Source: a virus
Virus record (IMG/VR): IMGVR_UViG_3300029286_000012
Length of the DNA: 64,000 nt
Direction: 5' to 3' (one strand)
Both the position numbers and the translations under genes were made by a program. Below the pieces are notes generated by a model, which saw only the letters and a list, made by a program, of their open reading frames with translations, had not been told where the DNA came from and searched no databases. Shown one piece after another: positions 1 to 64,000 of the stretch (positions are counted from its first letter, which is position 1; every line of letters begins with the position of its first letter).

Positions 1-579
1 GGAAACCAGGGCTTATTGATGCCTAAATTACAATATCGTTTCAGAGTTAACTTTCTGAATTTCGGTGTTGGCGCAACTGTTGAACTAACAAAACAGGTAA
101 TGGATATTAATAGACCACAAATCAGTTTTGAAGAAATTACACTACCTATCTATAACTCAACGTTGTATTTGGCAGGTAGACATAGTTGGAATGAATTGAC
201 AGTTAATTTAAGAGATGATGCTTCTGGTAGCGTTTCTAAATTAGTTGGTCAACAAGTTCAGAAACAATTAGATATGGTAGAACAAGCTTCAGCCGCAACC
301 GGTCAAGATTACAAGTTCCAAACAGACATTGAAATCTTAGATGGTGGTAACGGTACTGCTGTTCCTCAAATATTAGAAACTTGGGAATGTTATGGTTGCT
401 ATTTGAAAACAGCTAACTATGGTTCATTAAATTATGGTTCGAATGAAATTGCAACAATTGCATTGACAATTCGCTACGATAATGCAGTACAATCTCCATT
501 GAGTTCTGGTGTTGGTACAAACATCGGTCGAGTACTCGGTGGTTCTATTGTTACTGGTATCGGTGCTGGTCAAGGTTAA
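1..579 (+). CDS. Tail tube protein (T4 gp19-like), 5'-truncated by the window edge
   Basis: The frame is open from base 1 (GNQGLLMPKLQYRFRV). It carries the 'AGRHSWNELTVNLRDD' and 'W...GCY...YGSLNY...IALTIRYDNA' tube-protein pattern. Confidence 0.75.
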   Translation, partial: GNQGLLMPKLQYRFRVNFLNFGVGATVELTKQVMDINRPQISFEEITLPIYNSTLYLAGRHSWNELTVNLRDDASGSVSKLVGQQVQKQLDMVEQASAATGQDYKFQTDIEILDGGNGTAVPQILETWECYGCYLKTANYGSLNYGSNEIATIALTIRYDNAVQSPLSSGVGTNIGRVLGGSIVTGIGAGQG

Positions 580-603
580 TTGACTATATTGAAATTTTAA
601 CCC

Positions 604-1815
604 ATGTCGGGATTTTTTCAAAATCTACTTAAGGACGCTGCCGGAGGATTCTTCGGCAACGACTACCTTCGAGATTATACTCACGCCGCTAAGACTTTTA
701 GACCAAATGCATATCAGTATGCACCTAAACTTAAATTCTTATTCCATGTATATTTTGAAATAAATCCTGCAGTTTATTCAATTGGACTTTCTACTGGAAC
801 AAACTTTGGTTTGACAGTAAAAACAATTAAACTCCCTTCATATAGTTTTGATACACATACGATGAATCAATACAATCGTAAACGTATTGTACAAACGAAA
901 ATTAAATATGATCCGATAGATATTGCGTTTCATGACGATAATGGAAATAGTATTCGTAATATGTGGTATAACTATTATACATATTATTACAAAGATGCTA
1001 CCAAGCCAATATCAACTACTGCTGGTCGTGTAGGTCCTCAATTACCTACAAATCAACCACTGAATTTGGCAGCAGATTATAATTCACGTAACTTATACAA
1101 TAATTCAATAGTTGGAGATGAAGACTGGGGATATATAGGTGATACATCATCCCCATCACAGACATTGAGCAATTCTTCACAGGGTACTAGTAAAATACCT
1201 TTCTTTAAAAACATACAAATATATGGTTTTAATCAACACAACTTTGTATTGTACACATTGATAAATCCTATACTTACAAGATTTAGCCACGATACATATG
1301 ATTATAGTTCAGGTAATGGTACGATGACTAATACAATGACTATTGATTATGAAACTGTACAATATGCTGAAGGTGCACTAGATGGTCGTACTCCTAGTAA
1401 CACTGTACCAGGATTTGGTCTAGATGCTAATTATGATAGAACATTGAGCCCTATATCACGTTTAGGTTCTAATCAAACTATATTAGGTCAAGGTGGTTTA
1501 GTAGATGCAGCCGGTGGATTTACACAAGCATTAAGTGATGGTAATTACTTACTAGGAGCTCAAATAGCCGGAACTGCATACAATACATTTAAAAATGCAA
1601 ATCTAAAACAAGTAGCTAAATCAGATATTGACAGAGAATTAACAAGAGCTACGCAACAAGCATTGCCCGGGACAGTTAGAAGAACTCAATACTATCCCGG
1701 ATTTAGTGTAACACCGGCAGGTGTTGCAAGCGCCGGTAGTCCTACTCCTAATGTATTAGCATTCCCGCAACGCATTGGCCCAGCTGGAGCCGGTATTCAA
1801 TCTGGTCAAGGTTAA
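604..1815 (+). CDS. Tail-tube-fold baseplate/tube initiator protein (gp48/gp54-like)
   Basis: 'VKTIKLPSY..T.TMNQYNRKR.VQTKIKYDPI.I.FHDD' and 'MTIDYE' resemble the tube fold. It lies next to the tube gene. Confidence 0.55.
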   Translation: MSGFFQNLLKDAAGGFFGNDYLRDYTHAAKTFRPNAYQYAPKLKFLFHVYFEINPAVYSIGLSTGTNFGLTVKTIKLPSYSFDTHTMNQYNRKRIVQTKIKYDPIDIAFHDDNGNSIRNMWYNYYTYYYKDATKPISTTAGRVGPQLPTNQPLNLAADYNSRNLYNNSIVGDEDWGYIGDTSSPSQTLSNSSQGTSKIPFFKNIQIYGFNQHNFVLYTLINPILTRFSHDTYDYSSGNGTMTNTMTIDYETVQYAEGALDGRTPSNTVPGFGLDANYDRTLSPISRLGSNQTILGQGGLVDAAGGFTQALSDGNYLLGAQIAGTAYNTFKNANLKQVAKSDIDRELTRATQQALPGTVRRTQYYPGFSVTPAGVASAGSPTPNVLAFPQRIGPAGAGIQSGQG

Positions 1816-1818
1816 ATG

Positions 1819-1826
1819 TATAAATA
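1819..1826 (+). promoter_or_regulatory. T4-type late promoter TATAAATA, representative of about 20 TAAATA boxes in intergenic gaps
   Basis: The TAAATA core recurs upstream of genes at about 2657, 3411, 3904, 7318, 16346, 17400, 21974, 27624, 29777, 30857, 31702, 33370, 35623, 44741 and 56534. Confidence 0.75.
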
Positions 1827-1844
1827 CTTCTAGGAGATTTATAC

Positions 1845-2207
1845 ATGGCTAGAATACTTGACGCACGAACTCAACTTGATTCAACAGTAAGAATATTTGA
1901 CGACTTTTACGCATTTGACTTAGTAGTCAATGGTAATGAGTATGACATTGTGCATGGGTATTTTATATCAGTATGTGATACAAAACAAATAGCTAATAAT
2001 TTCACTGCACATTTGTTTAGAATATCTCAACAAACACAAGTACCTGTGTTAGATTTATTAAATTATATCAGAGGTTTGAATAACAAGTTAGAAATGAATA
2101 CTGTTATTACATACTATCTTAACAGTTTTAAAAGCAAAACAGCATTATATGGTATAGGAACAATACCTCAACCTAATCAGAATGTTGCTAGAAACGTAGT
2201 ATTATAA
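1845..2207 (+). CDS. Hypothetical virion-module protein
   Basis: ORF with AGGAG SD and a TATAAATA late promoter upstream. Confidence 0.6.
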   Translation: MARILDARTQLDSTVRIFDDFYAFDLVVNGNEYDIVHGYFISVCDTKQIANNFTAHLFRISQQTQVPVLDLLNYIRGLNNKLEMNTVITYYLNSFKSKTALYGIGTIPQPNQNVARNVVL

Positions 2208-2659
2208 TGGCTAAGTATGCACAGGGTATATATACTCCCAAGAACCCAACAAAATATGTAGGTAAACATACTCCTAGATATCGCAGTGGTTGGGAACTTA
2301 CATTTATGACCTTCTGTGATAGCAACAAGAGTGTATTGTACTGGGCTAGTGAATCATTTAGTGTTCCTTATCGTCATCCATTAACAGGCAAACCAACAAT
2401 ATATATACCTGACTTCTTTGTAGTTTATCAAAATAAGTATGGTAAACAGATAGCTGAAGTCGTAGAGATTAAACCAAAGAAACAAAGTCTTATTGAAAGT
2501 AAAGTTGCAAGTGCCAAAGATAGAATGGTTGTAGCAATCAATCACGCCAAATGGCAAGCCGCTATGGCTTTCTGTAAACAACAAGGATACACTTTCCGCG
2601 TAATTACGGAATCAGATTTGTTCCACAATGGAAACCCAAATTACAAAAATAAAAGATAA
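2207..2659 (+). CDS. Head completion nuclease (T4 gp4-like, TnsA-N fold)
   Basis: Motifs 'PKNPTKYVG', 'YRSGWE..FM..CD', 'WASE', 'YIPDF', 'EIKP', 'N.AKW.AA..FC...G..FRVITE'. Confidence 0.85.
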   Translation: MAKYAQGIYTPKNPTKYVGKHTPRYRSGWELTFMTFCDSNKSVLYWASESFSVPYRHPLTGKPTIYIPDFFVVYQNKYGKQIAEVVEIKPKKQSLIESKVASAKDRMVVAINHAKWQAAMAFCKQQGYTFRVITESDLFHNGNPNYKNKR

Positions 2660-2725
2660 ATAATAGTGAGGATCGCGGTACTGGAAATACCCACCCTCTC
2701 TAATGCTAACAAGGAGCAATCAGCA

Positions 2726-3424
2726 ATGATATTTATCAACAACAAATATACCTCGTGGTATAACTCCCTAATCAATAACGCCAAAAATAGAATAATTGAT
2801 GGCTACACAGAAAAACACCACATCATACCCAGTTCATTAGGCGGAAACAATGATGCTGACAACTTGGTAAAACTAACAGCCAGAGAACATTTTATATGTC
2901 ACCTGTTGTTGACTAAAATGACAACAGGAAACGACAAATATAAAATGAATTTTGCACTGCATATGTTATCAAATGCCAATAACATCGGTGAAGGTAGATA
3001 CACACCATGCAGTAGACTTTATGAATATGCAAGAAAGTGTTATAAAACTGCATTAGACAATTTTTGGACTGCTGAAAAAAGAAAAGAACATGCTGAAAAA
3101 ATAGGACCTAAAGTTAAAGGTACTAAACGATCAGAGGCGATGAAAGAAAAAATGCGTAATAGAAGTTGGACGGAAAAGGCATTAGAAAATAGGCTTAATA
3201 ATTGCTTGAAGGCTGCGGAAAATAGAAAAGGCTCTAACTGGTCTGATGAAAAAAGAGAACAGATGTTTGCGACATATCTTAACAAGAACAAACATTTGTT
3301 CCCTCAAGTGTTTGAGTTAGCTGATAGTGGTACAAATATTAAACAGATATCTATTAAATTACAAATTTCATGGGATAGAGTAAAATACATTTTGGACAAC
3401 AGAGACCGAATAAATAGCATATGA
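2726..3424 (+). CDS. Free-standing HNH homing endonuclease
   Basis: HNH motif 'YTEKHHIIPSSLGG.ND..NLVKLTAREHFICHLLL' and a basic NUMOD-like C-terminus. ATG 2726 follows AAGGAG. Confidence 0.85.
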   Translation: MIFINNKYTSWYNSLINNAKNRIIDGYTEKHHIIPSSLGGNNDADNLVKLTAREHFICHLLLTKMTTGNDKYKMNFALHMLSNANNIGEGRYTPCSRLYEYARKCYKTALDNFWTAEKRKEHAEKIGPKVKGTKRSEAMKEKMRNRSWTEKALENRLNNCLKAAENRKGSNWSDEKREQMFATYLNKNKHLFPQVFELADSGTNIKQISIKLQISWDRVKYILDNRDRINSI

Positions 3425-3903
3425 CAAAAAAATTAGAAGAATTATTTGAGCTTCCTGAAAACAATGATAGAGGAATTACCATTGCTTTGCCTGAAACTAT
3501 GGAAGAAATCACAAAGGATACAGCAGAAGCATTAGATAAGATTGAGGCTGCACTTCCACAAGTAAGAGGATTAGAAGCAAGTGATACTGAGATGGATGAG
3601 CTTGCTAGATTAGCAACAGATAGTTATAAAGATTTAATGGATTTGGGTATGCAGGTTGATAGTCGTTTTGCCAGTGAAATCTTTAATAGTGCTAGTAGTT
3701 TCTTAGGACACGCCATAACATCAAAAACAGCTAAAATCAATAAGAAGCTTAAAATGCTTGATTTACAGCTTAAAAAAGCACAACTAGACCAAAAAACAGC
3801 AGGCAAGGAAGAAGAAATAAATGCTACCCCTTTAGGTGAGGGTAAGAGTTTAGACCGTAATGAACTGCTTAAGATGTTGGCAACTAAAACAACAGATAAA
3901 TGA
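3421..3903 (+). CDS. Helical late protein, possible terminase small subunit
   Basis: Size, helical core and C-terminal 'DRNELLKML' recall gp16-like proteins. A late promoter sits directly upstream. The function is a guess. Confidence 0.35.
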   Translation: MTKKLEELFELPENNDRGITIALPETMEEITKDTAEALDKIEAALPQVRGLEASDTEMDELARLATDSYKDLMDLGMQVDSRFASEIFNSASSFLGHAITSKTAKINKKLKMLDLQLKKAQLDQKTAGKEEEINATPLGEGKSLDRNELLKMLATKTTDK

Positions 3904-3928
3904 TAAATACAGAATACAGGAATAAGAA

Positions 3929-4558
3929 ATGAAAAGCCTCAAACATTATATAACAGAAAGTGTACATACTTACAATTACACTATCAAGATTGCTGGCGAT
4001 GTGGATAAGAATTTTATAGATTTGTTTAAGTACAATCTTAATAAATTTGATCCTATCAGAATTAGTGATCCAGTAAAGACTCCTATTCAAAAGGATCCAT
4101 ATGGATTTCCTAACTTGAGTAATCAGAGTGTTACTATTATTAAAGCAGATTTTCGCTATCCAGCGACAGAGCCAATGATTCAGCAAATTGCACAACTACT
4201 AGGTTATCAGGTTGATATGGTTAGAGTTATATCAAGTGACTTTGATGATAGTATCAATAGTGAGAATGCAGGATATGCTAATGAGATGAGTCACAACCCA
4301 TTACTATTACATCCTGAATTAGAAGAACAACCTGGTGCTAAAGAAGCAAGTAAAAATTACGGCGATTCATACTTAAAGAGTATCAAAGACCAATCTAAGG
4401 GTTCAAAGATTGATACCCCTTACGCAGGTGCAAAAACACCTGACGCATTCGATCCATTCAAGCCTTACTTGGATGACAAGCAAATGGGTGATAAGAGCCC
4501 AATGAGTACAATCAAACGTCCACCTAAGCCACAAACTGGCGCAAGTGCATCTAAATAA
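3929..4558 (+). CDS. Hypothetical head-associated protein
   Basis: The N-terminus MKSLKHYITE resembles the T4 capsid-targeting sequence. A late promoter lies upstream. Confidence 0.5.
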   Translation: MKSLKHYITESVHTYNYTIKIAGDVDKNFIDLFKYNLNKFDPIRISDPVKTPIQKDPYGFPNLSNQSVTIIKADFRYPATEPMIQQIAQLLGYQVDMVRVISSDFDDSINSENAGYANEMSHNPLLLHPELEEQPGAKEASKNYGDSYLKSIKDQSKGSKIDTPYAGAKTPDAFDPFKPYLDDKQMGDKSPMSTIKRPPKPQTGASASK

Positions 4559-4570
4559 AAGGAACATAAA

Positions 4571-7249
4571 ATGGATTTCAAAAGTTTAATATCACAACTT
4601 GACCAGTTGAACGAAGCAACAGAAAAAACAAAAACTGGACTAAAGCATACTGCTGAGCCAGGTGGTTATGGTCGCAAAGACGATGAAGATGAAGAAGGCA
4701 ATAAGATTAAAGACAAAACTGCCGAGAAAAAAGGCAAAGGTCGTCCAAAGAAAGCTACATCCACATCAGGTGAAGATAAGAAGTATGACTTCAGTGCGTT
4801 TGGCGTAACTAAAGGTAAAGACGTTAAGTTACCTAAGTATGACAAGAAAAAAACTAAGAAGCATAGCATCAAAGAATATCTTGACCAAATGTATGCACCA
4901 TTGAATGAAATGGGTATTACTGTTAAACCAATGCCTGGTGCAAGTCAAATCATCGGTGCAGATGGTAAGCCAATGGGTACTGCTGATGCGGCAACTGCTA
5001 ATATGATTAAGCAAGCATCTGAAAAAGGTACACTTAAGTTTGGTGGTGATGAAGAAATGAAAGAAGGCGACATTGGCAAGCATAACAATGCTACAACAGG
5101 TTTTGATGCACTAGTTCGTAAACTAACACCTAAGTATGGTGTAGAGGCAGCTAAACGCATTGCTGGTGCACAACTAAAGAAAATTCGTGAAGCTGATATG
5201 CCTCCCCGTGATGCATTGGCAAGTCCATTGACATTAGAAAGCCGTAATAAAGCTGATAACAAAGCTGAAAAAGCAGGTAAAAAAGTTACTAAAGACTTAG
5301 AATACGATATGGGTCACAAAGGTAAAGATGACAATAAAGCCGAACGTGCTGGCAAGAAAGTTACCAAAGACATTGAGTATGATGAGAAAAAGAAAACCAA
5401 TGAAGCTAAAAAACCAGATGCTAATAAGAATGGTATCCCTGACTATGCTGAAGATGGCAAGGGTAAAAACGATTTAAAGAAAAAGAAAGTGAAAGAAGAT
5501 ATGGGTTCAGAATCAAAGACTGATAAAAGTAAATTACCATCGATGGCACACATTAAGAAAATGTGCAAAGACGGAAAGTCTGTAGCAGAAATTTGTAAAA
5601 TGCATCCTAATTGCGATCAAAAAGAACTAAAACAAATGATAGCTGATTGCAAAAAGAAAATGGTTAAAGAAGGTATGGATCAAAAATTAAATGCCGCTCG
5701 TTCAGAAGGCAAAGCACACGGACTACGTGGTCACTCACATTGTGGCAAGAACTACGAAGACATGGAAGAAGCACGTTGCTACCATGAAGGCTACAAAGAA
5801 GGTCTAGATGAGTGCTACGGTCAAGTGCCAATTCAAGGTTATGTTGGTGAAACTACTCCGGTAATAAACACAATGGCAAGCTATGGTGCTGAAGAAGGTG
5901 AATTAGCCGAAGCAGACATTGAAGAAAGTCCATTCACATGGGCCGCTAAGAACACACCAAAAGGTGAGAAGTTCAAGCTTGGTGGAAAAGAGTTTGTAAA
6001 GAATGATGCATTCGCTTTTGAAGCACTAGACAAACAATTAAATGCATTGTTAGAAGATAAAGAAGTTACTGAAGGTATGACTGTATCTATTAGTAAAGGT
6101 CAACAAGGTAGTCCTGATTCAGTAAGTGTGTCAGCACAAGACAGTGAAGCAGACCAATTATTGAGCGTTATCAAATCAGCAGGTTTAGGCTTGTTTGGTG
6201 GAGATGATAGTTCTGGAATGTCACACGCAGAGCCAATGACAGTAGACAATAATGGTGAGCCAGCTGAAATTGGCGCCGGTGGTGATGCTATTGAAGTAGT
6301 GGGCGATCACGATGGTATGATGAATTTGATGAAGAAACTATCAGGCATTGGTGGTAGTCAATCACACGATGAAGAAACCTGCGAGTCTTGTGGTGGAATG
6401 ATGGAAGCAGGACATTCTTGTAGTAAAGATAAAGAAATGGTTGATGAAGTTGAATCAGAAGACCAAATGACTTATCAAATGGCTGAAGATAATCCTCCTG
6501 ATTCAGGTGCTGATAATACTGATGCTGATGTTGCAGGTCAAGTAGGTAGTGACAAAGCATTAGCAACAGCAGATGCGGCAGAAGATGAAGCACAAGCTAA
6601 AATCTATTCAAGCCCAACTAACGAAACTGAAGAATTAACTCCTGCTGAAAAAGATGACTTTGATAAAAAACATCCTGCAAATGTTCCTTTCCCGGGCTAC
6701 AAGGGTAAAGTTAAAGAAGCTGAAGATGAAACTGGTGAAGAAGCTGGTAAAGAAGAAGAAAAGAAAGAAATGTCAGAATCAAGTTTTGTTAATCTTTATA
6801 AGAAACTAGCAATGTTATCAGAAGAATCTACTAGTGAGAAAGATGACAAAGCAGAGAAAGCCGCTAAGAAAGTCGCTAAGGATATCGAATATGACGAAGG
6901 TCATAAAGGTAAAGATGACGACAAAGCTGAAAAAGCCGGCAAGAAAGTCAAAAAAGACATTGAGTATGATGACAAGAAAGATAAGAAAGAGAAGAAGTTA
7001 GACGAGTGGGCTAATGATGCAGGTCCAGGCAAATCTGTTTCAGATACTACGTTTGAAACTGATATCGATTTTATGATGAACGTTATCAGTGGTGGTTTGA
7101 ACAAGCGTAAGCAAACTGGTCAAACAACTATCCCTGTCATTGCAAGCCAGTTAGGTAGACAAATGTCACGTAATACAACTGATATCAACGAATCCGTTGA
7201 TTCTAGTAATGCGGTTGCTCAATGGAAGAAATTAGCTGGACTTAAGTAA
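4571..7249 (+). CDS. Large K/E/D-rich putative prohead core/internal protein with internal repeats
   Basis: Highly charged, with many (L/V/I)xE sites and four copies of DxKAE(K/R)A(G/A)KKVxKD(I/L)EYD. Confidence 0.55.
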   Translation: MDFKSLISQLDQLNEATEKTKTGLKHTAEPGGYGRKDDEDEEGNKIKDKTAEKKGKGRPKKATSTSGEDKKYDFSAFGVTKGKDVKLPKYDKKKTKKHSIKEYLDQMYAPLNEMGITVKPMPGASQIIGADGKPMGTADAATANMIKQASEKGTLKFGGDEEMKEGDIGKHNNATTGFDALVRKLTPKYGVEAAKRIAGAQLKKIREADMPPRDALASPLTLESRNKADNKAEKAGKKVTKDLEYDMGHKGKDDNKAERAGKKVTKDIEYDEKKKTNEAKKPDANKNGIPDYAEDGKGKNDLKKKKVKEDMGSESKTDKSKLPSMAHIKKMCKDGKSVAEICKMHPNCDQKELKQMIADCKKKMVKEGMDQKLNAARSEGKAHGLRGHSHCGKNYEDMEEARCYHEGYKEGLDECYGQVPIQGYVGETTPVINTMASYGAEEGELAEADIEESPFTWAAKNTPKGEKFKLGGKEFVKNDAFAFEALDKQLNALLEDKEVTEGMTVSISKGQQGSPDSVSVSAQDSEADQLLSVIKSAGLGLFGGDDSSGMSHAEPMTVDNNGEPAEIGAGGDAIEVVGDHDGMMNLMKKLSGIGGSQSHDEETCESCGGMMEAGHSCSKDKEMVDEVESEDQMTYQMAEDNPPDSGADNTDADVAGQVGSDKALATADAAEDEAQAKIYSSPTNETEELTPAEKDDFDKKHPANVPFPGYKGKVKEAEDETGEEAGKEEEKKEMSESSFVNLYKKLAMLSEESTSEKDDKAEKAAKKVAKDIEYDEGHKGKDDDKAEKAGKKVKKDIEYDDKKDKKEKKLDEWANDAGPGKSVSDTTFETDIDFMMNVISGGLNKRKQTGQTTIPVIASQLGRQMSRNTTDINESVDSSNAVAQWKKLAGLK

Positions 7250-7261
7250 TTAGTTCTGCAC

Positions 7262-7293
7262 AAAAATACCCGGCACTAGTCGGGTATTTTTTT
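7262..7293 (+). terminator. Rho-independent terminator
   Basis: AAAAATACCCGGC-acta-GTCGGGTATTTTT stem followed by a T-run, just after the stop at 7249. Confidence 0.8.
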
Positions 7294-7329
7294 GGGTATG
7301 TGTTTATATTAAAACGATAAATACTCTAT

Positions 7330-7908
7330 ATGACTACTATATTTGACTATTATGTGTATGCTTACCTTCGTGAAGATGGCACTCCTTATTATATTGGTAA
7401 GGGAAAAAATAAACGTGCCTGGACTAAAGGTAAAGGAGAAGTTTATCCTCCTAAAGATAAATCTAAAATAATTATAATAGAAAAGTATCTTTCTAATATA
7501 GGGTCTTTAGCCATAGAGCGTAGGTTGATTAGATGGTACGGAAGAAAAGACAATAATACTGGAATACTTAGAAATAAAACTGACGGCGGTGACGGAGCAG
7601 GCGGAGTAAAACAATCATTAGAAGTTGTAACAAAAAGAGTAAATTCTAGTAGAGGCAAAGCTATGGGAATGACTGGTAAAAAACATAAACCAGAATCTAG
7701 TGAAAAAATAAGAATATCTATGTTAGGTAAAAACACAGGCCCACATACAGCAGAACATCGTATTGCTAGTGGTCTACCTAAAAGAGGGATGAAATATAAA
7801 TCACAATATATATTATCGTGTCCCTATTGTGATAAATCAGGTGGAAGTTCTAATATGAAAAGATATCATATGGATAATTGTAAATTGAAAGATAAGGTGA
7901 TAGGATGA
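7330..7908 (+). CDS. Free-standing GIY-YIG/NUMOD3 homing endonuclease
   Basis: '[19 protein letters not shown]...RA', '[21 protein letters not shown]', NUMOD3-like 'MTGKKH..ES.EKI' and a C-terminal CPYC. Confidence 0.85.
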
Positions 7909-10900
7909 GCCAGCAGAATATTGACTTTGGTACATTTCCAGATGATCCAGATGCGGATGCAATAAGAACGGCTTTTCAAAAAGTTCAACAAAACTTTGAT
8001 GAAATTTATGATTCAACAGCTAACGCCGCGGTATTATCAGTTAATCGCTCACAAGGTGCCGGCATAACAGTTAATGGACCTACTGGTAATGTTATTGTAA
8101 GTGCTAATATCGCTTCTATACAATTCAGCTCGGTAACACTAAAAGTAGGAACAAGTCCTAGTCCAACAACTAATACAGCATCATATACTAATTATAGTCA
8201 AACACTGTATATTGAAATCCCTAATAATTTATCTATTGGTAATATCACTGCTAATGGTTTTGTTTCTGCTACGGGTAATCTAACTGTAGCAAATGCTAAC
8301 TTAGGTAATTTAGCAACTGCTAATTTCTTCAGTGGTAGTGGTAATAATTTAAGTAATATCCAAGGTTCAAATGTTACCGGGACTGTAGGTAATGCTAACT
8401 TGGCAGGCACTGTAACAACTAATGCACAACCTAACATCACTAGCGTTGGTAATCTTACTAGTTTAGTTGTTAGTGGTAATATCACCCCTACCGCTAATAT
8501 TACATATGATTTAGGTAATAATACTAATCGTTTTAAAGACATTTACCTTGCAAATAGTACAATCTATTTAGGTAATGCTACAGTTCAAGCAAATGCAAAT
8601 GCATTGATATTAACCAATCCAATAGGTGGTCAATTAATTGTGTCGGGTAATGGTGCATCATACAGCAACTCTATTGTTAACGGAAATAGTAACGTTGATG
8701 TATATTTAGATAGTAACGTTGCTATTTCAGTAGCAGGTAATTCAAACGTTGTTATTGTAACCGGTAATAGTGTAAATGTTAATGGAACAATAAATTCTTC
8801 AAATGCTAATTTGGGAAATAGTGTTACAGCAAACTATTTTATTGGTAGTGGTGCAAACTTAACGAATATACCAGGTGCTAATATTACAGGTGCAATAGGT
8901 AATGCCAATGTTGCGGTAACAGTATCAGATAACGCACAACCTAATATTACAAGCACTGGCACATTAGCAAGTCTAAGTGTTTCAGGTAATGCTAATATTG
9001 GTAATATTGGTACTGGATTAATAACAGCAACTGGTAATTTAACTGGCGCTAATTTAATAACTGGTGGAACAATAAGTGCTACTGGAAACGCAAACGTTGG
9101 TAATATAGGAGCAGCCGCAGGTGTATTTACAACTATTGACGGATCTCTAACAACAGCCGCACAACCTAATATTACAAGCACTGGCACATTAGCAAGTCTA
9201 AGTGTTTCAGGTAATGCTAATATTGGTAATATTGGTACTGGATTAATAACAGCAACTGGTAATTTAACTGGCGCTAATTTAATAACTGGTGGATTAGTTA
9301 CCGCAACTGGTAATATCACCGGTGGTAATATTGATACTTCCGGAAATGTTTCTGGTGTAGGTAATGTCATTGGTGGTAATCTAACAACAGGTGGATTGGT
9401 TACTGCTATTGGTAATATCACCGGTGGTAATTTATTAACCGGCGGGATATTATCAGTTGGTGGTAATGCTAATGTAGGAAACATAGGTGGTAATAATGCA
9501 ATGTTTACCACACTAACCGGAACACTATCTACAGCCGCACAACCTAATGTCACAAGCACTGGCACATTAGCAAGTCTAAGTGTTTCAGGTAATGCAACAA
9601 TAACTAATTTATCAGTTACTGGAAATTTAAACGCAGGAGATATTATAGTCGGTTCTATTGCTAATGGAAATAGTAATGTTGATATTACTAACACAAACGG
9701 CAATGTAACTATAAGTGTGGATGGGGTTGCAAATGTTGCGACCTTCACATCTACCGGTGCAAATGTTACAGGTAATATTACTGCAGGTAATGTATCTGCA
9801 ACAACATTCACTGGTGCATTGACTGGGACGGCAACAAGTGCTAATACAGCAGGTACAGTAACATCTAATTCACAACCTAATGTCACAAGTTTAGGCACAT
9901 TAACAAGTTTAGCAGTTACAGGTAATATTAGTGCAGGTAATGTATCTGCAACAACATTCACTGGTGCACTAAGTGGCGCGGCAACAACAGCAGGTACCGT
10001 AACAACTGCGGCACAACCAAATATTACCAGTACAGGTACGCTAACTTCATTAGCAGTTACAGGTAATATTAGTGCAGGTAATGTATCTGCAACAACATTC
10101 ACTGGTGCACTAAGTGGCGCGGCAACAACAGCAGGCACAGTAACAACTAATTCACAACCCAATATTACAAGTTTAGGCACACTGACTGGTTTAACTGTTA
10201 ACGGTACTGCTAATTTAGGTTCAGTCAGTAACATTAAAATTGCAGGTACTACAGGATTCTTGCAAAGTGATGGTAACGGTAATTTATCGTTTGCTTCTGC
10301 TATTATTCAATCTATCCCGGGTGCGGCAAATACAGTATTATTATCAAATGGTGCAAACAACATTATTGCCTCTGGAAACATTAAATTCAATGATCCACAA
10401 TTAGATATTACAGGTAATTTATCTGTTACTGGCAACGCAAACGTAGGTAACATTGGTGCTACTAATATTGTAGGAACATTGACAACAAATGCACAAAATA
10501 ACATCACAAGTTTAGGTACTTTAACAAGTCTTGCGATTGGTGGTAATTTAAATTCAAACTCTAATATTGTATTAAACAACGTTAATGCTAATATTAGCAC
10601 ATTGGGTAATATGACTGCTAACGTGTATTTTGGTAATGGTAGTCAATTAACTGGCATTACAGTGGGTGCCGGCTCAAGTATTGTTAATGGTAATAGTAAT
10701 GTTACTGTTAATGCTAATAGTAGTGTAACTATTAGTGCTATAGGAACACCTAACGTAGTTATCATAACGAACACAAGTGCTAATATTACAGGAAATTTAA
10801 GTGTCTCTGGTAATATTACTGCTGGTAATGTTACTGGAAACGTTAGTGGTAGCGCAACTACTGCAGGTACAGTAACAACTAATGCACAACCAAATATTAC

Positions 10901-13229
10901 AAGTACAGGTACATTAGCAAGTTTAAGTGTATCCGGTAACATAACCGGTGGTAACTTAGTAACCGGTGGTGCAGTAAGTGCTACTGGTAATGGCACATTT
11001 GGTAATGTGTCTGCTACTACGTTTACAGGTTCATTAAGTGGTGTGGCTACAAGTGCCACTACAGCAGGCACGGTAACAACTGCGGCTCAACCAAACATAA
11101 CATCAGTTGGTACACTAACAAGTTTATCAGTATCAGGCAATATTGCGGCAGGTAATGTAAGTGCTACAACATTCACTGGTGCATTAACTGGTCTTGCATC
11201 AAGTGCAACAGTAGCGGCGTCGGCTAACTCAGTAGCCGGCGCTAATGTATCCGGTGCAGTTGGGTTAGCTACGTTTGCAACAACAGCCAACGCAGTAGCC
11301 GGTGCTAATGTATCCGGTACTGTCGCTTTAGCTACAAGTGCAACAACTGCAGGTACTGTAACAACTGCGGCTCAACCTAATATTACATCAGTTGGTACAT
11401 TAACAAGTTTAGCAGTTACTGGTAACATCAGTGCTGGTAACGTAAGTGCCACAACATTTACTGGGGCATTAAGTGGTGCGGCAACTAGTGCTACTACAGC
11501 CGGTACCGTAACGACTGCGGCACAGCCAAATATTACAAGTACAGGTACATTAACAAGTGTTAGTGTAACAGGTAACGTAACTGCAGGTAATTTAGTAACA
11601 GCTGGTATATTAAGTGTTACTGGCACTGGCGTAAGCTCCATTGCTGGTAACTTAGATATGACCAGTAACAATATTGTTAATCTTGCTACACCAGTTAATG
11701 ATGCAGATGCGGCAACCAAAGCATATGTAGATACAGTAGCACAAGGTCTTGATACTAAAGCAAGTGTTGTAGCCGCAACTACAGTTAATATTACATTGAC
11801 CGGCGCACAAACTATTGATGGTGTATCTATTGTAGCCGGTGATAGAGTATTAGTTAAAAATCAAACAGCACCTGCAGAAAATGGTTTGTATCTATGTGCC
11901 GCAGGTTCATGGACACGAACAACAGATATGGCAACTTGGGCACAAGTTCCAGGAGCATATGTATTCGTTGAAACAGGAACTACTCAAGCAGACACTGGTT
12001 GGGTATGCACATCAAATGCAGGTGGAACAATTGGTGTAACCGCAATGACTTGGGCACAGTTTAGTGGTGCAGGAAGTTACACAGCAGGAACAGGTTTAAC
12101 GTTAACTGGTAGTGTATTCAGTGTGAATGTTGCTCAAACACAAATCACTTCAGTTGGTACATTAACAAGTTTATCAGTATCGGGTAACATCAATGCCGGT
12201 AATGTAAGTGCTACAACATTCACTGGTGCGCTAACAGGTCTTGCATCTAGTGCAACAGTAGCGGCAAGTGCTAACTCAGTAGCAGGTGGTAATGTATCTG
12301 GGCAAGTATCTAATGCATTAGTTGCAGGTACTGTTTATACTGCGGCTCAACCAAACATTACTTCATTAGGAACTCTAAGTTCATTGAGTGTATCAGGTAA
12401 TGCTAACGTAGGTAATATAGGTGCTACTAATGGTGTGTTCACAAATGTTTCTGGTAATGGTTCATCATTAACTTCTATCAATGGGGCTAACGTAACAGGC
12501 AATGTAGGGAACGCATTAAATGCATATGCAGTAGCTGGCGCCAATGTATCTGGTGCAGTTGCTTTTGCAACCACAGCTAATAGTGTAGCCGGCGGTAATG
12601 TAAGCGGTACTGTTGCTAATGCAACATTTGCAACAAGTGCAGGTAGTGCAACAACCGCCGGTACAGTAACAACAGCGGCTCAACCAAATATAACAAGTAC
12701 AGGTACATTAACAAGTTTAACTGTATCCGGTGCAACATCTGTAACGGGTAACTCTGCATTAACAACTACTAACTTGACTAGTGGTGCCAATACTACGGCA
12801 GGTTATATTACAGGAACTTGGACATTAACTACTGGTTCTAAACTAAATGCTACATATGCTGACTTAGCAGAAAAATATGTTGCTGATGCAGATTATCTTC
12901 CAGGCACAGTTTTGGTCTTTGGCGGTGAACACGAAGTTACATTATCAACAACTTCAGATTCATTTAGAGTTGCAGGAGTTGTAACGACTAATCCAGCATA
13001 TACTATGAACAATGATTGTCTGGGAGAACTTATTGCTACTATTGCACTGCAAGGTCGTGTACCAGTTAAAGTAATTGGCCCAGTCTTCAAAGGCGATTTA
13101 CTAGTATCAAGTGACAATGGTCACGCTATTGCTAATAATATAGCACGTGCGGGAACCATCATTGGTAAATCACTAGAAAATTTTACAGATACCTCAGGTG
13201 TTATTGAAGTAGCAGTGGGTCGTTTCTAA
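7905..13229 (+). CDS. Long repeat-rich tail fibre/adhesin
   Basis: G/N/T/A/S/V-rich, with about 15 AQPNITSxGTLxSL repeats, a 'DAATKAYVD...[15 protein letters not shown]' fibre motif and a C-terminal 'YADLAE...GRVPVKV.G...KGDLLVSS' chaperone-like domain. Confidence 0.8.
8933..9293 (+). repeat. Exact direct repeat of about 136 bp inside the fibre gene (8933-9068 and 9158-9293)
   Basis: The two copies are identical at the nucleotide level, 225 bp apart. Confidence 0.85.
9909..10135 (+). repeat. Exact direct repeat of about 86 bp inside the fibre gene (9909-9994 and 10050-10135)
   Basis: The two copies are identical, 141 bp apart. Confidence 0.8.
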
Positions 13230-13243
13230 TAAAGGGAAATTAA

Positions 13244-13867
13244 ATGGTAACGATAGAATTATTAACAGCAATGTGTCCAAAAACAAGACGCTCTACGTTA
13301 GAGGGTTTTGTTGAGCCACTAAACACAGTAGCAGAATACTACGAGATGTTTGAGAACCCACGCAGAGTTGCAGGCTTCTTAGCACAAATTGCACACGAAA
13401 GTGGTGGATTTAATGCTGTAGTTGAAAACTTAAATTATAGTGCTAAAGGATTGATGGGTACATTTAAAAAGTATTTTCCTAACGAAGAACTAGCAAAGCA
13501 ATATGAACGCAAGCCAGAAATGATTGCCAATCGTGTTTATGCTAATCGTATGAAGAACGGTGACGAATATAGTGGTGACGGCTTTAGGTTCAGAGGTCGT
13601 GGATTGATTCAGTTGACCGGTCGTGATAATTATACACGTTTTGCAGAAGCATTAGATATGAGTTTAGAAGATACAGTTAGATATTTAGAAACTCCAAATG
13701 GTGCTGTTGCAAGTGCTGGTTGGTTTTGGGATAACAATAAACTAAATCAGTTCTGTGACCGTGATGACTTTATCACATTAACAAAACGTATCAACGGTGG
13801 AATAATTGGATTAGAAGATAGAAAACATCACTATCATTTAGCACTAGAACATTTGGGCGCACATTAA
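13244..13867 (+). CDS. Glycoside hydrolase family 19 endolysin
   Basis: 'FLAQIAHESGGF..V.ENLNYSA', 'FRGRGLIQLTGRDNY', 'SAGWFW', 'TKRINGG..GLEDR'. Confidence 0.9.
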   Translation: MVTIELLTAMCPKTRRSTLEGFVEPLNTVAEYYEMFENPRRVAGFLAQIAHESGGFNAVVENLNYSAKGLMGTFKKYFPNEELAKQYERKPEMIANRVYANRMKNGDEYSGDGFRFRGRGLIQLTGRDNYTRFAEALDMSLEDTVRYLETPNGAVASAGWFWDNNKLNQFCDRDDFITLTKRINGGIIGLEDRKHHYHLALEHLGAH

Positions 13868-13868
13868 T

Positions 13869-16343
13869 ATGGCACAACCAGTATGGAATACCCCTGCAGG
13901 ATCGATAGGAAGTTTTCCTGCATTATTGCCAATGGCATTTCAATTATCAGCAAGTGCAGTATTACCGGCTTCAAATGTAAATTACACTTTACTAAGTGGA
14001 TCATTACCTAGTGGACTAAGCATTAATGAAGATGGATTGATATCAGGTACACCTACGCTTGTAACCGGGAATACATTGTCTACTTTTGCTGTTAGAGTTA
14101 CTGATAATTTACAAAATATTAGGGATAGAACTTTCTCAATTAACATTTCAGGTTCTGCGATACCGCAATTTACTACGCCCAATGGAAGTTTAATAAGCAC
14201 CTTAGATAGTTTATGGATAAGTATTCCAGTTACATATACTAATCCTAGCACAAGTAATCCCGTAATAGTACAGGTTAAAGAAGGCGCATTGCCACCTGGA
14301 TTAGAAATTGATTTGTTGGGTAATATACGTGGATATGCAACACCACCTATAATAACATTAACTTCACCGTCAGTTATAACTACTGCATCAGATACCACAA
14401 GCTCTACTAACTTAATTACAGTTACATCAACTGTGGGATTTACTATAGGTAGAGCAGTCGTATTCAGTGGAACTACGTTTGGTGATATTAACACTGGTCA
14501 GCAATATTTTGTCAAGTCAATACCCTCATCAACTACATTTACAATTACCTCAACACAAAATGGACCTGAATTAATATTAACGACTGGTTCAGGGTCAATG
14601 ACTGTTACACTACCTACATCATCTACTGGTACCCCTACAATAAGAACATATACTTTTGCATTAGAACTTACCAGTCCCTTAGGCGGAGACATTGGTAATT
14701 ATTCTATAACTGTTATTAATCAAAATACCCCCACAAGTCAGGGTGGACCAGGCAGATTGCCTAATACTAGAGAACCGGTCATATTAAACACAAGACCACT
14801 AACGTTTAATTTAACTAATGATGATCCATACTATGGATATTATATATTGCCACCAGTTGCCCCTAGTCAATCTGCATTTATGGGTAACTTTCAAAGTGGC
14901 GAATATTTTGCATTTAAAATCATAGGCAATGACTTTGATGGAAACCCCATATCATATAATTACTCCGGATTGCCTATAGGATTAACCGGTGATGTTCAAA
15001 CTGGTTGGATAACCGGAACCCCCGCATTAGCAACCACAGGCATAAGTAGTTATAATTTTAGTGTAGGTGTTTATAAATCTGATAACCCTATATATGCAAG
15101 TCCTTTCTTTAACTTCACATATAACTTACAGAAAGAAATTACAGGTACTGTATCTTGGATAAGTGATAGTGACTTGGGACAAATATTTAATGGTACTATC
15201 AGTACATTGTTTGTTAGAGCAGTAAGTGATGTTGAATTAAGTTATAGATTAACAAGTGGTAGTTTGCCACCAAATCTAAGTATTTCAAGTAACGGAGAAA
15301 TTATAGGAAGAGTTGCTGACCAGCCAACTAGTACATATTTAGAACAAAATTCAACAACAGATTTTACATTTACAGTTCAAGCATACAGTGCAGAATTTCC
15401 TGTAATAGGCTCATCTAAATCGTTCACATTAACCGTGTTACAAGAATTCGATCAACCAACAGATACGTTGTACATTCAAGCTACACCTTCACTTAATGAT
15501 AGGCAAATACTTTCTACATTGTTAAACAATACTGAATTGATACCAACTGATTCATTGTATAGAAGTAACGACCAATATTTTGGTAAGGCATCAAGTGTTA
15601 TATATGAACACGCTTATGGCATATATGCAAGTGATATTGAAGAATATCTATCTGCTGTCACACAAAATCATTACTGGAGAAATATTACTCTAGGTGAATT
15701 AAAAACTGCTGTTGCAAAAAATAGTGCTGGTGAAATAATTTATGAAGTTGTTTACAGTGAAGTAATTGATAACTTAGTTAATCCATCAGGTATAAGCATA
15801 CAGCAAGAAATAGTTTGGCCAAGACCCATTGATTTGGGATTAGGGCCATGGTATACAAGTATTACTGATATCTATACTAGTTACAGCGACATATTAGGAC
15901 AAGAATACTATACCAGTTTAACACCGGGCTTTGCAAGAGTATTGTATCCAAACAGTTTATACAATATGCGTAATCGTGTGGCACAGGTTGTGGGTCAAGT
16001 AACGCAAAGTACATTATTACCATTATGGATGACAAGTCAACAGGCTAACGGTAGCACGTTGGGATATACACAAGCTTGGGTTATATGTTATACTAAGCCA
16101 GGACTAGCGAATATTATTAAAACTAACATTGAAACTAATTGGCCGTACACACTAAATCAAATTAATTTCCAAATCGACAGGTTCAGTGTAGATAAGAGTG
16201 TAACTTATAACTATAACAATAGAACGGTACCTGCTAGTTGGTCTGAATTGCCAAGTGCAACACCTACTCCCGATCCATTGAACAGCAAAGATTTCTATGT
16301 TTTATTCCCTAGACAAACAATTTTACCGAATGAAACTCAATAA
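13869..16343 (+). CDS. Virion structural protein with putative Ig repeats (baseplate-like)
   Basis: Repeated 'SGSLP.GL.I...G.ISGTP' He_PIG-like units. Confidence 0.65.
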   Translation: MAQPVWNTPAGSIGSFPALLPMAFQLSASAVLPASNVNYTLLSGSLPSGLSINEDGLISGTPTLVTGNTLSTFAVRVTDNLQNIRDRTFSINISGSAIPQFTTPNGSLISTLDSLWISIPVTYTNPSTSNPVIVQVKEGALPPGLEIDLLGNIRGYATPPIITLTSPSVITTASDTTSSTNLITVTSTVGFTIGRAVVFSGTTFGDINTGQQYFVKSIPSSTTFTITSTQNGPELILTTGSGSMTVTLPTSSTGTPTIRTYTFALELTSPLGGDIGNYSITVINQNTPTSQGGPGRLPNTREPVILNTRPLTFNLTNDDPYYGYYILPPVAPSQSAFMGNFQSGEYFAFKIIGNDFDGNPISYNYSGLPIGLTGDVQTGWITGTPALATTGISSYNFSVGVYKSDNPIYASPFFNFTYNLQKEITGTVSWISDSDLGQIFNGTISTLFVRAVSDVELSYRLTSGSLPPNLSISSNGEIIGRVADQPTSTYLEQNSTTDFTFTVQAYSAEFPVIGSSKSFTLTVLQEFDQPTDTLYIQATPSLNDRQILSTLLNNTELIPTDSLYRSNDQYFGKASSVIYEHAYGIYASDIEEYLSAVTQNHYWRNITLGELKTAVAKNSAGEIIYEVVYSEVIDNLVNPSGISIQQEIVWPRPIDLGLGPWYTSITDIYTSYSDILGQEYYTSLTPGFARVLYPNSLYNMRNRVAQVVGQVTQSTLLPLWMTSQQANGSTLGYTQAWVICYTKPGLANIIKTNIETNWPYTLNQINFQIDRFSVDKSVTYNYNNRTVPASWSELPSATPTPDPLNSKDFYVLFPRQTILPNETQ

Positions 16344-16367
16344 CTAAATACTAGACGGAAAACGAAT

Positions 16368-17399
16368 ATGAGTCAAATAAACACAAATGGAATAAATGTA
16401 AATTATCCTGTACCCGGCGTTAACAATAACAGCCAAGGGTTTAGAGATAACTTTGCCGCAATTAGAACTAATCTGAATACTGCTAGTACAGAAATTACAG
16501 ATTTACAAAACAATGTAGTGGTTAAATCTGCACTAGCCAATACGGTTGTAGATAACAATATGGCTAACACATTGATTAGCAATGCATTGACACGTAGCTT
16601 CAGAGCTAGTAGTTATAATTTGGGTAACAATATTTCTAATTCAATTGTTATCAATGCTAGTTTGGGTGATGTACAATATGGAACTATCTCTGGTAATACC
16701 ACTATTCAGTTTGCAGGTTGGGCACCAGCTGGAACACAAAGTAATCTTCAATTACAATTGAATATCGCATCAAACTCTAATCCAGTTATATCATTACCCA
16801 CACAAGTATCAATTGCAGGTACGTATGGAGTAAAAACTGTTGAAAACTTTAGTAACGCAAATGGTATACCAACTCTAACAGTGCCATATGGTGTTGACCA
16901 ATTAGCATTTAGATTAAGCACATTAGATTGCGGTAACAATATCACAATCGAACCGTTTAATTTGCCTAGACAAACTATGCAGATTCAACAACGCACTCCT
17001 GCCCCAACAGGCTTTCAAGGTGATGTAGCTGGAACAGTATCAGTAGATGCAAATTATGTATATGTATGTACTGACTCATATAATTCTATAGCCAATACTG
17101 TATATGTAACAGCTACTACCACAACTAGTAACAAAGTTACGATTGACAATACTGCCAAAGTTACTGCTAATGATCCTATTATTTTATCATCGAATATAGG
17201 TGGGTTGATTGCTAATACAGTTTATTATGTAGTAGGAATAGCAGATTCAGGAGCACCGGGAAATATATCTGTCAGTGCGACTAGAACAAGTGGTACAGCA
17301 GGGGCCAATGTGGCATTAAGCAATGCATCCGGAAACATATCATCAGTATCTTACAATGGTACTGATATCTGGAAAAGAATTCAACTAACTTCTTGGTAA
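16368..17399 (+). CDS. Virion structural protein
   Basis: N-terminal 'YPVPG.NNNSQGFRDNF..I' fibre/baseplate anchor pattern and a late promoter. Confidence 0.55.
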   Translation: MSQINTNGINVNYPVPGVNNNSQGFRDNFAAIRTNLNTASTEITDLQNNVVVKSALANTVVDNNMANTLISNALTRSFRASSYNLGNNISNSIVINASLGDVQYGTISGNTTIQFAGWAPAGTQSNLQLQLNIASNSNPVISLPTQVSIAGTYGVKTVENFSNANGIPTLTVPYGVDQLAFRLSTLDCGNNITIEPFNLPRQTMQIQQRTPAPTGFQGDVAGTVSVDANYVYVCTDSYNSIANTVYVTATTTTSNKVTIDNTAKVTANDPIILSSNIGGLIANTVYYVVGIADSGAPGNISVSATRTSGTAGANVALSNASGNISSVSYNGTDIWKRIQLTSW

Positions 17400-17411
17400 T
17401 AAATACTAGGG

Positions 17412-17651
17412 ATGCAACATCCTTTTATAAACAATCTGTCTGACAAGTCTCTTGAGGACTTGCAGACCAGTATTACCGATCTAATGAAAAAACTTAACTT
17501 TGCATACAGTATGCAGAACGGCCCTATGATCCATCAAATTTCTATGGTACTTGAAAGCTATAAAGCTGAACATAATAAAAAAATGGATGAGATTATGAAA
17601 AAACAAAATATTCAAACAACAGTTAGTGTTGAAAAAGAGAGCAAAAAATGA
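17412..17651 (+). CDS. Hypothetical protein
   Basis: ORF starts 6 nt after a TAAATA box. Confidence 0.6.
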   Translation: MQHPFINNLSDKSLEDLQTSITDLMKKLNFAYSMQNGPMIHQISMVLESYKAEHNKKMDEIMKKQNIQTTVSVEKESKK

Positions 17652-18244
17652 CTACCAGAGTTAAACGAGAATTTAATTTTGTAGCCGGAATCTGGCTAGA
17701 GGGAGAATATCAGATTGGAATGTACTCGTTCATATTGTTCCTTGAAATAGTAACAGATGACCCGTATGAACAATCCGTGGCACTGGAAAGAATGAAATAC
17801 TTTATTGATGAGGTTGCTACTAACAGCATCTTTATAGAAGCCAGTGATAAGAAAACTATAGATACATTTACCGGATTAGGTATGAAAGTAGGTGTGCTAC
17901 CATTAGAACCATATGACCAAACACTGGCAATAGCACTATTATTAAAAATGAATGCTATAACTGAAAATAAATTGAATATCACACACATAACGTTTAAATC
18001 ACAATTGAGTGATGATGTTGAATATTTGATTGACATTGAAGATGAATTTGAACCTTTTGTTAGTAAAGATAATTGGTGGAATGATAGTGGTTCAAATATG
18101 AGTAATAATAAAAAATCAAATAAAAAAGATAAAATTGTTAAACTTCATAAAGACAATGAATGGACAGAGTTAGATTTGGGTTGGAAACACGTATGTAAGC
18201 CCGAAGCAAGTGAAATTATATTCACATTGGATACGGACAAATAA
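17648..18244 (+). CDS. Hypothetical protein
   Basis: ATGA-coupled ORF. Confidence 0.6.
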   Translation: MTTRVKREFNFVAGIWLEGEYQIGMYSFILFLEIVTDDPYEQSVALERMKYFIDEVATNSIFIEASDKKTIDTFTGLGMKVGVLPLEPYDQTLAIALLLKMNAITENKLNITHITFKSQLSDDVEYLIDIEDEFEPFVSKDNWWNDSGSNMSNNKKSNKKDKIVKLHKDNEWTELDLGWKHVCKPEASEIIFTLDTDK

Positions 18245-18257
18245 CTATCCAAAGTTG

Positions 18258-18286
18258 TTGTGTCCTAGTATAATTTGTGTTATAAT
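18258..18286 (+). promoter_or_regulatory. sigma70-type promoter
   Basis: TTGTGT-N17-TATAAT with an extended TG; ATG 6 nt downstream. Confidence 0.65.
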
Positions 18287-18292
18287 ACACAA

Positions 18293-18799
18293 ATGAAGTC
18301 AGATATTTACGGTCAACAAATTTTTACTGAAGCAGATTTATGTTTATTATATTTGCAAGACCCATTACGCACAATAAAATATGCCTTTGTAGAAAAAGAT
18401 ATCAATTTTGACGATATTCTACAATTAGAAACTACACCTAAACTTGTAAAATATGTTGATCCAAAAACTTCATTAGAAGATTTTGACAATAACAATCAAT
18501 CAAACTGGCATTTACCCATCGAATATTTAAATATGGATATTGCCAAATATGTATTAGACAAGTGCAATACTGAAGCAGAATTGCAACGTGCAGGGGAAGA
18601 ACTAATTAAGTTCCAAGAACGTGAGATGTTTATACTGTTAAAATATCTAAAGTATTTGGTCGACACTATGCGTAGTAATAATATTGTATGGGGTGTAGGT
18701 CGAGGTTCTAGTGTAGCAAGTTTTGTATTGTTTTTACTAGAAATACACCGTATAAATAGTTTGTACTATGACTTGTCTATAGATGAGTTTTTAAAATAA
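18293..18799 (+). CDS. Stand-alone DNA polymerase III alpha (DnaE) palm-region fragment
   Basis: 'YLVDTMRSNNIVWGVGRGSSVASFVLFLLEIH.I' matches the DnaE GRGS motif. The start is moved to ATG 18293, downstream of a sigma70 promoter. Confidence 0.75.
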   Translation: MKSDIYGQQIFTEADLCLLYLQDPLRTIKYAFVEKDINFDDILQLETTPKLVKYVDPKTSLEDFDNNNQSNWHLPIEYLNMDIAKYVLDKCNTEAELQRAGEELIKFQEREMFILLKYLKYLVDTMRSNNIVWGVGRGSSVASFVLFLLEIHRINSLYYDLSIDEFLK

Positions 18800-18808
18800 G
18801 GAAACAAA

Positions 18809-19150
18809 ATGAAAAATTACAGATCCGCAATGGGAAAAACAATTGATATGGCTGCATTAGCCTCACGCAATGAGCATACAAGAGCAGTTGGTAATATGCG
18901 TGTTAATGCTAGGGGTGACACAATTGATGCTACTGGTAGAATTATTAAACCAGTAACTGACAAAGTAAATGAAGCCTATAGTAAAACTGTAGGAAATAAA
19001 TCGGCACAGGTTACAAAAAGACCTGTTACACCTAAACCACAATTCAAAGAAGAACTTACTCCGGCAGAAATTGAATTAGAAGAAAGTTTTGAAGATGATA
19101 TTGAAGTGGAAAAAATTAAAGCAGAAGAAATTAAAAAAGGAAAAAAATGA
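18809..19150 (+). CDS. Hypothetical protein
   Basis: ORF with SD; 'AVGNMRVNARGD' motif. Confidence 0.6.
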   Translation: MKNYRSAMGKTIDMAALASRNEHTRAVGNMRVNARGDTIDATGRIIKPVTDKVNEAYSKTVGNKSAQVTKRPVTPKPQFKEELTPAEIELEESFEDDIEVEKIKAEEIKKGKK

Positions 19151-19524
19151 ACAAATATAGTAAACCAGCGTTTAGTCCTACAAAAGTTGACAAATTAACC
19201 TTCTTTAAGGACCACATTATTGTATCCGATATGAAGTTTGATGAGCGTATCACAGCTGGTGGAATTATTTTAATGGATGACGACAAGAAAAGTTCTGGCA
19301 TTCGACCACGTTGGGCAAAGATTTATGGATTGGGTCCTGATGTGAAGGATCCGGAACTACAAATCGGTAAGTACATCCTCATTAGTCACGGACGTTGGAC
19401 ACGGGGTATTACAGTTGAAACACCAGAGGGCAAACAGACGTTGCGTAAAGTCGATCCTAATGATATACTATTGATATCGGATGAGCCGATGTATGATGAA
19501 ACAATTAGCGACAAGGTATACTAA
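19147..19524 (+). CDS. groES: GroES-like co-chaperonin
   Basis: 'DHIIV...ERITAGGIIL' mobile loop and 'IYGLGPDV...IGKYIL...NDILLI'. Confidence 0.75.
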   Translation: MNKYSKPAFSPTKVDKLTFFKDHIIVSDMKFDERITAGGIILMDDDKKSSGIRPRWAKIYGLGPDVKDPELQIGKYILISHGRWTRGITVETPEGKQTLRKVDPNDILLISDEPMYDETISDKVY

Positions 19525-19817
19525 TGATAAACTGGTTTAGACAAAAATTACATAACTTTATATTCCCCCAGGATACCAATGAGTTAGTAGAAACTAAAAC
19601 TCATAGAGGGCGTGCCCTTATTAGTAGAGGGTCACAACTTGATAATAGAGGAATGAATTTTACAATCCATATGGCTAATGGCGGCTATGTGTTAGAGTAT
19701 TCAACTTACAACGATAAGACAGACAGACACGATAATGCATTACACATTATTAACTCTGATACAGATTTAGGTCAAGGTATCGCACACATCATCACACTTG
19801 AAATGTTAAGAAAATGA
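19524..19817 (+). CDS. Hypothetical protein
   Basis: Translationally coupled ORF. Confidence 0.6.
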   Translation: MINWFRQKLHNFIFPQDTNELVETKTHRGRALISRGSQLDNRGMNFTIHMANGGYVLEYSTYNDKTDRHDNALHIINSDTDLGQGIAHIITLEMLRK

Positions 19818-20737
19818 AGAATAAACTTTGGGTAGAGAAATATCGTCCACACACTGTGCAAGACTATGTGTTCGTTGATGAAAGACAAAAGAAACAAGTA
19901 GAAGGCTGGGTACGTGATGGTAGTATTCCACACTTGTTATTATCAGGTGACCCGGGTACAGGCAAGACCACTCTTGCTAAAGTATTGATACACGAACTTG
20001 GTGTAGAAGAATATGACGTATTAGAAATTAACGCTAGTAGAGAAAACGGTGTTGACAATATGCGTGATAAGATTAATGGCTTTGTTCAAACAATGCCGTT
20101 CGGTAAATTTAAAGTAGTATTGTTAGATGAGGCTGATTATTTAACACAAGCTTCCCAAGCCGCATTGCGTAATGATATGGAAGCATATGCTGATACAGTA
20201 AGATATATTCTAACTTGTAACTATCAACATAAGATTATCCCTGCATTGAAGTCACGATGCCATGAATTTCATATTGCAAAGACAGACCAAACAGAGTTCA
20301 CTGCACGTGCGGCTACAGTATTGGTTACTGAGAATGTTGAATTTGATTTAGATGATTTAGATAGTTATGTTCGTGCAACATATCCAGACTTGCGTAAATG
20401 TTTAAATCAATTGCAGGTTAATAGTAATAATGGCAAATTGATGAAGCCACAAGCACAGGGTAGTAGTGAACATGAGTTATTGTTAGAAGCAACACAATTA
20501 TTTAAAGCAGGTAAGATATTAGAGGCACGGCAACAGTTGATGCAATATATCGCTATGTATCCTACACGTATTGAAGATTGTTATCGTTGGATGTATGAGA
20601 ATTTAGATTTGTGGGGTAACTCACAGGAACGTAAAGATGCAAGCATCATTACTATTCGAAATGGTTTAGCAAATCTGCCACTAGTAGGTATTCCTGAAAT
20701 CAGTTTGGCAGCAACACTGGTGGAGTTAACAGCGTGA
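19814..20737 (+). CDS. Clamp loader AAA+ subunit (gp44/RFC-like)
   Basis: 'LWVEKYRP', Walker A GDPGTGKTT, 'EINAS', Walker B LLDEAD and the SRC motif. Confidence 0.92.
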   Translation: MKNKLWVEKYRPHTVQDYVFVDERQKKQVEGWVRDGSIPHLLLSGDPGTGKTTLAKVLIHELGVEEYDVLEINASRENGVDNMRDKINGFVQTMPFGKFKVVLLDEADYLTQASQAALRNDMEAYADTVRYILTCNYQHKIIPALKSRCHEFHIAKTDQTEFTARAATVLVTENVEFDLDDLDSYVRATYPDLRKCLNQLQVNSNNGKLMKPQAQGSSEHELLLEATQLFKAGKILEARQQLMQYIAMYPTRIEDCYRWMYENLDLWGNSQERKDASIITIRNGLANLPLVGIPEISLAATLVELTA

Positions 20738-21003
20738 GATATTTATTGATTACATTTATGAGAAGACCGGGAGGTCAGATTGATGAGTCAGTTGCAGTAA
20801 GTAAGAAAGTTAAACCAGCAGATTTACAAACCTGTAATGTTATCATTGACTATGCAAAGAAAAAAGTAGACAAGTGTGTAATTGAAGGTAAGGTAGTTGA
20901 TACTGATTTTGATAAGATGAACACATACTATAAGAAAGTATATACTAATCTGATTGAACAATTGGAAAAAGAAGCGGCTATTACCGCAAATTCACAAAAC
21001 TGA
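20734..21003 (+). CDS. Hypothetical protein
   Basis: GTGA-coupled ORF ending at the terminator. Confidence 0.55.
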   Translation: MRYLLITFMRRPGGQIDESVAVSKKVKPADLQTCNVIIDYAKKKVDKCVIEGKVVDTDFDKMNTYYKKVYTNLIEQLEKEAAITANSQN

Positions 21004-21027
21004 AAAAGGGGCTTAAGCCCCTTTTTC
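21002..21027. terminator. Bidirectional terminator
   Basis: Perfect palindrome GAAAAAGGGGC-TTAA-GCCCCTTTTTC between convergent genes. Confidence 0.9.
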
Positions 21028-21816
21028 TTATGCGTACATCTTTAGGATGTGTTCAATAATTTTGTGACGTTGTATGTCACGCATATCAAACTTGCAAGAC
21101 GCTAAACCTGGAATCACCCCCTTTCCACTCTCTAGCTTTGTTAAAAGGTCTAGGAGGCCATTCTCAGGCGTGCGTCTATCTGTCTGTTCTACATCACCAG
21201 TGATGACAATCTTACTACCGATCCCGATACGTGTCATAATCATTTTTAACTGGCTTGGGGTTGCATTTTGAGCTTCATCAAGTACAATCCAACTGTTTTT
21301 AAAGTTGCGACCTCTACAGAACGCTAGTGGAGCTATCTCTACTATTTGTTCTTCTAACATATCGGCAATTTCTTTAGTTGAATAATACTCACGTAATACA
21401 TCTAATAAAGGTCTTGTCCAAGGTTCCATCTTTTGATTGATATCCCCTGGTAAAAAACCATGTTTTTCATCATCAACACCTACTGCGGGTCTGGATAGAA
21501 TAATCCTATCACAGTCTCCGTTTCGCATTGCTTTGATAGCGGCTTGCATTGCAAGATATGTTTTTCCTGTCCCTGCAGGTCCCGAAACCACGACTATATC
21601 TGTCTTGTCATCAAGTAGTGCTAATATGTATTTTTCTTGATTAATGGATTTTGGGATGAGTTCTACGGATTTACGTACCCTTGGTTTTTGCGTTACTTGT
21701 GCTTGTGAAAAGTCAATTGTTTTTGATTCTTTCGTATAAAATGTATTTCCTTCTTTTTTACTGTGTGAGAAGCGTGTGTCCTGTGTTCTTAATGCGCTAG
21801 TTTTTCTTTTGCTCAA
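21028..21816 (-). CDS. phoH: PhoH-like ATPase
   Basis: GPAGTGKT, 'RIILSRPAV', 'GFLPGD', 'RGR', 'LDEAQN', 'TGD..Q.D'. Confidence 0.93.
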   Translation of the reverse strand: MSKRKTSALRTQDTRFSHSKKEGNTFYTKESKTIDFSQAQVTQKPRVRKSVELIPKSINQEKYILALLDDKTDIVVVSGPAGTGKTYLAMQAAIKAMRNGDCDRIILSRPAVGVDDEKHGFLPGDINQKMEPWTRPLLDVLREYYSTKEIADMLEEQIVEIAPLAFCRGRNFKNSWIVLDEAQNATPSQLKMIMTRIGIGSKIVITGDVEQTDRRTPENGLLDLLTKLESGKGVIPGLASCKFDMRDIQRHKIIEHILKMYA

Positions 21817-21984
21817 GTTGTTCTCCTTTGTAGAGCGTGAGTACTCATAATACTCAATATTATTTAAGGTTAATATATATCAACATAGTAGCATACTTTT
21901 AGCACACATATAAATGATAAATATTAGGCTAATTTGGGCCTTATTCAAATCTATATATAAAATCAGATTAAGATAAATATATGC

Positions 21985-22611
21985 ATGAGTACCTTACCTA
22001 CAGCCGACGATTTTTTTGATGATGTTGATTATGTCAGCATTATCAGCACCATTAAAGGGATATACACCAGCAACGGTTCTATGTCCGTATTATTAGACTT
22101 TGAACGTGTTTTGGATGAAGCCGATTTATATGCTTTTAGAAACTGGCAACTTGGAGAATTAGTTCAAGGACCTGTTGTAAAACGATATAGTGTAGCCTGT
22201 ATGTTTATGTGGCCATACAAACTAATGCCTGACCCAACCGGGGCCAAACGTTTAGTTAAATTGGGTTGTAAAATACAATGGAAAAAAACTTCAATTCAAG
22301 TTCCAGTTGAAGTAGATGATTATGACGATTATGTACCAGGGACACGCTATCCAAAGATGAATAAAAAAGCAGTCTGGCTGGTCAACATTGAAATGCCTAA
22401 AGAAATTATGGATGACATACGTGAAGGTAGTATTGACTTAGCTGGACAGAATATTGACTTGAATGAACTTGACGATTCATATATAGATGATTTAGAGTCA
22501 GAAGATAGTGATGGTAGTGAAGATGGTGGTTTAAATCAACAGCAAGAACCGGGTATGACGGGTAATATGCCATTAGATGCTAATGCACCTCCCCCAATGG
22601 GAGCAATGTAA
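21985..22611 (+). CDS. Hypothetical late protein with acidic tail
   Basis: ORF 5 nt after TAAATA. Confidence 0.6.
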   Translation: MSTLPTADDFFDDVDYVSIISTIKGIYTSNGSMSVLLDFERVLDEADLYAFRNWQLGELVQGPVVKRYSVACMFMWPYKLMPDPTGAKRLVKLGCKIQWKKTSIQVPVEVDDYDDYVPGTRYPKMNKKAVWLVNIEMPKEIMDDIREGSIDLAGQNIDLNELDDSYIDDLESEDSDGSEDGGLNQQQEPGMTGNMPLDANAPPPMGAM

Positions 22612-22612
22612 T

Positions 22613-23164
22613 ATGAGTAAAATTATAATTAACGAAGGTTTAGACTATCACGACTTAGAGGGTCAATTACTACCACAAGTCACAGTAGATGAATATGCCG
22701 CGCATATGGGTAAAGACAGTGAAATTGTTACACTAGCATTTACTATTAAAAACAAACAAGCCGGTGACGATCTATGTGATTGGTTTGAGCGTGGGTATGA
22801 TTTTGTACTAGACGCACAGGTTAGTGATGGTGAAATAAGTCCCGGGCGATATCTGGTGTTTGTAGAAATGAATCGTAGAAGTAGTGTTCCATCACGTATC
22901 ATTGAGTTATTAGAAGATTTAAAAACACTAACTGATATGAAATTAAGTGATTGGACTGTTATGATTGATAGTGAAGAATATGAACCAACAGAAGAAGTAC
23001 TAAAACAAGTATTAGTTTTATCACCGCATAACTATCGTGTTGAAGAAGAACGTGAAGAAGATTTAAATGAAATGAGACATCGTGCAGGATTAGATGTTAA
23101 ACCTATATACACAGATAAACAGGATGCTGAACTTAAAGCATTCAAGTCAATAGCAGGATTATAA
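22613..23164 (+). CDS. Hypothetical protein
   Basis: The likely start MSKIIINE follows the previous stop directly. Confidence 0.6.
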   Translation: MSKIIINEGLDYHDLEGQLLPQVTVDEYAAHMGKDSEIVTLAFTIKNKQAGDDLCDWFERGYDFVLDAQVSDGEISPGRYLVFVEMNRRSSVPSRIIELLEDLKTLTDMKLSDWTVMIDSEEYEPTEEVLKQVLVLSPHNYRVEEEREEDLNEMRHRAGLDVKPIYTDKQDAELKAFKSIAGL

Positions 23165-23166
23165 AT

Positions 23167-23778
23167 ATGCCAACTATATTACCTAAAAAAGCAGGATATG
23201 AAGTACCAACAGCATTAGATGACGACCACTATGATGCACTAGCGTCTGACCCGTCAATTCAACAATTTCCACAAGGTAGCAGTTATGGTTCAAACACATC
23301 ATTTGGCGGGCCTTCAGCATTTGGCTCACCTTCGTCAGGAGGCTTCGGTGGCGGTTCGTTTGGTTCATCAGGATCGTTCTCAAATCCTGGCTTCAATCAA
23401 CAATCAACATCAGGCTTCGGAAGCACACAGAACATTAATCAATCAAACAGCAATCAACCAGTACTCACAGGAGCCGCACCAACAAATGCCGCCAGTGGAG
23501 CAGATGTATTAGTCGCACATGATAAAGATTCAACTGATTGGATCAACAAAAAATGGCGTCCAGTTATGGGTTGGATCTATATGCTAACTTGTACAATGGA
23601 CTTTGTTATATTCCCAATATTATGGAGCTTATTGCAAGCAATGAGCAAAGGTAGTGTTACAATGCAATGGCAACCATTGACATTACAAGGTGCTGGTCTT
23701 TACCACATCGCTATGGGTGCTGTTCTTGGTATTGCCGCATATGGCCGTACAAAAGAAAAGATTGAGGGTAAATCTTAA
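23167..23778 (+). CDS. Holin-like membrane protein (GTA 3TM holin-like) with G/S/F-rich N-terminus
   Basis: 'WRP.MGWIY' followed by TM helices and 'LGIAAYGRTKEKIEG'. Confidence 0.7.
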   Translation: MPTILPKKAGYEVPTALDDDHYDALASDPSIQQFPQGSSYGSNTSFGGPSAFGSPSSGGFGGGSFGSSGSFSNPGFNQQSTSGFGSTQNINQSNSNQPVLTGAAPTNAASGADVLVAHDKDSTDWINKKWRPVMGWIYMLTCTMDFVIFPILWSLLQAMSKGSVTMQWQPLTLQGAGLYHIAMGAVLGIAAYGRTKEKIEGKS

Positions 23779-23779
23779 T

Positions 23780-23808
23780 TTGACTATTAACACATAAGGT
23801 GTTATACT
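23780..23808 (+). promoter_or_regulatory. sigma70-type promoter for dnaJ
   Basis: TTGACT-N17-TATACT with an extended TG; ATG 6 nt downstream. Confidence 0.75.
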
Positions 23809-23814
23809 ATTCAG

Positions 23815-24609
23815 ATGGATCATTATCAAACGTTGGGTGTAGCTAAAAATGCTACCCCTGACGACATAAAAAAATCATATCGTAAACTAGCAAGTAAACA
23901 TCATCCTGATAAGGGAGGAGATACTGCTACGTTCCAAAAGATAGAAGAAGCATATCGTATTCTTAGTGACCCGAATCAACGACAGCAATATGATAATCCA
24001 ATGCCTCAAGGTAATCCTTTTGGAGGATTTCAGGGTGGAGGATTTAATTTTAACGGTGATTTAAATGATTTGTTTGGACAAATGTTTCAACAACATAATC
24101 GTAGAAATCCAAACATACCCCATACATTTAGAACAACAGTTAGTGTCACACTTGAACAAGCATATTACGGAGACACGCAAAATTTAAAACTACAAACACC
24201 TAATGGCACTCATGCTATCAACATACAAATACCTAGAGGTGTAACTCACGGAGCACAAATGCGTTATGAAAACGTTATACCACACTCTATATTACTTGTT
24301 GAATTCCACGTTCAAAATCATTTAAAGTATGAAAGAAGAAATAATGATTTATACTGTAATCATACTATATCAGTTTTAGACTTAATAGTTGGTACTGAAT
24401 TTGAATTCAATACCCTCGCAGGTAAAACATTATTAGTAAAAATACCACCAAAAACACAACCGCATATGCATTTAAAAATAGCAGGAGAAGGCATGCCCAT
24501 TGTCAATAGTAATCTTTTTGGCGACCAAATCATATTGATTAAACCAATTATACCTGATATAATTGACTCTGAAATAACTGATAGCATTATGCGTTTTAAA
24601 GCTAAGTAA
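23815..24609 (+). CDS. dnaJ: DnaJ/CbpA-type co-chaperone without a zinc finger
   Basis: J-domain with HPD motif, G/F linker and C-terminal DnaJ_C domain. Confidence 0.9.
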
Positions 24610-24632
24610 ATAAATATAAAGGAAATAATACT

Positions 24633-26909
24633 TTGACCAACTCACCCGAAATTGAAAACATTATTGAACAAGCTATTGCTTTTGCAAAAGAACGTAAACA
24701 TCAATATTGTACCGTTGAGCATTTGCTACTATCATTAATTAATCACACACCATTTAAAAAATGCTTAGATAGTTTTGGTGCTGATACTGAATTAATGACT
24801 CAGGAAGTAGGTAGCTATCTAGATGGATTACATGCTATTGAATTAAAACATATTGCAATGGAAGAAGTTCAACCACGTAAAACAAACAGTTTAGAACGTG
24901 TTATGAACCGTAGTGTAACACAAGTATTGTTCACTGGTCGTAGACAAGTTACAACGATTGATTTGTATCTAAGTATGGCAAGTGAAGGCAATAGTCACGC
25001 ACATTACTTCTTATTGAAGTATGGGATTAACAAACAAGAGTTTGTAACTCATTGGCAAAAAACATACAAGGGAGCTGAATTCACTACTAAACTAAGTGAT
25101 GGTCAAGCAGATGAAATTTTAGAAGAATATACTATCAATCTAAGTGAATTGGCTAGACAAGGTAAACTTGAACCACTAATTGGTCGTGCAAAAGAACTTG
25201 ATGAGATTGTTAATGTATTGGCTAAACGATTCAAGTCAAATGTATTAATGGTAGGTGATCCGGGAGTAGGTAAAACTGCCATCGCAGAAGGTCTTGCACA
25301 AACTATTGTTATGGGTGACTGCCCTGAATTTATTCTTAATCACGATGTATATAGTCTTGAAGTAGGTTCACTACTTGCTGGTAGCAAGTATCGCGGTGAC
25401 TTTGAAGAAAAAGTTAAGCACGTATTAGACGCATTGAACACAAAAAAGAAAGCCATATTATTCATTGACGAAGCACACACAATGAAAGGTAGTGGTGGAG
25501 GATCTGGTGGAGGAAGTGTTGACTTTGCTAATATGATTAAGCCTGCAATTACTAAAGGTACATTGAAAGTTATCGCTAGTACTACTTGGGAAGAGTACTA
25601 TGAATCATTTGAAAAGGATCGTGCGTTAATGCGTAGATTCTATCGTGTAAGTATTGACGAACCAAATAAAGATACAACTATCAGGATTCTCACTGGATTA
25701 AGTGAAAGATTGAATGACTTCCATGGTGTTGAAATTACTCCTGAATCAGTTACTGCCGCAGTAGAAAGTGCTGAACGTTATATTCACGATAGAAAAAATC
25801 CAGACAAATCTATCGACTTGCTTGATGCGGCTTGTGCTAGACAGAAAGTTGATGGCAATAGGGGAATTCAGATTACTAAAGATATGATTTTTCAGCAAGT
25901 TGAACGCTTTACAGGTGTCCCTGCTGATAAACTTAGTGGTGATAACATGGATCGTATTCAAACACTTGAAGTTAATGTCAAGGGTAAACTGTATGGACAG
26001 GATGAAACAGTTGATAAGGTACTTGAACGAGTATATGTTAGTTTTGCAGGTATTGGTAGTGAGACTAAACCTACAGCAAGTTTCTTGTTCTTAGGCCCAA
26101 CTGGTACAGGTAAAACAGAATTAGCTAAGTTGTTAAGTAAAAACTTAGAGATGCCATTGCTCAAATATGACATGAGTGAATACGGTGAAAGACATTCAGT
26201 ATCTAGTTTGATTGGACCTCCTCCTGGTTATGTTGGCTTTGGTGACAGTCAAGTAAGTGGTGGTAGATTAATCAACGACCTAAGTAAGAACCCACATAGT
26301 ATCTTGTTGTTTGACGAAGTTGAAAAAGCACACCCGGATATCTTTAACATCTTCTTGCAGATGCTAGATGAAGGGCGTGTAACTGGTAGTAACGGTAAAG
26401 AAGTTAACTGTAAGAATACTATCATTATTATGACTAGTAACTTGGGTAGTAGTGATAGTGAACGTAATAACATTGGTTTTGGTAATCAAGAAAAATCGGG
26501 TGAGGATGACAAAGCACTAAAAGAATTCTTTAAACCAGAATTCAGAAATCGTTTAGATTTGGTATGTAAGTTTAACAAATTGGATATGCTTGCGATTAAG
26601 AAGATTGTTGTTAAGTTTGCAGAACAATTAAAAGATTCATTGTTAGACAAGCACAATATTACATTGAACTTATCAGAACCTGTAGTTGAGTATTTGGCTG
26701 AACAGGGTTATGATAAGAAGATGGGCGCAAGACCGTTAGCACGTAAGATTGATGAGTTGATTCGTGTACCGTTAAGTAAGAAGATTTTATTTGAACGCAT
26801 TAAAAATAGTGTTATCACAGCGGTTATGACTGATGACGTTATTGAATATAGCGTGACACAAAAATCAATAGCAAGAGTGGGCGAAGATGGGATTATTGAA
26901 ATTAGTTAA
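24633..26909 (+). CDS. clpA: ClpA-type Hsp100 ATPase
   Basis: Clp N-domain, two AAA+ modules (GDPGVGKT, GPTGTGKT), 'KYRGDFE', 'GYVG' pore loop, IGF loop, no ClpB M-domain. Confidence 0.9.
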   Translation: MTNSPEIENIIEQAIAFAKERKHQYCTVEHLLLSLINHTPFKKCLDSFGADTELMTQEVGSYLDGLHAIELKHIAMEEVQPRKTNSLERVMNRSVTQVLFTGRRQVTTIDLYLSMASEGNSHAHYFLLKYGINKQEFVTHWQKTYKGAEFTTKLSDGQADEILEEYTINLSELARQGKLEPLIGRAKELDEIVNVLAKRFKSNVLMVGDPGVGKTAIAEGLAQTIVMGDCPEFILNHDVYSLEVGSLLAGSKYRGDFEEKVKHVLDALNTKKKAILFIDEAHTMKGSGGGSGGGSVDFANMIKPAITKGTLKVIASTTWEEYYESFEKDRALMRRFYRVSIDEPNKDTTIRILTGLSERLNDFHGVEITPESVTAAVESAERYIHDRKNPDKSIDLLDAACARQKVDGNRGIQITKDMIFQQVERFTGVPADKLSGDNMDRIQTLEVNVKGKLYGQDETVDKVLERVYVSFAGIGSETKPTASFLFLGPTGTGKTELAKLLSKNLEMPLLKYDMSEYGERHSVSSLIGPPPGYVGFGDSQVSGGRLINDLSKNPHSILLFDEVEKAHPDIFNIFLQMLDEGRVTGSNGKEVNCKNTIIIMTSNLGSSDSERNNIGFGNQEKSGEDDKALKEFFKPEFRNRLDLVCKFNKLDMLAIKKIVVKFAEQLKDSLLDKHNITLNLSEPVVEYLAEQGYDKKMGARPLARKIDELIRVPLSKKILFERIKNSVITAVMTDDVIEYSVTQKSIARVGEDGIIEIS

Positions 26910-27618
26910 AGACGTACCCGGTGTTGATTTTTATGAATATCGGGATAGTGATTACTATAACAAATACGAATACCGAGCAAGATTTCAACTTGTAGGTGTT
27001 CGTTATACATGGTATATCAAACACAATATCCAAGAACTAGTTGATAGATTGGATGCTCCTGCAGTAGGCTTAAGTTATCATCGTATTGCATATGAACGAG
27101 ATGACGTGAGGGCCAATCTTTCTAAATTAGAAAAGTTCATACATTGGCGAAATCTTATTAAAAAGAATAAAACATCTAGTATTAGAATCGAACATAATAC
27201 TGTAGCGGTGTTTAGTAATGACTTGCAAGAATTAAGAGACATTATAAATCACATTCCAGATATTGAGATAGATTATACACAGGTTCAAAAATCTGATTTT
27301 ATAGGAATTAAGCATTTTGTGCGTAAGCCTAATCATAAATTTAGAGTTTATCTAAAATCTAGACGAGTTGAGGGAACTTTTGCAGTAGACCTGAACGATA
27401 TGTTTAAGAAAAACAAGTCAATATACCCTAGTCCTGCACTAAAACATTGGGCTAAAGGCTCGATTCACAACAATCAGCATAGTTGGAGATATCGATATAG
27501 TAATGCTAGTCATTTTATTGATTATGATGACGAGAGCGTATTGAGTTATCTGGCATTAATTTATGGAGATATGCTTGGAAAACGTTACAAATTAGAAAAA
27601 CGACCTGATCCTGTTTAA
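26887..27618 (+). CDS. Hypothetical protein
   Basis: 243-aa ORF. Confidence 0.6.
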   Translation: MGLLKLVKDVPGVDFYEYRDSDYYNKYEYRARFQLVGVRYTWYIKHNIQELVDRLDAPAVGLSYHRIAYERDDVRANLSKLEKFIHWRNLIKKNKTSSIRIEHNTVAVFSNDLQELRDIINHIPDIEIDYTQVQKSDFIGIKHFVRKPNHKFRVYLKSRRVEGTFAVDLNDMFKKNKSIYPSPALKHWAKGSIHNNQHSWRYRYSNASHFIDYDDESVLSYLALIYGDMLGKRYKLEKRPDPV

Positions 27619-27653
27619 AATGATAAATACTCTAATAAAATGGAGTATTTACC

Positions 27654-27818
27654 ATGGCAAAGATTGTAACAGAATCAATTGTAATCACGTTTAGTAAGAT
27701 AGTAAAAGACAATGATGAAGGAACTAGTATCACTAGTCCTGATATCCAAGCGGCTTTAGAACAAGTTGCCCAAGAATTAATTGGTGATAGTGTAGTTGTT
27801 GAGGTTGTAAAAGCATAA
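27654..27818 (+). CDS. Small hypothetical protein, 54 aa, not in the ORF track
   Basis: MAKIVTESIVITFSKIVKD...VVEVVKA*. It has a GGAG SD and a GATAAATA promoter upstream, and its stop overlaps the next ATG. Confidence 0.7.
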   Translation: MAKIVTESIVITFSKIVKDNDEGTSITSPDIQAALEQVAQELIGDSVVVEVVKA

Positions 27819-28183
27819 TGAGCCAAACAACCACACTCATATTATTACCACAAACTACTTGGAGTTCACAGGTTGCGAATGGTAATTCCTATACGGTTAC
27901 CGGTAATAGCCAACCGGCTGCATCATATGTTATAACTCCCAGAGCACTACAAACGGTTAATATTAACTTATCAGACGTAAATGGTAATATAATTATTCAA
28001 GCTACGTTAGCAACCAGTCCGCTTGAAAATGATTGGTTTAAAGTGTATGAGTTAGTAGCTGACAGTAACGCTAATGCAAATTCAAGTATGTACACCAACA
28101 TTGAAGGTAGCTATGTGTATATGAGAGCAAAGGTTGAGGATTTCTCTCAGGGTGTTGTTAATTTTGTAAAGTTAAGTTATTAA
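27818..28183 (+). CDS. Hypothetical beta-rich (possibly structural) protein
   Basis: Coupled ORF in a late operon. Confidence 0.55.
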   Translation: MSQTTTLILLPQTTWSSQVANGNSYTVTGNSQPAASYVITPRALQTVNINLSDVNGNIIIQATLATSPLENDWFKVYELVADSNANANSSMYTNIEGSYVYMRAKVEDFSQGVVNFVKLSY

Positions 28184-29749
28184 ATGAGAACTATTGTCAT
28201 TATGCCGGGAGGCTTTCATCCGTTTCACGCAGGACACGCCGCATTATATAAGAGTGCAGTAAAAGCATTTAATAATGCTGATGTGTATGTAGCCGCTACT
28301 AATGACACAAAAACAAGACCATTCCCTTTTGCTATTAAAGAGAAGTTAGCAAAATTAGCCGGTGTAGCTGATAAGCACTTTGTGCAAGTTAAGAGTCCAT
28401 TCAAGGCAGAAGAAATCACACAACATTATAACCCAGATGAAGATGTATTAATCTTTGTTCGTAGTGAAAAAGATAAGAACGAACAACCCAAGCCAGGTGG
28501 TACAAAGAAAGATGGTAGTCCAGCTTACTTTCAACCTTGGACTGGTAAGAACTTACAGCCATTTAATAAACACGCATATATTGCTTACTTACCAACAGTA
28601 GAGTTTGGTCCTGGCATTACAAGTGCAAGTGAAATTCGTGCGGCATGGCCCACATTGAATGATAAACGCAAGACCGCAATGGTTATGAGTTTATATCCTG
28701 TAACACAAAAGAATCCTAAGCTTGCCGCTAATGTTGTTAAGATGTTAGATATGGGCATGGGTAACGAATTAGCAGAAGGATCATTAAACGAATTTGTCCC
28801 ACCCAGTAGTGACGATGGCGGCGGAGATAGTAGAAGTCGTAGAATAAGAAAATTATTAGAAATTGCTATACAAGTAGCAAAGCAAAAAAATGTTGATGAA
28901 TTAGGTATGATTCATGGTATGAATATGATAGCAGGTGATGAATTTTTCAATACAACAGTTGAAGGTATATTATCGGACATAACAGATAAAGAATATATGT
29001 TTGTGCTACAAAGTGCTTATAAAACAGTAAAGCAAGGTTTGGCAGAAGCAAAGAAAAAAAGAAAAAAGAAAAGTAAAAATCGTAGTCTTGGAAGATACTT
29101 CTTTCCGGGATATAGTTACTACGGTGGTGGTAGTGAATCAGGTGAGGGTGGAGGCGACGGTGGAGGAGGAGAAAGCATCAATCATAATATGACTGAAGGT
29201 CCTTTTGTACAACGTATTATGCATCCTAAGAAAGTTAGTATCTATTTAAGATTAGGTAAAGGTTCCAAGTTAGTTGCAACTGATATACCTTATGAAATAT
29301 TAGATAGCTATGTAAAGAAAGTTATTCAGAAATATCCACAGTTTAAACCTACTGATTTCTCATTCAAATCATCTGACAAAGTAACTGAAAATTTGGGTAT
29401 ACCTTATCCTACTACCTATGAACAAGAGAACAACAAGTTCAAACGTAGAGGTCCAATGCGTATAACTGCTATGACTGAGTTTGCTACACCTGGTAGTGAT
29501 GATAGAGAACCGGACGAGGAAGAAATATTGCGTCAATTAGCCGCACAATGGTGGAATGGTTCAATACAACAAATGAAGAAAGCCCAACAAACATTACAAG
29601 CAATGGGTTGGGAGATTGGTCAAGATGAATCCGATGATGACGATGCCGGTGTATTTGTTATACGAATAGGTGATGAGAACGGTGATAGCTATATTGCTTT
29701 CCCCCATAGTGAATTAGGTTTAAATGAGGATTACCTAAACGAAGAATAA
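28184..29749 (+). CDS. HIGH-motif nucleotidyltransferase fused to E-delimited accessory modules
   Basis: 'MPGGFHPFHAGH' and 'TSASEIR' in the N-terminal domain. The C-terminal half is a mosaic of short modules. Confidence 0.7.
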   Translation: MRTIVIMPGGFHPFHAGHAALYKSAVKAFNNADVYVAATNDTKTRPFPFAIKEKLAKLAGVADKHFVQVKSPFKAEEITQHYNPDEDVLIFVRSEKDKNEQPKPGGTKKDGSPAYFQPWTGKNLQPFNKHAYIAYLPTVEFGPGITSASEIRAAWPTLNDKRKTAMVMSLYPVTQKNPKLAANVVKMLDMGMGNELAEGSLNEFVPPSSDDGGGDSRSRRIRKLLEIAIQVAKQKNVDELGMIHGMNMIAGDEFFNTTVEGILSDITDKEYMFVLQSAYKTVKQGLAEAKKKRKKKSKNRSLGRYFFPGYSYYGGGSESGEGGGDGGGGESINHNMTEGPFVQRIMHPKKVSIYLRLGKGSKLVATDIPYEILDSYVKKVIQKYPQFKPTDFSFKSSDKVTENLGIPYPTTYEQENNKFKRRGPMRITAMTEFATPGSDDREPDEEEILRQLAAQWWNGSIQQMKKAQQTLQAMGWEIGQDESDDDDAGVFVIRIGDENGDSYIAFPHSELGLNEDYLNEE

Positions 29750-29805
29750 AAATATTTCGACCCCTCTTAACTAGTGTAAATATTTACATCATTTAAGAGG
29801 ACCAA

Positions 29806-30780
29806 ATGGCAACAAAGAAAACAACTCCAAAAGCACCAGCAAAAGCTGTAAAAACTGTAAAACAATCTACGGAACCAAAAACAGTTCCAGTAGAAAAAGT
29901 ACAAGAAATTGCTGACCAAGCCGCTCAAGCATCTGCGGCTGCTACCCCAACTGAAGCCCCGGCTCCAGGACAAGTACAAGTTAACGTAGACTTTCTACGT
30001 ACAACAAAGGTACACATTGCAATGCCATGTTATGGTGGTATGTTGACAGAATCAACATTCATGTCTTTTATCAAGTGGGCAAACACAGCCCGTCAACTTG
30101 GTATCGATTGGACATTAGAAACAATGGTTAATGAATCACTTATTAGCCGAGCACGAAATACACTAACTGCTAAGTTCTTAGACATGCCAGACGCAACACA
30201 CCTATTCTTTGTTGACGCTGACATTGGTTGGGAGCCATGGCATCTATTAGTTCTATTGAACCGTGACGTAGATGTTTGTGCAGGATTATATCCAATGAAG
30301 ACAATGCCAATCAAGTGGGTAGTTAACGGATTTGAAGGTGCTGAAGAAGGACCAGATGGCTTCCAAGAAGTAAGTAAAGCAGGTACTGGTTTCTTATTAA
30401 TGAAGAAGCACGTATTTGACAAACTGAAAGCTCACCCAGCTGTTAAGCAATATAAGAACGACATTGGATTAGATCCAAAGTATGACCAACACTTGAAAAC
30501 ATATTTTGACACAGCAGTTCGTCAGAATCGTTACTACAGTGAAGACTGGACATTCTGTGAAAACTGGCGTGACCTAGGTGGTAAGATTTGGGTTGACAAG
30601 CGTATTCTATTACGTCACTCAGGTAGTTATGTATTCTGTATGGAAAATCAACAACATTTGATGAGTACAATTGGACCTATGTTTGTTGCAGAAGAACAAG
30701 CAAAGGCTGCGGCAGCACAACAGGTTGCATCGCAAGTTGTCCCAGATAGTAATGGGAACGTTACACTAAAAATCTCTTAA
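29806..30780 (+). CDS. GT-A fold glycosyltransferase-like protein
   Basis: 'IAMPCYGG', 'ESLISRARN', 'FFVDADIGW', 'GTGFLL', 'SEDWTFC..WR..GGKIWVD'. Confidence 0.75.
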   Translation: MATKKTTPKAPAKAVKTVKQSTEPKTVPVEKVQEIADQAAQASAAATPTEAPAPGQVQVNVDFLRTTKVHIAMPCYGGMLTESTFMSFIKWANTARQLGIDWTLETMVNESLISRARNTLTAKFLDMPDATHLFFVDADIGWEPWHLLVLLNRDVDVCAGLYPMKTMPIKWVVNGFEGAEEGPDGFQEVSKAGTGFLLMKKHVFDKLKAHPAVKQYKNDIGLDPKYDQHLKTYFDTAVRQNRYYSEDWTFCENWRDLGGKIWVDKRILLRHSGSYVFCMENQQHLMSTIGPMFVAEEQAKAAAAQQVASQVVPDSNGNVTLKIS

Positions 30781-30786
30781 ATGAGT

Positions 30787-30806
30787 AGCCCCGAAAGGGG
30801 CTTTTT
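30787..30806 (+). terminator. Rho-independent terminator
   Basis: AGCCCC-GAAA-GGGGCT followed by TTTT. Confidence 0.88.
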
Positions 30807-30816
30807 AGTGGGCATA

Positions 30817-30862
30817 TTGTCATAGCTTTGTCATCGTACTGTCACAATTCCTGAAGTAAATA
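30817..30862 (+). promoter_or_regulatory. Three-unit Pho box plus TAAATA promoter element
   Basis: TTGTCAT-agct-TTGTCAT-cgta-CTGTCAC has an exact 11-bp period. TAAATA follows 11 nt later. Confidence 0.8.
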
Positions 30863-30908
30863 CTTGTGTGTCATAGTGGCACAAAATTAACCACACAAGG
30901 AGAAACCC

Positions 30909-31556
30909 ATGAGATTAGAATATTTAGCCGCAAGATTAGTAGCTGTAGAAGCCAAATTAGCAAACCTAACTGGTACAACAGTTAATACAGACAGTGCCAC
31001 AAGCATTGAAGAACTAGACGCAAGACTTTCTGTAGTTGAAGTTCAGGTTGACCAATTAATCGCTGAGAAAACAGAAGCTCACATTGACGCTATTGTTGCC
31101 GCAGTAGCAAATGACGCACCAGTTGACGTAGCAGAAGTAGTTGCATTGTCATCAAGCGTATTCCATGAAGAAGCCGCTATCATCGTTACTGATGTTGTTA
31201 CAGCACAAACTGAAGCTGATCCAATTGTTCATACTGAAGTTGCTGATATTGTTTCAGCCGCTGTTATGGCAGTTGTTACAGCAGAGCCGAAAGTTGTTAT
31301 TGATCCAGTCGCAATCACAGAAGCTATCATGCAAGCAGTTGCTGATATGCCAGCCCCAACTCCAGAAGTAGCTCAACAAGTTGCTGATGCAGTTGAAGAA
31401 ATTATAATTGCGGCTACAGGTGTTGAAGCAGTTACTCCAGAAGTAACACAACAAATTATTGAAGCAGTTGCTACTCCTGCAGATCCAGCATTGGACGCTA
31501 TTGAAGCTCGTTTAAATGTTGCTGAAGCAAAGGTAGACAGTCTATTGGGAAAATAA
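30909..31556 (+). CDS. Acidic A/V/E/D-rich hypothetical protein with three coiled-coil repeats
   Basis: AAGGAG SD and three 'ARLxxxExxxxxL' segments. Confidence 0.7.
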   Translation: MRLEYLAARLVAVEAKLANLTGTTVNTDSATSIEELDARLSVVEVQVDQLIAEKTEAHIDAIVAAVANDAPVDVAEVVALSSSVFHEEAAIIVTDVVTAQTEADPIVHTEVADIVSAAVMAVVTAEPKVVIDPVAITEAIMQAVADMPAPTPEVAQQVADAVEEIIIAATGVEAVTPEVTQQIIEAVATPADPALDAIEARLNVAEAKVDSLLGK

Positions 31557-31639
31557 TAACCAGCGTTAAAGGCTGGCTATCAACCCTTTTTAAATCGGAC
31601 ACAAAATAGCGTGTCGCTGGATTTGCGTAACCAGTACTA

Positions 31640-31662
31640 AGGGCCTCAAAAGGGCTCTTTTT
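31640..31662 (+). terminator. Probable terminator
   Basis: AGGGCC...GGCTCT stem followed by a T-run. Confidence 0.6.
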
Positions 31663-31672
31663 AATGGTTATA

Positions 31673-31707
31673 TTGTCACATATTTGTCACAATATTCCAA
31701 ATAAATA
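31673..31707 (+). promoter_or_regulatory. Two-unit Pho box plus TAAATA promoter element
   Basis: TTGTCAC-atat-TTGTCAC (11-bp period), then TAAATA 11 nt later, then ATG 4 nt after that. Confidence 0.75.
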
Positions 31708-31711
31708 CAAG

Positions 31712-32575
31712 ATGAAAACATATCGTTCTATCTTTATCAGTGATGTGCATCTTGGTACTAGAGATAGTAAAGCAGATAAATTAAATAATTTTTTAAAACA
31801 TAATACATGTGATACATTGTATCTTGTAGGTGATATTATTGATGCTTGGAGAATACAACAAAACAAATGGCGGTGGAAACAAAGTCACACCAATGTTGTT
31901 CGTAGAGTTTTGGGTCATGCTAAACGAGGAACTAAAGTAATATATGTAGCAGGCAATCATGATGAATTTTTAAGACCTATGATTCCATATGGATTCAGTT
32001 TTGGCTTAGTAGAAATTCACAATCAAATAGAACATATAGGTGCTGATGGTAAGCACTATTTAGTAACACACGGTGACTTGTTTGATGGTATAACAAGATT
32101 AGCCCCGTGGATAAGTTTTTTAGGAGACAAAGCATATGATTTCATTTTATCGCTTAATAGCAAATTCAATTGGATACGTCATCGTTTTGGTTTTGGGTAC
32201 TTTAGTCTTAGCAAATACCTTAAACACAAAGTAAAAAAAGCCATAGATTTTATGTTTCAGTTTGAAAAAAATCTAGCGGCATATTGTAAGAAGCGAGGTT
32301 TTGATGGAGTTATTTGTGGACATATACACCACGCAGAAATAAAAATTATAGATGGTGTCACATACATGAATGACGGTGACTGGGTTGAAAGTTGTACAGC
32401 ACTTGTAGAACATCACGACGGTCGTTGGGAAATAGTTACTTGGACTAAGGAGAAGGACGATGTGGATACTGATAATACTAGCAGTTCATATGCACGACTC
32501 AAAAGACGTGCCGGGACGGATAGAACTGACATTCCAAGACCAGCACTCTTGCCAACAGGCTTTAAGTACAATTAA
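31712..32575 (+). CDS. plcP: PlcP-like phospholipase C (LpxH/COG2908 metallophosphoesterase)
   Basis: 'YRSIFISDVHLG', 'LYLVGDIID.W...W.W...H..VV', 'GNHDEFLR', 'HGDLFD', 'DGVICGHIH', 'Y.NDGDWVESCTALVE'. A Pho box lies upstream and a glycosyltransferase downstream. Confidence 0.8.
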   Translation: MKTYRSIFISDVHLGTRDSKADKLNNFLKHNTCDTLYLVGDIIDAWRIQQNKWRWKQSHTNVVRRVLGHAKRGTKVIYVAGNHDEFLRPMIPYGFSFGLVEIHNQIEHIGADGKHYLVTHGDLFDGITRLAPWISFLGDKAYDFILSLNSKFNWIRHRFGFGYFSLSKYLKHKVKKAIDFMFQFEKNLAAYCKKRGFDGVICGHIHHAEIKIIDGVTYMNDGDWVESCTALVEHHDGRWEIVTWTKEKDDVDTDNTSSSYARLKRRAGTDRTDIPRPALLPTGFKYN

Positions 32576-32630
32576 ATACAAACTGAAGTTTGACAATTTT
32601 AAGGTTATAGCAGAATGCAAAAAACAATAA
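32460..32630 (+). CDS. Small hypothetical protein, 56 aa, overlapping the plcP 3' end; not in the ORF track
   Basis: MWILIILAVHMHDSKDVPGRIELTFQDQHSCQQAL...AECKKQ*, with AAGGAG/AAGGA upstream, a hydrophobic N-terminus and two Cys. Confidence 0.6.
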   Translation: MWILIILAVHMHDSKDVPGRIELTFQDQHSCQQALSTIKYKLKFDNFKVIAECKKQ

Positions 32631-33331
32631 GTGATAAAATAACTATCGTAGTCCCTTGTAAGAATGAAGAAAATTATATTCATCATTTGTTCAATTCACT
32701 ACGCTCACAAAACATAGGTAACACTAGAATTATCATTGCTGATTGTAGTACTGACAATACTAGACAAGTGATAAAAGATAACAGTTATTTATTGAATGTA
32801 GAAATCATTGAAGGCGGCCCTGTATCCGTTGCCAAGAACAATGGAGCACGATTAGTCACTACTCCGTATATATTGTTTATTGACGCCGATGTTCGTTTCT
32901 TTAAGGATACGGTAATTCATGATGCTGTCAATAAAATGGAATCAATAAACTTGGATCTTGTAGGATTGAATATTAAATCTTATGATAAAGATCCAAGGGC
33001 AAAGATTGGATTCACTGCATTTAACTTAATCAATCACACATTAAAATTCTTTAGTCCTTTCGCAGTTGGAGCGTTTATGCTAACCCGCAAAGATAAATTT
33101 GATGAATACGGTGGCTTCCCTGAAAACTTAGTAACAAGCGAAGATTTCTTTTTGTCCAGAAAATATAGTCCAAAAAAGTTCAGAATAATAAAACATCACT
33201 GTGGTCAAGATAGTCGTAGATTTAAAAAGATGGGATATTTTGGTATGGGTAAATATGTAGTAAAGAATTTCATTAATCGTAATAATAAACAATATTGGGA
33301 TAGTTTAGACTCATCTAAATACTGGAATTAA
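32615..33331 (+). CDS. Family 2 glycosyltransferase
   Basis: 'IVVPCKNEE', 'IIADCSTDNT', 'AKNNGA', 'LFIDAD', 'GGF...SED'. Confidence 0.88.
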   Translation: MQKTISDKITIVVPCKNEENYIHHLFNSLRSQNIGNTRIIIADCSTDNTRQVIKDNSYLLNVEIIEGGPVSVAKNNGARLVTTPYILFIDADVRFFKDTVIHDAVNKMESINLDLVGLNIKSYDKDPRAKIGFTAFNLINHTLKFFSPFAVGAFMLTRKDKFDEYGGFPENLVTSEDFFLSRKYSPKKFRIIKHHCGQDSRRFKKMGYFGMGKYVVKNFINRNNKQYWDSLDSSKYWN

Positions 33332-33379
33332 CATAATTCAGCTCTTTTTCATTTGTATTTGTTAACAGCTAAATACACT

Positions 33380-35599
33380 ATGGACTTAAAAGAACTCGAC
33401 TCATTTAAAATGTCGGATGCAATCACATTTCACGACCAACTTAACCCAAAGTTATTTCGTGGCACTTACCTACAAGCTGACGTATCCGATCAATTAAAAG
33501 TTATAGCACAAGATTTTTTGCAAGAGTTAGGCATTAAAGATTTAGATGTTAAAGATATAACTATATCCGGATCTAATGCGGCTTACAGCTATACGCCCAA
33601 CAGCGACTTAGACTTACATATATTAGTTGATTTAAGTCAGTATCCAGACGATGAGATATACCAAGAGCTATTTCACGCTAAAAAAACAATATACAATGAT
33701 TCACACAACATTAAAGTTCACGGAATTCCAGTAGAATTGTATGTGCAAGATAGCAACGAACCTGTAATTAGTTTAGGCGAATACAGCATATTAAAAGACA
33801 AGTGGCTTAGAATTCCTACTAAACGTAGAAGTAATTTAGACCAAACTGCTACTAAACAGAAATATGAAAAGTTATTAAAACTAGCAGAATATGCATTAAA
33901 GTCAAAGAAATTAAGTAAAGTAAAACAAGTATTACAAACTATCAAACGTTATCGTCAAGCTGGACTAGATAAAGGTGGTGAGTTTGGTCCTGAGAATCTA
34001 GCATATAAAGCATTAAGAGTACAGGGTTACATCACTAAGTTATATGATTTGCGTGACAAATTACATAGTGAGAAGTTAACTATCGAAACGATGTATCAGC
34101 CTATCAATGATGAGGTCAATGAAGCATTTGATAAACCTTATAAAATACTTAGATGGGAAAAGGGTGACTACGGTGATGTAGACGCAATAGCACGATTAGA
34201 TGACAACACCTTTCTAAGTATTATGTTCAACAAGGGAGTCAGTAAAGATTCAAAAGAGGAAGCCTGGAGTGTTGAATTCTATAGAAACAATAGCCAGGAA
34301 GTCACAGGCGAAGGTGATGCACAACGTGTATTTGCCACTGTGTTAAGTGCTATTCAAACATTTATTAAAAAGTATAAGCCTAATCGTGTAATCTTTTCAG
34401 CCAGTAAAGAAGTTGAACAAGGACAGAATGCAGAAAGTAGATCCAGCTTGTATGATAGATTAGTTCAACGCTATGCCAAGTCTTGGGGATTTAAAGCGTT
34501 CCGTGCAGACACCGGCAACAAAGTTATCTACGAATTGAGTAAGATAAAAAAAGACGTAGAAGAAGCACGTAGAAACCCAGAACAGAATAGAAAAAGTGGC
34601 TCTGGAAAATATGACCTTATTAATTACGCCGAAGATAATATTGATGATAAAGATAACTGGGCTGTTAGTATGACTATGGAGCCCAAGTTAGGTATTAATC
34701 CACGTGCGGCTGTTAGTGAAGACACCCCCAAAGGCATTTACTTTTATCCATTAAGATATTTTATGCAAATGGCTGACCGTGATGAATCATTGCCTTGGGG
34801 AGATAACTTCCCCTATCTACAGTTGTTTCAGTATAACCGTTCAGGCGAAATGACTAAACAAACTAAAGTTGATCTTGCTAAACTAAAACAAGTATTAAGT
34901 CAATATTGCCCTGAAGAAGTAATACAACAAGCAAGTGAAGAAGATGAATACGATGGTACACCATACTGGTTTATCTATGACTGCTTAAGTAGACTAGGAC
35001 AAAATGATGAAACTAATGTTGTTCGTTGGAATAAAGTATTGCGTGATTTAGGCTTTACCAGTGTGTATGACGACGGTGGTGGTTGGATTGCTTACAATGA
35101 ACCAACACAAGGAGTTGTGTTAGATCCACGTATTATTAAACAACATAAGATGTTTGATAATCGTAATCCAACACTACAACATAGACGATACGATATACAA
35201 GGATTAGCTGATGCTATTGGTTGGTCTAGTTATTTCCAACGTGAAAGCCAATTACAACGAATATACAATCATCCCGACGAGAAAAAAGTAATGTTGGATG
35301 TTGCTAAGAGTATGCTTAAACCGTTCTTAGGTAAATCTAGCGAAGAAGCAGATGAAATGGGATATGACCAAGCAATAAAAGATGCCGCAGATAAAGTCAT
35401 TGAGATATTAAAACAGCCGATTAATGAAGCGTCTGGCTACATTCCAAGCGAAAAACAGAAAAACGACCCACGTTTTAAGACAGCATTAACAGTAGATGTT
35501 AATCCATATAGTATCAAAAAGAATGCAAAAGCGTTCGGCTGGCTCACAACTAGAGCTGGTATTCCTCCAACAGCAAAGCCATCAGGCAAAATCTCTTAA
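33380..35599 (+). CDS. Multidomain protein: Pol-beta-family nucleotidyltransferase, unknown domain and ART-like domain
   Basis: 'ISGSNA.Y....SDLDLH...VELYVQD' NTase motif. Later modules begin after VNE/VEE/INE sites. Confidence 0.7.
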   Translation: MDLKELDSFKMSDAITFHDQLNPKLFRGTYLQADVSDQLKVIAQDFLQELGIKDLDVKDITISGSNAAYSYTPNSDLDLHILVDLSQYPDDEIYQELFHAKKTIYNDSHNIKVHGIPVELYVQDSNEPVISLGEYSILKDKWLRIPTKRRSNLDQTATKQKYEKLLKLAEYALKSKKLSKVKQVLQTIKRYRQAGLDKGGEFGPENLAYKALRVQGYITKLYDLRDKLHSEKLTIETMYQPINDEVNEAFDKPYKILRWEKGDYGDVDAIARLDDNTFLSIMFNKGVSKDSKEEAWSVEFYRNNSQEVTGEGDAQRVFATVLSAIQTFIKKYKPNRVIFSASKEVEQGQNAESRSSLYDRLVQRYAKSWGFKAFRADTGNKVIYELSKIKKDVEEARRNPEQNRKSGSGKYDLINYAEDNIDDKDNWAVSMTMEPKLGINPRAAVSEDTPKGIYFYPLRYFMQMADRDESLPWGDNFPYLQLFQYNRSGEMTKQTKVDLAKLKQVLSQYCPEEVIQQASEEDEYDGTPYWFIYDCLSRLGQNDETNVVRWNKVLRDLGFTSVYDDGGGWIAYNEPTQGVVLDPRIIKQHKMFDNRNPTLQHRRYDIQGLADAIGWSSYFQRESQLQRIYNHPDEKKVMLDVAKSMLKPFLGKSSEEADEMGYDQAIKDAADKVIEILKQPINEASGYIPSEKQKNDPRFKTALTVDVNPYSIKKNAKAFGWLTTRAGIPPTAKPSGKIS

Positions 35600-35649
35600 G
35601 TTTCCATATTATGGTATTTTGATAAATACTACATCAAACGGGATCCCAT

Positions 35650-36711
35650 ATGAAAATCAGTCAAATTATCCAAGAAACAAGTACAACAGCAGGTTCAATA
35701 GCACCTACAGAACACGGTTTCGTCAAAATGCAAAGTCGTAACCCAAGTGTTTACGGTGGCAATAAAGTAGGCAACCTACTTAAAGGTAAGAAAACTAGCA
35801 AGCCATTTGCTAATAGCTTAAACGAAGCCGCAATGAAAGATTTAGCGTATGACTTACAGACTATGAAGCCAGCTGAATTTCAAAAGAAATACGGTAAAAC
35901 TAGAGAAGAAATGAAAGCTTCTATGAGCAAGCAACCTCAAAAGCCAACTCCACCAGTCAATGAAGCTGACTTAAGCGAACAAGACTTAATCGTTGTGCCA
36001 GGTCAAGGGCGTAGTGTAAAGACAGGTTTTATATCACACGATAAAGATAGAACAGACCACGAAGTAGAAATGGCTGTGAGTGATTTATTCAGTGCAGGTA
36101 AGAACGCTGAGAAAATCTATAACATCGTAAGAAGTGTTAGTGAAGAAGAAGGCTTAGAAGGCTGGGTACAAGAAAAGATTATCAAAGCCAATGACTATCT
36201 AAACACAGTACGTGAATACCTAGAAGGTAAACAACTACGAAGTGTTACAGAAAACAATCAAAGAGGTGACTCACTTGTTACTGACGCATTAAAAATAATG
36301 CGTGGTGCAGAAGTAGGTGATGCTGTAAAGGCACTAAAGACTGTACTAGGAGATAGAGAATACAATAGCCGTCGTGGTTTTTATAATTTCTATATTAGGC
36401 AAATGATTGATGCATATAGTAAGCAAGGTGCTACTGAAAGTTTAGGCACTACTGGTGCTATGACTAATGGTGAGATGGGTGAAAGTCAACTTGACGAGTT
36501 AAGCCCGCAAGCATTAGGAAGTTATGTAAAATCAGCAGCCGGTGATATGGCAAACCGTAAAGGTAATACACAGTTTCAAAAAGGTGCTAGGGTAGCTACA
36601 TCTGCATTCAATTCAAAATTACCTGCAAGTCGTTTTGAGAAAGATGCTAAGATTGAAAAACGTCAGGCTGGTATTGACCGTGCAGTAGATAAAATAACTA
36701 GTAAAAAGTAA
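35650..36711 (+). CDS. Modular putative internal head protein
   Basis: MKISQIIQE N-terminus, E-delimited modules and a late promoter. Confidence 0.55.
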   Translation: MKISQIIQETSTTAGSIAPTEHGFVKMQSRNPSVYGGNKVGNLLKGKKTSKPFANSLNEAAMKDLAYDLQTMKPAEFQKKYGKTREEMKASMSKQPQKPTPPVNEADLSEQDLIVVPGQGRSVKTGFISHDKDRTDHEVEMAVSDLFSAGKNAEKIYNIVRSVSEEEGLEGWVQEKIIKANDYLNTVREYLEGKQLRSVTENNQRGDSLVTDALKIMRGAEVGDAVKALKTVLGDREYNSRRGFYNFYIRQMIDAYSKQGATESLGTTGAMTNGEMGESQLDELSPQALGSYVKSAAGDMANRKGNTQFQKGARVATSAFNSKLPASRFEKDAKIEKRQAGIDRAVDKITSKK

Positions 36712-36712
36712 T

Positions 36713-39607
36713 ATGAGCAAAATTCTTAAAGGTCTAAACGAAGTCAACCCACATAACTACGACAGTGATTGGGATTACCAAAATGCCGTTGCTAGTAGTG
36801 GCAGAAGTCGTTCCAGCTATCGTTCACAAGAAGATGATACATTTGATGACGATGTTGCATACTCTAAAAAGATGTATCAACTAAGCCAAAAACAAAAACG
36901 TGATGCAGACCATGATAGATTAGCAACTGGTACTAATGAAGGTATAGATGATCCATGGGGAGATCAAGGTAACTTTGCAGGTGATAAGCCGGTTAATCTT
37001 GGTGGTGTTTCTATTAAAAATATACAGACTGGTGACACCGTTAAGTATTTTGGACAACCATCAAAAGTAGTTGCTATGAGTAAGGATCGTAAATATTCTC
37101 GCATCACAATTTCAAAAGGTATAGGTGAAGTTACGCAAGATGTATTAACAAGTGACTTACAACAATTAGGTCAAGGTGTTAGTGAAGAACAACTTGATGA
37201 AATCTCTAATGAGAAATTAAGTCAATATAAAACAGCGGCGGCATTAGATGCAGGTAAAGCTGATTTAGCAGGTGACTATAAGAAAGCTGATAAACGTTTC
37301 AGTGGTATTGTTAAAGCAACTAAGAAACAGTTTGCCAATGATACAAAAACTGTCAAAGAAGATATCAATGTTGTATATAAAAAAGCTAAATCATTAATAA
37401 CACAATTAGATGAAAATACACAACAAAGAGTTATTAATGCATTAACAAAAAATATAGATGATGAAGAACAAAAAACATTCAAATCTACTTACCCTAGAGT
37501 AAACAATCCTCAAATATTAGGAACAAAAAATAGAGCTAAGTCAGCTTACTATCCACCAAGTAAACCTAATGTAAAGAAGTTAGATAAACCACTGCCAGAA
37601 AGTTTGGGTGATGAACTAAAATCTAAATCATTAGAAGCATTACAGCAAGTTAAACAACAACTTGAACAACAACGTATAGCTGATTTAGAGCAGTGGGAAA
37701 AAGATTTTAAACAAAATACTGTTTCTAAGTTCACAGCAAGAGAACCTAATTTTAGACAAAGAGCTACATCTACCCCTATGGTAGCAATGCCAGGTGAGAA
37801 ACATTCTGAACTAAAAGCAAGATTAAGCCAACTTGATAAAGCTATTGAAAAACAAGGTATATTAGATAACTTAGTTCAAAAGCTTGATAAGAAGGGTCTG
37901 TTGACACCAAACATTGAAGCCGGTGTTGATACAAGTATGTTAGCACGTGATGGTGCAAGAGATAACTATGTTGAGTTGAATAGAAAACTAGACAAAGCAT
38001 TAGAGTATGTTAAGAACAGATTATTGACTAACAAAGCCGCATATGCTAAACCAAAAGGTGTTGATGAAGGTTGGAGTCAAAAGTATAAGAGTAGTATCAA
38101 CTGTAGTCATCCTAAAGGTTTCAGTCAAAAGGCTCATTGTGCTGGTAAGAAAAAGCACAATGAAAGTATTGAAATGGAAATGGTATGTGAAGACTGCGGT
38201 ATGTGTGAAACACACGTAGACCATACTAATTTAGATGAAGCCTGTTGGAAAGGTTATCACAAAGAGGGTAACAAGAAAATGTTTGGCAAAACATATCCTA
38301 ACTGTGTAAAAAATACTAATGAAGAACAGCTAGATGAAAAATGTTGGGATACGCATAAGCAAGTAGGTATGAAAAGTAAGGGCGGTAAACAAGTTCCCAA
38401 CTGTGTGCCAAAAGAAAGTGTAGAAGAAGGGGAGGTTATTCCAATGCAACCTCGTAATCCTTTGAATAAAAACCTCATCATACAACTTAAAGCATTAAGT
38501 GAAACTGCATTAGAAATATTTTGGGAAGGTTCTTATGTACCAACAGCCGCACAAGGGCAAATGGCACAATTAAGTCAACAAGAACAAACTAAAATATTTA
38601 ATCAAAATGTAGCACAATTTAAAGCACTTGGTTATGAAACTTCTATATTTGAAGATGACATGGATATTTTATTTTTACATTCTATTGCAAGAGAAGCATG
38701 GTATGACTCTAAAAAACCAATGAGTAAATATCGCGGATTACCTGACTTAGAGTATAATAGTGACACTAACAGCTTAAAAATTATTGATTTAATTGGCGAT
38801 GACGATGAAGGTATTGTGTATGATAAGAATGTATATGAGCAAGATATAACGGAAGAAAAATGTCCACATTGTAATGGCCCAATGTTCAGTGAAATGATAA
38901 TGAACGAAAAGAAAGATGCTTGCTACTATAAAGTAAAGAGCCGTTATAAAGTATGGCCAAGTGCTTATGCCAGTGGTGCATTAGTAAAGTGTCGTAAAAA
39001 AGGTGCAAGCAATTGGGGCAACGGTGGAAAGAAAAATGAAAGTTCTATACTAGAAGGTATTGAACAAGCGGATGAAAGTTTGCACGATTGGTTCAATAAA
39101 GAAAAATGGGTTCGTATGGATACTAAAGGCAATATTAAAGGTCCTTGTGCTAGAGAACCCGGAGAAGGTAAACCAAAATGTTTGCCACAAGCAAAAGCTC
39201 ACAGTCTAGGTAAAAAAGGTCGTGCTAGTGCCGCTCAACGTAAGCGTAGAGAAGATCCTAATCCAGAACGTAGTGGTAAAGCTATCAATGTTAATACAAA
39301 GAAAAACTCTAATGAAAATGTAGACGAGAATTGGAAACAGAAATTAGGTGCGGCTGCATTAACCGGGGCAATGGCACTAGGAGCAGCCGGCGCTAATGCT
39401 AGAGTTACACCCGGTGATGATCCTAATATTAATCGTTTAACAGGCAAACCCAATATCACACAACCTGTACAAACTCAAACTCCTACAAAAGCAGAAGCAC
39501 CAAAAGGCTTTAGTAAAGAATATCTACAGAGCGTGGTAAATGGCACACATCCAAGACCTATGATTAGTGTTGAGAAAGCACAAGAACTATTAAAGCAAGG
39601 ACAATAA
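36713..39607 (+). CDS. Large modular putative internal head polyprotein
   Basis: More than 10 short modules bounded by xxE sites, including two CW..(Y/H)K..G.K......PNCV repeats. Confidence 0.6.
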   Translation: MSKILKGLNEVNPHNYDSDWDYQNAVASSGRSRSSYRSQEDDTFDDDVAYSKKMYQLSQKQKRDADHDRLATGTNEGIDDPWGDQGNFAGDKPVNLGGVSIKNIQTGDTVKYFGQPSKVVAMSKDRKYSRITISKGIGEVTQDVLTSDLQQLGQGVSEEQLDEISNEKLSQYKTAAALDAGKADLAGDYKKADKRFSGIVKATKKQFANDTKTVKEDINVVYKKAKSLITQLDENTQQRVINALTKNIDDEEQKTFKSTYPRVNNPQILGTKNRAKSAYYPPSKPNVKKLDKPLPESLGDELKSKSLEALQQVKQQLEQQRIADLEQWEKDFKQNTVSKFTAREPNFRQRATSTPMVAMPGEKHSELKARLSQLDKAIEKQGILDNLVQKLDKKGLLTPNIEAGVDTSMLARDGARDNYVELNRKLDKALEYVKNRLLTNKAAYAKPKGVDEGWSQKYKSSINCSHPKGFSQKAHCAGKKKHNESIEMEMVCEDCGMCETHVDHTNLDEACWKGYHKEGNKKMFGKTYPNCVKNTNEEQLDEKCWDTHKQVGMKSKGGKQVPNCVPKESVEEGEVIPMQPRNPLNKNLIIQLKALSETALEIFWEGSYVPTAAQGQMAQLSQQEQTKIFNQNVAQFKALGYETSIFEDDMDILFLHSIAREAWYDSKKPMSKYRGLPDLEYNSDTNSLKIIDLIGDDDEGIVYDKNVYEQDITEEKCPHCNGPMFSEMIMNEKKDACYYKVKSRYKVWPSAYASGALVKCRKKGASNWGNGGKKNESSILEGIEQADESLHDWFNKEKWVRMDTKGNIKGPCAREPGEGKPKCLPQAKAHSLGKKGRASAAQRKRREDPNPERSGKAINVNTKKNSNENVDENWKQKLGAAALTGAMALGAAGANARVTPGDDPNINRLTGKPNITQPVQTQTPTKAEAPKGFSKEYLQSVVNGTHPRPMISVEKAQELLKQGQ

Positions 39608-40047
39608 TGTTATCAGATAATCTAAAAGTACTATTAGCTAGTACACAAAGCTTTGCTATCAAAAGCCAGAACTTTCATTGGAATGTTGAAGGCAGCAACT
39701 TTCCACAATATCACGACTTCTTTAATACATTGTACGAAGATGTAAATGCTACTATTGACCCTATTGCTGAATATATCAGAATATTAGGTTCGTATACGCC
39801 CGGAAGTTTAACAAGATACGCAGAACTATCAATCATTGAAGACCAAATTAAAATCCCACGTGCTGAACTAATGTTTGCTGAATCATTACAAGACTGTGAA
39901 TTAATGCTTAAGTTAGTAACAGCAATGTTTGATGAGGCAGCTAGTGAGAATCAACACGGTATCGAAAACTATATGGCCGAACTACAAGATTTGTACGGCA
40001 AGAAAGCTTGGTTCATTCGTTCTATATTAAAACGAGAACGTGAGTAA
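39607..40047 (+). CDS. dps: Dps ferritin-like protein
   Basis: 'K.QNFHWNVEG.NF...H..F..LY......D.IAEYIR.LG' and 'KKAWFI'. Confidence 0.9.
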   Translation: MLSDNLKVLLASTQSFAIKSQNFHWNVEGSNFPQYHDFFNTLYEDVNATIDPIAEYIRILGSYTPGSLTRYAELSIIEDQIKIPRAELMFAESLQDCELMLKLVTAMFDEAASENQHGIENYMAELQDLYGKKAWFIRSILKRERE

Positions 40048-41390
40048 TGCGAGCGAATGAGTTTTTAAACGAACTATTCCAGCAAGGTAAAAAGAACTGG
40101 GAATGGAAATTTCGCGGCGGTGAAGAAGCTAGAGCAAACTTTACAGTAGGCGATAGAACTTATCATTGGCAAGCGTTTTCCCGCAATGCCAATCCTAAGA
40201 AATGGGAAGTTCAGTTTATGATGGGTAGAAAAGATACTGATCCACAGGAAATGGATATTTGGGGCACAACAGGTACAGGTAATTCAGCCGAAGTATTGTC
40301 TACCGCGGTTGATATTACCCGCGAGTTCTTACAAAAATATGGTCTTGATAAAGTAGAAGAAATAACATTCAATGCCAAAGAAGATAGTCGCATTGGATTA
40401 TATGCTAAGATGATTAAGCGTTTATTACCTGATTGGGACTTATATAGCAAAAAAGATCCACACGATGGAATGATTTTTACACTAACTGACCGTAGAGCAT
40501 ACGACAAGCCTGAAAATAAACTTAGTGAAAATGAACAACTGAATGAACGTGCAACTAGTGTAGTATTTCATTACACTAGTACCGGTGCCGCATTAAAGAT
40601 TCTACAATCAGGCAACTTTGAACTTGCAAGTGTAACAGGTAATCCAAGCGAAGAAGATTATGCACCAAAAGGTTATCCATACTTTTTAAGTTTAACACGC
40701 ACACCAACCGGTGACTATCATAGATATGTTGGTACTGGTGGTGTAATGTTTAAAATGAACGGTGATTGGTTCAACAGTAGATACATTGTTAAGCCAATAG
40801 ACTATTGGAATAGTGCTTGGTTAAAAAGTGATGGCACAAGAACACGTGAATCAGAAGATAGAGTATTCAGCAAAGAGCCAAGTATACCAATGACACCTGT
40901 TACAGAGATACATATCTTACTAAAAGAACAAAATGAATATCGTAGCCCACAAACACGACAGCTAATGATAACAGCTAAAAAAAGAGATATACCAGTATAT
41001 CTTTATACAGATGAAAAAGCTTGGAGATTGTTAGATACACGCAAGAGTGTTCAGCCAAGCCAAGCTAAAGATGTATTGAAGGGTCAACCAACTAGAGGTT
41101 CTACTCGCAAGCCAACAGACTTTGTTAAGCCTTGGATTGAGTTGATTGAAAAAGACAAAGAGGAATACTTAAGCGATAGAGCTAAGAGACAACTAAAGAA
41201 CCTGTTATGGTATCACGATACAACAGGCGATCATAACATAGGTGTTGATTTAAGTAACGCACGTAAGCCAGACGCAGGAGATAGAGCTAGTGCCGTGAAG
41301 TTGATTAAATATATGAACGACAATGGTTTTAAGAACACAATAGAGTTGAAAAACTATATATACGATAAATGGAATAAGTTAAAAAAATGA
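40047..41390 (+). CDS. Two-domain putative head cargo protein; C-terminal domain ART-like
   Basis: MRANEFLNE N-terminus; second domain 'FHYTS...SLTR...ESEDR'. Confidence 0.55.
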   Translation: MRANEFLNELFQQGKKNWEWKFRGGEEARANFTVGDRTYHWQAFSRNANPKKWEVQFMMGRKDTDPQEMDIWGTTGTGNSAEVLSTAVDITREFLQKYGLDKVEEITFNAKEDSRIGLYAKMIKRLLPDWDLYSKKDPHDGMIFTLTDRRAYDKPENKLSENEQLNERATSVVFHYTSTGAALKILQSGNFELASVTGNPSEEDYAPKGYPYFLSLTRTPTGDYHRYVGTGGVMFKMNGDWFNSRYIVKPIDYWNSAWLKSDGTRTRESEDRVFSKEPSIPMTPVTEIHILLKEQNEYRSPQTRQLMITAKKRDIPVYLYTDEKAWRLLDTRKSVQPSQAKDVLKGQPTRGSTRKPTDFVKPWIELIEKDKEEYLSDRAKRQLKNLLWYHDTTGDHNIGVDLSNARKPDAGDRASAVKLIKYMNDNGFKNTIELKNYIYDKWNKLKK

Positions 41391-43729
41391 GAGCACTAGA
41401 CTTTATAATATTAGAAACAGAAGTACTTGACGAAGTAGCGATGAATCCTACACGACTAAAGCAAGAAGCTGCCAAGACTGGTGCTCAGGCTGGTATGGAA
41501 TTTGAGATGATTGTTCCAAACGTTAAACAAGAAGAAGGTGACGGGGATCCAGAAGCTGATTATGATAGTGATGAGAGTTCCGGTAGTATCCAAAACATAC
41601 GCAACTTTTTTTATGACCGTAACTACAATGGTCTTAGAGAAGTAGAAAGTTTAGTTGATGAACTAACTCAATCTTATCTCGAATGGGCTGATGAAAGACG
41701 TAGCGAACAATGGGATAGTGAAGGTAAAGATTATCTACGTGAATATATTGAAAGTGAAGGCGAGTTTGATGAAGATGCCGCACTAGATGAGGCTTATGAC
41801 CAGTTAGGCTTAACAGATGAACAAAAAGAAGCGGCAAACAAAGCCGGCGCAAAAACAACTAAACTAAAAGACAAAGAAAATAACGAAGATTGGAAACACT
41901 GGAAAGAAGCTACTGATATGGTAGAAGAAAAGCGTGACCAATTTGTTGAAGAAGAATGGGACAATCAAGAAAGATTGTATGACAATGCACGTGAAAAGTG
42001 GATGGATGAAACTGACTGGCCAGACGAAAGCGATTGGTTAGAAAGTGAAGGTCTTTATACAATGCAAGACGTTGAAAGTAACTATGATATTAGTTGGCCA
42101 CATTGGTATTATCCCGATAACGGTGGTGAGTTAAGCGTTGATGATATTGGTGATGAGTTTAGCAGAATGATTGGTAAGCCAGTCAATACAAGCGAACGTT
42201 ATCACGGTGCTCGCAGAGAAGCAGGTCACTATGTTGTTGAGCCTGATGGTAGCTTAGAGCCTGACGATTCCAGTGATGGTGGATTAGAGTTCGTATCTCC
42301 ACCAATGCCCATAGATGAAATGATAAGTGACTTTAACAAAGTTGTTGCTTGGGCGAAAGATAAAGGTTGCTACACGAATGATAGCACTGGATTACATATT
42401 AATGTAAGTGTACCTGACTTTAGTAGAGAAAAACTTGACTATGTTAAGTTAGCATTATTGTTAGGTGACGAATATATATTGAAAGAGTTTGACCGTGAAG
42501 GTAACACTTTTTGTAAGAGTGCTTTGAAACAAGTTAAAGATAACATTAGACAAAATCCAGATAGTGCTAAAAAGTTGTTAGATGGAATGAAAGAAGGACT
42601 AAGTGATATCGCTAGCAAACTAGTTCATAGTGGTGCAACACACAAATACACAAGTATCAATACCAAAGACGGCTACATTGAGTTTCGTAGTCCCGGTGGT
42701 GATTGGTTAGATGCTGATATCCCTAAGATTGAAAACACGTTGTTACGATTTGTAGTAGCATTAGATGCCGCAGTTGATCCACAGAAATATAGAAAAGAAT
42801 ATCTAACAAAACTTTATAAGTTATTAGCACCAAGTAAAGATAGTACCGACACTATTCAATACTTTGCTAAGTATGCCGCAGGTGAGTTACCTAAGGCTGC
42901 ATTGCGTAGCTTTGTTCAGCAAGCACAACTAGAACGCAAGTTGAAGAAAGATACTACCGGCGGCAAAAAATATTGGTGGAGTGTTCGTAGTCCTGGTGGT
43001 ACTGCTAGTATAGAAGTTGTTGCCTTATCTAAAGAAGAAGCAAGAGAAAAAGCCATTGGTGGTTATCCAAATTGGGCTGACTATCGAAGTTCATTGGTTG
43101 CCAAGCCATTGCGTCCGTATGAAAGGGACGACAGTAGTGAACCAAAGTATGAAATATTCAATTTGGATACTAACCGAAAGGTAGAAGATGCTGAAGGCAT
43201 TACCAATGATAGAGAAGCATTGATTCGTCTAAATGATTACCTTGAACACGGACCACATAGACTACAACCATTCCAAGCAAGAGATATGTTTGGTATAAGA
43301 CGTGTTGGTGATAGTGAGCCTATATTAGCACAACCTATTCGTGCTACAGGTGGTGAAACACAAGATTACAAACTATACAGAACAGCAGACCAAAGTATAG
43401 TTTATACATTCCAAGCTACATCAGTTGAAGAAGCAAGAGAAAAAGCTCAAGCTTGGTTGTTACAACAAGGTATTGATAGAAGAGGTTATGGTCTATCACG
43501 TATGGATCAACCAGCACCCGCACCAGGTAGCACAACTGATATACAACAACAACGTGCAGCCGGTGGCTTTACTGGTGCTTGGAAAGTGTTAGCTGATGGA
43601 CAAGAAGTACATCGCTTTAGTGGAGTAGGTAACGTTCAACGTGATGCTAATCGTGTAGCTATTCAATGGCTAAGAGACAATGGGTACGATCAAGGTACAG
43701 ACATTGAAGTATTACCTATAATGAGCTAA
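41387..43729 (+). CDS. Putative amidoligase (Amidoligase_2, COOH-NH2 ligase) with acidic insert and C-terminal repeats
   Basis: 'GMEFE', 'EPDGSL', 'LEFVSPP', 'NDSTGLHINVS', 'KYTSIN', 'IEFRSPG'. Confidence 0.8.
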   Translation: MRALDFIILETEVLDEVAMNPTRLKQEAAKTGAQAGMEFEMIVPNVKQEEGDGDPEADYDSDESSGSIQNIRNFFYDRNYNGLREVESLVDELTQSYLEWADERRSEQWDSEGKDYLREYIESEGEFDEDAALDEAYDQLGLTDEQKEAANKAGAKTTKLKDKENNEDWKHWKEATDMVEEKRDQFVEEEWDNQERLYDNAREKWMDETDWPDESDWLESEGLYTMQDVESNYDISWPHWYYPDNGGELSVDDIGDEFSRMIGKPVNTSERYHGARREAGHYVVEPDGSLEPDDSSDGGLEFVSPPMPIDEMISDFNKVVAWAKDKGCYTNDSTGLHINVSVPDFSREKLDYVKLALLLGDEYILKEFDREGNTFCKSALKQVKDNIRQNPDSAKKLLDGMKEGLSDIASKLVHSGATHKYTSINTKDGYIEFRSPGGDWLDADIPKIENTLLRFVVALDAAVDPQKYRKEYLTKLYKLLAPSKDSTDTIQYFAKYAAGELPKAALRSFVQQAQLERKLKKDTTGGKKYWWSVRSPGGTASIEVVALSKEEAREKAIGGYPNWADYRSSLVAKPLRPYERDDSSEPKYEIFNLDTNRKVEDAEGITNDREALIRLNDYLEHGPHRLQPFQARDMFGIRRVGDSEPILAQPIRATGGETQDYKLYRTADQSIVYTFQATSVEEAREKAQAWLLQQGIDRRGYGLSRMDQPAPAPGSTTDIQQQRAAGGFTGAWKVLADGQEVHRFSGVGNVQRDANRVAIQWLRDNGYDQGTDIEVLPIMS

Positions 43730-43730
43730 T

Positions 43731-44276
43731 ATGAGAGCAACAGAGTTTATTAATAAGGAAATACCTTTTGCAGACGGGTATTTAGTTGTGAGCAAACACT
43801 TTATTAATGATAGAAGTGATGGTTCTGAACGTAACATTCCCATAGAAAAAGTCCTTCGAGTATTACATAAGTTAGAAACTAGACGTGGACATGAACTAAT
43901 GAAAATGCCATATATTACTTTTGTAGTTAAAACTACTGATTTAGGAGTAGCTATAGCCAAGCAAAAAGATAATTATGGTGAAAATGCATATGTTGTATTA
44001 ACCGCACATCCTACATTGCAAGTATCCTCAGATGAGGATGTATTTTATTTAGAAGAACAAGAAAATCCTAAAGTAGATTTAACACCCAACTATCCTAACT
44101 ATCAAGTGTTAGTAGGTGAGTTCTTGGGTGTAAAGAAGAACAGATATATCTTTCAAATAGTTGCCGCAGAACTAAAGCCTGGCCAAGGTGCTACTGAGAA
44201 AATAGTTAAATCAATAACAAACAAGACACCGTTTGGTATTGATATTGAAAGAGTAAAGAATCGTAAGGTAATATGA
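43731..44276 (+). CDS. Putative head cargo protein with possible BECR/RelE-like domain
   Basis: MRATEFINKE N-terminus; 'SKHF..DR....ERNI' pattern. Confidence 0.45.
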   Translation: MRATEFINKEIPFADGYLVVSKHFINDRSDGSERNIPIEKVLRVLHKLETRRGHELMKMPYITFVVKTTDLGVAIAKQKDNYGENAYVVLTAHPTLQVSSDEDVFYLEEQENPKVDLTPNYPNYQVLVGEFLGVKKNRYIFQIVAAELKPGQGATEKIVKSITNKTPFGIDIERVKNRKVI

Positions 44277-44719
44277 TAAAAATGAAAAAAATAATAATAT
44301 TAGTAATTCTAACATTAACTAGTGTTGCATTTGCACAAAAGCAAAAGCCAATGAACATCTATGATTTTCCTATCACTAGGATTATTGATGGGGATACTGT
44401 TGCATTTCAAGCAACATTCTTACCTCCACCTTTAAAACAAGAACTAAGTATTCGTGTATTTGGTGTTGATACACCTGAAAAAGGTCATAGAGCAATGTGC
44501 CCAAGCGAAGACCAACGTGGTCAAGCCGCTACTGCATTTACAAAGAATGCTATCAGTAAAGCACAAAAACGTCAAGTAGCTATCGCTGATTGGGATAAAT
44601 ACGGTGGTCGTGTATTAGGTGATATATTACTTGATGGACAAAGTTTAAGAATGATGCTAATACAAAACGGATTTGCAAGAGAATACTACGGAGAAGCCAA
44701 ACAAAGTTGGTGTAATTAA
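44273..44719 (+). CDS. SNase/thermonuclease with signal peptide
   Basis: 'RIIDGDT', 'IRVFGVDTPE', 'DKYGGRVLG', 'NGFAREY'; hydrophobic N-terminus ending AFA. Confidence 0.88.
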   Translation: MIKMKKIIILVILTLTSVAFAQKQKPMNIYDFPITRIIDGDTVAFQATFLPPPLKQELSIRVFGVDTPEKGHRAMCPSEDQRGQAATAFTKNAISKAQKRQVAIADWDKYGGRVLGDILLDGQSLRMMLIQNGFAREYYGEAKQSWCN

Positions 44720-44770
44720 ACTACTTTTAGAGATTTTTGATAAATACATGTATAATAAAGGAACTTTTAT

Positions 44771-45046
44771 ATGACAAAAACATTTACTACTCCAATTCCA
44801 GATGATGCAGGAAGAATGCACACATTTGTATACGAAGTTGATAAATTTTTACCACTAAACGATTGGTTATCAGCTACCAAAACTAAAGAAGAATATGATT
44901 ATTGGCTTGCTAATGACAGTGTTGGTAACCACACTGATATTGGTTCTGATTATTATGCAGAATGGTTAGTATCTCAAAAATTAATACATACGATTAAACG
45001 TACCGATGGTACTGAAATTGTTAACGACTATCACGAATATCTATAA
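44771..45046 (+). CDS. Hypothetical protein
   Basis: Has its own GATAAATA promoter and SD. Confidence 0.55.
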   Translation: MTKTFTTPIPDDAGRMHTFVYEVDKFLPLNDWLSATKTKEEYDYWLANDSVGNHTDIGSDYYAEWLVSQKLIHTIKRTDGTEIVNDYHEYL

Positions 45047-45054
45047 TATATTAA

Positions 45055-45627
45055 ATGCGGTTTAGTCAGATTGTATTAGAGTCGCCTGCCAATGAGCTAG
45101 CAAAGAAACTTCCTAGCTTAGAAAAGCACGACTATAATACAATCGACAGGCTAATGAGAAGAATCGCTAGTAAACATAAAATTACTGGTAAAGCATTACA
45201 TGATTTATTTGTCAAAAAATATCATCGTAACCCTGACAGTTGGATTAAAAATAAACTAGATGAGGCTGGTGAAAATGAACTACAACGAGAAGTTGATATG
45301 TTTGTTCAGTGGGCCTCCAAAATATTACATTTAAAATCTACTCCATCTATTGAATTAAGTATGGATACCGAAGAGGCTCAAACTAATCATCATACCGGTG
45401 GTCATCAAATGGGTACTGATAATATTTGGGTCTATGCTAAAAATCGTAACCTTGTAGATATACTACGTACAGTATTCCATGAATTAGTACATGTCCGTCA
45501 AGGTGAACTAAATATGATTGAACCCGGGGATAGTTATCCCGGTAGCCCAATTGAAGCAATGGCAGATATGCTTGCAGGAAAATATATCAAAATTTATGGA
45601 GAAAAAAATAACCATATCTTTCAATAA
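45055..45627 (+). CDS. Zincin-like metallopeptidase domain protein
   Basis: MRFSQIVLE N-terminus; 'DILRTVFHELVH..Q' HExxH and a downstream 'E..AD'. Confidence 0.7.
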   Translation: MRFSQIVLESPANELAKKLPSLEKHDYNTIDRLMRRIASKHKITGKALHDLFVKKYHRNPDSWIKNKLDEAGENELQREVDMFVQWASKILHLKSTPSIELSMDTEEAQTNHHTGGHQMGTDNIWVYAKNRNLVDILRTVFHELVHVRQGELNMIEPGDSYPGSPIEAMADMLAGKYIKIYGEKNNHIFQ

Positions 45628-46591
45628 AAATGTTAATATATAAATTTAATAATGACCAAACAAATGTTTATATAAAAATAAAATTATTGAATAATTCATT
45701 CGTATCTAATTGGAAAGATTATGTTACACGTACTTCAAAACGTCTCCCACATTTAGATTGGTCTTTTCATCCACATCATGTAACACAACAGCTTGTTACT
45801 AATGTAAATTATAGATTTTTTATATTTAATATCCTTAAATCATTTATATTATTAGGTAAACACTATCAAATTGATTATAGTGCAGAAATAATAGAACTTA
45901 AATCTTTATTAATTGATTATAGTAATCTTACTCAACATCATTTAAACAAGTGGCATAGACACTTTACATCACTGGCAAAATTATTAAATCCCTTTGTATC
46001 CTCTACTACATTTACCGACACACCAATAGATAAAATACATCATGCAATACATGAATTAAACAATAATTCACATCTACTAGAAACATTAACATATCCAAAA
46101 TTATCTAGGATAAACAAACTAGTTCCTAACCAAATGTATTATGGGTTACATGCCGCATCTACTAGTCATTTAGAAGATAACGAGGCAATATGGGGAACAG
46201 AGACAGTAGAATATATAACTGAAGAATTTGATTTTAGCGTACAATCATATAATCATAATGTTTGGATAACTGATGATATTTTGGGTAAGGATCATTTTAA
46301 ATGTTGGTTTGAAGAAGATGACCCTAGTAATGATGATATTGGCGGTAACAATTTAATGACTCCCAATATTACATTTGACCCTAATAAAATATTTACAAAA
46401 ACAATAGAAGATCCTGAATTTCAACAATTTGTAATCAATTCAAATAAAAAACTCAATCGATATCCAATAGGTGACATAGAAAATATTGATGAAATAGATT
46501 GGAATAATATAACCAATCTTAAATTAAAAAGTATAGAGTTAGATGGTTCTATATTATGGAAATATGAATGACCGTCATATCTTTCAATAAA
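45613..46591 (+). repeat. 16-bp direct repeat CATATCTTTCAATAAA at 45613-45628 and 46576-46591
   Basis: Read directly from the sequence. Confidence 0.85.
45630..46571 (+). CDS. AT-rich hypothetical protein flanked by a direct repeat (moron-like)
   Basis: Visibly more AT-rich than its neighbours; CATATCTTTCAATAAA on both sides. Confidence 0.6.
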   Translation: MLIYKFNNDQTNVYIKIKLLNNSFVSNWKDYVTRTSKRLPHLDWSFHPHHVTQQLVTNVNYRFFIFNILKSFILLGKHYQIDYSAEIIELKSLLIDYSNLTQHHLNKWHRHFTSLAKLLNPFVSSTTFTDTPIDKIHHAIHELNNNSHLLETLTYPKLSRINKLVPNQMYYGLHAASTSHLEDNEAIWGTETVEYITEEFDFSVQSYNHNVWITDDILGKDHFKCWFEEDDPSNDDIGGNNLMTPNITFDPNKIFTKTIEDPEFQQFVINSNKKLNRYPIGDIENIDEIDWNNITNLKLKSIELDGSILWKYE

Positions 46592-46610
46592 GATTAATCT
46601 ATGCTATAAT
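46582..46610 (+). promoter_or_regulatory. sigma70-type promoter for tilS
   Basis: TTTCAA-N17-TATAAT (TGCTATAAT); ATG 6 nt downstream. Confidence 0.65.
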
Positions 46611-46616
46611 GCATAG

Positions 46617-47213
46617 ATGATTAAGCTAACAGTTCCCTTACCCAAAAGTATTACAATCGCATGTAGCGGTGGTGTAGATAGTATGGCAGTAGTTGACTTT
46701 CTAAGTCGCAAGCACGAAGTAACGATTGCCCATTTTAATCACAGAACACAAAACGGTGAAAAAGCCAGTGAGTTTGTTTCTAGGTATTGCGGTGATAACA
46801 ATATTCCTATGTTGTACGGATCACCTCGTAGTCAAAAAGGTAGCAAAGAATCACAGGAAGAATACTGGCGTAGAGAACGCTATGAATTTTTAAGTGAGCT
46901 TGGTCCAGTCATTACTTGTCATCATTTGGATGATTGTGTTGAAACATATATTTGGTCAGCATTACACGGCACACCCAAAGTCATTCCATTAACACGCAAC
47001 AATGTAATCAGACCATTTTTAACTACACGCAAACAAGAGTTTATCTATTGGTGCGAAAGCCATAATGTGCCTTGGATTGAAGATGAATCAAACAAAAATT
47101 CACGCTATACCCGTAATTACATTCGCAATGAATTGATGCCACACGCATTACGAGTCAACCCAGGCTTACATACTTTGGTCAAAAAGATTGTCGAAGGTAA
47201 GCAAAATACTTGA
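46617..47213 (+). CDS. tilS: tRNA(Ile)-lysidine synthetase, catalytic domain only
   Basis: PP-loop SGGVDS, 'HFNH', 'R.ERY', 'HHLDD..ET', 'IRPFL', 'EDESN...YTRNYIR'. Confidence 0.85.
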   Translation: MIKLTVPLPKSITIACSGGVDSMAVVDFLSRKHEVTIAHFNHRTQNGEKASEFVSRYCGDNNIPMLYGSPRSQKGSKESQEEYWRRERYEFLSELGPVITCHHLDDCVETYIWSALHGTPKVIPLTRNNVIRPFLTTRKQEFIYWCESHNVPWIEDESNKNSRYTRNYIRNELMPHALRVNPGLHTLVKKIVEGKQNT

Positions 47214-47238
47214 CTTCTCTACGCAAGCCAAGTATACT
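47210..47238 (+). promoter_or_regulatory. sigma70-type promoter for the polB operon
   Basis: TTGACT-N17-TATACT. Confidence 0.75.
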
Positions 47239-47261
47239 AACTAATTATTTAAGGAGAACCT

Positions 47262-47528
47262 ATGTCAGATTATAACAGAACCTTTAACGGTGAAGCAAAG
47301 ATTAAGCTAACTCAACTAGTCAATGAGGGTATGACTGTACTACACGAAATTGACACATTGAATGGTGGACTAAACGACACTATTAAAGCAGTTGCAGAAG
47401 AACTTGAAATCAAGGCTTCTACATTGAAGAAAGCAATTAAGATTGCTCACAAGGCAAGTCTCGGTCAGACTAACAAAGACCACGATGAACTCAACACTAT
47501 CTTGGAAACTGTGGGCAAAACACTTTGA
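47262..47528 (+). CDS. Small helical putative DNA-binding protein (T4 DsbA/GapR-like)
   Basis: Size, helical pattern and position before the DNA polymerase; sigma70 promoter and SD upstream. Confidence 0.45.
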   Translation: MSDYNRTFNGEAKIKLTQLVNEGMTVLHEIDTLNGGLNDTIKAVAEELEIKASTLKKAIKIAHKASLGQTNKDHDELNTILETVGKTL

Positions 47529-50242
47529 GTTACGTTGACGCTATTCACAGCAGGGATGAGGATCGTATCTACGTAGTAGAACGGGATAATAACGGCAAGC
47601 GTCAATACAAAGAATATCCCACTAACTATGTATTGTATTATCCTGACCCTAAGGGTAAACATCGTAGTATCTATGGCGATCCAGTCAGTCGTTTCAGTAC
47701 TCGAAAACGACAAGAGTTTGAAAAAGAAAGACGCATTCATTCAGGTAAGAAATTATTTGAAAGTGATGTTAACGTAGTCTTTCGCTGTCTAAGTGAAAAC
47801 TATCTTAAAGTTGATGCTCCTAAACTTCATACTTGCTTCTTTGACATTGAGGTAGACTTTGATCCTGAGAAGGGTTTCAGTCCTACTAGCGATCCATTCA
47901 ATCCTGTAACTGCTATCAGTTGTTACTTAGATTGGCTAGACCAATGCATTACACTAGTGATTGCTCCTAAACATATGTCTAGTGAAACAGCCCAAGAAAT
48001 CACTAATGAATTTGAAAACACAATGCTATTCAAATCAGAGAAGGAAATGTTTGATGTTTTCTTTCAACTCATTGAAGATGCAGATGTATTGACTGGCTGG
48101 AACTCAGAGGGCTATGATATTCCCTATATGGTCAATCGTGTTACTAGAGTGATGAGTAAAGATGACACACGCAAGTTTTGCTTGATGGGTCAACTTCCTA
48201 AAGCTAGAGAATACGAACGATTCGGTAAGAGTGAAACAACTTATGACTTAGTAGGTCGTATTCACTTGGACTATTTACAGTTGTACAAAAAGTATAACTA
48301 TGAATCTCGTCACAGTTATAAACTTGACTCTATCGGTGAGATGGAAGTCGGTGAAAACAAAACACAATATGAAGGTACGCTTGACCAACTGTATAACAAA
48401 GACTTTAAAAAGTTCATTGAATACAATAGACAAGATACAATGTTGTTAGTGAAGATTCACAACAAACTTAAGTTTTTAGAATTAGCTAATCAACTTGCAC
48501 ACGAAAACACAGTACTGCTTCCAACAGTAATGGGTTCAGTAGCAATGATTGAGATGGCTATTTTTAATGAGGCTCACGAACGTGGGTTAGTTGTTCCAGA
48601 TAAAAAACGAAAGGTTGAAAATGAAGAAGAAATCCAGCAAGCGGCAGGTGCCTTTGTTGCTACGCCGAAAAGAGGAATGCACGAATATGTCGGGGCAGTT
48701 GACATTAACTCGCTCTATCCCTCGGTTATTCGTGCCCTCAACATGGGTGGAGAGACCATCGTTGCTCAAATCAGACAGACAATCACAGACCAGTATATGA
48801 AAGACAAGGGCCTTCGACTAGCAAGTGAGAAGAAACGCTATAAAGAAGGTGACGATGATGTGACTGGTGCCATACTATGGGAGAATCTGTTCGGTGCATT
48901 AGAGTATACTGCGATTATGAACCAAGAACGTGGTACTATGCTTACAGTTGACTTTGAAGATGGTCGTACTGAAGAAATGTCAGCGGCAGAAGTCTGGAAG
49001 ATGATATTTGATAGTCATAAGCCCTGGATGCTAAGTGCTAATGGTACAATCTTTACTTATGAGAAAGAAGGTGTTGTTCCTGGTCTACTAACACGTTGGT
49101 ACTCAGACCGTAAAGAAATGCAGAAGAATCTAAAAGAAGCAACTACGACTGAAGATAGAGAATACTGGGATAAGCGACAACTTGTTCGTAAGATTTTATT
49201 GAATTCAGCGTATGGTGCATTGTTGAATGAACATTGTAGGTTCTATGATAAACGTATAGGTCAAAGTGTTACACTAAGCGGTCGTCAAATTGTTCGTCAT
49301 ATGATGAGTACCATCAACGAATCAGTTGAGGGCACGTATTCACACGAAGGCAATGCAATTGTATATGGTGATACTGATAGTTGTTACTTCACTGCTTATC
49401 CCACACTGAAGCCACAGATTGATAAAGGTGAGTTAGTATGGGACAAAGAACTCTGTATCGGATTGTATGATAGTATTGCAGACCAAGCTAATGAAAGTTT
49501 CCCATCATTTATGGAGAAGGCATTTCACGCACCTCGTAAGAATGGTGAAATCATTAAAGCTGGTCGTGAACTAATTGGTGATCGTGCTATCTTTATTGTT
49601 AAGAAACGTTATGCTATTAACATCTTTGACAAAGAAGGTAAGCGTAAAGATAAAGATGGTAAGCTTGGTGATATCAAAGCTATGGGTCTTGACTTGAAAC
49701 GTGCTGATACTCCTAAATACATACAAGAATTTTTAATGAATGTATTGCAAATGATTCTGCAAGAAGGTAAAGGTCGTGATGAGGTCATTGAAGCTATCAA
49801 AGACTTTAAACGAGTATTAACTGCACAAGACAGTTGGACTAAAGGTTCTCCTAAAGGTGTTAACAAACTTACAATGTACGGTGATTTAGAAGCTAAGAGC
49901 AGTACTGGTCGTGCAAATATGCCCGGTCACGTAAGAGCGGCATTAAACTACAACTACTTGCGTAGAGTAAACAGCGACAACTATAGTCAGAAGATTATTG
50001 ATGGTATGAAGGTAGTGGTATGCAAACTTAAACCTAATCCATTAGGCTTTACCAGTATCGCATATCCTGTTGACGAATTACGATTACCAAAATGGTTCAC
50101 AGAGTTACCATTCGATGACCAAGCAATGGAACAAACATTGGTTGATGAAAAGATTGATAACTTGTTGGGAGTACTTGGTTGGGATATTCGTAGTAGTACA
50201 GATACGAATAGTACATTTGATGATTTATTCAGCTTCGGGTAA
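47525..50242 (+). CDS. polB: Family B DNA polymerase (gp43-like)
   Basis: Exonuclease motifs DIE, GWN...YD.PY, YN..D; polymerase motifs DINSLYPS, K..LNSAYG, YGDTDS, KKRYA. Confidence 0.96.
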   Translation: MSYVDAIHSRDEDRIYVVERDNNGKRQYKEYPTNYVLYYPDPKGKHRSIYGDPVSRFSTRKRQEFEKERRIHSGKKLFESDVNVVFRCLSENYLKVDAPKLHTCFFDIEVDFDPEKGFSPTSDPFNPVTAISCYLDWLDQCITLVIAPKHMSSETAQEITNEFENTMLFKSEKEMFDVFFQLIEDADVLTGWNSEGYDIPYMVNRVTRVMSKDDTRKFCLMGQLPKAREYERFGKSETTYDLVGRIHLDYLQLYKKYNYESRHSYKLDSIGEMEVGENKTQYEGTLDQLYNKDFKKFIEYNRQDTMLLVKIHNKLKFLELANQLAHENTVLLPTVMGSVAMIEMAIFNEAHERGLVVPDKKRKVENEEEIQQAAGAFVATPKRGMHEYVGAVDINSLYPSVIRALNMGGETIVAQIRQTITDQYMKDKGLRLASEKKRYKEGDDDVTGAILWENLFGALEYTAIMNQERGTMLTVDFEDGRTEEMSAAEVWKMIFDSHKPWMLSANGTIFTYEKEGVVPGLLTRWYSDRKEMQKNLKEATTTEDREYWDKRQLVRKILLNSAYGALLNEHCRFYDKRIGQSVTLSGRQIVRHMMSTINESVEGTYSHEGNAIVYGDTDSCYFTAYPTLKPQIDKGELVWDKELCIGLYDSIADQANESFPSFMEKAFHAPRKNGEIIKAGRELIGDRAIFIVKKRYAINIFDKEGKRKDKDGKLGDIKAMGLDLKRADTPKYIQEFLMNVLQMILQEGKGRDEVIEAIKDFKRVLTAQDSWTKGSPKGVNKLTMYGDLEAKSSTGRANMPGHVRAALNYNYLRRVNSDNYSQKIIDGMKVVVCKLKPNPLGFTSIAYPVDELRLPKWFTELPFDDQAMEQTLVDEKIDNLLGVLGWDIRSSTDTNSTFDDLFSFG

Positions 50243-50249
50243 ATTGCTA

Positions 50250-50278
50250 TTGCATTACGCAATAAAATATAATATAAT
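50250..50278 (+). promoter_or_regulatory. sigma70-type promoter for the clamp/dpdA operon
   Basis: TTGCAT-N17-TATAAT. Confidence 0.7.
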
Positions 50279-50319
50279 ATACAACATAAACTGCCTAAAT
50301 AGGTATACAAAGGAAAAAC

Positions 50320-51051
50320 ATGAAAGATTATTTACAAGATTTAATTACACACACAAACGGTCTAGGTGATGTAGACTTAATTAAAGTTTCAGGTACTGAT
50401 ACCGAGACAACTATCAACGCAATTTCAGAAAAGAAAACTGTTATTGTATCAGGAGTATTGAATAGCCCAATAGCTGATTTCATCGGTGTGTTCGGTATGC
50501 CTAACTTAACTAAACTCAAAACTATTCTAGGTTTTGATGACTACGATGAACACGCTAAAATTTCTGTATTACGCACTAATCGTGATGGTGTTGATGTACC
50601 TAGTACTATTCACTTTGAAACAAAAGACGGTTCATTTGTTAATGACTATCGCTTGATGACTAAATCAATCGTTGAAGAAAAAGTTAAAAGTGTTACATTC
50701 AAGGGTACTACTTGGAATGTTGAGTTTGAGCCTACTATCGCAGGCATTCAACGACTAAAGAAACAAGCAAGTGCTAATAGTGAAGAAGAACATTTTACAT
50801 TCACAACAGTTAATGGTGACTTGAAGGTTAACTTTGGTGATCCATCAACTCACAGTGGTAACTTTGTATTTCAACCGGGTGTTACTGGTTCATTAAACAA
50901 AGCTTGGAATTGGCCAGTTAAAGTGTTCTTAGCTATTATGGACTTGCCGGGTGACAAGAAAGTTCGTATTGCTGATGCAGGTGCTACTGAGATTACAGTA
51001 GATTCAGGTCTGGCTACATATACATATCTATTGCCAGCTAACGCAAAATAA
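50320..51051 (+). CDS. Probable sliding clamp (gp45-like)
   Basis: 243 aa with a clamp-like alpha/beta pattern, directly after polB; a clamp loader is present in the window. Confidence 0.55.
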   Translation: MKDYLQDLITHTNGLGDVDLIKVSGTDTETTINAISEKKTVIVSGVLNSPIADFIGVFGMPNLTKLKTILGFDDYDEHAKISVLRTNRDGVDVPSTIHFETKDGSFVNDYRLMTKSIVEEKVKSVTFKGTTWNVEFEPTIAGIQRLKKQASANSEEEHFTFTTVNGDLKVNFGDPSTHSGNFVFQPGVTGSLNKAWNWPVKVFLAIMDLPGDKKVRIADAGATEITVDSGLATYTYLLPANAK

Positions 51052-52601
51052 TGGAACAAGACAATCTATCACAAAAACAAAACCCTGATTGGGCATTGTT
51101 CTTACCTGCAGTCAGTAGTTTTTATATTGCTGGCTTGGGTAAACAACGTAAAGGTGAACAGTACTTTGATCCTGCACGTATCCCTGCACAATTTAATGGT
51201 GATGTAGAAAAACTAAACTTCTTAAATAGTAGTGAAGGTCTCTATTATTACAAATGGGGCTTGTACAGTGCTGGTCACGCAAACTTAGATACTACTAAAA
51301 ACGATCCTAGTGAAAGTATCATTAGAGAACGTGAATCTGGCACGTTTATGTTAGGTGACAGTGGTGGATTTCAGATTCTTAAAGGTCAATGGCCTGCTGA
51401 TTGGAAAGATCCTAACTGCCCTAAAGCTATGATAAAGCGTAAAGCGGTGTTGAACTGGATGGATACATATATGGACTATGGTATGGTCCTTGATATTCCT
51501 TCACAATCATTAACTACCTTTCATATGAAAGATAAGAATGGTGTCAGTCTTCACGGTATCAGTACTATTGAAGAAGCTATTAGTGCTACCCATATCAATA
51601 ACGAATACTTCATTAAGAATCGTAATGGTAAATGTAAGTTTTTAAATGTATTACAAGGTCGTACACATAAACAAAGTGACGATTGGTATGCTGAAATGAA
51701 AAAGTATTGTGATCCAAATCAGTATCCAGACAATCATTTTAATGGTTGGGCATTCGGTGGTCAGAATAAGATTGATGTTCATTTGATGCTAACACGAATG
51801 GTTGATATTATCTATGATGGTTTACTGGTAGAAGGTAAACACGATTTGATTCACTGTTTGGGTACAAGTATCTTAGAGTATGCTGTATTGTTTACTGATA
51901 TTCAGAAAGCTATTCGCAAGTATCATAACCCTAAACTACAAATTACATTTGACTGTGCAAGCCCATTCTTTAGTGCGGCTAAAGGTTTAGCATATTTTAA
52001 TACAAGTATTGAGCATAATAAAAAATGGTCATACAGTATGGAAAAGACTGCTGAAAAGAAAAGTTATGCTAATGATAATCGTAAATATCGTGATGCTGTA
52101 CTAGCTGAAGGCATCCATAAAGTCTTTACAGACAGTCCAGTAACTGATAAACTGTTACTTAAGGACTTGTGCTATAGAGGTCAAGGATTCATTGGTCAAC
52201 ATGGTAAAGAAACTAAAACAAGCTGGGATACGTTGAGTTATACATTGATTCAAAGTCATAATGTATGGATGCATATGAACGCTGTGCAGGAAGCTAATCG
52301 TCAATATGAAAGGGGCGTTGTACCTAAGATGTTGATGAATGAACAATTTGAACGTGTTTTGTTTAAAGATGTGATTGATGAAATTTTCAGTAAGAAAACA
52401 AAACAGGAATCTATTGATTTAATTAATCAAAACAGTAGATTGTGGATGCAATTTCAATCAGGTAGTCAAGGTATTAGTGGTAAGAAAACTATGAATGCAC
52501 TAACAATGTTTGATGAATTGTTTGATGTACAAGACGAACCAGAGTTCGAAGAAGTCATTGAAGATAGCGATGATGAAATTTCTAAAATATTAGGAGAATA
52601 A
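51051..52601 (+). CDS. dpdA: TGT-family transglycosylase, probably DpdA (inserts 7-deazaguanine into DNA)
   Basis: TGT motifs 'GDSGGFQ', 'MVLDIP', 'NVLQG', 'GWAFGG', 'IHCLG', 'FDCAS'; clustered with folE/queD/queE. Confidence 0.78.
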   Translation: MEQDNLSQKQNPDWALFLPAVSSFYIAGLGKQRKGEQYFDPARIPAQFNGDVEKLNFLNSSEGLYYYKWGLYSAGHANLDTTKNDPSESIIRERESGTFMLGDSGGFQILKGQWPADWKDPNCPKAMIKRKAVLNWMDTYMDYGMVLDIPSQSLTTFHMKDKNGVSLHGISTIEEAISATHINNEYFIKNRNGKCKFLNVLQGRTHKQSDDWYAEMKKYCDPNQYPDNHFNGWAFGGQNKIDVHLMLTRMVDIIYDGLLVEGKHDLIHCLGTSILEYAVLFTDIQKAIRKYHNPKLQITFDCASPFFSAAKGLAYFNTSIEHNKKWSYSMEKTAEKKSYANDNRKYRDAVLAEGIHKVFTDSPVTDKLLLKDLCYRGQGFIGQHGKETKTSWDTLSYTLIQSHNVWMHMNAVQEANRQYERGVVPKMLMNEQFERVLFKDVIDEIFSKKTKQESIDLINQNSRLWMQFQSGSQGISGKKTMNALTMFDELFDVQDEPEFEEVIEDSDDEISKILGE

Positions 52602-52602
52602 T

Positions 52603-52815
52603 ATGCCATATAAAAATCGTATTAAAACACTAGAAGAATCAATTAGATTATTAGACAATCAAATTTTTCAATTAGAAAAAAACGGATCAACAGATATTAA
52701 AAAAATATCCGAGTTAAAAGAAACTAAGGATAAATATTTTACTGATTTGCGATTAATGAATAGAGTGCAATGGGATCATGACCATAACACGGTAGACTTA
52801 GGAGATGATAGATGA
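52603..52815 (+). CDS. Hypothetical coiled-coil protein
   Basis: Coupled ORF. Confidence 0.55.
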   Translation: MPYKNRIKTLEESIRLLDNQIFQLEKNGSTDIKKISELKETKDKYFTDLRLMNRVQWDHDHNTVDLGDDR

Positions 52816-53267
52816 ACGAACAACATATACAAGCACTAGCTGAAAAACGTCAGCGAATTAAAGACAAAGCAGTACGTACAATTTTTGTGCGTTTTCAAAA
52901 AGAAGGTATTCATAAATACCCAGCGGCAGCAACAGACCCTAACTTGGCAACAGGTGATGAGTATGATGTTAGCTTTCTAGCAACTCCGCATAGACACATC
53001 TTTCACTTTGAAGTGTCTATTGAAGTATTTCACAACGACCGTGATATTGAGTTTATTCAATTCAAAAGATGGTTAGAGAATCAATATTCTCAAGGCATTC
53101 TTCAATTGGATTACAAAAGTTGTGAAATGATTAGTGATGACCTCTATGATGTTATCGCAACTCGATATCCAGATCGTAATATCGTTATTCAAGTATCGGA
53201 AGATAATGAAAACGGTGCTACGATTGTTTACAATACTTATAAACCCTCTCTTTCAATCGCTATTTAA
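52812..53267 (+). CDS. QueD-like T-fold paralogue
   Basis: 'EGIH', 'PHRHIFHFEV', 'DRDIEF..FK', 'SCEMI', 'VSEDNENGA' follow the PTPS/QueD layout. Confidence 0.6.
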   Translation: MNEQHIQALAEKRQRIKDKAVRTIFVRFQKEGIHKYPAAATDPNLATGDEYDVSFLATPHRHIFHFEVSIEVFHNDRDIEFIQFKRWLENQYSQGILQLDYKSCEMISDDLYDVIATRYPDRNIVIQVSEDNENGATIVYNTYKPSLSIAI

Positions 53268-53280
53268 AGGAATTATTAAA

Positions 53281-53484
53281 ATGGCAAAACAACAACAATC
53301 TAATCCACGTGTTCAACAACTGTTTGAGGACCTAGAAGGCTATCTAGCTTTCTGTCAGGACTATGGATACAAATACGATGAGGCAACACTATATGATATG
53401 CGTGTTTTTGCATATCGTCAATATAGCAAAGCCTGTACAGGTAAATGGGCTAAGGATCAGTGGGCAGAGGATATGCGCCCATGA
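53281..53484 (+). CDS. Hypothetical protein
   Basis: Start at MAKQQQS with an AAGGA SD. Confidence 0.55.
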   Translation: MAKQQQSNPRVQQLFEDLEGYLAFCQDYGYKYDEATLYDMRVFAYRQYSKACTGKWAKDQWAEDMRP

Positions 53485-54242
53485 AAGTAGTATTAATTAC
53501 AGGTGGATTTGATCCACTACACAGCGGACATATCGCATACATTAATGCGGCTAAAAAATTAGGAGATATGTTAGTCATCGGACTTAATAGCGATGCTTGG
53601 TTATCTCGCAAAAAAGGTAGACCATTCTTGCCATTAGGTGAGCGAGTAGCAGTAACTTCAGCATTAGACACACCTAATGCATTATTGTTATTTGATGATA
53701 GTGATGACACTGCCAAAGATGCTATTAGACAAATCAGAGAAAACTATCCGGAAGCAACTATTGTGTTTGCTAATGGTGGTGATAGAACCAGTGACAACAT
53801 TCCAGAAATGGATATCGATGATAATAACATTGAATTCGTTTTTGGTGTAGGCGGAGAAGACAAGGTAAATTCTAGTAGTTGGATTCTCGACACTTGGAAA
53901 GCACCCAAAACAGAACGTGAGTGGGGATACTATCGTGTATTGCATGAGGTAGATGGTACTAAAGTAAAAGAACTTACAGTAGAACCAAAACAATCTCTTA
54001 GTATGCAAAAACATGCCAAACGTAGTGAACACTGGATCGTTACTGAAGGTAAGTGTAAGATACGTAGATATGCCGAAACGGGTGAATTGACCGAGACAAT
54101 TCTAACTAAACATGATACAATTACTATTAAACCTGATGAGTGGCATCAGTTAACTAACACATTTAGTAAACCTTGTAAAATCGTTGAGATTCAATATGGT
54201 AAGAAATGTGTAGAAGAAGATATCAAACGACAAAATGCATAA
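53481..54242 (+). CDS. Cytidylyltransferase-like domain fused to a mannose-6-phosphate-isomerase-type cupin
   Basis: 'TGGFDPLHSGH', 'GLNSD', 'ANGGDR', 'K.NSSSWIL'; cupin 'R.WG.Y...LSMQKH..RSEHW.V'. Confidence 0.85.
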   Translation: MKVVLITGGFDPLHSGHIAYINAAKKLGDMLVIGLNSDAWLSRKKGRPFLPLGERVAVTSALDTPNALLLFDDSDDTAKDAIRQIRENYPEATIVFANGGDRTSDNIPEMDIDDNNIEFVFGVGGEDKVNSSSWILDTWKAPKTEREWGYYRVLHEVDGTKVKELTVEPKQSLSMQKHAKRSEHWIVTEGKCKIRRYAETGELTETILTKHDTITIKPDEWHQLTNTFSKPCKIVEIQYGKKCVEEDIKRQNA

Positions 54243-55434
54243 ACTATTTTACATGGGCCTAGAGCCTTACAAAGCACGATACACATTACAGTTGCAAGAC
54301 TGGAATGAAAGTGTATTTAAACGTAGGGGCATTAACTATGTTATTGTCCCGGGCGAAACATTAAGTAATGACCAAGCTATCGTTACGGGACAAGTGTTGG
54401 ATGCACATGGTCGCACATACTTTGGTATGAGTCAACTTATGAATCTTGTTAAGATGATGAAGCAAGGCGATGTAGGCGCAGGTGATATAGTTTATTTTGA
54501 AGATATGTTTCAGCCCGGAATTGAGTCATTGCCTTACATTATGAAACAGATTCCGATCACAAGTCGTCCTAAGATTTTTGTTCGCTGTCTAGCACAAAGT
54601 ATTGATCCTGATGATTTCGTACACGTATGGGGTATGAGTGAATTCATGGGTCACTATGAGAAGATGGTTGATTCATTCGCTGATGGTGTACTTGCTAGTA
54701 ATGAAGAAATGGTAATGCATATGAAGATTGCGGGTTGGCGTGCTCCGATCTACAATATCTCAGGCTTAGCATTTGGTAAAGAAGAAGTACGAGGTCGTAT
54801 CAATAATAACATCAAGCCTTTTGATGAACGAAAGATGCGTATTGCATTCTCAGCACGTTGGGATCAAGAAAAACAACCTGATTTCTATATGGATGTGATT
54901 GAAGAATTCTTTAACCGTTATGGTATGAAGGATCGTCATGGTGTATATCGTAGTGTAGAGTTCTGTGTGTTTAGTGGTAGTAAATTGAAAAGCAATAACG
55001 ATAGTTATATGAAGCGTACACAAGATATGCAAAATCGTGGTTTGTTAAAAGTACACGAAGACCTAGATAAAAACGCATACTATGAGTTATTAAATGATAC
55101 TAGAGTATTGTTTAACTGTGCTTTACAAGACTGGGTAAGTAATACAGTTAGTGAAGCAGATGCATTGGGTTGTAATGTATTGTATCCGGCATATCGCAGT
55201 TTCCCAGAAACATTTGCGAATGATTATACAAGACTATATACACCCTGGAGTGTTGAAGATGCAACAATTAAATTGTATAATATGTTACATCAGCCGCATG
55301 TAAATCAAGGTAAAATCAGTGATTGGACTGATGGTACTATTGATAGAATCTGTGATATTCTAGAGGGTAATGGACAACAATGGTTGCGTATGGACACAGA
55401 CTATCGCAAACATACCAGAGAGAGTAAATACTAA
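54235..55434 (+). CDS. GT-B fold glycosyltransferase
   Basis: 'FSARWDQEKQP' and 'FNCALQDWVSNTVSEA..LGC..LYP' GT-B C-terminal motifs. Confidence 0.7.
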   Translation: MHKLFYMGLEPYKARYTLQLQDWNESVFKRRGINYVIVPGETLSNDQAIVTGQVLDAHGRTYFGMSQLMNLVKMMKQGDVGAGDIVYFEDMFQPGIESLPYIMKQIPITSRPKIFVRCLAQSIDPDDFVHVWGMSEFMGHYEKMVDSFADGVLASNEEMVMHMKIAGWRAPIYNISGLAFGKEEVRGRINNNIKPFDERKMRIAFSARWDQEKQPDFYMDVIEEFFNRYGMKDRHGVYRSVEFCVFSGSKLKSNNDSYMKRTQDMQNRGLLKVHEDLDKNAYYELLNDTRVLFNCALQDWVSNTVSEADALGCNVLYPAYRSFPETFANDYTRLYTPWSVEDATIKLYNMLHQPHVNQGKISDWTDGTIDRICDILEGNGQQWLRMDTDYRKHTRESKY

Positions 55435-55446
55435 AAGGAGACTATT

Positions 55447-56136
55447 ATGTTTGAAACAACTTATGAAAATGAAATGTCGTATCGTTCGGCAAGCGAGGTA
55501 AACTCAGCAATGGGTCGAGTTTACGGACATATGAGTATTGCTGTTATTGTATCAATGATTGTTAGTTACTTTGTAGGCACAAGCCCAGAGTTGCTGGCAT
55601 TCTTTTTTACAGGCGTAATGAAATGGATTGTAATCTTTTCACCATTAGTAGCAATTTTTGGTATTGCTATGATCCTAGGAAATAATCCTAGTAAAGGTAC
55701 TGCACAGTTATGCTTGCATGGCTTTGCGGCATTGATGGGATTAAGCTTTGCTACAATCTTTGCTGTATTCACTATGGGTAGTATTGTGTCAGCATTTATG
55801 GGTGCGGCAATACTGTTTGGTGTTATGAGTGGATATGGTTACTTTACTAAACAAAGTTTAGATAGTGTTGGAAAGTTTATGTTTGTAGGATTGATTGCTA
55901 TTATCATTGCTAGTATTGTTAATATCTTTATTGGAAGTACCGTGATGCAAATGGTAATATCAGCATTAGCTATTATCATCTTTCTTGGCTTAACTGCCTA
56001 TGACACACAAAAGATCCGTGAAGAACTAAGTGTACAAGCCAGTGATGTTGCAGAAGTACGTGGGGCATTGACGCTGTATATGGACTTTATTAACTTGTTT
56101 ATTAATCTATTACAAATTTTTGGTGATAGGAAATAA
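55447..56136 (+). CDS. Bax inhibitor-1/YccA family membrane protein
   Basis: About seven TM segments, 'TAYDTQKI', 'GALTLYMDFINLF..LL'. Confidence 0.9.
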   Translation: MFETTYENEMSYRSASEVNSAMGRVYGHMSIAVIVSMIVSYFVGTSPELLAFFFTGVMKWIVIFSPLVAIFGIAMILGNNPSKGTAQLCLHGFAALMGLSFATIFAVFTMGSIVSAFMGAAILFGVMSGYGYFTKQSLDSVGKFMFVGLIAIIIASIVNIFIGSTVMQMVISALAIIIFLGLTAYDTQKIREELSVQASDVAEVRGALTLYMDFINLFINLLQIFGDRK

Positions 56137-56138
56137 TC

Positions 56139-56333
56139 ATGGCAACTCGCAAGAAAAAAGAAATTACAGAACCAACAGTAGTTAAAGGTAATCATTTGAC
56201 CGTAACTACTTTTCCTGACGGCAAAACTATGTTAGAATGGGATGATGACGCATTATTAAAAGAAGTGCGAGAAGCACTCAACTCGGTAGAAGTACCAAAA
56301 GCAAAACGCAAATTAATAAAGGAAAAACAATGA
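56139..56333 (+). CDS. Hypothetical protein
   Basis: ORF with SD. Confidence 0.55.
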   Translation: MATRKKKEITEPTVVKGNHLTVTTFPDGKTMLEWDDDALLKEVREALNSVEVPKAKRKLIKEKQ

Positions 56334-56527
56334 GCGCACAAAATGATATCGAAACAAGTTTAGAAGCATACAATAGTGAGAACGACAAATTTAACAAAGG
56401 CAATGCAGCCGCTGGTACACGTGCCCGTAAGGCACTAGCCGAGTTAGCTAAAGCAGTTAAGGCACGCCGTAATGAAATTACAGCAGAGAAAGCCGCACGT
56501 GCTGAAGAAAAAGCTAAAGCTAAGTAA
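56330..56527 (+). CDS. Histone H1-like (Hc1-type) small basic protein
   Basis: 'KF.KGNAAAGTRARKAL.EL.K..K.RR.EI'. Confidence 0.75.
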   Translation: MSAQNDIETSLEAYNSENDKFNKGNAAAGTRARKALAELAKAVKARRNEITAEKAARAEEKAKAK

Positions 56528-56604
56528 TCGTGATAAATACAATGTAAGCTACACAACGGTAGCTTACACTTCAAAACAAAAACCATCACAAAGGAAGGTT
56601 ATCT

Positions 56605-57291
56605 ATGAGTTATAATAAAACAAAAACTGATCCAGAGTTGGGTCAAAAAGTTCATCTACATCTATTAAATATGGGAGTAGAAACACCAATTGACGACACA
56701 ATTGATTTAGGTGATCGTAAGGATCGCATTGAAAAGATTGAAGGTCATTTCAAGGCTATTATGGAAACAATGGGTTTAGACCTAGATGATGATAGTCTCA
56801 TCGAAACACCCAAACGTGTTGCTAAGATGTATGTGAATGAAATCTTTTGGGGACTTGATTATGAAGCATTCCCTAAATGTACAACAGTTGACAACAAGAT
56901 GCAATATAACGAAATGGTTGTAGAGCGTAATGTTAATGTTCAATCTAACTGCGAACATCATTTTGTAGTCATCGATGGATTGGCTACTGTAGCTTATGTC
57001 CCTAAACAAAAAGTATTAGGGCTTAGTAAGATAAACCGTATCGTAGAATATTTTAGCAAAAGACCTCAAATCCAAGAGAGGTTAACAGAGCAAATTTTTC
57101 ACACCTTACAGTTCATCCTTGATACAGAAGATGTTGCAGTTATGATTGATGCACAGCATTATTGTGTTAAGTCACGCGGTGTAGAAGATACAGGTAGTAG
57201 TACTGTTACTTGTCGTTTAGGTGGAGGTTTCAAATCAGACCCCGCGGCACGTAGTGAGTTCTTACAAATTGCTAATAAAGGTTGCAAATAA
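56605..57291 (+). CDS. folE: GTP cyclohydrolase I
   Basis: 'ETPKRVAKM', 'SNCEHHF', 'GLSKINR', 'RPQIQERL', 'HYCVKSRG'. Confidence 0.95.
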   Translation: MSYNKTKTDPELGQKVHLHLLNMGVETPIDDTIDLGDRKDRIEKIEGHFKAIMETMGLDLDDDSLIETPKRVAKMYVNEIFWGLDYEAFPKCTTVDNKMQYNEMVVERNVNVQSNCEHHFVVIDGLATVAYVPKQKVLGLSKINRIVEYFSKRPQIQERLTEQIFHTLQFILDTEDVAVMIDAQHYCVKSRGVEDTGSSTVTCRLGGGFKSDPAARSEFLQIANKGCK

Positions 57292-57488
57292 TGTTAAAAG
57301 ATAGACGAGTTTTACTAGAGCAAGAAATTACAAAAGCCCACGAAGAGGCTGCTAATTTGTATTTAGATATTGTTACTAATGACGGTGATATGTCTAGTCC
57401 AGAATATCAATCTCTTAAAGATAAAATTACGAATTTACAGTTTGACCTTAACATTGTAAATAAATTAATCCACAAGGGACACCAATAA
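57291..57488 (+). CDS. Hypothetical protein
   Basis: Coupled ORF. Confidence 0.5.
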   Translation: MLKDRRVLLEQEITKAHEEAANLYLDIVTNDGDMSSPEYQSLKDKITNLQFDLNIVNKLIHKGHQ

Positions 57489-57724
57489 TGGGCTTTCGTA
57501 AACAAATGGATTACAACAGTGTACATCATCAAATCTATATGAGTGGTGTAGAACTTCATAGTAACTATAATGATGGTTTCAATCAATTTGAAATCAAAAA
57601 AGATTTACATAAATTAAAATGGTTATTAGATGAAATTATGTCTGATAGTCCTACGTTTGCAGGTGAAGAAGAATTTTTAAAAGAACATGACCAAACTAAA
57701 ATGTGGAGAGCACTTTCAAAATGA
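57488..57724 (+). CDS. Hypothetical protein
   Basis: Coupled ORF. Confidence 0.55.
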   Translation: MGFRKQMDYNSVHHQIYMSGVELHSNYNDGFNQFEIKKDLHKLKWLLDEIMSDSPTFAGEEEFLKEHDQTKMWRALSK

Positions 57725-58194
57725 TTTTCAACCACATTAAAAAACTTAAACAAGAAGGTAAAAAGATTGGTATTACTTTTAGCACATTTGACTTACTACA
57801 CGCAGGCCACGTTGCTATGTTAAGTGAGGCAAAGAATCATTGTGATTACTTGATTTGTGGATTACAAACTGATCCAACTATCGATAGACCTGATACTAAG
57901 AATAAACCCATTCAAAGTATTGTAGAACGACAAATTCAGTTAGCGGCTTGTCGCTATGTTGATGAAGTAGTGGTTTATCAAACTGAACAGGACTTAATTG
58001 ACTTGTTATTAATACTACCAGTAGATGTTCGCATACTAGGTGTAGAATATGCAGAAAAAGAATTTACCGGAAGATATGAAGGTGGAGAACGTGGCATTGA
58101 ACTTGTGTTTAATGGACGTGACCATAGTTTCAGTAGTTCAAGTTTAAGAAAAAGGGTAGCTGATGCCCAGATTATTAACACTCTTAATAAATAA
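57721..58194 (+). CDS. TagD-like cytidylyltransferase
   Basis: 'STFDLLHAGH', 'GLQTDP', 'ER..QL.ACRYVDEV', 'R.HSFSSSSLR'. Confidence 0.85.
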   Translation: MIFNHIKKLKQEGKKIGITFSTFDLLHAGHVAMLSEAKNHCDYLICGLQTDPTIDRPDTKNKPIQSIVERQIQLAACRYVDEVVVYQTEQDLIDLLLILPVDVRILGVEYAEKEFTGRYEGGERGIELVFNGRDHSFSSSSLRKRVADAQIINTLNK

Positions 58195-58222
58195 CTATAG
58201 CGGTCTTTGGACATCATCCCGC

Positions 58223-58251
58223 TTTACAAATTCTGCTGCCTATGCTATAAT
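58223..58251 (+). promoter_or_regulatory. sigma70-type promoter for queD, embedded in a hairpin
   Basis: TTTACA-N17-TATAAT (TGCTATAAT). Confidence 0.7.
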
Positions 58252-58269
58252 ACAACATAGGAGAAATTC

Positions 58270-58752
58270 ATGGCAAACAAAAAATTCTTTTCAACAAAAA
58301 CATACAGACAAATAGGTCCTGTTGCATATCGTCAATGGCGTGCTGACAGTCATTGTAATTTAATTCATGGCTATGCTATGAGTTTTCACTTTGAGTTTGA
58401 AGCTGATACATTAGACGCACGTAACTGGGTAACTGACTTCGGTGGATTACGACCCCTCAAAGATAAACTAGAGGAATGGTTTGACCATACTCTATTAGTC
58501 GCACAAGATGATCCTATGCGTGATGAACTATTGCGTTTAGGTGAATTGAAACTAGCAAAGATTACAGAAGTAGAACGTACTGGTTGTGAAGGTATATCTG
58601 ACTTCTTATACGAATACATTAACACAATTTTCTTACCCAACTGTGGTAGTGAAGAAGCTAAACGTGTTTGGTGTTGCAGAGTAGAGGTACGTGAGACTGA
58701 TAGCAATATGGCAGGACGTAGTGGTCATAGGGAAGACGGGGAGTTTGCATAA
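58270..58752 (+). CDS. queD: 6-carboxy-tetrahydropterin synthase (QueD/PTPS-like)
   Basis: 'YRQWRADSHCNLIHGY', 'DFGGL', 'FDHTLL', 'GCE', 'VRET'. Confidence 0.82.
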   Translation: MANKKFFSTKTYRQIGPVAYRQWRADSHCNLIHGYAMSFHFEFEADTLDARNWVTDFGGLRPLKDKLEEWFDHTLLVAQDDPMRDELLRLGELKLAKITEVERTGCEGISDFLYEYINTIFLPNCGSEEAKRVWCCRVEVRETDSNMAGRSGHREDGEFA

Positions 58753-59183
58753 TGTTTAGTGTACTCAAATTCATTTGGTTGATTAGTCGTTCCTCTTGGA
58801 ATATTATAAACCCTAATATGAATCCTCTGCGTCATGCGCCCGTATATGTCAAATACTTTCTCAGTATCCTACTAGGCTGTTTTTGGAGTCTGGCGTTTGG
58901 TCTTTACGTTGGTGAACTACTGACTATCGGCTACAACATGATTGGACACATTGCTATCATTAGCATGGTGTTTGCTACTTGGGCAGTGTTTCGTTCAGTA
59001 GAAAATACTTATGGTCCACGCGGTGGCACAGTAGACTGGCTACGTATGCCAGATTACAGTAGCCGTTGTGACGAACTTACTGAACAACAACGACTTGAAA
59101 AAGTACAAGAATGGAACAATCGTAATGTTTGGAACGAACCTAAACATTCTGAAAAAGATAAAGAAACTTATTACGGAGCATGA
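58752..59183 (+). CDS. Hypothetical membrane protein
   Basis: Two hydrophobic segments. Confidence 0.55.
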   Translation: MFSVLKFIWLISRSSWNIINPNMNPLRHAPVYVKYFLSILLGCFWSLAFGLYVGELLTIGYNMIGHIAIISMVFATWAVFRSVENTYGPRGGTVDWLRMPDYSSRCDELTEQQRLEKVQEWNNRNVWNEPKHSEKDKETYYGA

Positions 59184-59296
59184 GTATGACTGTTAATGAA
59201 ATTATTGCCGTAATAATAATGGTAACTGTAGTAGGAATAGTACTATGGGATATACACAAAAATGGATTAAGTAAAGAAGATGAACCAAGAGAATAA
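59180..59296 (+). CDS. Small single-TM protein, 38 aa; not in the ORF track
   Basis: MSMTVNEIIAVIIMVTVVGIVLWDIHKNG...; ATGA-coupled to the previous gene. Confidence 0.5.
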   Translation: MSMTVNEIIAVIIMVTVVGIVLWDIHKNGLSKEDEPRE

Positions 59297-59414
59297 AGAA
59301 CCTGAAACAGAACAATGGTTAGAAGATATAACCAAACACGCACCGGTTGTGATTCCTATTGTGGGAGCAGTATTAAGTTTTATGTTGGCTTTTATTGCCA
59401 TCACAATGGCTTGA
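59280..59414 (+). CDS. Small single-TM protein, 44 aa; not in the ORF track
   Basis: MNQENKEPETEQWLEDITKHAPVVIPIVGAVLSFMLAFIAITMA*. Confidence 0.5.
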   Translation: MNQENKEPETEQWLEDITKHAPVVIPIVGAVLSFMLAFIAITMA

Positions 59415-59415
59415 T

Positions 59416-59634
59416 ATGGCAATAATCAAATGGATTTGCTTTGGCATTATGTTCGCAGGAGCCATAGTAGTTAGTTTTAATCTAGATCCTATAATAGGCA
59501 TTGAGCTACTATTTGTAGGCAACGCCGCTTGGTTGGTAACTGCCGTACGTACTAGAGATTGGCCTAGTGCCGCAAACTTTGGCATGCTGGCATCAGTATG
59601 GTTTCTAGGTATGTTACAATATTATAAAGGATAA
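59416..59634 (+). CDS. Small three-TM membrane protein
   Basis: Hydrophobic; likely start MAIIKW. Confidence 0.55.
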   Translation: MAIIKWICFGIMFAGAIVVSFNLDPIIGIELLFVGNAAWLVTAVRTRDWPSAANFGMLASVWFLGMLQYYKG

Positions 59635-59636
59635 AA

Positions 59637-60275
59637 ATGTTAGAAACAATTTGCGATACATTAGTTGAAGCATATAGACGCAACTGGATTACCAGTCGTG
59701 ATGGCAATGTAAGTATTCGTCATCACGACCGTGACCACTTCTACATCACACCCAGTGGTGTTCGTAAGCAAACGATGCAACCCGACCAGTTTAAGAAGAT
59801 TGGGATAATCGATCAGATTTGGCAAGAAGATCCGTCGTTGATAGAACTTCCTTATTCAGATATAAGCCAAGGATTGAGACCTAGTGGAGAATTGCCTTTG
59901 CATTTTGGATTGCAAAAGAGACTAGGACAACACAGTGATGATGTAAGAGTTGTAGTTCATTTACACCCTACTTATTGTATTGCCGCTATGCACGCCGGTA
60001 TTGATTTAAGCACTATCAGTAGTGCGTTTCCAGAATTGAATCGTTACACTAAGGTAGCACCCAATGTAAGGGATGTGGCTCCCATTAGCCAAGAGCTTGC
60101 GGATCAATGCCATAATCAATTACAATTAGACAATAAAGGCAACATTGCCTATGACATTGTAGGTATTAAAGGACACGGAGTAGTAGCAATTGACACAAGC
60201 CCCTGGCGTGCGTTTGAACACATTGAACGATTAGAACATATTTGTCAAATCGTATTAGCATCAGGAAAATATTAA
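59637..60275 (+). CDS. Class II aldolase/adducin family protein
   Basis: 'DGNVSIR', 'ITPSG', 'PSGELPLH', 'VVHLHP', 'KGHGV'. Confidence 0.88.
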   Translation: MLETICDTLVEAYRRNWITSRDGNVSIRHHDRDHFYITPSGVRKQTMQPDQFKKIGIIDQIWQEDPSLIELPYSDISQGLRPSGELPLHFGLQKRLGQHSDDVRVVVHLHPTYCIAAMHAGIDLSTISSAFPELNRYTKVAPNVRDVAPISQELADQCHNQLQLDNKGNIAYDIVGIKGHGVVAIDTSPWRAFEHIERLEHICQIVLASGKY

Positions 60276-60276
60276 A

Positions 60277-60912
60277 ATGAGTTACATTGTAGGATCATTG
60301 CCACCAATTAAGTGTTGGATAAAACGTGAATTTCTTTATAACTTTGAAAAGGGGCACGGAGAATTAGAACCTGCCATCTGGGTTAGTCTTAAAGCATTGC
60401 GTGGACAAGTATTTCGTATTGAAAGTTTATTACCCAATTACGGAGCATTGTATGATAAACTACCTATACACGCTTATGTATGGAAAAAAGACCACACAGC
60501 AACGTTACCTATTGATATGTTACAGCTTTGGGACTGTATGGGGTATCGTTTTACTATCATTGAAAAAATAGGATTACGCAATTTAGGTGTTAAGTTTCTA
60601 GGTAAAGACAAGGAATGGCATTACGGAACTTATTTGTTTACTGTAGACTTTTGTGCTGACGGCATGGATGTGGACACAGGCTTTACTGAAGTTGCAGAAG
60701 AACACAAATCGTTTAATTTTATTAAGTTAGAAAATGGACAGTTTGCTTGTCAGCCTAACAACCGTTGCTTGTGGTACGATCAAAGTTTGATTCCCGGTGA
60801 AACTAAATTTCCTGATTTTCAGGCGGCTCAAAATCTATGGACAGTAGATGGTACACGTAAATGGAGTGCAGGAGATGATTGGTTTTATTCTATTGAGGAA
60901 AAACATGAATAG
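60277..60912 (+). CDS. Conserved-looking phage hypothetical protein
   Basis: 'LQLWDC', 'YLFTVD', 'EHKSFN', 'NGQFACQPNNR'. Confidence 0.6.
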   Translation: MSYIVGSLPPIKCWIKREFLYNFEKGHGELEPAIWVSLKALRGQVFRIESLLPNYGALYDKLPIHAYVWKKDHTATLPIDMLQLWDCMGYRFTIIEKIGLRNLGVKFLGKDKEWHYGTYLFTVDFCADGMDVDTGFTEVAEEHKSFNFIKLENGQFACQPNNRCLWYDQSLIPGETKFPDFQAAQNLWTVDGTRKWSAGDDWFYSIEEKHE

Positions 60913-61096
60913 TTTAGAAAAAATTTGGGCAAGAGCAACCGGCCATTTAATGGGTAATACAGATGATGACAGGCCTGATGTTCCTATTCTTACATTGGGT
61001 GAAGCGAGGATTGCATTGTTCCTAAAGACTTTCTGGGTGGTGCTACATGTGATAACATGTTGTGTCATTATAGCAAATACTATACGTCATTGGTAA
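60905..61096 (+). CDS. Small membrane protein
   Basis: MNSLEKIWARATG... with a C-terminal TM segment. Confidence 0.55.
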   Translation: MNSLEKIWARATGHLMGNTDDDRPDVPILTLGEARIALFLKTFWVVLHVITCCVIIANTIRHW

Positions 61097-61099
61097 TAA

Positions 61100-61318
61100 A
61101 TGAACAAAAAAATAGAAGAACTAGCAAAAGAAGCAGGGTTTGACTGGGCATTAAAACGAGCATCACTTGCAGGTCAAACTGCTGATAGTGAATCTATTGA
61201 AAAATTTGCTGAATTAATTATACGTGATTGTGCTAAACAAGTTAATCACATTTACAAACAAGGTGGCGGCACTTGGGGTGAAGTCATCCTTACCAACTAC
61301 AACATAAAAATCAAATGA
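61100..61318 (+). CDS. Hypothetical protein
   Basis: 'I.ELAKEAG...EKFAELII.DC' small phage-protein pattern. Confidence 0.55.
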   Translation: MNKKIEELAKEAGFDWALKRASLAGQTADSESIEKFAELIIRDCAKQVNHIYKQGGGTWGEVILTNYNIKIK

Positions 61319-62163
61319 GTCATTTAAAAGTATCAGAATTATTTTATAGCATTCAAGGTGAGGGTAGATACATGGGTGTTCCCAGTGTGTTCTTACGAAC
61401 ATATGGATGTAATTTTACATGCGGTGGCTTCGGTATGCCTAAGGGAGAAATGAGTAGTGAGAGAGATGTTATTGCAATTAAAGCAGAAGATTATACAGAT
61501 TATAAATCCTTACCGCTTGTCAGTACAGGATGTGATAGTTACGCAAGCTGGGACCCTCGCTTTAAACATCTTAGTCCTGTTATCGCTACCGATAGTATTG
61601 TTGACAGCATTATGGATATACTTCCTCACAAGCGTTGGATGGATGAACACCTTGTTATCACAGGTGGTGAACCTCTTCTTGGATGGCAAAGAGCGTATCC
61701 AGACTTACTTTCAAATGAAAAAATGAGAAGTCTTAAAGAGATTACATTCGAAACTAACGGTACACAAGAACTTAGTCAAGACCTCACAATATATTTACAG
61801 AAGTGGAAGATTAACAGAGAAAAGAATGCATTAACATTTAGTGTTAGTCCTAAACTAAGTATCAGTGGCGAGAAGTGGCAAGAAGCAATTTGTCCTAGTA
61901 TTATTCGTCAATATGAAAGTGTAGGTTTTGTTTATCTTAAGTTTGTAGTAGCAACAGAAGATGATGCACTTGAAGCAGATAAAGCAGTAAAAGAATTTCG
62001 CAATGGTGGATTTAGAGGCCCTGTATACTTCATGCCATGCGGTGGCGTAGAGTCATTATATAAACTAAATGCAAAGAATGTTGCTATTGAAGCAATGAAT
62101 CGTGGTTATCGTTATAGTGATAGACTGCAAGTACCGTTATTTAAAAATGAGTGGGGAACATGA
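61315..62163 (+). CDS. queE: 7-carboxy-7-deazaguanine synthase (radical SAM)
   Basis: 'ELFYSIQGEG..MG.PSVFLRT.GCNF.C', 'CDS', 'VITGGEP', 'ETNGT', 'SVSPK'. Confidence 0.9.
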   Translation: MSHLKVSELFYSIQGEGRYMGVPSVFLRTYGCNFTCGGFGMPKGEMSSERDVIAIKAEDYTDYKSLPLVSTGCDSYASWDPRFKHLSPVIATDSIVDSIMDILPHKRWMDEHLVITGGEPLLGWQRAYPDLLSNEKMRSLKEITFETNGTQELSQDLTIYLQKWKINREKNALTFSVSPKLSISGEKWQEAICPSIIRQYESVGFVYLKFVVATEDDALEADKAVKEFRNGGFRGPVYFMPCGGVESLYKLNAKNVAIEAMNRGYRYSDRLQVPLFKNEWGT

Positions 62164-62402
62164 AAAAATATCAGCACATTGTATTATTGCCATGGGATTA
62201 TTGGAAATACTATATGGGACCAGACGGTTCTATAAGAGATAAAAATAATCCATTAGATTGGTGTGTTGATACTTTTGGTCCTGGTAGAACAAAGTCTAGG
62301 TGGACGTATGAATATAAAGATACACAAGATGATGGATTTGAAACTACGTTCAAATTCACAGATGAGAAAGATTATATTCATTTTATGTTACGATGGAGAT
62401 AG
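62160..62402 (+). CDS. Hypothetical protein
   Basis: 'WC...FG....RW...F.F.DEKD...F.LRW' small phage-family pattern. Confidence 0.55.
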   Translation: MKKYQHIVLLPWDYWKYYMGPDGSIRDKNNPLDWCVDTFGPGRTKSRWTYEYKDTQDDGFETTFKFTDEKDYIHFMLRWR

Positions 62403-62404
62403 TT

Positions 62405-62632
62405 ATGCCACTAGATAGCATGGGTCATACTTCTGAGTTTAATCGTAATAGTTATCTAGGAGCAGAACTTAAATTTGTTTGGTTACCTGAAAGATGCAAT
62501 CTAACAGGTAAACGTATCTGGTTAGTAAAAGCTTACAGACTAACTAGTATCTGGCACGGCCCCGATGCTGCCGTATTAGAACACAGTTGGCACGATAAGA
62601 ATACCCATATTATGTGGTTATTAAAAAGGTAA
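62405..62632 (+). CDS. Hypothetical protein
   Basis: ORF with GGAG SD. Confidence 0.5.
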   Translation: MPLDSMGHTSEFNRNSYLGAELKFVWLPERCNLTGKRIWLVKAYRLTSIWHGPDAAVLEHSWHDKNTHIMWLLKR

Positions 62633-62636
62633 ATAT

Positions 62637-62810
62637 ATGTATGAATTAAGATATCTTGTCCGAAACGGTTGGGACGGACCAGAAAAAGTGTTACAATATA
62701 GAACACAAATTGAAGTAACAGATTATAGTACAACCACTGATAAAGGTAGTTTTACTAAAAAGCGTGAATGGACTGAATGGCAAGATGTGCCCACAGTGAA
62801 AGATAAATGA
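62637..62810 (+). CDS. Small hypothetical protein, 57 aa; not in the ORF track
   Basis: MYELRYLVRNGWDGPEKVLQYR...WTEWQDVPTVKDK*; its stop overlaps the next ATG. Confidence 0.6.
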   Translation: MYELRYLVRNGWDGPEKVLQYRTQIEVTDYSTTTDKGSFTKKREWTEWQDVPTVKDK

Positions 62811-64000
62811 GAACATACGATAAACGAATTGGCTTCTTAGTAAGCTCACAAACATTGATACCACATGGTGGTATAGGACAATTTACAAAAAGCTTTTGTG
62901 AATTGATGGATAGTCATAATATTAAAGTTGATATCATTACTGATAAACAACCGCAGAATACAGATTTCATCAAGTCACTTAATGCAAAAATTATCGCACC
63001 GACTAATGTATTAAAATACACAGACCATAGTGCTATCTTTATGTATGGTGATACATTCTGCTATGAGCGTATGGCCAACTTCCGTAATAGTATTGTTGAA
63101 GCACTAGAAGAAAATATGTATGATGCACTCGTATGTAATACATATGAAACTGTGCAATTAGCTTCAACTATGGGATTAGAAGATATTATTCAAATTATTG
63201 CGTACACTCACTTAGAAAGTCAAATCTTTACTAATACTTCAAATCCATTTCTATTAAGTACGAATGAAATGATGCGTAAACAATTAGAGATGAATGCATT
63301 GTTTATAGGGACACAAAGTAAATACAATCAATTGCAATTTCAAAATGCATATGAATTACCTATCCCATTGCCAGAAAAAGATTTATTAAAAGAACACCAT
63401 AAGCCACGTGAAGGTGTACTGTTTATTGGTAGATGGGAAGAGGGTAAGAATCCCGAACTCTATTTAGATTTAATTGAGCAAACACGATTGCCAGCAAGAG
63501 TAATGACAAGTGCGACTGGTGCTAAAAAGTTTGAAGCACGATTAAAAGAAATTGGTGTACCATATGAAATTCGTATAGGTATTATTGGTCAAGAGAAGGT
63601 TGATTTCATAACTAGTTGTCGTGTTGCATTTAATCCTAGTTTAGTTGAGAGTTACGGGATTGCATTTTTAGAACAAATGACACAAATGCCAACTGTTGCG
63701 TTAGATAATATACGATGGACTAACAATTTTAATAGTCAATATTTTTTCACTTGTACAAAACAAACAATGGTAACTGTAGTGGAAGCGTTGTATCATTCAT
63801 ATGACACTGCACAAAGTTGGTATGATGAAGGCTCATTAAAACATACTCAAACTATGGATAGTTTAGTATTTCATAAATGGAATGATTGTTTTAATCAATT
63901 TGCTTGTAAACAATCAAGGAACAGTACTGCAGGTATTTGCAAGACTCTCACTTCTCCAAATTTAACTGTTAGATATGCAGATTTTATTGCAACCCTAAAC
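62807..64000 (+). CDS. GT4-type glycosyltransferase, runs off the window end; not in the ORF track
   Basis: Translated by hand: MRTYDKRIGFL...PHGGIGQF...VLFIGRWEEGKNP...FNPSLVESYGIAFLE (ExFG/YGxxxxE motif). No stop before 64000. Confidence 0.8.
   Translation, partial: MRTYDKRIGFLVSSQTLIPHGGIGQFTKSFCELMDSHNIKVDIITDKQPQNTDFIKSLNAKIIAPTNVLKYTDHSAIFMYGDTFCYERMANFRNSIVEALEENMYDALVCNTYETVQLASTMGLEDIIQIIAYTHLESQIFTNTSNPFLLSTNEMMRKQLEMNALFIGTQSKYNQLQFQNAYELPIPLPEKDLLKEHHKPREGVLFIGRWEEGKNPELYLDLIEQTRLPARVMTSATGAKKFEARLKEIGVPYEIRIGIIGQEKVDFITSCRVAFNPSLVESYGIAFLEQMTQMPTVALDNIRWTNNFNSQYFFTCTKQTMVTVVEALYHSYDTAQSWYDEGSLKHTQTMDSLVFHKWNDCFNQFACKQSRNSTAGICKTLTSPNLTVRYADFIATLN

Follow-up and report, generated by a model that had tools for sequence, protein, structure and literature searches.

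A candidate PlcP–glycosyltransferase cassette for phosphate-stress lipid remodelling in an uncultured jumbo phage

We propose that a gene cassette within a 64-kb stretch of phage DNA (hereafter the window) is a phage-borne phosphate-stress lipid-remodelling module, in which a PlcP-type metallophosphoesterase and a glycosyltransferase would together free phosphate from host membrane lipids. We consider this reading, with the mechanism set out below, probable. A sequence-only reading had interpreted the cassette in the same way, and every part of it that could be tested in silico held: the grouping with PlcP, the uniqueness of the boxes, the pstS promoter and the constant presence of a glycosyltransferase next to plcP. 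Sequence and comparison support the PlcP family placement, the box motif with its specificity, a promoter held in common with pstS in relatives and a PlcP–glycosyltransferase linkage that is obligate. The features of the locus are collected in Table 1.

Table 1. Features of the cassette and its upstream region, in window coordinates.
Feature	Position	Strand	Basis
Intrinsic-terminator-like hairpin and T run, end of upstream gene 29806-30780	30787..30808	+	Terminator scan (hairpin 30787-30802) and sequence
Triple Pho-box-like direct repeat TTGTCATAGCT, TTGTCATCGTA, CTGTCACAATT, 11-bp phasing	30817..30849	+	Sequence
Half-sites of the triple box	TGTCAT 30818, TGTCAT 30829, TGTCAC 30840	+	Sequence
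TAAATA promoter core upstream of the P0001 gene	30857..30862	+	Sequence
P0001, 215-residue acidic Ala/Val/Glu-rich protein, AAGGAG Shine-Dalgarno	30909..31556	+	ORF; slot is that of pstS in close relatives
Intergenic RNA-like hairpins, ending in terminator-like hairpin (~31639-31659) and T run	31557..31664	+	Fold z = -2.15
Double Pho-box-like repeat TTGTCACATAT, TTGTCACAATA	31673..31694	+	Sequence; half-sites TGTCAC 31674 and 31685
TAAATA promoter core, 4 nt before the plcP ATG	31702..31707	+	Sequence
plcP (P0002), PlcP-type (LpxH-like) metallophosphoesterase, 287 residues	31712..32575	+	Pfam, motifs, tree, AlphaFold model
56-residue ORF, +1 frame relative to plcP	32460..32630	+	Conservation, own AAGGAG, codon-position variability
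GT2 (P0003), GT-A fold, 238 residues	32615..33331	+	Pfam, motifs, fold match

The window encodes PolB, a tail tube protein and an ATP-dependent protease and is therefore phage DNA. Its PolB is 49% identical to that of Sinorhizobium phage Phosso and 47% identical to that of Atu_ph07, and the source is a Rak2/Atu_ph07-like jumbo phage with a genome of roughly 350 kb. Nucleotide matches to isolated phages were confined to one 139-bp stretch, in Pelagibacter phage Mosig, and no tRNA genes were found within the 64-kb window. Close PlcP relatives occur on at least 590 IMG/VR contigs, the longest of 524 kb, and a word search returned at least 8000 protein clusters matching the cassette. None of the cassette region's five proteins matched any defence family in PADLOC.

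Family placement of the metallophosphoesterase

The plcP product matches Pfam Metallophos (7e-12), with a catalytic domain spanning approximately residues 1–247 and a tail overprinted by the small ORF described below. The full COG2908-type motif set ascribed to this gene by the sequence-only reading was recovered: an alignment of 44 sequences shows no variation at D11, H13, GD41, GNH83D, H120 or GH204xH206. Its AlphaFold model (pLDDT 85) matches LpxH structures best, and the match extends to the helical lipid-binding cap. JGI and GenBank annotate homologues as ‘UDP-2,3-diacylglucosamine hydrolase/pyrophosphatase LpxH’, and viromics papers file such genes as ‘lpxH’ lipopolysaccharide genes (PMC10653327, PMC9611531).

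Comparison with LpxH points elsewhere. Against the NCBIfam LpxH equivalogs the protein scores 45.6 bits (NF003743; cut-off 134 bits) and 34.1 bits (TIGR01854; cut-off 190 bits). It carries GNHD; the form GNH(D/E) is found in all 85 PlcP-like rows of the alignment, versus GNRD in 4 of 4 LpxH rows. In a tree of 89 rows, a branch with 100% SH-aLRT support parts the PlcP-like group, which includes the window protein, from true LpxH. True LpxH (239–344 bits) is present in each of four bacterial genomes searched, and in two of them, both from Pseudomonas, a separate paralogue scoring ~41–43 bits lies alongside it, to which P0002 is 55–56% identical. On these grounds, we assign the predicted enzyme to the PlcP type and not to LpxH, its closest bacterial relatives being PlcP by context.

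Those relatives include proteobacterial paralogues in plcP–agt or plcP–btaA operons, to which P0002 is 50–57% identical. A tblastn search against 80 bacterial homologues gave E values from 2e-92 to 2e-81; the published criterion for PlcP is a BLASTP E < 1e-40 to the characterised MED193_17359 (PMC4796936). An Agt-like GT4 lies at most 300 bp downstream in 31 of 79 bacterial loci and a BtaA-like DUF3419 gene in 1 of 79, while Pho-box-like repeats are enriched upstream (32 of 60 loci, compared with 10 of 120 control windows). Both the Agt linkage and the Pho-box enrichment agree with published plcP–agt operons (PMC4796936, PMC8528852). The window PlcP would be expected to act as a phospholipase C on glycerophospholipids. 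A word-based search returned near-identical phage relatives throughout, with no named distant homologue of P0002 or P0003 among the matches listed. No account of phage PlcP came to light in literature searches linking PlcP to phages or viruses, or LpxH to auxiliary metabolic genes, and the Mosig and S-SRM01 genome papers do not mention the gene.

The downstream glycosyltransferase and an overlapping reading frame

The gene following plcP had been read as a GT2, and its product, P0003, matches Pfam Glycos_transf_2 (3e-22, 79.7 bits) and keeps the DxD (D90-A-D92) and ED (E176-D177) motifs. Its C-terminal region is helical, basic and aromatic, with no transmembrane segment, and it lies just over the Pfam GT21 cut-off (22.9 vs 21.7 bits). 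A fold search retrieved generic GT-A enzymes only (TarS, TarP, PcManGT and WrtF), which is uninformative on the acceptor. P0003 is not of the Agt type, being a GT2 with a GT-A fold, whereas Agt is a GT-B enzyme with Pfam Glyco_transf_4 and Glycos_transf_1 domains.

Across 86 related viral loci, PlcP is followed by a GT2 in 62 and by an Agt-like GT4 in 21; the remaining 3 are truncated. A glycosyltransferase thus follows PlcP in 83 of 83 non-truncated loci, and the linkage is obligate in this set. The GT4 proteins are 38–42% identical to bacterial Agt, and supported branches of the PlcP tree force at least 3 swaps between GT2 and GT4 (15 by parsimony). This interchange with Agt points to diacylglycerol as the acceptor, and from such context we infer that the GT2 also uses it. 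Counting against our main reading, no GT2 like P0003 was found beside bacterial plcP in the loci examined (BLAST against neighbour genes), and the nearest bacterial relatives of P0003, at 31–33% identity, pair with a VTT/DedA–LssY_C membrane protein.

A 56-residue ORF, absent from the earlier reading, overlaps both the plcP tail and the GT2 gene and is found in 78 of the 86 related loci. The encoded protein has a hydrophobic N-terminus (MWILIILAVH) and two invariant Cys residues. The AAGGAG Shine-Dalgarno site lies 7–8 nt upstream, and codon-position variability fits the ORF’s own frame. The ORF is under purifying selection. Programmed frameshifting from plcP into this frame was considered and rejected because the ORF starts at a conserved ATG or GTG of its own, with AAGGAG ahead of it. 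Searches of the ESM Atlas and Pfam returned viral hypothetical proteins only, and a complex prediction for PlcP residues 1–250 with the 56-residue protein scored 0.09 (mark 0.32), a result that weighs neither for nor against an interaction. The protein is probably a membrane-anchored accessory factor of the lipid pathway.

Pho-box-like promoters and alternative readings

Pho-box-like 11-bp repeats had been reported upstream of the P0001 gene (three units) and of plcP (two), and both sets were found at exact positions unique in the window. The pattern TGTCAY-N5-TGTCAY has 3 exact matches in 64 kb, every one of them on the + strand and within one of the two promoters; 100 shuffles gave a mean of 0.08 matches, with none reaching 3. 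A looser pattern, TGT[CA]AY, added no site on either strand within the window. At both promoters the last half-site is separated from TAAATA by exactly 11 nt, and a terminator-like hairpin precedes each box. This arrangement is the Pho-box pattern of at least two TGTCA-type direct repeats with 11-bp phasing, located about 10 nt before the -10 element in place of a -35. The double-box layout of the window plcP recurs in locus L121 and in other relatives.

The core TAAATA matches sigma-70 TATAAT at 3 of 6 positions and is conserved among relatives; the downstream promoter element, as judged from its sequence, is the phage’s own TAAATA, a poor sigma-70 -10. It resembles a T4-type late promoter, and we know of no precedent for PhoB activation of such a promoter. 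Because plcP has no Shine-Dalgarno site and its ATG follows TAAATA by only 4 nt, its transcript probably has little or no leader.

In two loci whose PlcP is 87–91% identical to that of the window (L114 and L118), the same triple box and TAAATA stand before pstS, directly upstream of plcP–GT2, and this promoter precedes pstS in further relatives too. The pstS gene adjoins the cassette in 14 of 86 related loci, and in Pelagibacter phage Mosig a plcP homologue is divergent from pstS. P0001 homologues adjoin plcP–GT in 13 related loci, with a box before each. The promoter comparison indicates that the cassette has its promoter type in common with pstS, a classic Pho-regulon gene, in close relatives. 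For pstS genes carried by phages, regulation through the host's PhoBR is established (Zeng and Chisholm 2012, as cited in PMC10976474). Both window promoters are candidates for PhoB binding and Pi-dependent induction. Profile searches, the ESM Atlas and Pfam gave no convincing match for the P0001 family, returning only viral hypothetical proteins. Relatives have this intergenic hairpin element 3′ of their pstS or P0001 gene, and the changes it carries include some in both strands of a stem. An Rfam search of 30700–33400 found no relevant family; one sub-threshold chance match, to the histone stem-loop, fell on the terminator.

The repeats might instead be sites for a phage-encoded factor or part of a TAAATA promoter class, so that expression would be phosphate-independent while lipid remodelling still occurred. 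TAAATA also stands directly upstream of several window genes that have nothing to do with the cassette, the half-sites of many relatives read TGTAAT or TGTAAC where TGTCAY would be expected, a promoter scan found no good sigma-70 promoter at either box site, and Pho boxes predicted for phages have often failed when put to the test (PMC10976474); these points count against PhoB. However, the repeats are confined to these two promoters in 64 kb, and in the relatives they accompany pstS, plcP and P0001, with no other gene seen with them. Moreover, their sequence, 11-bp phasing and 10–11 nt gap to the core fit promoters that PhoB activates, among them the consensus published for plcP, CTGTCATNNNNCTGTCAT (PMC8528852). 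We regard this alternative as unlikely.

Even if the enzymes act on lipids, their benefit could lie outside phosphorus, with PlcP and the glycosyltransferase altering the host envelope to block superinfection or grazing, or to control envelope stability and the timing of lysis. Two reports describe lipid remodelling that changes phage adsorption and predator–prey outcomes in bacteria (PMC9938194, PMC9457565), and the best PHROG matches of P0003 are GtrB-like O-antigen conversion families. P0003 lacks GtrB’s transmembrane helices, though, and the promoter type and operon held in common with pstS in relatives, together with the GT2–GT4 (Agt) interchange, make this explanation quite unlikely. Least probable by far is a true LpxH acting with the GT2 on lipid A or LPS synthesis: the database labels, the nearest solved folds and the listing of viral ‘lpxH’ among lipopolysaccharide auxiliary genes favour it, but the equivalog scores, GNHD, the separate branch, the coexistence of true LpxH and a PlcP-like paralogue in two bacterial genomes, and neighbours in relatives that are pstS and Agt, all stand against it.

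Proposed mechanism and comparison with known systems

Based on these findings, we propose a plausible mechanism for a phosphate-stress lipid-remodelling cassette, each step of which is put forward conditionally. Under phosphate limitation, host PhoB~P would bind the 11-bp-phased TGTCAY repeats at the -35 position, 11 nt before TAAATA, and raise transcription of two units, P0001 and the plcP/56-residue ORF/GT2 operon. PlcP, as an Mn-type LpxH-like phospholipase C, would then remove the phospho-head groups of host glycerophospholipids to yield diacylglycerol, which the GT2 (an Agt-type GT4 in some relatives) would glycosylate to a phosphorus-free glycolipid. The membrane would be kept intact, probably with assistance to the pathway from the 56-residue membrane-anchored protein, and the freed phosphate would enter synthesis of the ~350-kb genome.

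The known phosphorus auxiliary genes of phages, pstS, phoA and phoH, serve external phosphate or have unclear roles; if our proposal is true, a phage that dismantles its host’s own phospholipids represents a new viral route of resource capture. A rough estimate from textbook values sets ~2e7 phospholipids per E. coli-sized cell against ~7e5 phosphorus atoms per 350-kb genome, so that membrane phosphorus would cover some tens of genomes. Because the module is widespread, it would bear on virome annotation, which now places it in LPS biosynthesis, on estimates of natural non-phosphorus lipids and on infection-driven change of the cell surface. Three novelties are testable: the small GT2 in Agt's place, the conserved overlapping gene of 56 codons, and the acidic protein that occupies the pstS slot. 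Taken together, and more tentatively, since we would put the full combination at slightly short of an even chance, an abundant uncultured jumbo-phage clade may carry a self-contained, PhoB-wired lipid-renovation operon (encoding PlcP, a novel membrane protein of 56 residues and, interchangeably, a GT2 or a GT4), often fused to pstS, that during phosphate-limited infection turns host phospholipid into DNA phosphate while glycolipid rebuilds the membrane. Viral ‘lpxH’ would then be a misannotated PlcP, the GT2 a new diacylglycerol glycosyltransferase family, and P0001 a new Pho-regulated function able to replace pstS.

The window PlcP has in common with LpxH the metallophosphoesterase core, the helical lipid-binding cap and all seven conserved metal ligands; it differs in being only 17–21% identical, in carrying GNHD for GNRD, in scoring under the cut-offs and in belonging to a separate clade. 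The glycosyltransferase is reminiscent of Pgt, a processive GT21 diacylglycerol glycosyltransferase of Mesorhizobium and Agrobacterium whose gene, in some marine bacteria, comes after plcP (PMC4796936). Like Pgt, P0003 is a GT-A-fold enzyme encoded after plcP, and it narrowly passes the GT21 cut-off; set against Pgt’s description, it is much shorter, has a far better generic GT2 match and has no transmembrane segments.

The closest counterparts are the PhoB-controlled PlcP–Agt operons of bacteria, represented by Sinorhizobium SMc00171, Phaeobacter MED193_17359, SAR11 HTCC7211 and P. aeruginosa PA3219–PA3218 (PMC4796936, PMC8528852). The phage cassette resembles them in its phosphoesterase family (at the identity to plcP–agt homologues given above, and with GNHD), in the glycosyltransferase directly downstream, in the Pho-box-type direct repeat upstream and in the Agt-like GT4 that one in four related phage loci carry. 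Unlike them, it resides on a jumbo phage, uses a small GT-A-fold GT2 unrelated to Agt, has the conserved 56-residue ORF between its genes, overlapping the plcP tail, and is driven from a TAAATA core, with fusion to pstS in relatives. With cyanophage pstS and phoA it would have a regulatory logic in common, in which phosphorus starvation of the host switches on a phage gene through a host PhoB site ahead of it, and relatives of the window have pstS behind an identical promoter. The box itself is of the proteobacterial TGTCAY type, in contrast to the cyanobacterial PyTTAAPyPy(T/A), and the proposed cargo would not import external phosphate but mine the phospholipid of the host’s own membranes.

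Assignment of the metallophosphoesterase

P0002, the product of window positions 31712-32575, is a metallophosphoesterase (Pfam, 7e-12) retaining all seven metal ligands, and its gene is followed by that of the GT2 glycosyltransferase P0003; the full motif set and the adjacent GT2 gene described in the sequence-only reading thus both hold. Against two NCBI LpxH equivalog models P0002 scored 45.6 and 34.1 bits, the cut-offs being 134 and 190. A full-library HMMER search at E <= 1e-30 yielded 906 cluster representatives, of which the best were 40-55% identical to P0002; scanning species-representative genomes gave 80 named loci (46-57% identity), most of them from Alpha-, Beta- and Gammaproteobacteria (Pseudomonas, n = 8). 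Each of four genomes checked among these loci has a true LpxH (239-344 bits), and in the two Pseudomonas genomes of the four a separate paralogue, the gene that P0002 resembles, was detected at ~41-43 bits.

In a maximum-likelihood tree of 89 rows, a long branch with 100% SH-aLRT parts four LpxH rows from 85 PlcP-like rows, phage included. The PlcP/LpxH phylogeny proposed in the sequence-only reading therefore places P0002 on the PlcP-like side. The motif GNH(D/E) occurs in all 85 PlcP-like rows and GNRD in all four LpxH rows. Among the bacterial loci, an Agt-like GT4 gene lies within 300 bp downstream in 31 of 79 and a BtaA-like DUF3419 gene in one of 79, while Pho-box-like repeats are enriched upstream (32/60 loci versus 10/120 control windows); published plcP genes have these same contexts (PMC4796936, PMC8528852). 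The AlphaFold model of P0002 (pLDDT 85) includes a helical lipid-binding cap, and its best structural matches are LpxH proteins at 17-21% identity, there being no PlcP structure among its PDB matches. Family scores, tree, motif and the gene context of homologues together identify P0002 as a predicted PlcP-type enzyme, not LpxH, an assignment made by these proxies through comparison with bacterial homologues in plcP-type contexts.

Box promoters and the pstS slot

Features of the cassette and the nearest bacterial relatives of its GT2
Feature	Position	Strand	Description
Triple box	30817-30849	+	three 11-bp units TGTCAT, TGTCAT, TGTCAC; sequence pattern
Double box	31673-31694	+	two 11-bp units TGTCAC, TGTCAC; sequence pattern
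TAAATA cores	30857-30862 and 31702-31707	+	each begins exactly 11 nt past the end of the last half-site
56-codon ORF	32460-32630	+	+1 frame relative to plcP
Nearest bacterial GT2 relatives	L099-L103		242-256 residues, then a ~430-residue membrane protein with VTT/DedA and LssY_C domains

Exact matches to TGTCAY-N5-TGTCAY number three in the 64 kb, all of them on the + strand and confined to the two boxes, compared with 0.08 expected in shuffled sequence; none of 100 shuffles gave three. This bears out the Pho-box-like repeats noted earlier, three units before 30909 and two before 31712. Relaxing the fourth half-site base revealed no extra box on either strand of the window. A terminator-like hairpin precedes each site, and no canonical sigma-70 -35/-10 pair was found at either box promoter, as would be expected if transcription depended on an activator. 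A ~40-nt leader with an AAGGAG site follows the first promoter; 4 nt separate the second core from the ATG at 31712, without a Shine-Dalgarno site, so that plcP mRNA from this promoter is probably leaderless or nearly so. The leader of P0001, an acidic 215-residue protein, opens (30863-30900) with a hairpin, TGTGTCA-TAG-TGGCACA, which relatives keep with altered sequence (GTGTGCC...GGCACAC, GTGTACC...GGTACAC); this hairpin may serve as an operator or affect RNA stability.

The window was compared with 85 related viral loci (86 in total; PlcP 80-93% identical). In the closest relatives, L114-L117 (PlcP 91% identical) and L118-L120 (87%), pstS (Pfam PBP_like_2, 6.5e-36) lies directly upstream of plcP, and its promoter, with three TGTCAY units, 7-8 nt and TAAATA, has the layout of the window's first promoter. 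No box of its own precedes plcP in these relatives, and pstS, plcP and GT2 are accordingly read as one predicted operon. Across the 86 loci the plcP-glycosyltransferase pair adjoins pstS in 14 and P0001 in 13, never both, with a box in front of each; in the window P0001 fills the pstS slot. P0001 has a high content of Ala, Val and Glu; the relatives found are viral only.

A conserved ~45-nt element, AAATCGGACACAAAATAGCGTGTCGCTGGATTTGCGTAACCAGTAC, folding into two hairpins, follows P0001 in the window (31595-31635) and pstS in relatives (L114 2440-2485, L118 2435-2480); one stem is altered on both sides (ACAC/GTGT in the window, CCAC/GTGG in L114), and no Rfam family matched. At 31547-31609 the -1 frame past the P0001 stop encodes a short peptide, KIITSVKGWLSTLFKSDTK, with G GGA AAA ahead of the stop; the peptide is kept at the protein level in L129, L188, L198 and L199 and broken in L127.

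The boxes match in sequence and phasing the proteobacterial consensus reported for P. aeruginosa plcP-agt1, CTGTCATNNNNCTGTCAT (PMC8528852), and are confined to pstS, plcP and P0001. They would stand where a -35 element is expected, and control of the cassette promoters by host PhoBR is the most likely reading; a passage in PMC10976474 citing Zeng and Chisholm 2012 gives a precedent in host PhoBR control of phage pstS. The main rival, a promoter that is constitutive or served by a phage factor, we consider unlikely, and it is the main one because of three observations. TAAATA or (G)ATAAATA lies a few nucleotides upstream of several unrelated start codons (~7312, 21967, 27622, 50296, 52718, 56263, 62184), so that TAAATA, which resembles the T4 late promoter TATAAATA, is probably the phage's own promoter core; the half-sites before plcP, pstS and P0001 are TGTAAT or TGTAAC, not TGTCAY, in many relatives (L122-L201); and, in a study of S-PM2, Pho-box predictions for phages proved unreliable when not backed by gel shifts (PMC10976474). 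The divergent half-sites retain both their 11-bp phasing and their spacing from TAAATA and may reflect another host's PhoB specificity, or drift, and the box promoters may be hybrids that are expressed without PhoB too. That the cassette brings a benefit other than phosphorus, for instance a surface change, is the second rival and appears improbable, and a true LpxH or a role in LPS, to which the structural matches might point, is very hard to reconcile with the family scores and the tree.

The glycosyltransferase slot and an overlapping gene

A glycosyltransferase follows PlcP in all 83 non-truncated loci, the P0003-type GT2 in 62 and a GT4 in 21. The GT4 proteins (333-340 residues) are 38-42% identical to the bacterial Agt encoded beside plcP. 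Because the two states interleave on the PlcP tree (15 changes by parsimony, at least three forced by well-supported branches) and a PlcP near-identical to the window's is followed by GT4 in one relative, GT2 and GT4 look interchangeable in this slot. This interchange is the main argument that P0003, too, would act on the diacylglycerol that PlcP leaves behind. The catalytic motifs of GT2 enzymes are retained in P0003, whose model shows basic and aromatic helices after a GT-A domain and no transmembrane segment; this would suit a monotopic membrane-surface enzyme. The fold matches of P0003 are generic. No similar gene was found at the bacterial plcP loci examined. Its best relatives in 401 Pseudomonadota genomes are small GT2s at 31-33% identity, whose pairing with a VTT/DedA-LssY_C protein is conserved across L099-L103 and hints, nothing more, at a lipid-related role.

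The 56-codon ORF, absent from the sequence-only reading, overlaps the final 116 nt of plcP and the initial 16 nt of the GT2 gene. Of the 86 loci, 78 have this ORF, ahead of GT2 and GT4 alike, with AAGGAG 7-8 nt before its start (ATG, or GTG in two relatives). Own-frame variability is 0.74, 0.46 and 0.97 bits at codon positions 1, 2 and 3, and translations in this frame are pairwise 62% identical, against 37-47% in the other two, including that of plcP; these values therefore indicate purifying selection on the ORF, which overprints the plcP tail (residues ~250-287, pLDDT below 56). The encoded protein begins with a short hydrophobic stretch, contains two cysteines that are invariant, and has a core, PGR(I/V)EL...LKFxxFKV, that is conserved; no known family was found for it. 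Since it accompanies PlcP whichever transferase follows, we suspect an accessory factor of PlcP or the pathway.

Phage setting and relation to known systems

The window has a G+C content of 36%, nearly all genes on the + strand, and no tRNA or tmRNA; its genes include a family-B DNA polymerase, an ATP-dependent protease and a tail tube protein. Because the polymerase best matches giant myoviruses (Sinorhizobium phage Phosso, 49%; Agrobacterium phage Atu_ph07, 47%; then Vibrio, Xanthomonas and Klebsiella RaK2-like phages) and close relatives of the cassette genes occur on contigs from IMG/VR and metagenomes that reach 345-524 kb, the cassette is assigned to an uncultured jumbo phage of an abundant clade. 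On a related 93-kb contig (L121 2036-2475), ARAGORN detects a permuted two-piece tmRNA, with tag ANDSQFSIAA, directly upstream of the Pho-box-plcP promoter.

Pelagibacter phage Mosig carries a 48%-identical plcP homologue divergent from pstS, and Synechococcus phage S-SRM01 one at 37%; both are annotated LpxH, and viral 'lpxH' is filed under lipopolysaccharide biosynthesis in viromics papers (PMC10653327, PMC9611531). The TTAACA-type 11-bp repeats between the Mosig genes (L001 3851-4000; TTTAACAAAAA CTTAACATTTA) follow the Pho-box style of cyanobacteria and SAR11. In a 'Pseudomonadota' MAG, the 348-kb contig JBCCBQ010000005.1 encodes a PlcP that clusters with that of Mosig, not with bacterial ones; the contig is as large as a jumbo phage genome and may represent a phage that was assigned to a bacterial bin.

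Both the PlcP-Agt pathway of bacteria and the Pho-regulon genes of phages are already known separately, and no description of a phage PlcP was found in the literature searched; new here is a viral, pstS-linked cassette predicted to perform lipid renovation. It differs from the bacterial PlcP-Agt pathway in its non-Agt GT2, its extra overlapping gene and its putatively hybrid promoter.
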